A stretch of 64,000 nt of DNA from Hormiphora californensis. Taxonomy: Eukaryota > Animalia > Ctenophora. The notes beneath the pieces are model-generated. The model had not been told where the DNA came from. It saw nothing but the letters and a program-made list of their open reading frames with translations, and ran no database searches. Made by a program: the position numbers and the translations under genes. Positions 1-64,000 of the stretch are shown piece by piece (positions within the stretch are counted from its first letter, which is position 1; every line of letters starts with the position of its first letter). The DNA lies in NCBI GenBank assembly GCA_020137815.1, contig CM035352.1, forward strand, positions 2,356,001 to 2,420,000, given 5' to 3'.

Positions 1-876
1 GGCTATATTATATTCGACGCTGATCTCTTCAGCCGATTGGGACCCGATATATATTGTATTATTTATAGGCCAGCTCCTCTAGGTATCAGGGATCTTCCTC
101 CCTCGCTATCTTTGTGGTTTCAGCTGCTGTAATGCTGGACATGAGAGATTAGAATTATTATGTAGTGGACATGAATAGACATAATATAATCTTCAGGCAA
201 GTGTGTAGCTGGTGTATTCAAATTTGGGAGGAGCATCAACCTGTACTCAGATCTCTTTTTGTTCCAGAATTTCTTTGTTTTTTGAAAGGACCAAAGACAA
301 TATAATGGCTGTATATAACTCTCTTCCATCTCTCTCTCTCTCTCTCTCTCTCTGATCTCAGTTTACACACACACACAGATGGTGGTACCTAAACCACAAA
401 GTGACTACTTATACTCCGTTCTTTTCCCTCTCAGACTCAGAGATAATCAGATAATCTTCCGAAGCAGCTTGTTCAAAGTGTAACTCTGGAAAAGTAATGG
501 GAAACGGTCTAATAAAACAAAGTAGAGAATCTAGAATCTAGAATTGGCACAGTCAATAAATAAATACAAGAAAGGAAAGGTGAAGAATAGAAGTATAGGG
601 CTGCTATAGATTCTCTACCACTATATTACATTTGAATCCTATGTAACTTTCCCCTGTGATTCTCTCTCTATCTCTCCCTTGATTTCCGGAAGCGAATCTA
701 TGCAGTGCATTCTCACAGACTCCACCACTGGCGAGGAGGGGAAGTGAGATCGTTACTTTTACTAAAGAGAGCACAACGAAAGTGAAGTAAGGAGAGAGTG
801 AATGTAGGGGGAAATACTCTAGCTCAATATATTGACTGCTTCTGTCTGACAAAAGGGCAAGTGCAGTACCGAGTGT

Positions 877-933
<57 letters not shown>
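877..933. repeat. (GA)n microsatellite; similar tracts at about 2337-2431, 3933-4012, 22740-22810, 31117-31260, 37862-37957, 39655-39740 and 54303-54358
   Basis: Directly visible dinucleotide runs. They explain the ERERER/LSLSLS ORFs in the track. Confidence 0.98.
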
Positions 934-939
<6 letters not shown>

Positions 940-2332
940 TGATGGTTCCTCACACATCTTCACTGCATTGGACCAGGAAACCAAAGACAGTGGTGTTATA
1001 TGGGCGGAGAGGGCGAGAGACAAGGAAAAGATCCAGGAGAGAAAATGAAATAGAGAGCTATCTAGGATCGATAGAGAGAGGGAGAGAGAGAGAGAGAGAG
1101 ATACAGCAAAGGAAATACGTGAATCTTCACATTAGGGTATGGTGCAGTGATTGGTGATAAAGGAGGGAGAGAAAATTAAGGTATTTCCCGCAGACCAATC
1201 TGCGTGCAATCATAGCTCTTATCATAGTTAATCTCTCTCTCCATCTCTCTCTATCTCTCCATCTTGCTCGCCCCTCTCCAACTCCGTCATTCTATCCAAT
1301 CCTCCTTTCACAGTTTATCTCCCCCACCCAATCCCATCCACTTTTGTTATTATGGAGAGCAGAGCTGTAGTACTGGGTTTCTAACTTTAGTAACGTCCCT
1401 TCCAACTTACAGCTTTTTGTTGTTCGTTTGTAAAAAATTTTAAATGGGAAAGGGAGGAGAGAGGAAAAAGAAAATTAAAAAAGATAAAATTTTAAAAAAT
1501 TTAACTGGTCGCCCGGGAAAGGGACAGTATTCCCGCCCCAATTTTTTTTTTTTTCTCCCGAACCCTTAAGGGGGGGACTGGGTTTTTTTTGTTAAAAAAA
1601 TTAACTTTTTGCTTTTTGAGGGGTTTTTCCCCCCTTTTGGACATTAACAGTGGGGCCGGGGGTTTAAAAGGGGGAAAAGTGAGTTTGCTTTTACCGATTT
1701 TTAAAAGGGGTCCCAAAAAGCCCCCCCCACCCACAAAATTGGGGGTGGAAATATGGGGGAAGTTAAATGCTTTTGAGTCTGTTTTCCAAAGGGGCTAAAA
1801 TAGATTTTGGGAGGAAAAAAGAGGGGGGAGGAACAGTTGAAAAACAAGAAGAAAGGGAGGAGAGAGAGAGAAGGAGGAGGGGAGAAGAAAAAGGGGGAGA
1901 AAATTTTCCGGGGTAAATGCCCCTCTGGAAGCCCACGGGGGATTTAAATTGGGGGGGGGTAAAAAAAATAGGGGCAAAAGATTAGAGGGGTTCGGATGAA
2001 TTTTGAAAAGGGGAGGGGGGTTTTTTTTTTCCGAAAGGGGAAATTCCCTTGGGGATCTTCCCAAGATTTGTTTTGGGGGGGGGGGCCCCTTAAAGTTTTC
2101 TGGGCCCTTGGCCCCCCCCCTTTTTCCGTGAGATAGTATCCAATTTTGATTCCACCCCAAACGGGGGGGCGCCCCAAAAAAAGGGGGGGCCCCGTGGGAG
2201 GTTTGAAGGGCCTTTTAGGAAACCCTTCCCGGTGGGAAAAGGGCCAAAAGCTTGTTTTTTTGGGGAAAAAGGGCCCCCCCCCACCCGAGAAGGGAAAAAA
2301 ACCCGAAGGAAAAGGAAAAGGGGAAAAACGGG

Positions 2333-2402
<70 letters not shown>

Positions 2403-2753
2403 AAGAGAGAGGAAGAGAGAGAAAGAGAGAGGTAAAAAGACAGTGTAGGGGGAGACAATAGGTATGCTTTGTCTCCAAGATGTGAGGCAGAGAGAGAGAG
2501 AGCTGTGCAATGTTTTGAGCTAAAAGAGTACACCCCTAGTACAGAATAAGAAAGTGTCTACCATGACTTCACAAACATTGTAACAATCATCAAGTGGAAC
2601 ACTGGGGTGTTTAAAAATAGAACGGGACAAAGGAGTATGTGCCTATTTAACATAACAAAGCAACAATTCATTGGGCTGTAAACAAGCCCCCCCCCCCCCC
2701 CCACTCCAAGTGGTGTCCCGATCTGATGTGCTACTGGAGATGTGTCGGAGGGT

Positions 2754-2939
2754 AGGCGGACTCTAGTGCTAACGGACTCTATATCTAACCCTAACCTTTA
2801 CACTAACCCCTAAACTCGAACCCAAATAACGGCCCTAACACTTCTAAATGAGTACAGAGGCACAGCAAACTCTCGTTTCCGGCCTAACGGCCGAAATCTC
2901 GAGTTCGCTTTTCGTGATTTTAGCACTAGAGTCCGCTTA
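2754..2939. mobile_element. Small non-autonomous element with inverted ends and an internal degenerate (CCCTAA)n-like tract
   Basis: TAGGCGGACTCTAGTGCTAA ... TTAGCACTAGAGTCCGCTTA inverted pair; CTAACCCTAACC...CTAACCCCTAA inside. Confidence 0.6.
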
Positions 2940-3927
2940 CAGTGTCGGAGATGTGTTGGAGATGTGATACTGGCCACGCGGACTCCAACAAGTCCAACAC
3001 AAGAATTATGCACGAAGAACCCATTAATATTGAACTGCAGGTGTCAAAATTTGTCAAATCTATTAATCAGGAACCATGCTATCCATGCTAGCGACTGAAT
3101 GTGAACTGTTTAAAGAAAGTATCAAACAGCTAAGATTAGTTAGACTGTGCCATGCAGATTGAACTAATACAACACTCATAGGATCACTAAAAGGGTATAC
3201 ACTCAAGGGTCACTAGAAATAGCACAAATGAAGGCTCCTAGTGGTACACAGAAAGTAAGGGGTTCTTAACAAAGGTATCATGGCCCCTGCAAATTCCCTG
3301 CTAATGAGCCCAAACCGACCACTCTAAAGAGCTCTATACTACCTAATAGTGGTTTAGGTCTTGCTCTCAATGTATATCCTAATTCTCAGAACAGATTTCT
3401 ATGTAGAATAGTATGGGAAATATTCCCAGAGAGAGGTCAGAGGACGCTACAGAGGATGGAACAAATAAAATTGGATAAGTGGAGGAGAAAAAGTTTTCTC
3501 ATCAATGAATATGTAACCATCCATTGTAACTGATGTCATACAGTGGTTCAACCCCCAAATATATATCCTTCCTTCGCTTCAGTAATTATAGGATGGCATA
3601 CAAAAGTAAGAGATCAAGCAAAGCAATTATTGAGGCCTATATCACCCAGTTTTGTGAAATAAGGAACTAAGGAACTATCAATCTTTTACAAATCAGTTAC
3701 CTTTAGAGAGGTCGCTCATCGTGACCGGCCAGTTGCGTCTTTCGTTCCAGCTGTAATAGTCGATATAACTCATACACACACACTCACTCAACAAAAAACA
3801 AGGCAAGATGGAGTGTGATTGAGCGTGTTTTGAGAAAATAGTGAAGAGAAAGATGGATAAGGAAGAATAGTAGGGATGTAGAGAGAGACTGAGAGAGAAG
3901 AAGAGAAAAGAAGAGAAGAAGAGAGAA

Positions 3928-4017
<90 letters not shown>

Positions 4018-6546
4018 TGAGAGATTAGGAAGAATGATAGTGATTGAGAGAGAAAGGTGATAGAGACATTTAGAGCGCAACATTTAGTGATATTTCAGGA
4101 AACGCAGTGCGCTGTATAACGCCGACCACTCAATCACTACTACGTGTAATCATAGATGCGAGAGAGATAAAGAGGGAGATAGATGGAGAGAGTGATAGGG
4201 GAGAAAGATAGAGAGAATGATGGGTATAGCGAGGGAGAATCGAAAGACATTTAAGCACAACATATTCGAAGGAAAGGTTTATGGCGTGTGGCGAAGATAG
4301 CTAGAAAGTAAAATATATGATTTACTGGTTACGTGTTGGGAATTCGGTAGGGAGAACGTTTCGGGAAAACTTGCGTTTATTTTTGTGTCTGTGTGTGTGT
4401 GTGTGTTACATTAATTAGTATGTAAATTAAAACCTTCAAAGAAATTATATGAAAAATGAATCTCCAATTATCAGATAGCGTTAGAAAATGGTTTGACAAC
4501 TCTGAAAAGTTATCTGCATCAAATGGAAAGTGTTTTCTCAACTCGACAAGAAAAATAATATATTGCAGACTGAAAGCACGCTTCATCTTCTTATGCCTGG
4601 AAAACCAAACTCGTGCATGACTCAATAGTTTTTTCTCTAGAAGATTCCGTTAAACGTAATGATGATAGCAAAGTGAGGTAAGAGTAAAGTGTTAAATAAA
4701 GCGATATACTGTATCATTTGGTTGAACAAGAAATAAAAAGAAATTTATCTCTTGTTCGCAGTGAATGCCTTCATCCTCTGTTATAGTACTACAGTCAGTG
4801 CCTAATTGGGCGCTCTAAATACACCCACAAATCCTACACCGCAGTCTACTACCCCTTCATCATCTCTCTATCTCTCTTTTTTCTCAGTGACTATGGCGTG
4901 GGAAGTCGTAGTCAATCGCCAGAATATTATACATTTATGAAAAGATGTCTAGTATAAAAAATATTTCTTGTCGGTAGGTCGTTGTTTCAACTGTTCAATG
5001 TTCATGTTCATCATGGAATATGTAACTTACCTTTACCCATTATAAGGTCTCGTTAGCTAACTACATCTATGGATAAAGATATATTTGTTAGAATTCTGAT
5101 AAAAATATCCAAATCGTGCCAACTTTAGTTCGACGAAATCAGATACAAAAGAATCCTCGTATGTAAAACATAAAATGGTATTCATGGGAACAATTGCAAT
5201 TAAAATTGGTATTGGAATGCCTCGTGAAGACAGATTCAATCTGTTGACCGTACACCACACAGGATGACGCTACATGTCCCTTATTGCGCAGGGGGTACAC
5301 ACAAGAGAGTCTGCAGCACGTCATCATCATCATCATCAATTAATATTGATTATATACTCTTTTTAGCATATTGGTGAAAGATAAAACTTTACGGCTGCCT
5401 TGCTGATTGCTAAAGCGGTTTACTCATTTACTTGTGTTTAGAGCTTGTGTTTATATCAATTGTCCCTTGGTGCTTCTAACACATTCTTGCCAAAGAGGGT
5501 ACCAAAAACGCTTGGCATACGCTGCAGCGGACTGTAGCATACATACCAACATAAACGTTGGCAGATTCTAAAACAGTGCTAAAGTAGGCTTCGAGCCTGA
5601 TATTCGTGCTTTTATCAGATGCACTTTGAATTAAAGGAGATAGATACAACTTTGAGGTCGTGTTTTTCCTGGAAGTGTCTATATCATCAGGGGGTGGAGC
5701 AATAATCATGAGAAAATTTCACAAAACCCGAGTGAGGGGTCTGGGGTATTTAATATTTTTCCTGTGTTTCCTTAAGCCAAAACGGTTGAGTGGGTTGGTG
5801 GTTAGAACCATTTATTGCAGGATACTTTTGTCGTCAGGGTCCGACCGGGATCGCTATTTGAGGTCGGTGCCGCCGGCCGGACCGGGAGGCTCTTTTTGGC
5901 CGGACCGGGACCGGGATTTCGGTCAGGCCCTGGATTGGGCACGTCGCGCCCCCCATGTTCGCGCGCCCGTAGGGCGATCCCCTCAACGGGGTTGGTCGCT
6001 ACGCGACCAAGGCCCTGGACAGTGTGTACCTGTAAATAATAAAAAACAGGCCTTGGCGAATGTTATTGACCCTATTTGAAGGCAGGATAAGGCTGCCCGC
6101 TGCGCTCTTCAAAAACAGGCCTCGAAAACAGGCCTTGAAAAATAAAAAATTCCCGACCGGGCCGGAAAAAGTTTTATTTGGTCATTTTAACTGGAATACA
6201 AGCGCGCGCGACAGCGCGCTTGTACGCGCGGCGCGGAAAATATTTGCGCGTTTTAAGAAGCGCTGACAAGCTCCTCCATTCCGCTATGAAAAGATAATAG
6301 CGCTGACAAGCGCCCCTCGATATATACGTTTCTTTCGTGCATACCAATGCAAGAGCAACCATGATACTGATAGTAACCAGGCTACTATCGCAGCTGTAAG
6401 TGTAGGTTTTCTTTCGCTAATGCTATGATATCATTCGGAGCGAGTATTTAATAGAATTATGATAGTGCCATACTCTTGGTAATGAAATTACCCCTCCGTT
6501 AGTAGAGCTCACGGAGTATGCAATAAAAGGGTTGACTTCGTAACCA

Positions 6547-6611
6547 AGCCATACTCTGAATGATACGGGCATGTCATAGTATGACATGCCCGTATCATTC
6601 AGAGTATGGCT
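6547..6611. repeat. Perfect 65-bp palindrome
   Basis: AGCCATACTCTGAATGATACGGGCATGTCATA-G-TATGACATGCCCGTATCATTCAGAGTATGGCT. Confidence 0.9.
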
Positions 6612-8037
6612 CATGATTTGTCACCGGCACTATAGGATTAGAAACATCTAACTATAGAAATATCTAACTCCGTGTGCCCTACCTTTGTTGTCTCACTCTG
6701 CTAGGACTACGACCGGGATCCCCTTTCTATTTTATCTCTTGGGACTTGGTCGCGACCGTGGTTTTTAGTTTTCACTTTGGACTTACTAATCAAGATACTC
6801 AACAAGCAAATCTTGACCTGTGAGACATATGTGTTCCCAATCCAATTGAAACGAGGTTTGAGTCACTGGATGTGAATTACATTTGCACCCACAACCACTG
6901 CGCAAACCACGATCAAATGTTGTATGTAAACTGTTGTTGAGTAAACTGCAGTAAATTGTATAGTCTATGGAAAATGAATACTCCTCTGCTCTCGTGACGA
7001 TTTTTTTAAATATAGCACAAACATTTGGATAATTTCAAATAATGTTTGTCTGCTTTTTCATATCAGTTTGACAGACGATACGGATATGTAGTTCAACTTT
7101 AAAATATATCTTCTAGTCTTGGTCACATTGATACCTGAGTGAGATCGACGTCGCGCGAGAATAGGTCGCAATGGAGCCAACTTCTAGTCTACATTAGTAC
7201 TGTACCATCGTCTAAAGTCTTACTACCAACTCTGCACAACTCTACTGTCAATGTCTGGAAGTACAACACTCTCGATCTCGATCAGTCTCTATACCACATC
7301 CATAAGAACTCCTTCATTCACTCTTGTCTGTCACCCTCTTCGTAGGGAGACTCGAGACTGTCTGAAGTAGATCATTGTCGTATCGTCTACAGCTGCCGTA
7401 CGCGTAGACAGTCTCGAATCTCATATTTCATCCCCTGCAGTTCACATACTAGCTGCTATGTGGTAGTAGTAAATATAGTGGAACAAATTTGATCTACCCC
7501 CTCTGACTCTTGGAAATCTCATGAGGGCTGCAAAAGTGTTGTTTGAAACATTGCCCATCTCCCACAACCAACTGTCCATTACATAGTCACAACATGTGTG
7601 TAGCTAGAGAGTGTGATACAGTTGAAACTAGCTGGGTGCCTTTAATCCCATTTTCTGTTCGACATCTTTCTTCCAGTTTGTGCCCTGAGGCTTTTAACTT
7701 CTAAGAGCTATAAGCACAGATGCATCTAGTTATCCATTAAAATCATCACAGCACGCGCCATAGCACTATAGTGACCTGCTGGCTGCAGTGCCCGTCGTGT
7801 GTTGTTAATTCAACAAGTCGCGTGGCTCAAATCAGTTTGTCTATGACATATGAGTCATACGTTTTCTCTTGATATGTAGCATAGTATGCCGGAGACTTAG
7901 AAATGTTCTATTTTGTAATTTGTATACCCTATAAAGTATAAAAATTGTAATCTTCCAAACTAGCAGTAGCACTAGCAACCTGCAACGTCAGACACCCTGG
8001 CAACACCGGGACACCTTGGCATCACCACAGCTTCGCT

Positions 8038-11000
8038 ATGACAGAGTTTCTGTTTCTATGGTTACTCCAGTACTTCCTTCCCTTCTCTCTAATCACACTA
8101 ATCCTGGTGTTGGAACCTCACAACAGAGAGATATACACAATAACCGCCCTACTGTTTGCCTTTCTTGGCAATATCGACCAAACAGATATCGCCCTGGTGG
8201 CGTGTGGGGTTGCATTCATCTGTCTGAACCAGGTTAGCGGTAAATGTTAGGGCGTTCTGATACATGTAATTTGCACGTGAGCTGATATAACCACTCCTAC
8301 TATTGCCGTTAAGCTATAATTTAGAGGCTCGAAACCAGGCTCTAAACCAGTGAACCAGGTCTATGATTTGGTAATTTAACCCAACTCAACTCAGCCCTAA
8401 TACAACATCTGCCAGGTGTACCAACCAAAGAGGGAGATCCAGCAAGTTCTATTAGTTGTGGTGTTTCTGAGGTATCTCTATTCACTGAGGACCCCGGCAC
8501 ATCTCTCAGCGTCAATGACGATCATCTTCACATCAATATACCTGAACTACTCAAAGCGAATGTCAGGTATGTAGCAGGAACCGACCGAATCAGGAAATAC
8601 TGGTCCCTGATTGGCTGATAACCAGTCGCGTGACCTAAATAACGAGTTCTGATTGGTTGTTTACTTGTTTCGGTCGAATGTCAGGTATTATATACATATA
8701 TGTAGAACTATGTAGAACTATAGATTTTACAGAACTTGGCCAAGAAATTTGAGGTCCCATATCTCCCTTCCCCTATTAGTAGGGTCGGTTGTGGGAAGTT
8801 GGGTCTGAAATTTTAAATTTGACTTGCTGATATGGTTAGGGACTCTATAAAAAGTCCAAAGTACCATCCCACAGGTCTCTACCACCCCCGGTTCACTAAT
8901 TAGCCGTAATTATGTGATTTATGACGTTATCGCCAATTAGCACTAATAATACCAGTTCCTGGTCACTTAGAGCTTAGATTTTGATACCAGCTGATAGAGG
9001 ATCACTAAATTAGTGGGCATTCAAAATTTTAGGTCGATCGGAGTTATGGTCGAGGAGTTATAACCGTTTTTCCGTTTGGCTGGCGGTTGTCTGGCACCAC
9101 GTGGGATCACGGGTTTAGGTCGTCGTGGGAGGTCGTCATTGGTCGCGTTCGATCGGGCTCGATGAGGTGATCAAAACTTAGTGGGGCCAGACCTTGGCCC
9201 CACCCCGTTCTTGGGTTATTGGGCTTTTTCGGTTTCCCGCCAAAATATTTTCCCGCCAAAACCGAAAAAGCCTAATAACCCAAGAACGGGGTGGGGCCAA
9301 GGTCTGGCCCCACTAGGTTATGATCACCTCATCGAGCCCGATCGAACGCGACCAATGACGACCTCCCACGACGACCTAAACCCGTGATCCCACGTGGTGC
9401 CAGACAACCGCCAGCCAAACGGAAAAACGGTTATAACTCCTCGACCATAACTCCGATCGACCTAAAATTTTGAATGCCCACTAATCTAGTGATCCTCTAT
9501 CAGCTGGTATCAAAATCTAAGCTCTAAGTGACCAGGAACTGGTATTATTAGTGCTAATTGGCGATAACGTCATAAATCACATAATTACGGCTAATTATTG
9601 AACCGGGGGTGGTAGAGACCTGTGGGATGGTACTTTGGACTTTTTATAGAGTCCCTAACCATATCAGCAAGTCAAATTTAAAATTTCAGACCCAACTTCC
9701 CACAACCGACCCTACTATATATCTCCTAGCTGTAACTCGCGGTTTCTGTTCCTAACAAGAAATAGCATTAGGGGTTCATGCTTTTAGTAGAGCTGGGTGC
9801 ACTTTGATCTACTGAACCCTCACAGAGGGCTCACAAGGTGCACCAGCCATGTAATGAGTTGTTGAGTGAAGGATGGGTGAATAGCTCCCCATCCTAGGAG
9901 GGTGAGATTCATTTGAATTAACCCACTTTACATGGGCTTCGGGAACTTTCACATGACAAAGCGCCTGGTCATGCTATACTAGAAGGGCATAGAACAAATG
10001 CATCATTTATTTAGTTTTACTAACAGTTTTTCACCTCGTCCTATACCCAGGAATAATGCATCATTAATTTAGTTTTACTAAAAGTTTTTCACCTCGTCCC
10101 ACTCCCAGGAATGAGGGTATATGTTTCTCGGAAAGTTTCAATGTTACCAGCCCGTATCTTCTCCTTCCTGTGCTCCTACTATCTCCTAGCAGCGTGTGCT
10201 CTGGTGTACGTCCTGGCATTCAACACCCTTCTCTCTGCCCCAAACCCTGGAAGTGAAGGAGCCTATAACAGGACACTAAACCACAAAGAGGAATTCATTG
10301 TTATCCTTCATAGTGTATTCCGGTTCATTTCCCGGCACCGGGTCCTGATTTTCCTGAGTATGGGCTGTCTAGCTGCCCGGCATGTGTTCCTGTTGGTGTG
10401 GGTGAAAACCCACAATGGGTATATTGAGTCGGTAGTGCCTGGGCCCCGGGGATGGCCAATTTTCGGGAATACTCTCCAGGCTGTGCCCATTAAACCATCA
10501 GGGCTGAGGAAGTTCCATGGCTGGTCTACCGAGTTTCCTGTTATGTTCAAGTAAGAAAAGTGCATGAGAGCTAATTGGATGATTCGATTATAACCTGATT
10601 GTTTGACTCTGATGATAGACCTAAACTAAATAGATCTCGATGTACTGGAAACACATCAAGATTTGAAAAGATTCCCAACAGCTGATATTTGATCCTCTCA
10701 ATCAATGGTATGAACTTGTCCACACCACGTGCCTCTCTAACAACTCCTGCATGTATGATTTGATCATGGAGGATGTGTCTCTCCGCTTCCTGCTGTATCT
10801 CTAATTCCTCTACATTTGAAGGTACATGGTGTCCTCTTTTATCTCTACATATTCATTATCAGGTACATGGTGTCCTCTTTTATCCCGATTGTCTATGTTC
10901 ACCACCCAGTGCCACTTAGAGAACTCCTAACTCTGAACCTACCGAAGGAACGGAAATATGTTTATAGGTTCCTTGAGGCTTTTACAGGTGAGACGTTATT

Positions 11001-14000
11001 ATATTCCTGCATTTGGTAGAGCATGTTTACAGTTTAGTATAAAACTGACAAGAGAAATAAAGAGATATTGAGTACCTTTGCTTATAAAGGGATTTCTGGT
11101 AAAGCGCTCGATTGTGAAAGCATGAAACTTGAGTAAACAATTATTAAATCTTGTATTACTTTGAGATATTGAGTACTATTTTTCGGTAGGGGAAGGCCTG
11201 ATAGTAGCCAGTCAGCCGAAATGGGGCAAGAGGCGGAAGCTTCTTGGCCGGGCATTTCACCGGAAATCAGTTGACATGTTCGTTGAGAAGATTGGGAGAT
11301 GCTGTGAGACCTTTGTGGGACGGTTATTAGAGTCACAGGGGGAGGTGGTGAATGCAGCACATTATTGTGAGGTCCTTACTCTGGATATCTTACTCAAGTG
11401 AGTTAATTCTTGATTATTCTTTGGAGTGAGTAATATTTATAGTTGAGGAGCATCCAGCTTTGTTTCAAATCTTGAAACTGAGCTGCAAGCGACAAGCAAT
11501 TCTACCGACTACAGCTATTTACCTGCACTGCAGGTGTACATTTTGCCTAGATGACAGCTGGCAGGACAACAAAGCGATATCTAGATTTGTGGAGGTGGTC
11601 GCCATGTGTGTTCACCACGTGACAACACGCATCTACAACCCTCTATACTTTCTTGATGCCATCTATTTTAGGTGAGAGCAAAGATATTCTTTCTCTTCGG
11701 GCATGTGGTTGGACGAACCAGGAAATACTGGTCCCTGATTGGCTGATAACCAGTCACGTGACCTAAATAACGAGTTGTGATTGGTTGTTTACTTGTTTCG
11801 GTCGGTTCCTGCTTTTTTATGTGGTTCGACGAACCTATAGTTCGCGGTGTAAACCACTCGCATAGGATATAAATCCTGTTTGGCATACTGCAGCTATCTT
11901 TGAAAGATTCTTTCTTCTTCTTCTTTTTCCTCAGCTTCGTTTATTGTTGTCCGCGATATCTCCGGCTCTTTGGTAATTCATGAATGAATGGCTCCATTCT
12001 ATGCTAGGAGCAGCTGCACTAAATTGTATCACCACTAGAACATACCCGCTCCAACAAGTCTGAATTCAATTATGTAGGAGGCATAGTGTTAGACGGGATT
12101 TGGGCACATCGCGCCCCTGGCCTCTGTGTGCAGCGAAAGACGGGACTAATGGCAATGGGAAATAACTTTGTAATATTTTCAATATATATAATATCATTTC
12201 CCACATATGTTATCTTATATTCTCTCGTCCTATACATCTACTAGATCTTCCCTTCTCCTAAAAGAATATGCATGGAGTTGAGACGATATACATCATACCT
12301 ACCCCACCCCCACCCCTTTGTCTACAGCTCCTGCTGCTGCAGTAGAATGATAATCTAAACAAGCTCGGTAGACAATGGTGTGAATATATCGACTGAATCC
12401 TATACACAGCTTCTAACCCTGGCCCGATCCTATACACAGCTTCTATAACCCTGGCCCGATCCGGCCGCCAGACAGCTGTACTTCCAACCCAATATGAATC
12501 GCTGTCAGAGAATTGGTCTGACCATATTCTCATTTCTCTAGAACAGAGCATAGACATTACAGACGTGTTTTCACCCGATCATGGTAGCCCAATCCTATTC
12601 CAATTCTGCAGGACACCTGCGGGCAGGGAGTTCAGGAAGCTAGTGAAGGAAGCCCAGCAGTTTACTACTGACATCATAGAACTATCTCGTGTAAGTATCC
12701 GAATGAGTGTGTTATGAATCATTGAGTAATTACTGTCCACACTGACAAAGTAAATGATGATGTCGGTTTGTCTTGTTCGCTATTTATTTACCTTATTCAA
12801 TAACAATGAGTAATGTTCAATGACGTTTTCATTGGGAGTCACACAGCTGAATGCCCTACAGAAAAGAAGCCAGGCGGATGGAACTAACAATGACATTGTG
12901 TCACAAGTGTATGAAGAGATGGGAGTATCAGACGAGATCAGTGTAGAAGACTTGGCTAGTGAAGTTACCACTCTACTATTTGCTGGTAATCATGGAATCA
13001 CTTTGTTTCAGCTGGTTCTTACAAGATTCAGTGAAATACCATTCAATGACTACTCACCATCATCTCTCTCTACTCCCCTGCAGGACATGATACATCTGCG
13101 CATGGGGTCACGTTTGCCCTGGCACTCCTCTCACAGCACAAGTATTGCTGGAGAAAGTGCAAAGAGGAGGTTATGGCATTCAAAGGTAAGTCATAATTTA
13201 TGGGGGGGGGGGGTTCATTAGCGGTGAGAGTACGTCGAAAAATTTAAATGTGCGTTGATTAGCTGTAGGGCACTTGGAGAGAGTTGTTCGACTTTCGTTA
13301 TTGCTCATTCTGGTGATTTGGTTGGGTAGGCAAGTCGAGATCGAGTTGCCCCTGTTGTAATTGTCTATCTGCTGCCGTACACTATCATAATGGGGAACAG
13401 AGCTAACAACTTATAAAATGTAAGCCACTCAAGTTATACGCTCCATTTCTCCACGCATAATTAGCAGATCTCTACCAGATAATTGGTCCGATATATTGAA
13501 TTTGACGCACATCACCGGGAATCGCCACCCTGAATGTGACATGTGTTGTGACTTGTGAGTGGTACAATTCCTTTTTATGTTTTTAGTGCGGACGATCCAG
13601 TAACTCCAGATTAATCAAGAAGGTCTTGAATAACATGTTTCTAACTACTAACTACATAGACTCTGAATCCATTAAAAAAAATCCCATAAACGTTTACTGG
13701 ATATGTCCGTTTGTTTTTCTCCGTTTACTTCCTCCACCGTGTGTGGCTTCGCAATTATATACCCCTCTCATATCACGGCGATATATAATTTGACCATGTT
13801 TGATACAAGATAGAATTGAAAGGACTTGTCAAACTGTTTTCCTGATAGCGTACTAAACGCTGTTCTTCCTAAAGATTCATTTATCGATTTAATGCCTTTA
13901 TTTTATCAATATATTCCTTGTCGAGATTCCCATTCGCTTCCAGTGTTATTCTAAAACACCAACTTCCTAAAGATCACACATAATGTTGGGGATTGTTTCT

Positions 14001-16899
14001 AAACACCTCGTGTTTCTGGTGGCAGCCCTCATCATTACCCCCACAACATGTGCTGGTACATCCTCCACTTTCATCTCCATCTCGCCGCTATGGGCCGTGT
14101 TAATCATCTCTATTACTGTGGTTACCATGGTAACAATGGTGGTGCTAACATGCTGCTACTGCAAGAAACGGGTGTCATGCTGCAGGGGGAGGAGTGGGTG
14201 GGGTGTTGCCTCTCTAGCATCATCAGCTAGTGACTATGATTTGGAGGATGCGAGTTGTGGGTCAGACTGGGATGGGGGGTATTACAAGGACAGTTGATAC
14301 TCCGGAACCGATAGCTTGATGGACAAGCAGAGACAGGACAGTGAAATATTAGGAGTAAAGCTGAGAGAGAGAGTGACAAAATATTTTCAGATGATATATG
14401 TCGTAACTTTTTCTTATTTTTCAAGATATCGTCTTTATTCAGGCGTTTTATGAGTATAAACCTGAATTTTACATGAATTACTCTATCTATTATGCCTTTC
14501 AAAGTAAATTTTCTTCTCCCCCGCTAGGTGAGCTGTCTTGTGGGATAGTTGCCAACTTTGAGAGGGACTTTCCCTACCTCTCCAGATGTATCAAGGAGAC
14601 TCTGAGACTCTACCCTTCCGTTCCCATGGTAGCGAGAAGAACAGACCGCCCCCTCAACCTATGTGGGATACACTTCCCCGCTGAAACTTGGTTCTGTCTT
14701 AGTAAGTTACAAGGAAATGTCTATCCCTGTCATAGCGATGCCTGGCCATGACACTCCCCGCTCCGCTCATGTGAGCGACGTGATTGCAAGAAAGGGTCAG
14801 ATCACTGTCTGACAGTTCTGGAATTACGTTGCTAACATATTATATTTCAGATTTCTATTCACTTCACCGACACCAGCAGTTCTGGCGGGACCCCGAAGTT
14901 TTTGATCCAGACAGATTTCATCCGGACAACAGTAAAGGTAATTACTAACTGATCAACCGAAGCTCACAGAAATGCGGTGTGTGAGCCACACAAGTAATTA
15001 CTAACTCTGGATATCGTGAATTGTGTCTGCCTTGAGTAGGGGAGGGGGGTTGGTCATGATCAATCTTCTAAAATACTCTAACTCCTCATCCTTTTCACAC
15101 ACTACTCTCTTACCCCCCCCCCCTGAATTGTAAAGCAAGACACATGAAGTATGAACGTTTGTAGACTGGCGCGTTATGAAGTTGGCTGTTCCCAGCGCGA
15201 GCTGGGGACAGCCAACTGGAGTTTAATCGCCCGGCAGGGCGATTAAATGAGGCATAAACTCTGGCCACTGGCGCGTTATTTCAGATAACTTTCTCCCAGC
15301 GCGCCGCTGGGAGAAGTTAGCTGGAGTTTATCCGCCGCTGGCGGTTGGTGATGCCATCACCTCTCTGCGCTTCGCGGGCTTCGTTTTCGCGCGCTACGCG
15401 CGCGAGTTGTAAGGGTGACTGCGTCACCAACGCTGGCGGATAAACTGGTTTAAATCACGACGACGATCCCGAGGCGGAGCCGAGGGAGAGGCGGAGGGGT
15501 TTAAACCTATAACGTGCCAGTGGTCAGAGTTTATGGGTTATATACCCTGCTTTAGTTGTTTATTTCAAGTATTACACACCAACAAGAGAGAGAACACTAA
15601 TCAAAACACACAAAGAGAACTGAGAAATAGTTAAAAACACGTCACAATTGAGTGTACACTGTTTGGTAACAGTTACTAAGCAGTTGCTAAGGAAAGAGAG
15701 TGAAAGAAATAGCCTGATAAGGGGCATGTCACAAATATCACAGAGAAAGAGAGAGTGAGACAAAAGGGGAGATAAAGAGAGAGTAATTGACGGAATGTGT
15801 CCTTTCTTTCTCTCCAATGTAGTGTGTAAGTGTTGCACATAGTGTTCCCTCTGTATTTTAGTAAGAACTGATCATTTACACACACTTTGAATGTTACGTA
15901 GGAGTTAAAAATAAATAACCTGCCAGTGGGAAATAATCTGCCGCTGGACTGGCTGTTTACTGAGAGCGCGCTAGTGGGACTTCTCGCCACTGGCGCATTA
16001 TTTAAGTTAGCAGGGTATATACTGGTTTAAATCCCGACGCCGATCCCGAGGCGCCAGCCGAGGGTGAGGGGGAGGTGATTTAAACCTATAACGCGATAGG
16101 CTAACAAACGTTCATATTTTATGAAACCCGATAGTAATTACACACAAATAAGAGACACAACACAAGGTGAAACACACTAGAACTGCTGGTAAATAGTCAA
16201 CAGATACCCTGAAAATGTGTGTAGACTTAGTGTCTACTGTTCCTAACATGTTTGAGAAAGAGAGAGAAAGATTAGGGGCAATACACACTGTCAGAGGTAG
16301 TGAACAGTAAAAGAGACAATGAGAGAGAGAAATGAATGGAATGTGATTCTTTTCACTCCTTATGAGAGAGATAACATTGAAACGTGTTGCAGACATGTTT
16401 CCCTTTTCTTTTGTTGACAGAACTGTGTGTTTACACACATTTTCAATACTTAGAATTTTACACGCATGTTATTCAAATGAAGAGAAACGCGTGAAAAAGA
16501 GAGCGGGACTGTTAAACAGCGAGCAGGGTGTTAAATCTCCCAGCTAGCAGTTATCATGAGCGCGCAAAATGTCCAAACGACTGATAAATCAACTATCGGG
16601 TTTCATAGCCGAATGAACTTGCCTTTTATTTTCCAGGAATTACAGACTTCACCTATCTACCCTTCTCTTTTTCAGGGATTACAGATTTCACCTATCTACC
16701 CTTCTCGGCGGGCCCTCGAAACTGTATTGGAATGAAGCTAGCTAACGCAACATTCGCAATGACTTTGGTTCATGTTATCAGAGCATTTGATGACATTGAG
16801 TGTGTCCAGTTTGAGCAGCCCTCGTCAGATTGTGTGCTGAGACCGGGGAGGGTAGAGCTGAGGTTTATTAGACACGAACAAACTGAGACAAGTCTATAA
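8038..16899 (+). CDS. Cytochrome P450 (CYP4-clan-like), 12 exons, with a long hydrophobic N-terminal extension
   Basis: Phase-compatible GT-AG exons 8038-8232, 8416-8566, 10109-10550, 10863-10987, 11190-11397, 11534-11671, 12612-12690, 12847-12985, 13084-13185, 14528-14701, 14851-14937 and 16676-16899. Motifs: PGPRGWPIFGN, WGKRR (C-helix), AGHDTS (I-helix), ETLR (K-helix), FDPDRF and the heme motif FSAGPRNCIG. Confidence 0.93.
8575..8676. mobile_element. About 110-bp MITE family A copy, right end truncated
   Basis: Near-identical to 11714-11811 and 47925-48038; left TIR CAGGAACCGACCGAA. Confidence 0.85.
8777..9717. mobile_element. About 940-bp foldback element (nearly perfect long inverted repeat) in CYP intron 2
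   Basis: TAGTAGGGTCGGTTGTGGGAAG... and ...CTTCCCACAACCGACCCTACTA. The arms are about 455 bp and match almost throughout, with a short spacer near 9235-9260 and TA at both ends. Confidence 0.9.
11714..11811. mobile_element. MITE family A copy, left end degraded
   Basis: Shares ATACTGGTCCCTGATTGGCTGATAACCAGTCACGTGAC and the right TIR TTCGGTCGGTTCCTG with the other copies. Confidence 0.85.
13983..14297 (+). CDS. Small single-pass membrane protein (104 aa) nested in CYP intron 9
   Basis: ATG-initiated ORF with a signal-peptide-like N-terminus, a second hydrophobic segment (LWAVLIISITVVTMVTMVVLT), a juxtamembrane CCYCKKR..CC cluster and an acidic/Tyr tail. Confidence 0.55.
   Translation: MLGIVSKHLVFLVAALIITPTTCAGTSSTFISISPLWAVLIISITVVTMVTMVVLTCCYCKKRVSCCRGRSGWGVASLASSASDYDLEDASCGSDWDGGYYKDS
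15166..16610. mobile_element. Two diverged related repeat units with GC-rich hairpins in the last CYP intron
   Basis: GGTTTAAATC-N-GATCCCGAGGCG-N-AGCCGAGGG-N-TTTAAACCTATAACG occurs at about 15447-15515 and 16024-16095. Each is followed by a colinear, diverged segment of about 330 bp (15572-15900 vs 16138-16455). Confidence 0.6.
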
Positions 16900-17050
16900 T
16901 ATATTGGGAGATGTATTAAGTGAAATATTGCTGAACAAAATGGAAGGATTAGATAAAGTGGGTTGATTGTTTTGCACATCAACACATTGGCAGCTCCCAA
17001 AAACTCTATCAGTCCCATAATTAATAGTCTCTCTCTCTCCGTGCAATTTC

Positions 17051-20000
17051 TCAAATATTGTCGCCGTTCATTTTTAGTGATGTTATTGACAGTTGTAATT
17101 CTCCCTTCTCTTGTTCCCCATTTCCAACAGAGATCAGGGCGGGATCAGAAGTGGCGGGATCAGGGAGTTTCCCATTTCCATCTTGGATAGCAGAAGGAGG
17201 TGTGTTGTTGTTAGGGAGGACTGATGTCAGAGCAGCGAATAGAAGGGTGGCAAGGTGGACTGAGATGCAGAAGACAATATAGAAACCCTGACCAGGCCCC
17301 GCAACTGGGAGAGGAGAGGAAATATACAATATATATTGTGCTTGTATTATTTACATGAAATGTACAAAATGTAAGACATCATTATACACACGGATAACGA
17401 GAGATCAGAGAACCATTTGAAGAATCAGTGTGGATCCGTGGCAGCAGGCAGCGAATATTGTTAGCATGCGATAGACTAAATTGGAAATTGAATACAACAT
17501 CACGTGACGGATCAATCTTTGTCAATTCATATCATTATTTTAATTCTTCTTTTACATCTTTTGATGATTCGAATAATGCTGTTTATTTAAATACACTGGG
17601 GAGGGGGTAATGGTATGCATGGCTGCGTTTCATTGTAGCCCTAGAGAATGGTGGACCCCCGGTCACAGGCAACGGTTGCTCAAAACAGTAGTTGATAATT
17701 TAACTAATTAATTGACAGCTAATTGATCGACACACATTACCCCTCGTACCTTTATCGTCCATAAGGAAGGTGGTTAGAAGAGGTCCAATGGTAACACCCA
17801 CCATTCCCCCCATAGGTAACATTGTCAGCACTTTCTTACTGGCACCCAGCCCTTTCGTTAGTGCCATCAGTGAGGGAAACAGGTTACTGACACCCAGACC
17901 TAGAGGGAAACAGGTTACTGACACCCAGACCTAGAGGGATTAGTGAGGGAAACAGGTTACTGACACCCAGACCTAGAGGGATTAGTGAGGGAAACAGGTT
18001 ACTGACACCCAGAGCTAGAGGGATTAGTGAGGGAAACAGGTTACTGACACCCAGACCTAGAGGGATTAGTGAGGGAAACAAGTTACTGACACCCAGACCT
18101 AGAGGGATTAGTGAGGGAAACAGGTTACTGACACCCAGACCTAGAGGGATTAGTGAGGGAAACAGGTTACTGACACCCAGACCTAGAGGGATTAGTGAGG
18201 GAAACAGGTTACTGACACCCAGACCTATAGAGGGATTAGTGAGGGAAACAGGTTACTGACACCCAGACCTAGAGGGATTAGTGAGGGAAACAGGTTACTG
18301 ACACCCAGACCTAGAGGGATTAGTGAGGGAAACAGGTTACTGACACCCAGACCTAGAGGGATTAGTGAGGGAAACAGGTTACTGACACCCAGACCTAGAG
18401 GGAAACAGGTTACTGACACCCAGACCTAGAGGGATTAGTGAGGGAAACAGGTTACTGACACCAAGACCTAGAGGGATTAGTGAGGGAAACAAGTTACTGA
18501 CACCCAGACCTAGAGGGATTAGTGAGGGAAACAGGTTACTGACACCCAGACCTATAGAGGGATTAGTGAGGGAAACAGGTTACTGACACCCAGACCTGGA
18601 GGGATTAGTGAGGGAAACAGGTTACTGACACCCAGACCTAGAGGGAAACAGGTTACTGACACCCAGACCTAGAGGGATTAGTGAGGGAAACAGGTTACTG
18701 ACACCAAGACCTAGAGGGATTAGTGAGGGAAACAAGTTACTGACACCCAGACCTAGAGGGATTAGTGAGGGAAACAGGTTACTGACACCCAGACCTATAG
18801 AGGGATTAGTGAGGGAAACAGGTTACTGACACCCAGACCTGGAGGGATTAGTGAGGGAAACAGGTTACTGACACCCAGACCTAGAGGGAAACAGGTTACT
18901 GACACCTAGACCTAGAGGGATTAGTGAGGGAAACAGGTTACTGACACCCAGACCTAGAGGGGTTAGTGAGGGAAACAGGTTACTGACACCCAGACCTAGA
19001 GGGATTAGTGAGGGAAACAGGTTACTGACACCCAGACCTAGAGGGAAACAGGTTACTGACACCCAGACCTAGAGGGAAACAGGTTACTGACACCAAGACC
19101 TAGAGGGATTAGTGAGGGAAACAGGTTACTGACACCCAGACCTAGAGGGATTATTAAGTGGGTTAGTGAGTTACTAAGGCGTTACTAAGGGATTATGAAG
19201 TGGTTTCCAAGTGGTTGCTAAGAGAAAACAAAGAGATTACTAAGAGAAAACAAAGTGATTGCTAAATGTTACTCACCAGAGAAGAAAGCGAATATCCAGG
19301 CGGCAGGTGCAAAACTATCCCTTCCAATCAAAATAGTTACCAATGCGATGGACAGGCACAAATGGTTTAGAATTATCAACCGTTTCTGAATGTTATGATT
19401 ATGAAGGATTAGATAACTCTAGAGTTAGGAAACAAAACCACAACTTAGATAGAGCTTTGTGAACCTCTCTATAACAGTTTGAATTCGGTAACTATGGTAA
19501 CTATTTGGTAACTAAGGTAACTGTTACCCTACCGGTTTAACAAGATGTGGCCTCCAAAACGCAGCAGCAGCAGAGAATCCCCTCATAACACAGGTAGCAG
19601 CTCCAAACAGGGTCGATATAAATCCTCCCATTGTAACCGATAAACACAGTTTAGACTGAGGGTTGTATTGAATACTGAATACTTCATACTTTAAGGGACC
19701 AACTTACAGAAAAAGAACCCGGGTATGTTAACCACAAGTACTCGAGGGAACTTACAAAAAAAGAACGAAGCAAGGAAACAGTGTCAGGCGACTCAATGAA
19801 TGTACCCCCTCTCCCATATTTTGCTATTTCACCTACCTTCACAACAAACGAGAATATAAATCTCATACAGATTCCCTCCAGTAAAAAGTAGAGAAGGGAA
19901 AGGAGAACTGTGTAGGTTATCAAGATCTTGCTGATTGGCTTCCCTTCCACTCCTAGAATACGAGGTTGATGGGGTGAGTAAAAGCAAAGACGGTTACTTT

Positions 20001-22734
20001 CTTTCTCTCCCCTTCTCTCGAGCTCGCTTTCTCTGTCAGTAAATGCACAAAATATTGTACCCTAATTGCTGACGCGAATGAACACGGATCTTAGTTAGCT
20101 TTTAAAATAATAGAAAGCCCATTGGAGTTATAATAGTCCCCTTCTATTACCAACTACTTAACCCGTGGATCAACAGCTGTACTCGATTATTTCCATTCTC
20201 TTTCTTTCTCTTTACTTTTCTAAGTAAGGATCTTTCTCCACACGAGTATCGGGTAAGGAGCAGCTGTATAGCCGCTCTTTGTCGGGACCCCCATTTGCTA
20301 CTAAGACTTGCTAAGATTGTTAGGAAAGAGCTGGTAGATAGAGGGACTCTTTTCTTAGAAACAGATGAAAATGGCAGTTTTTGTTGATACCTACTACAGC
20401 TCGAACTCAACGGATATCGGATGGACGTTCCATCCTATGTGGACCCCTCTCTTCCTTACTCTGAATCATTCTCTTGTCCCTGCCCGGTATTCTCCTTAAC
20501 CCAATTGTAATCAAGTCCAGGATTGCCCGGATCTCCAACTCTATTCCGGCTCTACTTGACAACCTGTCTTTGTGGGGTGTACCTTGTCCTCGGTGTATTC
20601 GTTTCTACCAGATGGACCTATTCCTATTGTTAAAGACACCCCACATCAGGACTTTGTATTGCGTAATACAACCGCATCTGATCAAGTATACAGCTTTTTC
20701 GTCAATTCGAGCAATATTTACTCTACTGCTCTGCTGTATCTTATGGCGCTCTCCCGGTATCGAGCAATCGCTGACCCGTTTGATGCTGTCCCTTACAGAG
20801 AGATCCTGAGGAAAGTGACTGGCTTTGGTATTGTAACCGTAGTTATATGCTTGGCTGCCTTAGCTGGTTTTAATTTGACAGCTGATCCTGATGTTGGTCT
20901 TAAAACACCAAAGTTTTATCAGTTGATCGTCTACCCAGTACCAAAGGAACATGGCTGGTTCGAATTATATGTAATTGCTCAAATCCCTAATATTCTACTG
21001 ATGATCGTGATCGCTCTCATTATCGCATCTCTGGAACGCACATGGCGGACTATTAAGATCTTGAAGGAGGCAGATGACACACCCGCAGAGACCAGAGAGC
21101 AGCGGAGGAATGGTGTTAAGATGGTGTTAGTCCTGGTCGGGTGGCAGATCGTGCAAGTGATCCTGGAATTCATATGCAGATTGAGATATTTTTCCTCAAA
21201 TCCATATCTTGCTGTAACGCTGTGTTGTCTTTTCCAGTGTTTTCAGGCAAGTTACACTGCAGTTGTTCTCGTAGGTGTGGATAAGGAGATTCAGTCAGAA
21301 GTGCGGAAGATGCTGGCATCTATGAAAAGACCAGAAAACACCGATGAGCCATAAGAGTGGTGTGGTGACAGTCATGGAAACTGTTCTGGAATGATGCCAT
21401 CTGAACTTGAAGTGGTAAAAGAGACACTGAAAGTACTGTGAAATACCAACAGCTTATGCTAAATTGTTAATCTGCTAATGTTAATCTCCAATCCCAATCA
21501 TATGTTAATTAGCTTCAGTAAAATGTTGTATTAATCTCGTGTTTCCAAACTTCGCCCAAATAGAGTAATTAATTAGCCCAAATTTTATGCAACTAAATCT
21601 GCCCTTTATCCGGGGTGACATGAGAATTTATTTGAATTTGAATTTTGACCAAAAAACGGCGATTCGAAAATTAATTGGTAAGTTCATTTTGTGTACAATG
21701 AACGAGTTACATTTTACCTTTAGCGGGCCCATTTCGTTTCCGTAGGGCGGTGTTCCAGGAGGCCACAACTGCTAAAATGTACAGCAAAACAGCCACCCCA
21801 CACAATGCCGCGCTAGTCCAATACGGTACCCTGAGGTCCACTAAACGAGGACTACTCCCCTCCAGAATACGAGATCCCCTAGGGAGAAGGAACGGATCAA
21901 AAAGAAGGGATATTTAGGAGACCAATTGATTTATAATCACATTCCAAATACACCCTCAATAGCTCCCCTAACCGGAGCCCTTCCCTCTAGTAAAATAGTG
22001 AATTCTTACTCTCCCGAATATCATGAGCATGATATTGGTTACGAAGGACTCACAGCTCTATCAGTATCACGCTGTTTATTGCGTTGAGGTGTAATTTCGT
22101 TACCAAAGCACTGTCTGGCGCCGCGACCCATCTGAGCGCACTGTCGCGCGCTCAATTTGAGAATCAAATGGGGTATGGCGCCGCCATACAGCCAAAGCAT
22201 GATAAAAGAGCTACATTAAACTGCACCCTTACTTTGTAACATTGCAGCTTTGCGTGCTTTGCATCCTGGCAGCTTCTTGACTAAGAAATGGAGTTGCAAT
22301 GAGAGGAGCTATCAACAGAGCCACCGACTTTATCATGAACATTGTCTGAGGAGGAGGAGAGAGATGGGGATAGAGAGATATGGCGAGGCGGGGTGGGGGC
22401 TGAGGGGGCTGTCATGGTGCTGCATGGTACTGGTCAGGATCTTGGTAACCTGGAAGTGGAAACCATTGAAACCACGACACCGACCTGTATCCAAGCGTGG
22501 GCGGAGCGTTTCTGGACTGTGATCGTTAGGAAATTACACAGATTGGTATTAACCCCAATACAAATTCCCTCAACCACGAATACTCCAATTATTTGAACCT
22601 CCGTCACACATAGAGGAATCAGGATCTGGAGAGGGAATGATTAGGACCTGGGGATAGAAGATGATGTGATGGATCAGAGTTAGAAGACAGAAAGGGAGAG
22701 ACAGAAAAGGAGAGACAGAAAGGGAGAGACAGAA

Positions 22735-22791
<57 letters not shown>

Positions 22792-23490
22792 GACAGAGAG
22801 AGAGAGAGTGACGGTACCTGTGATATAAGAATGAGGACATGTGAGACGGTCTGTAGGAGCATCAGATGGGTTACAGGATAATTAGCCAGTAGGTTCGCCA
22901 CTACGGTTCCCAAAACAGTAAAAACACCCCGCATCATCATTAAAATTCCCATTCGCTCCCAGCTTACACCTGTCTGGGGGGGGTGAGTCAACAAACAAAC
23001 AAACAAACAAACAAACAAACAAACAAACAAACAAACAAATAAACAAACAAACAAACAAACAAACAAACAAACAAACAAACAAACAAACAAACAAACAAAC
23101 AAACAAACAAACAAACAAACAAACAAACAGACAGACAGACAGACAGACAAACAAACAAACAAACAAACAGACAGACAGACAAACAAACAAACAAACAAAC
23201 AAACAAACAAACAAACAAACAAACAAACAAACAAACAAACAAACAAACAAACAAACAAACAAACAAACAAACAAACAAACAAACAAACAAACAAACAAAC
23301 AAACAAACAAACAGACAAACAAACAAACAAACAAACAAACAAACAAACAAACAAACAAACAAACATACCGTACCATCTGTATAAGATCAAGGAGGGTAGG
23401 TCCAATGAGGGCAACGCACAACCCCACATTTGCATACACTAATGTTGTGCTCACTCCGATCAGCTTCTTCAAGTTACCCTCGGATAACAT
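17051..23490 (-). CDS. MFS transporter, MFSD4/sodium-dependent glucose transporter 1-like (copy 1), about 9 exons
   Basis: First exon has GLCVALIGPTLLDL. Later hydrophobic exons (about 22972-22818, 22626-22488, 21960-21718, 19973-19837, 19670-19533, 19385-19277, 17899-17749, 17304-17051) have GT-AG borders and are colinear with copy 2. Confidence 0.85.
17870..19152 (-). repeat. Minisatellite of about 30 units (42-bp unit with 31- and 44-bp variants) made of an MFS 3' splice site plus exon start
   Basis: Minus-strand unit AATCCCTCTAG|GTCTGGGTGTCAGTAACCTGTTTCCCTCACT, continuous with the real exon starting at 17899 (GLGVSNLFPSL). Confidence 0.95.
20437..21354 (+). CDS. Intronless rhodopsin-like GPCR nested antisense in an MFS intron; two 5' frameshifts (pseudogene or sequencing error)
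   Basis: TM1 LPGILLN, a DRY-like MALSRYRAIADPF and several further hydrophobic helices in 20572-21354. The N-terminal part is split across frames near 20463 and about 20560. Confidence 0.7.
22989..23364. repeat. (AAAC)n/(AGAC)n microsatellite forming almost all of MFS copy 1 intron 1
   Basis: Directly visible; flanked by the exon 1 donor and exon 2 acceptor. Confidence 0.97.
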
Positions 23491-24770
23491 GATGCAGCTC
23501 TGAATCAGAGCCTCTGATGTGTAGCTCTCTTGTGGGAACTACAAAACTAGACAAAAACACGTTAGTATAGAAACATGTTAGTAAAAACAGTGCGGTATTT
23601 GAGGAATACCAGTCCCTGATCTATCGGTTGACATGTTCCCAGTCTATCTTGTTGAGAAAGACCCCGCCCTGTCGGATCTCACGCCAGGCAAAAGGTCCAT
23701 TGTGAGCTCACGCGAGCCGTCCGAGGAGATTCATCGTGCGAAAGACAGCCTGAGTAGCATGGCAACTGATCGGGTGAAGTCAAACTGAAGTAGGGCCCTC
23801 AAGAAAGGAATGCAGGCTTTGAGTCGCCTAGGACTCTGTGTGTATGAACAATTCAATGCAGGCTAGTATATCATAGAATGAAGGAGGTGACTGACAAAAG
23901 AGGAAGGAGCTGCTGTATTCATACCAAGGATGTGGGTGGGTTGCAGTTGTTTTTGTAAGTTATGTGACATGGTGCTTGTCGCCAAACCTACAAAAACAAC
24001 CGTGCCCCGCCCACATCCCTGGTATGAACATTACAATACACCGATACGATATCTTCTAATTCTAAATTTTAGAGAAGAGGAGAAGGACCCTAACCGGTTG
24101 GGTTATAAATAAAGTCCCTCTACCTCGAATCTTGATAAGATTTCTAAATCTAGGAATGCAGCACCTTTATTTAACCTCAGAGATTTATCTCTCTCTCTTC
24201 TCTCCCTCTCTATCTCTGTCTCCCTCTCTCTAGCCGTCTCTTTCTGTCATAGAGAGAGAGAATCTCTCTCCATTATCGCAGCCGGGATGCAACGAATCTA
24301 GAGCTAGCTGGACTAACAATAAGCCGGGCCCCGCTCATCCTCTCTTCTACGGTGAGAATTGGAGAGACGTGTGAACGAACTGCCCAGATACCGGGTTGTT
24401 ATAAATTCAACCTAATTTGAGTTGTTAAATTTAACTTTTAACGGTATGCATTCATCTTATAATTCATGACAATATCCCGTGTGAAGACAATAATTAACTG
24501 AACTTTAATTCAGTTTGTTGATTTTTGCTCGACCCTGTCTCAAGGGTTTCACTCAAGGATTTCTCTTGCTTTTTTATACCGGGTGCGGTGAGCCAGGGTC
24601 GAGCAAGGCAAGTTTTCACTTGATTTGTTGCAAGTAGGTCAATATCAAACTCACGAGTTTTAAAAGCTGCAGAAGAAAATAAAACGGGCAAAAACACAGC
24701 ACATAATATGACAGAATCGCACACACACAACCCAGTCTCTCAAGATAAGAGGAGAGGAGAAACAAACTGA

Positions 24771-24984
24771 AAGGGCGACAAGGACAGTTGGTTTAAATCA
24801 AATAATACATGTGTATGCAGCTAGGGAGAGAGCTTTAACAAGACGCTATCGTTTCATCCAAAATCAAATTACCAAAGCAGCTGCTGTTCAAGTCGTGAAT
24901 ATTTCGAAATGAAAGAAGATGATGCTATGAATAGATTGGTCTGTAAAATGGAAACGAAATCTCGGGGAGTCCTTGTCGCCCTTC
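24771..24984. mobile_element. Putative MITE
   Basis: Inverted ends AAGGGCGACAAGGAC / GTCCTTGTCGCCCTT. Confidence 0.5.
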
Positions 24985-25832
24985 ACAATCTAAAAAGGGG
25001 CATTTTAAATTAGGCCTTTTTAATCTTAAGACGTTTACTGGGCCACTATCTGGCGGTGCCAGACCCCGATTTGACAGTGCACTCAGGTCTGTAGCGCCAG
25101 TCTGTAGCGCCAGACAGCTGGGCCAGGGGTTAAAATCATCTGCAATACACCATCATGATTCATGTTTGCAATGGCAGATAGTGTACCGCTTTAACAAGCT
25201 GTTCCTTTTTAAAAAGAAACAAAAAACGTGCAGATCTGGTAAATCTGAATCATTAAAATTATCTCTAAACTCTAAATTAAAACCTAAAATAGTCCCAGAG
25301 AATTAATTCTCCTCAGGCAAGCACTAATCATTTGCACGACTAAAACTATCAACAAATATGTAATCGCTGCTCGACATTGTACCTTCTTGCTCACTGTATA
25401 GCGAGATCTGGAACAGCGATAAAAACTAATTTGACAGTACAAGATATACCTATTATACTGGTGAGGGCCGGTCATGACCTCGTGGGTCGCGGGGTAGTTA
25501 ATCAAATATATTTATAATCAGGGTTTCACTATCGAGCTCAGACCATGAAGAAGATGATCAAAGAACTGAAAACAATAGGTAATTTTCACTGTTTTCACTT
25601 TTCTCTTATCTCTTATCTCTTTCTCGATCTCGAGCGAGCTTGTGAAGCCTTTGTTGTGCAAGGAGGGGAGGCTCAAAAGGACTGGAGGGTATCACGGTAA
25701 CTGGACTCGAAAATCGACATGAGTTTATAAATGATCTCTCTCTATATATATATATCTCTCTTTCTATTTCTGTATATATATATCTCTCTCTATTTCTGTA
25801 TGTCTCTAACTTTTCCTGGAATCAGTCCATAT

Positions 25833-28800
25833 TCACGTTTCGGTGAAATATTCATTGACAACTGCAGTCCGATTTCCCACCACCACACCATCACTGTTGC
25901 TTGAGTAGGAGACCCTCTTGGGTTGGTAATGTTCTTTCACACATTCCTGGTCCTCCTCCACGGCCATGTTGTTGGGTTCGGTGCCGGTTGGTATTTGTGA
26001 GGGTAGGCGGTAGAGGAGTCCAGCGAATAGGAGAGTCGCTATGTGGACTAGAATGCAGAATGTAAGGTAGAAGCCGTCACCTGCTCCCGCAACTGCAAAT
26101 AAGAATCGTTTTAAGTTTAAATACTGTAAAGTTGATTTTGTGAAGGAGTAGATATAGACATGTGATCATATGGTTTTATAAAGGAGCAAGAGTTACCTTT
26201 GTCCGTCATGAGGTATGTGGTTGCGAATGGTCCAATGGTGACACCCACGCAGCTACCGAGAGGTACCATGGTGAGAACTCGACGACTCGGTTTCAGAGAT
26301 TTAAAGGCTGCCAACAGAGAGGGCAACAGGTTGCTGATACCAAATCCTGGGAGAAATTGAAAGAATGGGGTAATTATCCGATCATTGGACCGGGCCGCAA
26401 AACAAGTATGTAGCTGGCAGTATAGGCCCAGTGACCGGTATAGTATAGTAAACAAGAAGGGGGGCGCGAAAGGCAGTCTAGCTTGGCAAACAAGATCATG
26501 TGTAAGACTTACACATGATCTTACACTGTAAGTATCACAGCTGAGTTATGTTTCTAGGCCGGTAACTTTAAAACTTATCAACTTCCCTTCAGGGGACGAA
26601 TATATTCATTTTGTGAGTTATTCAGTGATGAAACGACACCGAAAATAACATGAAATTCCGTGACCACTTCCCGGTAAAATACTTACACACGGTTACACAA
26701 AGAGACACCAAATTATCACATAACATTCGATAATCACACCGTGTCCGGTGTTTTTTATGCGTTTCTCAGAAACTGTTTTCGTCGCGGGTTCCCAGAAACT
26801 TTCTTGGAACCCGCCCCGGAAACAAAAAGATGATAAACTCCTTCCTTGCCTTGTTCGAACAAAACAACTCCTTCCATGAGTCCTGGGAAACCCAAAAGGG
26901 CCTAAATCGCTATGAAGTGGAGATAGTGAGTGAAGGTACCTGAGAAGACAGCAAAGATCCAAGCTGCAGGAGCAAGGGAATCCCGACCAATTAGAATCGT
27001 TATCAGGGCCAAGGATAGACAAACATGATTTACCACCATCAGTCTCGTCTGATTGAAGAGGGAGGGGGTTAGTTTTATCTGGGTGGAGAGAGCCGCTCCT
27101 GCAATTTGGGATTTAGTCTCCTAGATTAGTTTTAACATCTATGGGTATGCGGGGTTTTTAAATAATAGAGAACAATTGAGATAGGAGGCGTTGGTGTTAA
27201 ACAACTTTCCCACGTAGGTAAAATATAAATCCCCAGCATATAATAGAGTCGTAAAGATGTCCCATCAGAAGGTGTAACACGTCTCCCTTTTCTATAACCC
27301 GCCGGCCCTGGGAAATACTACTTCTTATCTAGCTCCGCGGCTATAGCAATTCAACCCCCACCCCCACTACAAAAACCTCGGCCCATCGATATTACGTTTC
27401 TAGAGATAGGTTAATCATGAATGCGATCTGATCTGGAGATAAGGACATACCGGTATCCCAGGTTCCTAAGACAAACAAAAAACAAACAAAAAGAAATTCA
27501 TACCGGTAGAGCAAAGTTGGGTTTGTAAGTTGCTAGTAGTCCAGTGACGCCCCTCATGGCCAGAGCAGCCAGTCCAAACACGGCCGTCACCAGACCTCCC
27601 TCCTTCACGGTCATACACAATCGGGACTGCAGGATAATTAACAGGGTAATTACAAGTGGGTATAAAATTCAGAGAGGTTACACCGCGGTGACAGGTGACG
27701 GAATAATGAGAAAATTGATAACACCTGTTTTATTTATAAATTATTCTGACTCAATTATCCCCGCCATGCTGATAAAATTACCTTGACAGCGAATGAGAAG
27801 AGAAACCTCATGCAGATCCCCTCGAGATACATGTAGAAGCATCCCAGAAGGGTTGCCAGGGTTACCATCACTGGGGCAATCTTTCTTACCTCGTTACCTA
27901 GTGTTATAGTATAGTGTTATAGTATAGTATTATAGTACAGTCGGACCCCGATTTAGTGGCATCCTCGAGGGAAAAAAATCCTACTACTAAATCGGGGTGC
28001 CACTAAATCGGGGTCCGACTGTATAGTATATGTATAGTGGGAATAGTACAGAGTTGACATATCCCTGTTGGACCCCGATTTTCAGGGCACCTCAGATCAG
28101 GAAGCAATAGCCTGGCCGTGTGCTATAATAATCTCATTAGTATACTTGGTGACGCAGTAGAGGTGACGGCGCCACCAATTAGTATACCTGTATCTTCTAC
28201 CGTTGAGTTTCCTTTCAGACTCATGAACTGAGACCACAGTACAGCAACAACAAACACTCCCACAGCCATGGCACACAGTCCAGCACTGATCCAATACGGC
28301 GCCCTTAGATCCACATGTTGACTGACGGACTCTCCTGGTCCAACAAGGGTGACGTTCATGGAACAGCTTTGGAGGCGTTGTTGAGCTGAGGCCGCCTCAC
28401 TTAGGAAGGGAGTGGAGAGGATAGGGGAGATGAGACCGGCAGCTGAAGTCGTGAAAAACATCGCCTGGAGATGTGTGATCGTTTTAGTACATAAAATACA
28501 CAATTCAACTAAGAGTTCCAAACTCATCTTATCAACCCAATGATATAGGCTCAGAATCAGTATTTTTCTAACCGAAAAGGAAAAACTTTACATGCGTAGC
28601 AGGCAAGCCCCGAACATGAGGGGCGCGACGTGCCCAAGGGAAAACTGCCTCTTTATACTGTACCTGAAGCCACGCGTGGGCAGTTTTCCTCTGAACCACC
28701 ACTAGCAGGATCTGACTGAGGTTCAGGCCGACACCCATACCAAGCCCTTGGAATATGAATAGGATCACCAGATGCAGCTGGCTACTGCAGAGTGGTATTA

Positions 28801-30325
28801 GTACCTGGGGGAGAGAGAGAGAGAGAGAGAGAGAGATACAAGATAACATTAACGGGAGAGATTATTGATATCCACCTCGGTCCTTGGACTGTTCATGATA
28901 CAGCTGCCATAGATTGTAAAATACAGATCTGTCTATGATATTGTTCACCCATTGATTGTTCACAAGGGGGTGGTATCCACACAGACAAACTGCACACAGC
29001 TGCAGCAGTCTATTCTTTACCTGTCCACCGAGAACAAGAAGATGGGATGATAGTTGTACAAACAGCAGTACTCGCACCGACTTGGCCACCAGTGCACTTG
29101 CTACAATGTTTCCTAGAACAGTGGAGAATCCTCTTACCATCATTATCAGACCCATTCTCTCCCACTGGACACCCGTCTGTAGGAGGGAGGGGGTGTTATG
29201 AGACCCATTCTCTCCCACTGAACACCCGTCTGTAGGAGGGAGGGGGTGTTATGAGACCCATTCTCTCCCACTGGACACCCGTCTGCAGGAGGGGGTGAAG
29301 AAGAAGTACAGGGGGATGAAACAGTTTTGAGCCATGAACAACGAATATCGTTGGAGTTGTGCCATGATTTGAGGTCATGTGAAATGCTAGAAATACTAGT
29401 AGCAGTCACATGTTAGTACCAGTCACATGTTAGTACCAGTCACATGTTAGTACCAGTCACATGTTAGTACCAGTCACATGTTAGTACCAGTCACATGTTA
29501 GTACCAGTCACATGTTAGTACCAGCTTCACATGAGCTTTCAAATGTGTTTTAACCAAGCTCATGTGACACTGATATATAATAGGTACCATGGTGTTGTGC
29601 GGGTAATGTCCCACTCCTGTTATCAAGGGGCGTGGCTCAATGTCTGACCGGGGAAATGTGTAATATGACTCATGATAACTTGCCAAATCGGACATACACA
29701 GGAGAGCCGCGATAATAGTTGGCAATTTGCCTGGCAAGGGGCATAAATCGGTGACGTTATATTACTGAAAATCAATGAAATTTTCTCTTATCTTGATCGA
29801 GATCAAAGGATTCTATTGAAATTCGCTCAGACATTAATCATTATTGTAAACTAAACCAGTTCAGGACCGGCTTGGTCCAATGACCGCTGTATCTAATAAG
29901 ATAAAAGATGTCTGGTGCCGCCTTGGGTACGTAGCGCAAGTCACGCCGCCTCCGACGTCGACTCCGACGTCGGTGGCAGCTTCACTGCCAAGGTGCCGCC
30001 AGACCCCGTTTTAGTTCTCAGTGCGCTCAGATCGGGTTGGCGCCGCCAGAAAGGTAACAATCTCGATTCTCGTCTTGAATTGGTTTGGTTTGATCTTGAT
30101 ATTGATAATGGTGCTATCAAGTTTAACCTAAAGCCTCAAACTTCGCAACTTGTAAAATTTGATTATTGGATATTATTTTAGAATTAAAATGGCAAAAAAT
30201 TAACTATTTACCAAGGCTATAAGGTCGAGTAGAGTAGGGCCAATGAGGGCAGCTGACAGGTTCACATTGAAGTTAATGAAGATGTTCCCCACTGCTATCA
30301 ACGAACGTAGCAGATTAGCTGTCAT
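25833..30325 (-). CDS. MFS transporter, MFSD4-like (copy 2), tandem paralog
   Basis: MTANLLRS...AALIGPTLLDL; exons TGVQWERMG..., VLIPLCSSQ...AHAWLQ, AMFFTTS...DLRAPYW, GFGISNLLPSL and VAGAGDGFY...EYFTET*. Same exon structure as copy 1. Confidence 0.85.
27938..28021. mobile_element. Tc1/mariner (pogo-like) MITE family B
   Basis: TA|CAGTCGGACCCCGATTTAGTGG ... CCACTAAATCGGGGTCCGACTG|TA; same TIR as 41366-41537. Confidence 0.88.
29403..29524. repeat. 17-bp tandem repeat (CAGTCACATGTTAGTAC), about 7 copies
   Basis: Directly visible. Confidence 0.95.
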
Positions 30326-31112
30326 GTTTCTGGGAATACCTGAATACCCGGAAAATCTGTCAGAGCATTGGCCTGACCCTATTCTCATTTCTTTCAGCGC
30401 GCGAGAACTGTGGTCAGAGCGCGCGAGAACTGTGGTCAGAGCATTGGCCTGACAGCGGAAAATAGTGTTGAAATGTATATGCAACAATAGTAATACTAGC
30501 CACTAGCTGATATTATATAATCTTGTAAACTTAGGACAAAACAAATGAAACCAGTTGCTCAAAAACCGGCTGCTATGAGAGTTTTAACACCAAGATCACA
30601 GCTAGCCGTTTGGATAAAAGTGAAAAGATGTGTCTATTAACTGTGTCTAGTTGTATCTAATTCTATACATAGCTGTGTCTACTTTTGGCGGCTGTAAAAC
30701 AATTAATAATAAGGATACTTCAAAATCAAATTTAATAGGCGGATGCTGGGAACTAGACGAAACCCCCCAGAAATTAGAGATTCGTTAGTATAATGCTGCG
30801 TTTTGGGGCGTTGGCTGCAAAGTAGTATATTCCAGGGTACTGGTAGATAAAAACAGAGATTTAATGCAAGCAGGAGGTGGGAAAAGCAATTCACTAACAC
30901 ACTGATGTGTGGCCTCCCTCAAATAAGAGATAGATAAAGATGGCTCCCTCAAAAAGAGATAGGCCGGCGCTGGTGAAAGCAAGCCCAGCTCTATAGAAAA
31001 CATGGCCGGGGGAAGAGACGAGGGAGGAGGAGATAAGAGCTAGCTGGCTCTATGCCTCGTGACTCATGGTCTGGGGGGGGGGGGGGGGCTCAGGGACCGC
31101 CGCCGCTACTGC

Positions 31113-31175
<63 letters not shown>

Positions 31176-31443
31176 AGAGCAAGAGAGAGAGGGAAGAGAG
31201 AGAGAGAAGAGAGAGAGAGAGAAGAGAGAGAGAGAGGAGAGAGAGAGATAAGAGAGAGAGAAAGGAGATACCGACGAGAGAGAGAGGTCGAGATTAGAGC
31301 GAGTGCTTGTACTCTCGATAGAGAGAGAGAGAGAGAGAAAACAGAGCACACAGAAGATCTGGACTGGAAGAAATGACCTAACTTAGAGATAGGATACAAG
31401 TATTACTAAACTATTAGAGAAGCCAGCGATCAGATGTTAGACA

Positions 31444-31670
31444 AAGCGGAACCCGGTGCTATATTTGCCCAACCCCAGCCCGGTGTTCCTTATTCTAGGA
31501 GAATGATCACTATAGTAAAGTCAAGGCAGTTGTTGTCCAAACCCTTTTCACCGTGGCGCAGTGAAAAGGGTTTGGACAACAATTGCCTTGACTTTACTAT
31601 AGTGATCATTCTCGTAGAATAAGGGACACCGGGCTGGGGTTGGGTGCAAATATAGCACCGGGTTCCACTT
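31444..31670. mobile_element. About 225-bp hairpin/foldback MITE
   Basis: GGAACCCGGTGCTATATTTGC... pairs with ...GCAAATATAGCACCGGGTTCC; loop near 31552-31560. Confidence 0.8.
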
Positions 31671-33890
31671 ATAGGCAGCTGTGTTGACTATGGGTGTACG
31701 TCGTACGACGTACGTAGCTTCCGTGGCAATCCCAATAATATCGGATCTGAAGATAACTGTACTCGAACGAAAGAAAGGACGCTAGACAGTAGACAATAAC
31801 TAGCCAGAGAACCAGCTACAAAGTAAAAAAGGTGAGAGAGAGGTTTGAATTGGCTGACATCAGATTTAACGATCTTCAACATGGACAATAACGGGCCTCT
31901 CTCTATCTTGTACACATGTGTTGTGGGAGAGCTAGGCCAAAAAAAGATCAGACCTCGAGAGCTGGGGGATGAGCAATTATCAAGACATGGAGAGAGTGAG
32001 ACTCTAGATGGAGAGAGAGAGACTCTCTACATAGGGAGAAGAGCTAGAGCATAAGACTCTATTAAGAGGAGCTGTTAGCAGCTCCATGACACATGTTGTG
32101 AACAATACAATGACACATGTACCTGAGAAACAGTTACACGTGGAACTGGAAGCTGCACAACAGGAAAACCCATGTTTTTCCTGTTGCAACATCCATTGTC
32201 ATGCTAAAAGCATTTCGTCAGAGATCAAATGAAGGAGAGAAGAAGAGAGAAGGAAAGCGAGATATATGGAGAGAGATAGAGAAGGAGAGAGATTATTGGC
32301 ATCAGAAACAATGAATGTTTGTGTAGTACATTGTCTCCAAATAATCCATCACATGTACGACTTTTCCTGGTTCTCATCCCACATGCAGTCGTTCTCTCTC
32401 TCTCTCTCTCTCTCTCTCACATGATTCTCATGCCAGGACTCTTGCCAAAACAACAACCATCCGAAGAAGAAACATAAAAGAAAAACAGCATGATACATAA
32501 ATCATGGTCATGCCGGTCATGGTCTATTTTAATATCTTTATGTTGTGTAGGTTCCACAAAAAGTGACATTGTTTGAGAAACCTTGATGACTAAACTCTAG
32601 CTAGCTAGGTGTGAGATGGACCATCGACTAAATATCAGTCAAGGTGAGTCTAACACAATGCATTGTTTTAGAATTAGCAGTCCCTGTCTGATCATCAGTT
32701 TAATATGGATCCAGAATGTTCTAAAGCTGCTCTATAGATATTTTGTTTCTGTTGTATGTATAATGATATGATCTCAGCAGTAGAGTAGTCCAGAGTGATA
32801 ACGCCAAAAGTTTCAATGAAACGAAGAGATATATTTTCAATGAAAAATAGGAAACATTTCCCCGGCCCCCGTACTCAAGCATGAGTTTTACACGTCATCT
32901 CAATCTCGTTCCTGCATGTTTTGCTGTTTCAGGCCACGGATATAATCATAATAATCGAGAATTATATATCCTTCTGCTTACAAAATTACTTGGAATGAGA
33001 AATAGCCAGTGAACAGAGATCTGTTAATATAAGACGAGCTGAGAGAAGGAAATGCATACTAAAAGGGGCATTATATAAAGAGTACAGTCAGGGTACCTTT
33101 AGCTTTTTTAGGGCTGGACCCCCCAGCATTAAATAAAGAGTGCAAACAGGGCAATAGGGCATGGTAGGTGTTAAATTGAATAATGCTAAATGCAATAAAA
33201 CAAGTTACTAAACCTCATATATTCTCCAGCTCTCAGAAGATCTCGAAATAGATCAGGGCCAAGATGAAATTACAAGCGTGAACCGGCGTGAACACCTTTA
33301 TTGTTATGAGGGAATGGGACCTTTTGTAATGGGAAAAACGGGGGCCATCACCCTCCTTCTTCTCCCTCGAATATATTATTTAATATGATTTATGTCTCAT
33401 ATAGCAGGAAGAATTATGGGCTATGGGCCATATAATTGTTCAGCCACCCCGGATATCCGAGTTATCCTTACACTACAAAGTTATCTAGGGGTTACCCCGG
33501 GATACACCCTAGCTTTACTCCCATTACTACGGAAGGACCTATTTCGCCCTCGTCGAGGTTCGACCTACCCTTCTCTCACTTCCATTCTCTCAATCCCTGT
33601 CTTAACTCTGTGGGTGGTCAGCGATTATGTGAATATTAAATATTATAGCCGTAGATTGGATAGAACCAGGGATTTTGGTGGTGCAAAACGATATTTAGCA
33701 CAGACATAAAATTAGGGTCATCGTCCACGTGACATGAGTACAATTTGGGCCAGCGATCAATTTGATCATCACACGGGCAGTTCGTGTCACGGAGAGTAAC
33801 AAATTGAGAATCATTCCTAGGACTCTCACTGGAAGTCTCTCTTCCTAGTAGTCCCTGACATTTTATCTCTGACTCTCTGATATAGTTTAT

Positions 33891-35693
33891 CTAACTGTCT
33901 CTTATAGCCCTCGTCTGAGCGGTGACAACATCCCAGTTAGGTTGTGAACGAATCCTGTCCAGCCAGGATAGTAATCTAGGCCACGAAGTTAGGTCGAGAG
34001 TACGGGCGTTCTCCAGCACTAAGAGCCAGGACACTATCACAAAACCACGCTTCCCGACCGAGCAAGAAATCACGAGTCTCAAAAATCTGAAACATATATG
34101 ACATTGTTTTATAGAGTTACTTCAACTTGCGTCCATTTTTATTTCTATGTTAGGCAAAAATCGATAAAGTAAAAAAACTGATATGCAAATTCGTACAAAA
34201 GAACGGGGAATTTTACCAAATTTGGGGTTGAGTCAAGGTACATACAATAACAGCAGCTGTCTCAGTCAGACAGAGCTGAGTGACTGCACAGTGTGCAGCG
34301 CCTTTGACATTTCATTTTAAGTTTCTCTGCTACATAGAGAAATACAAAATGAATCCCAATCTGGTGACTTTACCTTATCAAGCATATCAAAATATAGTGA
34401 GACACTGTCGAGAGAGTTCCGAACCAGATCACTCTGTACCATTTCTTCTGGTCTCTTTTGCAGCTCACCTTCACTCATGTGGTACAAATCCCTGGAAGAG
34501 TGGGTCATTAGTGAGGTCATTACTGAGGTATGTGGTACAGAAATAGAGGTGGAACAGGTAGGAACAGGTACTACCACCCACCCAGTCAATGACAGGGACA
34601 TTCATGTGGTATAATTGTGGTTGGGTGGTAGTCCAAGTTCTTAGATTAAGATAACGTCTCGCACCGTGTCTGGCACGAGAAAGACAATAATTTTAGTATG
34701 ATATAATTCAGTACTGGCTTACCATTATTTTTAAAGGACTGATAAAAAACGTGAAATTTCAGGCAAGTGGCCAATAAGCGGAGCGAAACCGCATTAAATA
34801 TATATTACCCCTACGGCCCCTTATCGCCCCTAGCACGCCTTGACCCCGTTCTTGTTGAAACCAACTCAACAAACTAAATTACAAATAACAGCTAACTAAT
34901 ACCTGTGCAGGACTGATATGGCCCAATGAATCCAGCTGAATGATTGGCTAACATGGCCATTGTTAACACCCATCAACAGATTGTTAGTGTAGTTAACACA
35001 AAGGTATCGGATAATGGCACTCCTGAAGGGTAGTGAGCGATAAATAGGGGGACACTTCTAAATGGGAGGATAAGTTAAAAAGCAACAGGGTCTATAATAT
35101 TATTTGAGGAATATAGTTCTTACGGCTGTCCGATGGTAGATTTTCCGTCCGTAAAAAGGCAATCTTTACAGAACGATGGTACTCTGCCTACCACTGTTTC
35201 ACTTTCTTTTGATTTTATCGATACTTTAGTGAAGGGTAAGCTGACTCTGTAGGATAGAGAGGTTATCAGTATTATATGGGATCAAAACAATGTAAAGTCA
35301 AATGAATGAAGGATAAAAAAATGAGGAAGAAAACAAAAGGGAGGACCAAAAGATAAAACTGGGAAGATCCCAAGTCTTTCCTACCTCTAACAAGTATAAC
35401 CAAACAATTTTGGCAAGCACATTATCTTCATCCATGAACACTTTAAATGGCTCCACGGGTCTGTTAATCAGTTGTTTTCCTGGACTGTAAAACGGACATC
35501 CCTGGACTGCCTTCTGTTGGGGCTCGCTCCCCGAACACCGCTCTATACCCTTCACATTAATTGAAGCAGCAGCTGGTGGTTTTACTGCTGGTGAGGTCTT
35601 GTTTTTGCAACTCTTGGGTCGACTTTTCGAAGTTGCTGTCGTCGGTGGAGTGGGAGGGGTAGTCTTGGTCTTGGTCTTCGTTTTGGTAGTCTG
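33891..35693 (-). pseudogene. Glutathione S-transferase-fold gene with a Lys/Thr/Pro-rich N-terminal extension; apparent frameshifts; further 5' exons possibly at about 37380-37427 and 38123-38202
   Basis: Spliced segments FKVFMDEDNVLAKIVWLYLLE, VGRVPSF...DGKSTIGQP|SAIIRYL and FLLGREAWFCDSVLA..DLTSWPRLLSWLDRIRSQP resemble GST N- and C-domain motifs. One-base shifts are needed near 35238 and 34021, and probably one more in the 34375-34610 exon. Confidence 0.6.
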
Positions 35694-36109
35694 GGGAGGG
35701 GGAGACGTGTTAGACAAGATAAGAATATTGACTGAGAATGAGAAGTTTGTCTAAATGAAGTCTATGGAAGAGTTAACGATTTCTTAGAAAAAAGAATGGG
35801 ACACCATGAATGGAAGTCTCTTTTTACCTAGAAAGTGGAATAATAAATGAATTTTTTTTGGAAAGTTGGAAAATTTAAGTTCTTCCATGACCATGGAAGA
35901 AGCATGGGCAATGGGCATGCAACTCTGATAATATAATTGTCAAAAAAGCTGTAGCCCTTCCCATGTCTAAATTAGACTCTAATCTCTCACAGCTAACTCT
36001 ACCCCGTTACAACTCCCACATTGTCCTACTTCTTATCGATTTTGTTTGATTATCTGAGCTCCTGACCTGCACCGTTTGTAACGGTGATTTTTGTACACAC
36101 TCTGCTTTG

Positions 36110-37075
36110 ATGGAGAAGCACAGCAATGCTTTCACACAGTGGTGTGAGAGTAATGGACTGACAGATGAAGCATGTCCCTCAGCGAGTGTGATGAAGGCAG
36201 TAGAGTGTCTGCTAAATGATGCTGCGTGCCAGAGCCACGGTAACAATTTTGATTCATCAAGAGTTACTGCAGCTAAACTCAACACGAAGAATAAGCCTGA
36301 GTTGATAAATATGATCCAGAATTATGCTTGGTTTTGTCACATGGTGGTCCTGCCATATGTTGTGGAAGTGGACGCTAAGTTGTTCAAAGATACGACACAA
36401 AAGCTGGAGGAAACAGAGAACAAGCTGGAAGAGGTCACAGGGAAGATCAACTCCATGCAAGAGACCGTTATTAAGTCTCAGGAAGCGTTGTTATCTTGTC
36501 AAGAGACGGTGATAACTCTCCAGGGCTCTCTCCTCTCTGAGAAGAGCAAGAAGATTGAAGAGACGATGTCTTCTGTCAAAGAAGAACTGAAGGGCTATGC
36601 AGCAGTTGTGAAGAAGAGCTGCACTGCCTCGCTTGCTCCTAGGAAGCTACAAGCAGCCATGGTGAAGGCGTCCAGTGTGGAGGACAGGTCCAGCAACCTG
36701 ATTTTCTACGGGTTGGAGGAGTCTGTTGGAGAGGAGAAGACTGAGGATGTTGTTCTGAATGTTTTGGAACACACAAACGAGAAGCCGAAACTGGTAAGCT
36801 GTAGGAGGCTTGGCGAGAAGAAGGAAGGGAAGAAGCGGCCTGTCAAGGTGGTACTTCACAACCGAGATATGGTACGCTCCATTCTGGCAAGGTCTGGGAT
36901 GCTGAGGGAAGTGGAGGGAATGGAAGATGTTTACATTTGTCCAGATAGGACTGTTGAAGAGAGAAGTGAGAGAAAGAGACTCGTTTCTAAGTTGAAGCAG
37001 CAGAGAGAGACTGAGCCACACGTTAAGTGGGGTATTGTGAGAGGTAGTGTGATTAGAAGAGATGAGAAAAAATGA
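36110..37075 (+). CDS. Intact solo LINE-ORF1-like protein (coiled coil plus RRM/Transposase_22-like), with no ORF2 following
   Basis: Heptad region followed by DRSSNLIFYGLEE, RRLG...RPVKVVL and VYICPDRTVEER, which is the typical CR1/L2/L1-type ORF1 C-terminal pattern. Confidence 0.75.
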   Translation: MEKHSNAFTQWCESNGLTDEACPSASVMKAVECLLNDAACQSHGNNFDSSRVTAAKLNTKNKPELINMIQNYAWFCHMVVLPYVVEVDAKLFKDTTQKLEETENKLEEVTGKINSMQETVIKSQEALLSCQETVITLQGSLLSEKSKKIEETMSSVKEELKGYAAVVKKSCTASLAPRKLQAAMVKASSVEDRSSNLIFYGLEESVGEEKTEDVVLNVLEHTNEKPKLVSCRRLGEKKEGKKRPVKVVLHNRDMVRSILARSGMLREVEGMEDVYICPDRTVEERSERKRLVSKLKQQRETEPHVKWGIVRGSVIRRDEKK

Positions 37076-37858
37076 GACAGACAATTCATATTAATTTCTA
37101 TACAATATTATTTGATTTAGAGTGTTTCCGCGGTGTAAGCGCTCATTCGGTGAGCCTGCCTCGTTCTTGTGGGTACATGATATTGTTTCAGTATTCATTT
37201 GAACGTTCAAAATCAAAATCATTACAGATCCTGAATATACTTTATCATGTCTACCCGTTGGGTTATTATCATAGTACCCAATATCAATCACAGTTCGGTC
37301 TTTTAAAAGATCAGCAGACACTCAAAACAAGACACTATCTACCTGAACACTATACGCTCTACGCTTGATTAGCGTCTCACCTGCGACGTGGATGGTGCGT
37401 TGTTGCGTTTAGTAGTTAGTTTGATCCCTGAAACAGGAACCTTGCTATCAGTCCGGCACACCTTCATTCTGAAACAATGTGGGGAAATTAGGGGCCAACA
37501 TATCAAATCAAGTGTCATAGAATTTTAGTTGTTTTACAGGGGGTCAAAGGTGGCTAGTATGTTATAGGCACAGATTCTATTAAAAACATGCTGGTGCAGT
37601 GTCAAATTGCAGATAAAAGATGAGAGATAAATGCATCTCACCCAAGCACACAATTACAGTTACTGCACTATCAGTACGCTTTTATGCCGCTCCGACCTTT
37701 CACAGCACTCAAAGAGATAGTGATGCTGTATTACTCAAACATATCCCTCTATATCTCTCTATCTGTCTCTCTCTCAAGTTATCTCTATCAGTGCTGCACA
37801 AGTACTCCGTATCAAATTCATTACCATACACTTTCACTTGCTCACAGAGAGCGGAGGA

Positions 37859-37959
<101 letters not shown>

Positions 37960-39142
37960 ATCTCGCTTGATGAGATGTGATATTTTGACGATGGCAATAC
38001 CTGCATAATATGCGACAAACGAAGACAATCGGAAGAAGGATATATCGTGATTACTGGGACACAGAGGGAGACACGAGAGACAAACAGAGGGATTGAGAGG
38101 GAAAGAGAGCCGTTATACTAACCTGGCGATCCCAGCTGTAGCCTGATAAGGTTGGTTATTGATTCCCCTGGTTGCCATGGTTACGTGTAAAGTCTCTGTC
38201 CCTGAATATAATGTACAACTTCTCTAGCTCGTGAGAAATGAAGTTGAGAGCAGCTGATCTTTAATACTGGGATTTGTGCGTGGTCTGCCGACTTGGGCTA
38301 AAACAGAGAGGTATTAGTAAAGCTCGTGTTAGTACAACTGAGTAGTAATATTAGAACGCAGTAACTATAATATTACAACTGAGGATGGCCGTTACTCAAC
38401 AAGAGGATGGGTGAAATTACAAACAGCTCATTAGTACTAGGACATTGTAAGTAGGCTTGCTATATAACAAGATGTTAGCCAAATAGAAAAAATAGATGGG
38501 GAACCCACCAAAGGTAAAAACGACCCTCCCACGATAAGTAAGTATCATCGAAAAAACGGTAAGTTTTGGGGGAAAGGGGCAACCCAAAAAAATCAAATTC
38601 ACCAAAAAAAGGGGGGGGAAAAAAAAAGAAGAGGGGAGAAGGGGGAGAAAGGGGGAGGGGAGAGAAGAAAAAGGGGGGGGAAAAAAAAAGGGGAGAGGGG
38701 GGGGAAGAAGGGGGAAAAAAAGAAAGAGGAAAACAGAGGAAGGGGAAAAGGGGAAATTTGGTGACTCATTTGGGGGTTTTAAAAAAAAAAGGGGGTGAGG
38801 GAAAAGGAGAGGGGAAGGGGGAAAAAAGGGAATTTGACGCCATTTGAAAGATACAAAACAGAGAAGAAAGAAGTCCCGGTTTTTTGGAAAAAAGGGGAAA
38901 AAAAAAAGGGGGGGGGGGAAAAAAGGGGGGGAAAAAAAAAGGGGGGGGGGGAAAGGGAAAAAAGGAAAGGGAAGGGAAAGGGGGGAAGGGGAAAAGGGGC
39001 AAAAGGGAAAAAAAAATTTTTTGAAAGGGTAAAATTTAAAAATTTTTTACAAAAAAACCCCACCCACACCCCCAAAACCCTTTTCTAAAAGGGGGAACCC
39101 CCCCCCCCCAAAAAAAAAAGTTGAAATTTTTAAATTGGGGGG

Positions 39143-39175
<33 letters not shown>

Positions 39176-39658
39176 AATGACGAGATGAAAGAAGGAGAGG
39201 GGGGCATGAAGAGTACGGCATGAAGGAAGATGAAGTTTGACGGTGAAGCGAGGTACACGAGCAGTAAATCGATCAGATCATTGAAAGGGTGCACAAAGTA
39301 TACGAGAGCGGTGAAGTGCAAGAGAGAGAGGGGAGAAGAAGAGAGAGATAGAGAGAGAGGAGAGAGATAGAGAGGAGAGAGAGGAGATATGGAGAAGAGA
39401 AGGATAGCAAGAGGAGAAGAAGTCACCGGATTCTCCTCTGATGGAGCGTTACTCACACGTTAGTAAGTGGGGGATAGAAAGAGAGGAAGAAATAGAGGTA
39501 GGAGACTGCGAGAGGGATAGAGAGGAAGATGGGTGATATTATTGGATCGCCATTAGCAAATGATAGCAAGCTATTGCAGGAGAATAGAAGTGCACCGGAT
39601 TCTCCTTGACTGGAGTACCACGTGTAGGAGAGAGGGAGGGGAAAGAAATAGAAAGAGA

Positions 39659-39743
<85 letters not shown>

Positions 39744-40052
39744 ATATTATTTATGAAGAGGTACTTAGATAACATTTGATACAGAAACAACGCTCACACA
39801 CAACACACAACACCAGTGAAACAATAGACCGAAGTCCGAACATCACTGCATCCGGCCACACAAAAGCCAAAAACTCAAAAGTTGCACTGGTGATTGAATG
39901 ATGGAAGGGGTATTTTATGGGACCAGGGACATTATAACAGCAAAGTTTGGTTTAGATAAGAATCTGGACAATTTTACAACATCTTTAACTCGATCATATG
40001 TACAAAACAGAGCCCACAGTCCACACGGTCTATTATGCTTGAATTTTGTTAG

Positions 40053-40082
<30 letters not shown>

Positions 40083-40087
<5 letters not shown>

Positions 40088-40418
40088 CAGAGTATGTAAC
40101 TTCTGTTCCTCCAGCTCCGCCCGTCTCATCGTGTAACGTCTTGTGGTAATCGCCTGAAACAGTGAAACTTGTGACAACTAGAAATGAAAAATGTAGAAAA
40201 ACAAAACCAGATAAAGTACAAATCGATGTATAAAATGCGCGCGTGTAATGTACATTTGGGCTGAATGATTACTCACACCACGGAAATGTATCCGCGCGTT
40301 ACAACAATGACCTGTCAACCAAAAAGTTTGACCGGCATCTACATATCTGGGTCAGTAGTGGAAGCAAGGTTGGATGGGGACCTAGAGAACTGGTTCCCAC
40401 ACCACCTTATTGCCACTA

Positions 40419-40513
<95 letters not shown>

Positions 40514-42222
40514 GTAACTTACTGCTAGGCATGGCTACGGCAGTGGCAAGTTCCAGCCAGTCATTAACATAACTATCAAAGTTAAGATCGTCACACCACG
40601 ATACCAGTTCTTCCATCTCTTCTTCAGTTAAATCCTTCTCCTGCTGCTTTCCCTCCCGGTACATGGCTGCGATGGTAGAAATAGGGTAGAGATAGGGTAC
40701 AGATAGTAGAGAAATAGGGTAGAAATAGGGTAGAATAGGTATTTGAGGTTCAGAAGAAAGGCTTTTTTTCAAAAACACTTACTTGCCATCCATTGCCGTT
40801 TCTTTTCCCGCCTCTTTGCCTCTATATCTTTCTGTCTACGGAGGCGTGAATAATGAAAGAATTTCCTCTCTGAGCTGGACTCCTGGATTAAGGTATCAGT
40901 GTCGTTGGCTGTGAAGATCCTGTCGGATACGAGTCTCCAACCATTGTTTTCCTCTCTCTGGTACCACCGGGCAAGATCTGGGAAGGAGAGAGGGTGAGAA
41001 TCTTGATGAGAAAATTAATAAAAAAGAGTAGGTTGAACAAATCGTAGTAAACCCTTTGCTAATGATCTCTCACTTCTCAGTTATCTTTGAGGAGTAATGT
41101 CCTTTCCAAGCAAACCCCAACTACTTACTAACTACTTACTCAGTTGGTTTGGTAGTTCTCGCGGTGGTGGGAGAGAGTTTGTTTCAGACATTGAAAAACA
41201 AGGAAAAACAAAGAATTCTTTGTTTTTCCTTGTTTTTCAATGTCTGAAACAAACTCTCTCCCACCACCGCGAGAACTACCAAATCAACTGAATTGTACCG
41301 CGGGCGGAGTTGCCTCAACTACTTACTAACTACTTACTAACTACTTACTAGCTACTTACTAACTACAGTCGGACCCCGATTTACCGGGATGCTCGGGGGA
41401 AAGGATTTTGCCCGGTAAATCGGGGTGCCCGGTATATCGGGGTCAAATCCCATTAATTTCCTATATCGGGGGAAATTTATCCTCCCGGTAAATCGGGGTT
41501 CCGGTAAATCGGGGCCCGGTAAATCGGGGTCCGACTGTACTTACTAACTACGTACCCTCCTTTCCAGGCTGGGTTGGGTAAGTTGTTGTTGCGAATTGTG
41601 GCGTTGGCAATGGCACAATTTGGTACTGTGTAGTCCCGTGGGGCAAAGGCGTTGATATCCGTAACTGGCCGGTAGGTGAAGATTTTGTAGTAAATATTGG
41701 GAGGAAACTTCTCCTGAAACACGTGTGGAGCTGTGTTAAACAAATTTCAAATGAATAATAAATGTGCGAGAAATCAGGAAACGATCAAGGGCTCGACTTC
41801 TATTGAAAAGCACGATGATATCACAAATGTCTAAAACAGTTTAACCTACCCCAGCAAGTCGGAAACGGATGTGAATTCCAGAAGCGAAATCAAGAAGGTC
41901 TCCCTCCTTGGGATTAATACATTTGAGCATTAGTTTGGGATTTCCCTTGGAGTAAAACTTGATCAAGTCGCGGTAGTAATGATACACTTGAACGTCCTGG
42001 AAACAGGATTAAGTTGGTCAGTAAAGTTAGTTAACTAATTAGTTGATTAGATTACCAGTAAGTTTTAAAAAGATCATTCTGCAATTGGTTTCAAAAGCGA
42101 CATTAGGGTAGTAAAGGCTGAAGAAATGAACCTACTATATGCCGCCTCCACGCTCTCTGAATGATGCTAGCAGCCCGATTTCTTGTCATACCAGTCCCAG
42201 TCGATGACTGTTCTGTCTCCAT
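40083..42222 (-). CDS. MFI: MFI / C11orf65 homolog, 6 exons
   Basis: METEQ...AASIIQRAWRRHI, MLKCINPKEGDLLD..SGIHIRFRLAG, FPPNIYYKIFTYRP, WYQREENNGWRLVS, ELVSWCDDLNFDSYVNDWLELAT; GT-AG borders. Confidence 0.8.
40420..40513. repeat. (AGAC)n microsatellite
   Basis: Directly visible. Confidence 0.95.
41140..41291. repeat. 152-bp near-perfect spacerless palindrome centred on GAATTC, flanked by (CTACTTACTAA)n
   Basis: TCAGTTGGTTTGGTAGTTCTCGCGG...CCGCGAGAACTACCAAATCAACTGA. Confidence 0.9.
41366..41537. mobile_element. Tc1/mariner (pogo-like) MITE family B
   Basis: TA|CAGTCGGACCCCGATTTACCGGG ... CCCGGTAAATCGGGGTCCGACTG|TA, with internal CCGGTAAATCGGGG repeats. Confidence 0.9.
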
Positions 42223-42653
42223 CGTGTATAAACGCTGGGAATATGATATATGAACATTGAACAATATCAACAATATCAACTAAACATAACGTCACTATAA
42301 CATAGCTCCCTAAATTTAAAATCTCTTCATTTGCAACTTGCTTACATTTCTTCCAGCTCGTTTTTTGTACCACCAATGTTCAATGTACCGTGCACAAAAC
42401 TCCTCAAAGCTACAAACAGGGAAGATATGAGACGATCATAGCAACAACAAATGGTATAATCAACGAAAAAAATAAGCAAACATAATTTAACTAGGATGTA
42501 AAACAATTATATTACAGGCTACTGCTGCAGCAGCTGTATTACTGTTGCCAGGGGAGATGGGAATCTGATATAGGACGTTGCTAGGGGTAACGTTGTAATT
42601 TGATATGCGGATGATATGGTGACATAATTCTACCAAAACTGAATATTTAGGTG

Positions 42654-42695
42654 GTTTCAAACTTTTCAACACTACTTTAAACAAATTAATTTGAG
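42654..42695 (+). other. Spliced-leader (SL) exon sequence, ctenophore type
   Basis: GTTTCAAACTTTTCAACACTACTTTAAACAAATTAATTTGAG matches the Pleurobrachia/Hormiphora trans-spliced leader as I recall it. It ends in the TTTGAG typical of SL exons. Needs database confirmation. Confidence 0.8.
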
Positions 42696-42909
42696 GTTTC
42701 GTTTTTCCCAATTCGCTAAGTTCTTTGGTATTTATTCGGCTCTTTATACTTTTTTGTTTTGTCTTTTCTGGGTTTATCAGAGACTGGTAACAGTTTCTGT
42801 GTGAGAAAGACAAGGCCAAAGACAAGAGAAGACCGGATCTTACCCGGAGGATTGACACTCGTTGTCGTTAGGCGAGGCCTTGAATTTATCCTGCAGATCG
42901 TAGCTAGTG

Positions 42910-44124
42910 ATGACATTGAAGGCAATCCCGCTAAAGTTATGGACGAGGAAAGAGTTGGACACGTTTATGAAAGATAATCTACCTGTGGATATGGACCCAA
43001 TCTTGCAAGGTAAAAAAGCTCCCCCAGCGGGTATCACTAAAGATATTCTATGGAATTTTGCTATTAACCTATTGAGAATGGTGGACAAGCAGCAGGATGA
43101 CCGTGTGAAGACCAAGTCAGAAGAAGGAACAGTAGTGGGACAGGATAGGTCTGAACAGGTTCTCAAGGAGCTTGAGGCGATGCGGGAGTGTTTTGCAAAC
43201 ATACCAGACATGATACAGAAGGCGATAAACGGCAAGGAGAAGACTGATGATGCTGGAAAGTTGCTCAACCCCAGCCCTAAGAAGACACCACAGAAGCACA
43301 CCCTCAAACTTGAGAAAGTTGGACTGGAAAAGTGGAAAGTTGTAAAGGCGAAGGTACGAAAGACTCTGCAGTCAATCCCAGTTGATGGAACCAGCTCGAA
43401 TGAAGAGGACACCAATCTAGTTTTCAAGGACAAGTCTCAACGAGACAAAGCTGAGGAACTGCTGAAATCTGAATTTGATACGTCAACAGCCACTCTGACC
43501 ACCAAGAAGCTTAATCCCAAAGTCACAATCTCAGACATTGCTGGAGAAATTACCACTGCTGAGGAAGTATACAGTGAAATACTGAGGAAGAATGAGGAAA
43601 TCAAAGAGCAGGTTGAAAGTCACCAAGAGGAACTGAAAGTCATCTTTCTTCATAAGGAGGATCGATATGCAGTTGTCCAGATGTCAAAAAAGATACGGGA
43701 GATTGTTCGCAAAAGGAATAACCGAATTAACCTTGATTTTCAAATCCACATTGTGAAGGATCGATTCCATATCGTTCAATGTTTCAAGTGTCAACGCTAT
43801 GGTCACAAGTCAGACTCAGTGATGTGCCCCAGGAGAGACAGCGGTGATCCAGTTTGTACCTACTGTGCTGGAAATCATCGGTACAAGGATTGTCAAGTGA
43901 AGAAAGATAGAAAAGTTGACTCCAGATGCTGTGCAAACTGCAAGAGTAGCCGAAGCAAGATCGATCAGCTCAATGCAACCACCCACACAGCGAACAGTTT
44001 CCAGTGTCCCTTCTTTATCATGGAGAAGGAGAGATTGATGAGTAGAACAGCCGGAGCTGAGATGTTAAAAAACGAGTACAGTCGGAAGGCACGAGACTTC
44101 TTGGAAAGAAGGAGAACTCACTAA
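42910..44124 (+). CDS. LINE ORF1, gag-like nucleic-acid-binding protein
   Basis: Intact 404-aa ORF with QCFKCQRYGH..C, CTYCAGNH...C and CANC...H....C zinc knuckles. Confidence 0.9.
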   Translation: MTLKAIPLKLWTRKELDTFMKDNLPVDMDPILQGKKAPPAGITKDILWNFAINLLRMVDKQQDDRVKTKSEEGTVVGQDRSEQVLKELEAMRECFANIPDMIQKAINGKEKTDDAGKLLNPSPKKTPQKHTLKLEKVGLEKWKVVKAKVRKTLQSIPVDGTSSNEEDTNLVFKDKSQRDKAEELLKSEFDTSTATLTTKKLNPKVTISDIAGEITTAEEVYSEILRKNEEIKEQVESHQEELKVIFLHKEDRYAVVQMSKKIREIVRKRNNRINLDFQIHIVKDRFHIVQCFKCQRYGHKSDSVMCPRRDSGDPVCTYCAGNHRYKDCQVKKDRKVDSRCCANCKSSRSKIDQLNATTHTANSFQCPFFIMEKERLMSRTAGAEMLKNEYSRKARDFLERRRTH

Positions 44125-47100
44125 GAGTTGGAACATTGAACTGCAACTCCCTTGTCAATAAGACTGCTGGTGTACTGGAACACCTTGAGGACCAGCTTGT
44201 TGATATTTGTCTTCTTCAAGAGACCTACCTGAGGAAAGGTGACAATGCTAAGCATCATGAGATAAAGGAAAGAGGATGGGAAATACACTCGGCACCGAGG
44301 AAGCAGAGGATTGGTGGTGGAGTAGCAGTGGTATACAGAGCGGACCTGGGTGTTAAATCTGGACCTACCAAGTGTTTCAAGACCTTTGAGTGTACAGAGA
44401 CTACTGTTGGAAATGCTAGTGAGATGTACCGGCTAGTAAACATCTATAGGCCACCGTACTCGAAGAAGGCACCTCATACCCAGAGCCACTTCCTGATGAA
44501 TTCAAGGGATATCTTGAGGAACTAAACTGTAAAGGTCGGGACAACCATTAATCATGGGAGACTTCAACTTTCACATGGAAAGGCCTGATGAATTTTATCC
44601 AAAAAAAACTACAGGAGATGATCGAGGAGTTTGACTTCAAACAGATGGTTCCATTGGTTTTCAACCCACAGACATGGAAGGTACTCTGGACCTAGCCCTG
44701 ATGGATGCTACTGTAGCAGATTGTCTTGAACCAGTTAGGGTCTTAGAGGAGGGAACTACTACTTCAGACCACCATCTTATTACAGTGGACCTACAACTGA
44801 CTACGAGGATTAGTAAGAGGAAACGGCCGGAGACTATTTGGTATCGGGGACTTTTCGAAGGTGGATGTGGAGAGTTTTAATGAGGATCTCAAAGCCAGTG
44901 GACTGTTTACCTCACTTGCTGAGGAAGAGGATGTTAATAGCCTTGTTGAGAAGTTATATGGAACGTTGCTAGCCCTGGTTGATAAGCACTGTCCAATGAA
45001 GAAGAGAAGGAAGAAAGAGAAGTATACACCATGGATGGATGAAGAGCTGCTAACCCTCCGGAGGAAGAAGCGGCGTGCTGAGAGGAAGTGGAGAAAGGAC
45101 AAGACTAAAGAGAAGCCGCAGCTAAGGGCCATGTATGTGGAACTAAGGTCAGCTTTCAACAAGATGGAGGTCAGAAAACGATCAGAATACACCAGAAGAA
45201 ATATTGAACTCTGTGGACGCGATCAAAAGAGGCTCAACCAACAACTGAGCAAGCTACTGGGTAACTCCAATGTTATCCTCCCAGATGTGGTCAACCCGGA
45301 GAAACTAGCGACTGAGTTTGGAGAGTTTTTCAAGTCCAAGATTGATAAACTACAGAAGAAGATTGGTGTCAAGATTGAAGAGTTGGGTGAAAAGAAATCA
45401 ACTGAGTCCGGTGCTATTGAAGGAGAGACAGAAAGATTTGAGACGTTCAGTCTTATGACTGAAGATGAAGTGGCAAGCCTTGTAAAGAGCCTGCCGGATA
45501 AGTTCTGTGACTTGGACCCAATCCCGACCTCTCTGCTGAAGCAACTTCTCCCTACACTACTACCAATGCTTACCAAGATCGTAAACACTTCTCTGCAGAG
45601 TGGTGTATTCCCGTCAGGACTGAAAGAGGCTATTGTGAGGCCCACGATCAAGATACATCTGGAGATGTTGACTCTCTTGCGAACTACAGACCAGTCTCGA
45701 ATCTCAGTGTTCTGTCCAAGCTAGCGGAGAAAGCTGTCAATGTACAGCTAAAATGAGCATTTGGAGAAAAACGACCTGCGAGGTGACTGCCAATCTGGTT
45801 TTCGCCCCAACCACCAGCTGTGAGACACACATGGTGCGAGTTGTTGATGATGTCCCTTGGGGAAATGGACAGAGGAAATGTGGTGGCAGTCGTTCAAATT
45901 GATCTTTCGGCTGCATTTGATACCATCGATCACCCTCAGCTATTGATGAGACTGGAGAAGCGTTTGGAATTAGATCAACGGTACTCGAATGGTTCACTAG
46001 TTATCTCAATGACAGGAGCTATAAAGTTAAAATTGGAGATGCCCTCTCACCTAGGCTCTTTCTCAAATATGGAGTACCCCAAGGCTCTCTCCTTGGTCCT
46101 GTCCTCTTTGCCCTATATGTGGAACCACTAGAACCTATTGTAAAGAAGTATGGACTCACAATACGACTTTATGCAGACGATAGCACAATATACATCGGAT
46201 TCTGCCCGGTGGAAGGCTGGACAGGTTCAAAGGAGATTATTGAGAAATGTTTGGAGGAGGTAAGAACGTGGATGATTGAAAACAGACTGATGGTTAATGA
46301 GGATAAAACTGAGTTTCTTATCCTGGGAAAGAAGAAGAAGATGGATACTGTACGTGAGGAGAGTGACCTGACACTTGAGCTAAATGGGACATCATTTCCC
46401 CCATGGACATGGCTGGAAAATCGGGAAAGACCCTTGGTATCTATCTTGATGAACAAATGGATATGAAAACGTCAAATCTCCATGGTCAAGAGGAATGCGG
46501 AGTTACAATGAGGAACCTCTGGCAGATCCGCCGATTCATTGATAAACCTCTACGTCTGATGCTTGCCTCCCAGCTGGTCATATCCAAGTGGACTATTGCG
46601 AATGCCCTGTATTTCAACCTGCCGGCCTCTACCATCAAGCCGCTGAAAAGGACTAATGAATCAAGTAATAAGATACATCCATGGAGTCAGAGAGAGGAAA
46701 GTTGATCTGGACCCCTTCTAACCGTGATTCCCATATCCTTACGATTGAGAAGAGGGATTTTCTTCAAATCTGTTTACTAGGGTACAAGATCTATTATGGA
46801 AGTGCCCCTCAGTACCTTCAGGATCTAGTGGAACATGATGAAAATACAGCAGTGCAAAAGTCTACTCGTCAGAGCTGTAAAGTAGAACCATTACAAGTTA
46901 AAGCTACCTTCTGGAAATGTGAAAGTGAGCAAACTGGGAAAAAGGAGAATATCCCAATATCTCCCCCATGTCTGGAACAACCTACCGGAGAACCTTAGAG
47001 ACGCACCTTCAGAGGACTCCTTCCGTATTCGCCTGAAGACCTACCTGTTCGATGCTACTGTTACCTTCTCTGAAAGACCTTATTTGGTTTTTCGACGTCA

Positions 47101-47185
47101 GTCGTTAATAATTTCTTTTCGGTTATTCATTAGTCCCCGTTTCTCACAACGGTCACCCCTGCTGCTGTCACATATTTCTTTATAA
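44061..47185 (+). pseudogene. LINE ORF2 (AP endonuclease plus reverse transcriptase), multiply frameshifted
   Basis: LNCNSL, LQET, GGGVAV, IYRPP, GDFN, TLDL, SDH (APE); DPIP, NYRPVS, DLSAAFDTIDH, GVPQGSLLGP, YADD, KTEF, LKTYLF (RT and C-terminus), spread over several frames. Confidence 0.9.
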
Positions 47186-47554
47186 TCTAAGATACTTTTC
47201 AGTTTATCATTTTGTTATTATTTTTTCTGATTATAACTTGTCACCCACAGTCACCAAGTGGTGAGAGTTAATAAAGTCTACTATATATGTCAGTTATAAG
47301 TCACCATATGAGTTACCATTTAAGACCTTTTGTCAACCAATATGTCAAGATAGGATGAGAGAACCGCTATGAATGGCAACTGCTCTTCGAACCAATCGAG
47401 AGTACTTGTCTATTTAGCCGGTATATAAATCCATTTTGTTGTTGTTGTTGTTGTTGGTTCACAACATGATAAATTTCACTGAATATGACAATGTACACGA
47501 AACAACGACTAAAAGATGTAGGTGTGAGAGTTTTAGCGTGCAATCTGTACACAC

Positions 47555-47591
<37 letters not shown>

Positions 47592-47699
47592 TGAAAAGGA
47601 GGAAGAGGTGGGATTGGAGCGAGCATATATGTAGATGCGATCGAGAATATATAGTATAAAACGACTGATCTCTAAATCGCTTCTCTCTTCTCTCTGCTT

Positions 47700-49090
47700 T
47701 CGCTTTTTACTGCTCCTCGCTTTTTTTGTTCTTTCCTCCTTTGTTTTTTTTTTTTTATTTCTTTCGTTTTTTCTTGAAGTGTGATACTTGCTTTTTCAGC
47801 CTCGTCTAACTCTACTTATGTAGACGGCCCTGGAATGAGCTAGATACTGTGAAGAGGGCTGGAAATACAACCAGCATTGAAGGGGGAGAATTTTTTCCAG
47901 ATCTCCAATATGCAAATTTTATACCAGGAACCGACCGAATCAATATACTGGTCCCTGATAACTGATTGGCTGATAACCAGTCACGTGACATAAATAACAA
48001 GTTTTGATTGGTTGTATACTTGTTTCGGTCGGTTCCTGTTATATACATGTAGGTAAACTGATAATACCTGATATTGTTTTCATCAGGTTCAGGGAGAAGG
48101 AGACGTTCTATCATGGAGAGCTTTCTGACCACCAGACAAGTTGCGAACTTGTCAACCTCTTCCGGAGATTTTGCCTTACCTGAAATATATAACGACATTA
48201 AATTATGGGAGATCAATGGTGCCAGCTGCCCAAGAAGAATGATTCAATTGCTGTTTCATAGTTATACCCATGTAGTGAGAGAGGTGAGGTGAATTAGCGA
48301 ATGATCGTTCTGTACAAGAAAAGCTGATTGGTGAACCTTGTTCAACGTAGTCCGTGTGTTTTCGCTCTAATCGTAACCTTGCCGGTGACTGCACGTGTGG
48401 AATTTTGAGTGGTTGAATTTTTGGTGAAATAATTGTGGATTACAGATGTGATAAGCTGTCGTGGTCCCGTTTAGTTTTGTAAGTTGTGTCTAACAGCGCC
48501 GCTTCTAGTCACATTACCGTAATGGAAATACAGTAATGAGACGCACGCTTTGCATAACACGCGGCAAAAAGTGCATGTGTTCAGCACGTACTAGCGCCCT
48601 GATTGGCCACGGTTGCGCGTCTTCATACTGTATTTCCGTTTTCCATTACCGTTTTCCCACTACAAGCGACCGGGTAAAGGGTAGTACAGAAAAACTTATC
48701 ATGCAGGAAGGTTAACTTACTATTGGTCGGTTTTCCTCTGCCTCCAACTTGGCCATCATTTCCTTTAATCTCTCGAATAGTTTCCTCCTGAAAGGAAACG
48801 ATGCTAATATAACAATACTAGAGTAGTTTCACCGGTCGCCTACTAAAATTACTCACAACTCACAAAGATCGAGCTTGTATACCTTGATCTGTAACCTCTA
48901 TATACACGTTGAATCTCAACAGCGGCAGCTCTTCTCTGCAGACCATCACTACTTGAACTCGATAAAATCTCGCGTCTTTCCTTTTTCGACTGAACTGCAA
49001 AATGAGTTGCCACGAGAATAAGAAGGAAGGCTCAAACAGACATTACATACCTGGAAACTGGATCTTGGCCAGTAGATCGGCAATGGACAT
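47700..49090 (-). CDS. Small multi-exon IQ-motif protein (3' end uncertain)
   Basis: Phase-compatible exons MSIADLLAKIQFP|VQSKKER...AAAVEIQRVYRGYRSR|RKLFERLKEMMAKLEAEENRPI; further exon near 48179-48067. Confidence 0.55.
47925..48038. mobile_element. MITE family A, complete copy (hAT-like)
   Basis: TIR CAGGAACCGACCGAA / TTCGGTCGGTTCCTG. Flanks TTTTATAC / TTATATAC match at 7 of 8, consistent with an 8-bp TSD. Confidence 0.85.
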
Positions 49091-49144
49091 GGTGTGCTAA
49101 TGGGGATCATGTTTAAACTGTAAATAACCACATTAATAAGCTTG

Positions 49145-49267
49145 CTGTCACTCCTTTGCTTTGCATCGAAATAAAAAATGACCCTCAAGTTTTCGAAATA
49201 TCTTTTCAAGATCTGCATAAAAATTGAGGGTCATTTTTTGATTCGATGCAAAGCAAAGGAGTGACAG
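49145..49267. repeat. About 120-bp hairpin element just upstream of the IQ gene
   Basis: CTGTCACTCCTTTGCTTTGCATCGAA...TTCGATGCAAAGCAAAGGAGTGACAG. Confidence 0.8.
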
Positions 49268-49533
49268 TAACCTAAATAGCCAAAACAAGTTTCTAATACG
49301 TTTCCGACACGCAAATAAAAACTGGTGTGCCACCCAGGGGGTGACAACTTCAAAAAATCCGACTTTAGGTCTTGTTTGACATGTTCCCATGTCGGCTCTC
49401 ACACCGGCCGGAAGCATGGCAAGGTCTTGTCAGACGATGTAGTGTGGGATAATGCAATAGCTCGCGAGCTCGGAACAGGAAACCGAAACCAAGTGAGGGA
49501 GCTGGCGTGTCCCTGAGCATCCTTGTTGACCAG

Positions 49534-50364
49534 CGTTAAAATCTGGGTGTTTCGTGAGTGCTGATAAACGGTTTTTAGGGTTAGGGCTAAAGTAGGGTTA
49601 GTGTTATGGTTGGGGTTTGGGTTGGGGTTAGGCCTATGGTGACATTTCCTACCAGATAAACTTTGAATTAGACAAAACTGTTGATTGGTTCGGCGGTTAG
49701 AGCCATTTTAGTGAATCAACTTTTTTGGCAGCTGCATGCACCTGTAAACAGGCCACGAAACACCCAGATCGTAACGGCGCCCATCTTTGTTGAGTATTGT
49801 TGAGTAAGGGGTGGGACAGAGTTGTCAGAGTTGAGTAAAGGGTAACAAGTGCATCCAGGGACAGGGCAGTAGCCCCGGTCATGGGCTGTATGGCGGCGCT
49901 ATACCCAAATTTAATTCTCAGATGGGGTCGCGGGCTGTCAGGCCAATGCTCTGACAGGTCGCGGGCCAGACAGGTCATGGGGGGGGCGTGAAACCCCATA
50001 CACAGGACTTTAGCCCCGGCTGGGTGTTATAGCGGACAGGCTCTGCAGAGCCCCCACGGTGAGCTCTGCCGAAAGTCGGAACCTCAAATCCGGAAAGGAA
50101 AACGTTAAAATCTGGGTGCCTTTCATTGCTAACAATTCGTAGTTTTAGCGCGCGCGACGGGTTAGGGCTATCCGTTAGGGTCTGGTTAGGGTTTGGTTTG
50201 GGGTTATCGGTTAGGGCTATCGATTCTCTATCAGTTACCGTTTAGTTTACTCAAATTGGCCATGTGGTTGCGTGGCTATAGCCGTTTGAAAAAAGTCGGT
50301 CTAAGTGTACTCTTTTGGTAGCGCGCACCTGTAAACACGCTGCAAGGCACCCAGATTATAATCG
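49534..50364. mobile_element. Two related elements of about 250 bp (49534-49776, 50103-50364) with inverted ends and internal TTAGGG-like tracts
   Basis: Both begin CGTTAAAATCTGGGTG, end CACCCAGAT, and share CACCTGTAAACA and a degenerate GGTTAGGG array. Confidence 0.7.
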
Positions 50365-51133
50365 CGCCCTTTGGCTCATTGCGCGTGTATTTACAAAGTT
50401 AAGGGGAAATCCTGAATTTCCAGGAATCTCAGGTCAAGTCGTTGGCATGCGCTGCAGACCCCAAGTGCGCGCGTTTTCCACGGCTTCTAGGGCTTCTAGG
50501 GCCTGTAGCATAGGCCAAGTCAAGTCGTTTGAAACGCACTTTAATAAAATATTTCTGAATCTAATTTTAAAAACTTGAGTGCGTTTTTTTTAAATTTTTC
50601 TTTTTTCTGTTCATAAAATTAAAAGTGTTGCGTTTTCCTGCTCTGGTATCATATGCTGTATGCATATCACATATGCCAATTAAAAAAGCATGAGCAACCT
50701 CGGAAATTCTTATGTATGGAAAGGGAGAATTATCCGGGTGGGATCCAGCTAACCCTTCGGCAAACACCCAGCGCCGTCCGGTCCCTAGGCTAACATTGCC
50801 CATGCAGCAAGGATGGACGTGGTAGCAGTAGGCCTTTCGCGGAAAATGCAGCTCGCCCACATTAAGATGTGTATTTTTCGAATTCTAATCCTGATAGACT
50901 TTCCTGCATTCGCCCAGTCAGGGAAAGAATTTGTTGTTTTAGAAGGCTTGTTAGTGCCTAGTGGTGGGGGCATTGCTTAGATCGAAACCGTTTCGATCAG
51001 TCGACGAAACGGCGTTCTCCCTAACAATGCATAGGTCCAAAAGCGGGATATAAATTATAATTGTATTTGTATTTGTTTTTTACTTTGCATTTCGTTATAA
51101 TATTAACTGAATATTTTCTCTAGAGTCTAGGCT

Positions 51134-51736
51134 ATGCCAGAGTACCGCTATGCCCTATCTATCACAGCCACGCTTGACAGACTGGACTACAACATCTCCC
51201 AAAAAGTTGCAATACTCAGACAGATGGATAGAAACACCAGATCATTTCGTGTCCTAAACACACTAACTCGTATATTTGAGATTATTGGTAGTGCAGCAAC
51301 TACAATTCCAGCAACTCTTATACTGACTATTTGGTATGGTGGAGTGCACCCCAGTATTGCTAGCGTCTTTCTAAACGCGACGATACTGCAACTTCTTAAC
51401 ACCTGTGTTACTGCGTGTATCAAGGGTGTGGTGAAAAGGGAACGGCCAGGTTACTCCCAGAATGGTGATATGTATTTAACAAGATGGGTTGATATGTATT
51501 CCTTCCCTTCCGGTCATGCTGTACAAATGTTAACATTAGCACGGTTTTGTCTTCTCTACATAGCGGATCCGGTCCTGAAATGGGGCCTCACAACCTTGTT
51601 CGGAGTTATCACATTTCTCAGAGTGTTTACAGGTCGGCATTTTCTGGGGGATGTTATAGGAGGTTCGCTTCTTGGGTGGTACATGGTCAGTTTGTACACG
51701 ACATTCTTTTGGGTGGATTCTACACAATTCTTCTAA
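51134..51736 (+). CDS. PAP2-family lipid phosphatase (PLPP6/7-like), intronless
   Basis: KGVVKRERP, SFPSGHA and RVFTGRHFLGDVIGG catalytic motifs; hydrophobic helices. Confidence 0.9.
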   Translation: MPEYRYALSITATLDRLDYNISQKVAILRQMDRNTRSFRVLNTLTRIFEIIGSAATTIPATLILTIWYGGVHPSIASVFLNATILQLLNTCVTACIKGVVKRERPGYSQNGDMYLTRWVDMYSFPSGHAVQMLTLARFCLLYIADPVLKWGLTTLFGVITFLRVFTGRHFLGDVIGGSLLGWYMVSLYTTFFWVDSTQFF

Positions 51737-51967
51737 TATATCTGATGTTCCATTTAATCTGATTTAAGGACATAAGTATTTGCTGCGAGGGTTCGGTAGA
51801 TCAAAGTATTTGTACAGAGTTTGTTATTGTTGTGTTGTATAGATCTTGAATAATGAATATGTATCTCTTAGTGTGCTATGTGTTTTAGTAATATGGTATT
51901 TCTCAATCTATCCAAGAGTATTTCTTTTCCCGACAAATCTCCCTCCAATATAATAACCCTCCCCTGA

Positions 51968-56132
<4,165 letters not shown>

Positions 56133-56543
56133 TAATGCTTTCCGTTTCCTGCGATGGAAATATCTCGGTGTTCCTTGTCAGCGCTGTAGAGTTAAACCCA
56201 TGCTGCGCGCGCTAAGCATTGCCTTTAGTATGTCATCGCGCGTAACACACAACTTATGGCGAGGAGCCTGGGATTTGATCCATATGATTTAGAAATTGGA
56301 CCAGAACTTCTGAACCTATCAACTGAAAGTTGACAACATGATGGTAATTGGTAATCAACAGTGTTCCTGCCCAACGATAGTTACTAAGAACAAGACTCGA
56401 CGGTTTGAAATGAAATAACTGAACTCTCTCACACACTGATTTCAATACATGCAACTCTTGTCTCTTATCTCTTGAGTCTTATCTCTCTGCACTGTCTTCA
56501 GGAGAAAGTCCTTACATCCTATAACATCAAATCAGCCTCCCTT

Positions 56544-59500
56544 CTAGAATCGTGACTCCTTGCTTTGTTGAGAGTTGTAAGACATCTTGAGGGGCCGATA
56601 CTGCACCACTTTCTCAGTTTCTGACATCACATATGAATCTCCTCGTTGCTTGCCTCCAGTACTCATACTCGGTCTTGCATCAGCTGGTCCTTGGAATCTG
56701 TAGGATTATGGATGATTAGAAATTAGAATAGGGTATTGGATGAAATGTGCTGAGGCATGCATAACATGTAGCGAAATTAAGCTGTCATCGTACGATATAA
56801 AAGCGCTATGTACCCAACAAGTAGCTCTCCCTCTTTGTAGCAGAATGCCAGAATAATATTCAGTGCTTTATTGATCGAACATAAAGGAGCTAAAAGGGAG
56901 ACTACCGAAATAGGCATATAAACATTAAGAATACCACTGTCAGACAGGGAGGCTGCATGGTACCTCAGAAGAAGTTACCTTCTTGTTTAACCACTGCTCG
57001 GTTTTGGGCGTTATAAGTCATACTGACACCCGACATAGACCGTCCTGAGGCCAGCCTATTAGCAGTGGTTTAGTTCGGGTCAGATCAATCAGTCTATTGG
57101 CATTATATTTTATAGGAGGAGGGGGGCTCTCGCTCACAGTTTTCTTTGACATGCTACATATTCTTGGTGTAACGCATCCGCACAGCCTGCATGTAGTGTT
57201 TTAGTCAGGTCATTGGTAGAGACCATAGTCCTAGTTCACACTCTCAAGTGCGAGCAAAAGAAAAACCCTCCAGCTTATGACTTATTTCTAGCGGTGCCAG
57301 ATCGGGTCGGCGCCGCCAGGCAGTCATACATGTCTAAAACTAGCTTACAGCACGGCAAGGATCTAGGCTGAATTTGTCACCACTGGGAGATGTGCGAGCT
57401 GGAGGGGCCATATCCCATTACATGGGTATTTACAAAACATAGTCGGGTTTTTTATGTTCGAGGCGAGGCAAGCAGTCGGTCACAAAACAATGTCACAAAA
57501 CACTGTCGTGCTTTCAAAACCCCCTATATCTCAGCAGTCTTACTCTGTCTCTCACTTCACTCGGGCTATAAACACACTATCAAAAGGAAATCAGTCAAAA
57601 GTCGGTTGTCTGTAATCGTCTCACGGCCTCCTTGCTCCTAGCCATTGAAGGAGTGTCCTCTAGTGGTCGGTACATGTGTACAGGGGGAGCAGAGTTCTGT
57701 CGCCCATTTGCCAAGAGCACAACCCTTGTAGATTGTTTAGTCGGGTATCGTTGTTTTGTCTGTGTCGTGTAACTGTTCAATCGTCTGACACCACCACACC
57801 TGTACAATGTCATGTGTCAAGTTGTTACACACGTGCTTCTAGCCCTAGATACGTGAAGGGTAATTCCTAATATGATATGGATAAAACACTCCTTATATGG
57901 ACATACCTCCACGGCATCATAATGTCTTTCCAGGGTTTAAGGCAGATTAGCAAACAGAACAGGTTTACCAGTAGGTCCAGGTCGTAAACGATAGTTTGGG
58001 AGCTCAGGGGTAGGTGGACTAGTTTCTTGAATAATAGCGAACTAGCAAAGGCCAGAATATCTGAAAACGGTTTCAATGTTGAATGTTCAAAATTATATTA
58101 TTTGAATTTTGATACATAGTTCGAGAAAATTAGTAAATCACTTACCGGTGCTCGCTGAAATAATGGTAACATTCCTGCACTTGGATATGTACCCCATAAC
58201 CACCTGAAATAAATGTGGGAGAGAGAGATAGAGGGATGGGCAGACTTGCAGTAGATGGGAAGAGCTGTAGTAGACATAGTAGTAGATAAGTAGACATAGT
58301 AGTAGTAGTGTTGTGCGCGGTGCGGTGTGCCCCTGATGAATCGTATGTTTCCCTCTTCGGGGCAGGTGCTGTTTGGTCACGGAAGAAAAGTCTAGAGCGC
58401 AATGGTCTGAAAATTCCACTCTTTTCTGTCTCTTCTCTGTATCGTTCTCTCCCTCTCTCTCTATGACTTTAATCTTAGCACATGTGTCAATGTTGCCAGG
58501 TGCATCAATGCCCCTGAGAATTACCCGAGACTTCAGTAGACAGGGCACAGTAAAATTTAGAGTTTAGTACCTACTACCTACATCATACGAATACTACTTG
58601 AATATGAAGACAGAAAAATTGTGTTTGTTTTGTGCACCCAAGGAGAGACGGTCGATCAAAGCTCCTTATATGGCATTGTTATTAAATCCTTATATGGAAA
58701 CATTACCTTCATGGTAGCGCTGATCTCGCCTGGATCTTCCTTACTACTCCGAATAATGGGATAGGTGAACAGGAATAGAAGGGATAACTGGTAAAACAGG
58801 AGAAATCCAACCGCTGAAAGTAAAAATGGTATGACTATGATCTTGTTCCAAGTATTTCCAACACGGAGCACCCAACTGATGTCATACTTAGTCCATGTCC
58901 CCTACACATTCCTTCCTACTATTGACAAATTAATAAACCCTACATCTCTCCCAACCCCTATTAAATCATATGATCCCTTGTCACACGCCCTTCCTTCTGT
59001 ACCTACTACACAAAATATAGATTACAACTTCTGCTTCCGATCCCAAAATGGGCCGCACTGAGACCGGGGTATTACCTAATCCGTAGAAGAATGTTGATGA
59101 TTTCTTGTGTTTTCCCGACCAACACGCCATGTCCTGTATCTCGTAGCTGTGTGTTGCAGACCAAGATGGGTGGACGAAGAAGATAATGAAGAACAGATAT
59201 CCAACGAAAAACATACCCAGAACAAACCAACTGTAAGAGTGGGAGGGAGGGTTAACACAGAACAAACCAACTGTAAGAGTGGGAGGGAGGGTTAGTACAG
59301 CTAGGGTGGCGTGGGAAAAATTGGGTGAACCTGCAGCTGCGGCTCCTTTTACATGTCGATTGAATTCACCGTTATTCTAGGGCCCTACAAGATTGGTAAT
59401 ATTCTACTAGTACATACCATTGCACGGATATCGAACACTCAATGATCTAAAGGAGTGATCATATGCATATATTTGATATGAATTGTTATAATGGGAACCC

Positions 59501-61304
59501 CCCGCTGAGTAGAGATCTGTGGCGGCTTGGGAGAAAAGATGAAAGAGAAAGAGAGAAATGGAAGCTACGATTCGAATTGTCTGTCAGCTGCTCATAACTG
59601 GATAAGCGGCTGTTTGGTAAAGAGTTGTTACTCAACAAGTAAATCTAGAAGGTGAAACATCTAGATATATGTTTACCTAAAGACAGTCAGTTTCTTGTTC
59701 CGTAGTGTTTTTAGCATAGAGTCACTGTAGAAAGCATGCTGTCTGATCCACAGAAATATGTAACCTGAAAACACAAAGTTATTTGGTGATATCTTGAAAC
59801 GAGATCTATTTCAGCAGATTTATATGCCGTGCAACTTGACAGTGATTGACTTGGTTGCATTTCCAGCAACTCAATGGAATTCTATGGAATTCCATGGAAT
59901 GCATGTGTGCCACTAATTGCCGATATAACAGCTGTAGTAGTAAGGCGAGCAGTACCCGACAAGGAACCTGTCTAAATTGGTATGTGTACAGTAATTGGGA
60001 AGCCGTATAGTATCAAAGCTAGTAAACCTACCTCTATATTATAGTAACTCAGTAGGAATAGTGCACTGTAAATAACTCTATTTTCCACCAATATCACCCA
60101 TCAATTTTACCTGGACAGAGGCTGGTAACGAATACAATATGATGGACTTGTCTCCACGTTTTGCAGGTATCAGGGCTGTCAGCCATGTTCAGCAGCCCCC
60201 ACTCGTTAATTGCCATCTCAGTCAGGGCAAAGGTAAAGGAGATGGTGACTGTACCGTACATTAGAAGACCCCGTTTTCTTCTGACTTGCTGTTCACCACG
60301 GTGCCTGAAATTGGGATTTGTTAACACACGTGTTACGTACGTCTCCATGGAGTCTTTCACTAGAGCGTGCTAACTGGGTGTGCTTTATTATGCCCGCCGA
60401 GCAGTTGGTTACGAAGTAACCCCTTGCCAGCGCACGCGAAGGTCGCCCGGCTATCAATGAGAGGGGTTTTGCCCACGTAGCGGGCAAGCCCCGTAGGGAT
60501 GTGAGGGGATCGCCCTACGGGCGCGCGATCATGAGGGGCGCGACGTGCCCAAAGAGGGGTTATTTCGTAACCAAGCCGAGAAGGCAGGTGTATGCGTGTC
60601 AGCGGCTATACTACCCAACACATCTGTCATCTTTCCTTCTCCTAAACTACCACTGCCATCTTGATATTCCTGGAACACATAACACCGGAAGAACCAAAAA
60701 TGCAACTTTCGTCAGCTTTCGTATGAACCAGTAGGGGTTCAGTGACAGGTGACTTCATCTTCTCTTCTTGGAAACAACTTCTATCAATGCTTCTCTCTCT
60801 ATATCTCTCTATATCTCAATCCCCCTCTATTACTACCTGACAAACTCCCACAGAGTGCAGTGTTGGACAAGTGTTGAAAAGTGTACTGAGAGCGGGAGAA
60901 GTGACGAGTGTGTATGTTAATGGAGGGAGATGGGAACTTAACTCCCTCTCTCCCAATTCTCACATGAGAAAGTTTTCAGCAACTACCAAAGTAGAAATGC
61001 CCTGGAAAATGATGTAATCTGGCCTTGATCCAGAATTACTACAATTTAAGAATAAACAAAACATTCTTAGTGTCATCTCAGTGACAGTTCAACTAAATCT
61101 CATTAATGATCTTGTGAGAATAGAGGACTATTGATGACTAATAGGACGACTATATGTGCTAACTGGTACTAACCTCCATATGTAGAGAAGTAATCCAAAG
61201 AGGAGGTAGGCAGTGATTGAAAAGTAGATAACCCAGACACTCTGGGATACTATCCAATCAACCCGCCGATAGGGAGAAGTGTAGTTGTTTAGGGTCTGGT
61301 TCAT
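56544..61304 (-). CDS. Orphan 7-TM (GPCR-like) protein, about 10 exons
   Basis: Phase-compatible exons give seven hydrophobic helices, a Cys before TM3 and one in loop 2, YIFLWIRQHAFY, QLSLLFLFTYP and YDLDLLVN; stop after ...KESRF. Confidence 0.7.
60405..60574. mobile_element. MITE family C; internal fragments also at about 5935-6005 (inverted) and 28590-28640
   Basis: TIR TTGGTTACGAAGTAACCCCT / AGGGGTTATTTCGTAACCAA; shared core ATGAGGGGCGCGACGTGCCCA. Confidence 0.75.
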
Positions 61305-64000
61305 TGCTATCAGGGAGAAATTACAGCATTTAAATTCCGTTAGTTTCAAACAACAAAACAGATTAACAGATCTGAGTTGATATGCTATACTCGTGACGGC
61401 TGTGAGGGACAGTATAGGCTGTCAAGAATTGAACACTGTCAGAGCGTGGGGTAACTGAATGCATGATAGAATTCAAAGTCAAAATGAGGACTAGGTATGT
61501 AAGATACTGAATGCATGTTCAATTCTTCACAATGTGAGCAACACCACATGATATATGGTACGCCAAAAGTTATCTGATATTCGCCATGATTGACGACAAT
61601 GAAAATTAAACAAAACGATGCTGTTTAAATGGAAAAAATGATGCGAAAGTTTTGACTATGCGATCGCACAAATCATTGAATTGATCTTACCAAGAGTGTA
61701 ATAAAGTTTAAAACACCCAACTCATCACACATAATATAACACGCATGCTATTAGCTATCATATGATGGTTATATGATAGCCTTTCAAATCTCGACGAGTT
61801 TCTAAAGCTTTTGGAGCTTCCGTGAAGCTATTGAGTTAGCTTCCTTTTGTCGCCAGATCTAGCATGTATGTTTTAACAACTGCAGATTGCAACTACATTA
61901 TGTGTGAATAGTGTTACTGAATGTTAGCTGATGTTTTGGGTGAGAGAAAATAGAATTTACACATGGATATATCACATGGCTGGACAATAATTGTTGACAC
62001 GGAAATACAACTACTCAAATTGAGAGAGCAGTGAAGGAGCAAATTACAACAGATAGATTGGTAGGAAGTAGACAACAAACACACACACTACTATCATGGT
62101 AAAAACAACAATCCTACTGCAATTACATCATGAGACAACAAGATTGGGTGTCAGTGTAATTTTACTAGTAGGTAACAGTCACCCTGTGTGATAGGAAGGT
62201 AGCAAAGAAAACTCTATCTGGTGCAGCTCAGTAAGTTTACACCCACCCTCCAATAATCAAATTGTAAACCCACTCTACCTACATACGTCATACCACACCG
62301 TATAGGATGTCATATATCAAGCTAAAACAAACAGGCAGCCATGTAGCTCGTCTCTCACTTCTTTGTCATAGCAACTATATAAAGGGAGAAAGGTCAAGAG
62401 TAAATGGCAAGCTCATAAAATAGGAAGAACAATGTGAATGCTGCATAAATGTTAAATACCCCAAAGCTTAGATCTATTATAGCTCATCTTATAATAAGAT
62501 GAGTGGTCGTAAAAAGAAAATGCTTCTATGTGCCAGTATTTCTGTGTGCCAAAATTAACAGCGTGTGATACACAATTAGATACAACGTGGTGTCAACGTT
62601 GTGGTTTTATATGGCTTCTTATGTCATAATAGTTCAAACACAAGAAACAAATAATTTCCGTGGAATTGATAGATTATAGGTCTATCTGATACTCCAGGGT
62701 TCGAGGTAGGCAGTCCAATAGAATATTACTATTAGCTATTATCGAGAACTGAAAAGAGAGTGTAAGCAAGTTAGCAAGCACATATGAAGTTAATTAAGGT
62801 TTCAATGGCTTTCTTGTTATCTTGTTATCATCTTCGTGTATAAACTACAGTCTACACAGATGTCAGTTCCTCACAGAGCCTCCCCTCCCTGGAAACTATC
62901 CGTATCCAGATTGAATTGTTGTTTAGTTTTGAGTATCCGAGTAGGTACCGGTGGTCAATCCGGAAATCTCGTCATCCATTTCCCCAGAAGTACCTTGAAC
63001 GATGGTAGGTCTTCCGCCATTCAGGATGAAAATCGAGCGTTGTTTCGTAGCTCCGACAGACGTTACACCTCGGCCTCAAGGTACACGATAAGTCTCCAGG
63101 GTGGACTTTTGCAACTACAAAACACTTGGCTGACTGCCATACAAGAAAGTGAGAGAATTGTAAATAGCTATAGAATCACATCTTTAGATCAAGTTACAGA
63201 GAGAATAGGGATTTCCTTAATCGAATGAAAGCAAATCTGATAACGACTCACGGTAACTGTTCTCAGCTCTGCTGCAAACTCTGGATATTTCATGATGCGA
63301 TTGTTTGCGGAGTAGATCTATCACGCGCAAATTTATTTTACTTTTACGCTGCTTATTAGCCTTGCCGCGCCGCGCGGAATCGCTAAATTTGATCTCCAAA
63401 AAAGTTGTGTGATCGCGAATTTCTGCGAATTTTTTCACTTCAATTTTGGTTTTTGAAAATCCGAAGCCAATGTGAAGTCGCTCAGCCTCAGAACTTTACC
63501 CAGGGTATTACAATGTTGCTCTGGTTCATAGCTGTGTCGGTTTTACAAGTTATGGTCCACGATAGACACTGTTAATCCCAGAACGGTCAACGGCCCGCAA
63601 AGGGACAATCTGCGGTCAAGTCACAATCACAAAACATTTTATATTCCGCTTTATAGTTTATAGCTTAACTACTAGAGAAGTACTTAAAATATAAGTCTTA
63701 CATTTCTGGGATTAAAAATGATCCAAACCCGCTTGGGGGAAAGCCGTGCGGCGTGCACTGCCCCTGGCACTGCCCCTGCGGTCAACTTCCCGAAACGAGA
63801 TGCTTTGGCCTTCGGTGCTTTGTGTTGGTGTTACCCTGATATATTACAGCTCAAAGATACATTCTGAATGTAACATTCATACTGGCTTCCAAAGAGTTGT
63901 TTAGACACTGTAAGACGGAAGATGTCTTAGAATGTGCTTTAGTTTCAACTTTGTTTTGGAAACGTTACTCAGCTTGGATTTATATTCAAAAATAAAAACT

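Follow-up and report, generated by a model that had tools for sequence, protein, structure and literature searches.

Structure of the LINE

The 64-kb stretch of Hormiphora californensis DNA analyzed here (the window) carries on its forward strand a 4.8 kb LINE at positions 42654–47456, near a gene that we take to be MFI, one exon piece of which had no Pfam match. The element opens with a 42 nt copy of the spliced-leader (SL) exon (42654–42695), followed by a 214 nt 5′ UTR (42696–42909), ORF1 (42910–44124), ORF2 (44061–47100), a predicted stem-loop (47363–47422) and a tail of seven TTG units (47436–47456). The 3′ boundary had been placed at 47290 in the initial annotation; the element runs to 47456, with depth remaining high until 47441 and then falling, and record 16 of run X2 reaching the tail.

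The opening 60 nt of the 5′ UTR are 55% T, the first AG lies at +24, and an acceptor-like site that looks unused is located at 42779–42780. The UTR is 97–98% identical to those of a second genomic copy (L085) and of a contig from run X7. ORF1 is open, encodes 404 aa and ends in three zinc-knuckle-like Cys/His clusters; the match to zf-CCHC_6 is weak (E = 0.0096, under the cut-off), and the Cys/His residues are kept across four other SL-headed families. ORF2 encodes an APE endonuclease (PF03372, E = 1e-6) and a reverse transcriptase (RT; PF00078, E = 7e-16) in the window pieces searched, in agreement with the earlier identification of an APE-RT LINE. ORF2 is split across several reading frames in the window. 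These breaks may be assembly errors, since contigs of all four compared runs differ from the window by identical small indels and a relative, P0045, is an unbroken protein of 984 aa with 94% identity across the RT piece.

The stem-loop directly before the tail has a predicted energy of −22.4 kcal/mol (z = −4.9), and none of 200 shuffled sequences was equally stable. Stem-loops were also predicted at the matching position in families L042 (z = −2.5) and L064 (z = −3.1), both of which have tails of ATT repeats. An Rfam search of 42000–48000 gave nothing at the gathering score. The letters GTT at 42654–42656 are repeated directly after the tail (47457–47459), which is likely a 3 bp microhomology or target duplication. 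Record 18 of X5 matches the upstream flank of the window to 42656 and then departs with 100 letters; it is a putative empty site. No long target-site duplication was present among the 20 largest of at least 60 direct-repeat families.

Classification

Pfam searches with the window pieces, P0045 and families L039, L042 and L064 returned APE and RT domains only, with no RNase H. The tail-binding region of ORF2 (45029–45091) has the residues Pro, Trp(+1), Glu(+17) and Trp(+20) with exactly the published spacing (PMC4176376) in the window and L039, and with one additional residue in L042 and L064; this comparison was made against L2 elements. Judged by its domains, this motif and the combination of a 3′ stem-loop with short tandem repeats, common to three families, the window element is classified as an L2-type LINE. 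In a quick RT tree of 123 rows, nearly all of them unnamed, the window family (support 99) is placed apart from the group of L039, L042 and L064 (support 98); statements on the leader in this tree cover the rows of these SL-headed families, 119 rows being additional. The closest named protein to P0045 is a catfish hypothetical protein with 34% identity.

Spliced Leader at the 5′ End

Positions 42654–42695 are identical to nucleotides 3–44 of the published 44 nt leader of Hormiphora californensis (PMC8527503), which bears out the initial proposal that they represent the ctenophore spliced leader. The leader is matched only once in the 64-kb window with up to three mismatches allowed (0 matches in 100 shuffles), and no further ungapped match of at least 27 of 42 letters was found elsewhere in it. 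The distance to the ATG of ORF1 on the same strand is 214 nt, where about 215 nt had been stated, and the GT at 42696 and the AG ending at 42780 are likewise present as described. The sole AG of the 42 nt copy is formed by its final two letters.

Three DNA runs, which represent two organisms, have the leader joined to the UTR in unbranched, high-depth contigs, and the leader was not a criterion in finding them. In X1, one unbranched contig leads from about 42670 into the UTR at a depth of 754 (flank bins 65–71); the contig of X2 has a depth of 270 (flank bins 28–40) and reaches 43481, and that of X7, from the second organism, has a depth of 609. Contig depth is not copy number, and here it indicates a repeat. 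An assembly chimera with an mRNA was considered and is ruled out, because the DNA contigs span the junction. Among the loose ends listed before 42800, the only one is adapter sequence, and no non-leader extension ahead of 42696 was observed in X1, X2 or X7. L085 belongs to the window family (97% identity) and has 35 nt of the leader and an unrelated flank. The element, described earlier as sitting alone, belongs to an SL-headed family of several copies; the leader is a trait of this family, forms the very start of the element and moves with it.

The acceptor-like site at 42780 looks strong, yet no spliced copies were detected in the three runs. The contigs are unbroken over 42781 in X1, X2 and X7, neither a joint nor a leader-bearing loose end at 42781 is listed there, and no DNA copies spliced at 42780 were seen, which lends no support to the earlier suggestion of an 85 nt intron or fresh acceptor at this site.

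Four Distant SL-Headed Families

Four more LINE families (L028, L039, L042 and L064) open with 40–43 exact leader letters, 16–19 of which in each family fall outside the 24 nt search pattern. Their ORF1 products are 30–37% identical to that of the window and their RTs 51% identical, while the opening 120 letters of their UTRs match the window at the level of shuffled sequences (0.54–0.56 vs. 0.52 ± 0.03). These families were retrieved with an exact leader pattern, which would pass over any family whose leader has decayed or is absent. Both ORFs are open in the leader-headed L042 and L064. The dinucleotide after the leader is TG, TG, TT and GT (the last in L064) in the four families and GT in the window family; hence, three of the five do not have GT.

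In each of the five families, a short T/C-rich motif comes after the leader. The first AG downstream of the leader lies at +21 to +33 in all six LINE copies; in 111 other leader loci its median position is +8, and 19 of these reach +21 or have no AG within 60 nt. T-richness alone could explain the scarcity of early AGs. For another locus, L081, all Atlas matches were below 0.9.

Leader Loci and a Candidate SL RNA Gene

The leader stands on ordinary mRNAs, being at the contig end in 106 of the 121 loci collected, and 66 of the 81 loci scanned matched host protein families. None of the contigs with a terminal leader matched the ORFs of the window LINE, although 41 of the 121 loci extend only 300 nt past the match. 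No doubled or relic leader occurred across the 121 loci, a result that fits re-splicing at the last AG and equally the absence of re-splicing. The leader pattern gave no hits in viral and prokaryote collections, and window ORF1 was absent from viral contigs.

L087/L088 is a candidate SL RNA gene with a GTAAG donor, a tandem copy and a fold z of −2.2; Rfam returned nothing for it at the gathering score. The leader of the LINEs ends precisely where L087/L088 has its GTAAG donor, and neither the intron nor the upstream sequence of L087/L088 is found beside any LINE copy. In the window, GT follows the leader, but the 120 nt after the leader match L087 at 0.50 (shuffled, 0.52) and continue into the LINE. 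The Hormiphora genome contains 718 dispersed leader copies (PMC8527503), part of which SL-headed LINEs probably account for.

Origin of the Leader

An inserted RNA copy that has a 3′ tail and begins with the leader exon alone is built like an SL-tagged retrocopy, as the LINE is. Because only the exon is present, the leader was most likely gained by trans-splicing, and we are confident that LINE RNA acquired it in this way and was then reverse-transcribed. This was one of three models in the initial annotation and fits the data best. LINE RNA would receive the host leader by trans-splicing, reverse transcription of the leader-bearing RNA would proceed almost to the cap, ending a few letters short of it, and the new genomic copy would consist of flank, leader, UTR, ORF1, ORF2 and tail. 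The leader 5′ ends of the LINEs span 35–43 nt, with 1–9 letters of the published 44 missing, which is the pattern of incomplete reverse transcription; further erosion is seen in no family.

We lean, by a small degree, towards renewal of the leader in each round at its own last AG. In a transcript initiated upstream, this AG would act as the acceptor and a fresh capped leader would replace the old one; the same RNA would be rebuilt, with no UTR lost and the leader not doubled. In Hydra, about 30% of transposon long reads bear an SL (PMC12220107). It counts against renewal that the strong-looking site at 42780, which one might expect read-through transcripts to choose, yields no spliced copies, whereas most animals use GAG poorly as an acceptor. 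RNA from the 5′ end of the family was not seen either; 42682–42980 has no cover in the RNA run X18, which argues neither way. A wider reading is tentative and less likely than not: the LINE lineage may have abandoned its own promoter and cap, carrying the leader as a built-in acceptor, living on read-through transcription and being rebuilt by trans-splicing every generation, with many of the hundreds of dispersed ctenophore leader loci representing the heads of these elements.

Alternatively, trans-splicing might have supplied the leader in a single event or in rare ones, and the leader might now simply form the first 43 letters transcribed from an internal promoter, with selection or occasional re-splicing keeping it host-like. 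The family-wide occurrence of the leader, as in the permanent SL mimic proposed earlier, is borne out. In favor of a permanent head, all full-length copies seen have one fixed structure, the T/C-rich motif is present downstream of the leader in five families, a transcription start at the leader would explain the idle site at 42780, and relic leaders of dinoflagellates have been proposed as promoters (PMC5585692). However, an identical, exact leader heads five families whose UTRs match only at the shuffle level, and a head without renewal would be worn down by the loss of 1–9 of 44 letters, which makes permanence unlikely. Leader-headed copies could also be processed, inactive offspring of hidden sources in which a separate promoter, outron and acceptor precede the UTR, comparable to spliced L1 copies, which are typically dead on arrival (PMC11838501). 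An ORF1-like gene at 36050–37075, kin of the leader-headed L015/L071, lacks a leader and is preceded by an acceptor-like site. One source copy could be missed, as contigs drop rare variants and X5 is uncovered at 42682–42781; nevertheless, the contigs of X1, X2 and X7 are unbranched and free of such extensions, and both ORFs remain open in two leader-headed families, L042 and L064, so we consider this origin rather improbable.

In the third model of the initial annotation, the LINE inserted at the exon end of a dispersed SL gene; this could happen through targeting, as in SLACS, CRE and NeSL, or by chance. The model would account for the GT that comes next to the leader in L064 and in the family of the window, and could draw on the many leader copies reported in the genome (PMC8527503). 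It is rejected as highly improbable, because the flanks of the candidate SL RNA gene differ: its upstream sequence and intron accompany no LINE copy, and flanks vary between copies. In addition, three families have TG, TG and TT in place of GT, the X5 allele departs at 42656, the start of the leader rather than its end, and, with 718 copies in 110 Mb, a leader end would fall by chance in the 250 nt ahead of any particular ATG with a probability of about 0.0008.

These elements bear on the standing question of how LINEs preserve a functional 5′ end across rounds of truncation, to which internal promoters and ribozymes are known answers; a leader serving as both tag and own acceptor would be a third one, tied to host trans-splicing. 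Genomic leader copies in ctenophores can be re-read accordingly, part of the 718 in Hormiphora likely being retroelement heads or retrocopies and not SL genes. As the leader shows where each element truly begins, it aids in dating copies and tracing the evolution of the host leader. Long reads already available for ctenophores would allow a direct test of renewal.

Comparison with Known Systems

SLACS, CRE and CZAR are non-LTR elements with a restriction-like endonuclease that insert in SL genes. NeSL likewise adjoins SL sequence, possesses a restriction-like endonuclease and inserts in SL genes (PMC4640811). In contrast, the APE domain is found in the window, P0045, L039, L042 and L064, the window LINE has dispersed flanks, which differ between copies, and it lies in no SL gene context, the flank and intron of L087/L088 being unshared. 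The L2 elements ZfL2-1, ZfL2-2 and UnaL2 (PMC4176376, PMC4245944) share with it an APE-RT ORF2, equal spacing of the tail-binding motif, a 3′ stem-loop with a short repeat tail and a short target duplication or microhomology. A leader head is not among the features described for them in these sources, and the three Cys/His clusters of ORF1 also set the window LINE apart.

Retroelement RNA can gain an SL in Hydra (PMC12220107) and in Cer1 of C. elegans (PMC3315495), where this is known at the RNA level only and the full-length 8 kb Cer1 RNA is not trans-spliced; unlike in Hormiphora, genomic leader-headed families do not figure in what these reports describe. Among host genes, a similar process operates in dinoflagellates, in which RNA is retroposed together with the spliced leader that it carries and is expressed anew; tandem relics arise there when an internal AG serves for splicing once more (PMC12014239, PMC5585692). 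Here, the leader is borne by an autonomous element, its AG is terminal only, and relics are absent from all 121 loci. Slamovits and Keeling (2008) are also cited on the SL-relic retrogenes of dinoflagellates.

It had been suggested that nothing similar is known, a view weakened by parasitic flatworms, for which the integration of trans-spliced retrotransposon RNA has been suggested at 597 loci (Calvelo et al. 2025, PMC12582326). The partial-leader loci of flatworms are likewise leader copies devoid of SL RNA gene features that adjoin LTR/LINE repeats; they appear as a filtering remark, within 500 bp of a repeat, in a text describing neither the anatomy of the elements nor a mechanism (PMC12582326). 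A search of the literature on leader-headed ctenophore LINEs found none in searchable full text, with Repbase, Dfam and most subscription papers beyond reach. The prior art consists of the flatworm side remark, the SL on Hydra transposon reads and the dinoflagellate retrogenes. By comparison with the flatworm loci, five defined LINE families in ctenophore-type DNA each begin with a fixed, almost complete leader.

Anatomy of the leader-headed LINE

The head of the LINE (42654–42695) is identical, with no mismatch in direct comparison, to nucleotides 3–44 of the published 44 nt spliced leader (SL) of Hormiphora californensis (PMC8527503), which confirms its reading as the ctenophore trans-spliced leader in the initial annotation. 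It is the single leader match in the window, and none was found in 100 shuffles. According to the available part of the same paper, 56% of long cDNA reads carry the leader, which also occurs 718 times in the genome; no statement on the nature of these genomic copies was found there.

The leader is followed by a 214 nt UTR, an open 404 aa ORF1 (42910–44124, forward strand) and an APE-RT ORF2 (44061–47100, forward strand) spread over several frames. The ORF2 breaks may be assembly errors, since they coincide with small indels common to all four runs compared and a 984 aa relative (P0045) is unbroken. The 3′ end lies at 47456, after seven TTG units preceded by a stem-loop (z −4.9); read depth is high up to 47441, and the end point of 47290 proposed earlier is thus superseded. 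Separately, a short MITE-like element with 24 nt inverted ends and very high depth occurs at 47920–48043 and near 8575–8676 and 11714–11811, and is also present in the 3′ parts of several host transcripts.

The leader as part of the element

We aligned contigs from four DNA runs (organism A) to 41800–48300, and contigs from runs X1, X5 and X7 (the last from organism B) and from one RNA run to 42682–42980, with no selection for the leader. In run X2, one 812 nt contig of depth 270 begins inside the leader at 42670 and extends into ORF1 (flank bins 28–40). A single X1 contig (depth 754; flank bins 65–71) covers 42682–42793 plus 12 letters further upstream, and a single X7 contig (depth 609) extends across all of 42682–42980 plus 13 upstream letters, with six substitutions and one gap. 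These depths are not copy numbers, rare variants are dropped from contigs, X5 has no cover at 42682–42781, and the RNA run gave none across 42682–42980. The sole loose end listed before 42800 was an adapter. The leader is a real, family-wide part of the element.

In X5, a 597 nt contig matches the upstream flank as far as 42656, where it departs with 100 letters. GTT stands at the leader start and again after the tail, so that an empty site would leave at exactly 42656, and we infer that this contig represents one.

At 42695, 20–23 contigs per run depart directly after the leader with mixed sequence whose majority start is CT and not GT, so that many genomic leader copies stand in front of other sequences, perhaps retrocopies or members of further families. 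An X2 contig departs later, at 42705, after 10 shared UTR letters. Organisms A and B have about 98% identity in the 5′ region of the element (42682–42980 against X7 and locus L085), while flank alleles inside organism A differ by several percent; this may reflect horizontal transfer in the recent past or slow change.

Leader-bearing loci in metagenome contigs

A search of 59 of 64 parts of the metagenome contigs with the last 24 letters of the leader gave at least 121 loci (about 130 estimated). The leader stands at the contig end in 106 of the 121 and is preceded by other letters in 15. Ordinary host families were matched by 66 of 81 loci (Pfam; 85 of 131 ORFs computed), which confirms the sequence as an mRNA leader.

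All five loci of one assembly, which belong to the 15 with an internal leader, are LINE heads. L085 belongs to the window LINE's family (97% identical) and carries 35 nt of the leader and an unrelated flank. The other four (L028, L039, L042 and L064) represent different families, found by the exact leader pattern; their matches are 40, 41, 42 and 43 letters long and are followed by TG, TT, TG and GT. Two of them, L042 (about 5.1 kb) and L064 (about 4.9 kb), are complete; in each, ORF1 and ORF2 are open and the tail consists of ATT units. Against the window LINE, ORF1 of these families is 30–35% identical and the RT piece 51%, and the first 120 UTR letters score 0.54–0.56 (shuffles, 0.52 ± 0.03). 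A YAG lies 1–14 letters upstream of the ORF1 ATG in each family (window, 42894; L028, L039, L042, L064), and no DNA copy spliced there was among those listed in the alignment to 42682–42980.

L015:1–1041, L071:54–1150 and the unclassified leader locus L081 form a second group of leader-headed sequences. L015 (leader at the contig end) and its relative L071 (leader internal) have a short motif of the UTR in common, and each encodes an ORF1-like protein with a coiled coil; the Atlas neighbours of these proteins are ctenophore clusters without names. Directly after the leader, L071 and L081 carry an acceptor-like TTTTAG or TTTCAG. An intronless 341-codon frame of the window (36050–37075, forward strand) is 28–38% identical to the L015 and L071 proteins and has an acceptor-like site upstream, near 35992; neither an ORF2 match downstream nor a leader upstream was found, and the frame is possibly a stand-alone or domesticated ORF1. 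Six further internal-leader loci resemble transcripts in which stray letters precede the leader, itself full or partial (Pfam match in four of the five scanned).

Origin of the leader head

Two copies on one contig (L087 and L088), 778 nt apart, contain the leader followed by GTAAG and have 281 nt of upstream sequence in common. This tandem repeat, with a unit of about 778 nt, is a candidate for the SL RNA gene of a ctenophore; an Rfam search gave no match to it. Because the match of both copies to the leader begins only at position 2 (A), the G that opens the published 44-mer may stem from the cap or from an adapter.

The leader part of the LINEs ends precisely where this candidate gene has its splice donor, and the subsequent sequence varies by family. 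The junction therefore appears to be a splicing product, and the LINE copies very probably derive from leader-bearing RNA reverse-transcribed to near the cap. Insertion at the exon end of a dispersed SL gene, one of the models proposed initially, was rejected and is extremely unlikely, as neither the upstream sequence nor the intron of L087/L088 is present in any LINE copy compared. Template switching onto the complete SL RNA is likewise unlikely, as it would be expected to carry the intron along.

Proposed renewal of the leader

The 42 nt genomic leader contains one AG only, which is terminal. A read-through transcript trans-spliced at this AG would rebuild an identical RNA, and such renewal, proposed from the sequence, is on balance the favoured reading. 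It predicts that unrelated UTRs carry a leader identical to that of the host, that the leader does not erode although copies measure 35–43 nt, that tandem relics are absent and that few competing AGs lie just downstream. All four predictions are observed, and none is decisive. Tandem leader relics occur in 0 of 121 loci; the first AG downstream of the leader lies at +21 to +33 in all six LINE copies; the median for the 111 other loci is +8, and 19 of these have it at +21 or beyond, or lack one within 60 nt.

Several points count against renewal at the leader's own AG. In most animals GAG serves only poorly as an acceptor, and the distant families were themselves picked by an exact leader. The better-looking acceptor-like site at 42780, initially thought to permit re-capping in each cycle, did not bear this out, as no DNA copy spliced there occurs in X1, X2 or X7, a lack that the read-through model must explain. 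A permanent leader head with an internal promoter is a rather unlikely alternative, and the origin of these copies as dead ends from hidden source elements is improbable.

Comparison with known systems

The idea is already in print, as a remark on flatworms: at 597 loci, partial leaders lie close to LTR and LINE repeats, and these "may be" trans-spliced RNA of retrotransposons that became integrated (PMC12582326). In Hydra, the leader is found on about 30% of transposon long reads (PMC12220107), and in dinoflagellates host genes recycle and retain leader relics (PMC12014239, PMC5585692). A search of the full-text literature (excluding repeat databases, the Hormiphora supplements and Derelle et al. 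2010) found no published description of defined ctenophore LINE families headed by the leader, and none of a LINE renewed through the last AG of the leader as acceptor.

The window LINE falls outside the NeSL/SLACS/CRE group, whose members target SL genes (PMC4640811). By its features alone, it works like an L2-clade LINE: it has APE and RT only, a tail-binding motif with the spacing of PMC4176376, a 3′ stem-loop followed by a tail of short repeats, and at the junction a short match of the kind described for ZfL2 (PMC4245944).
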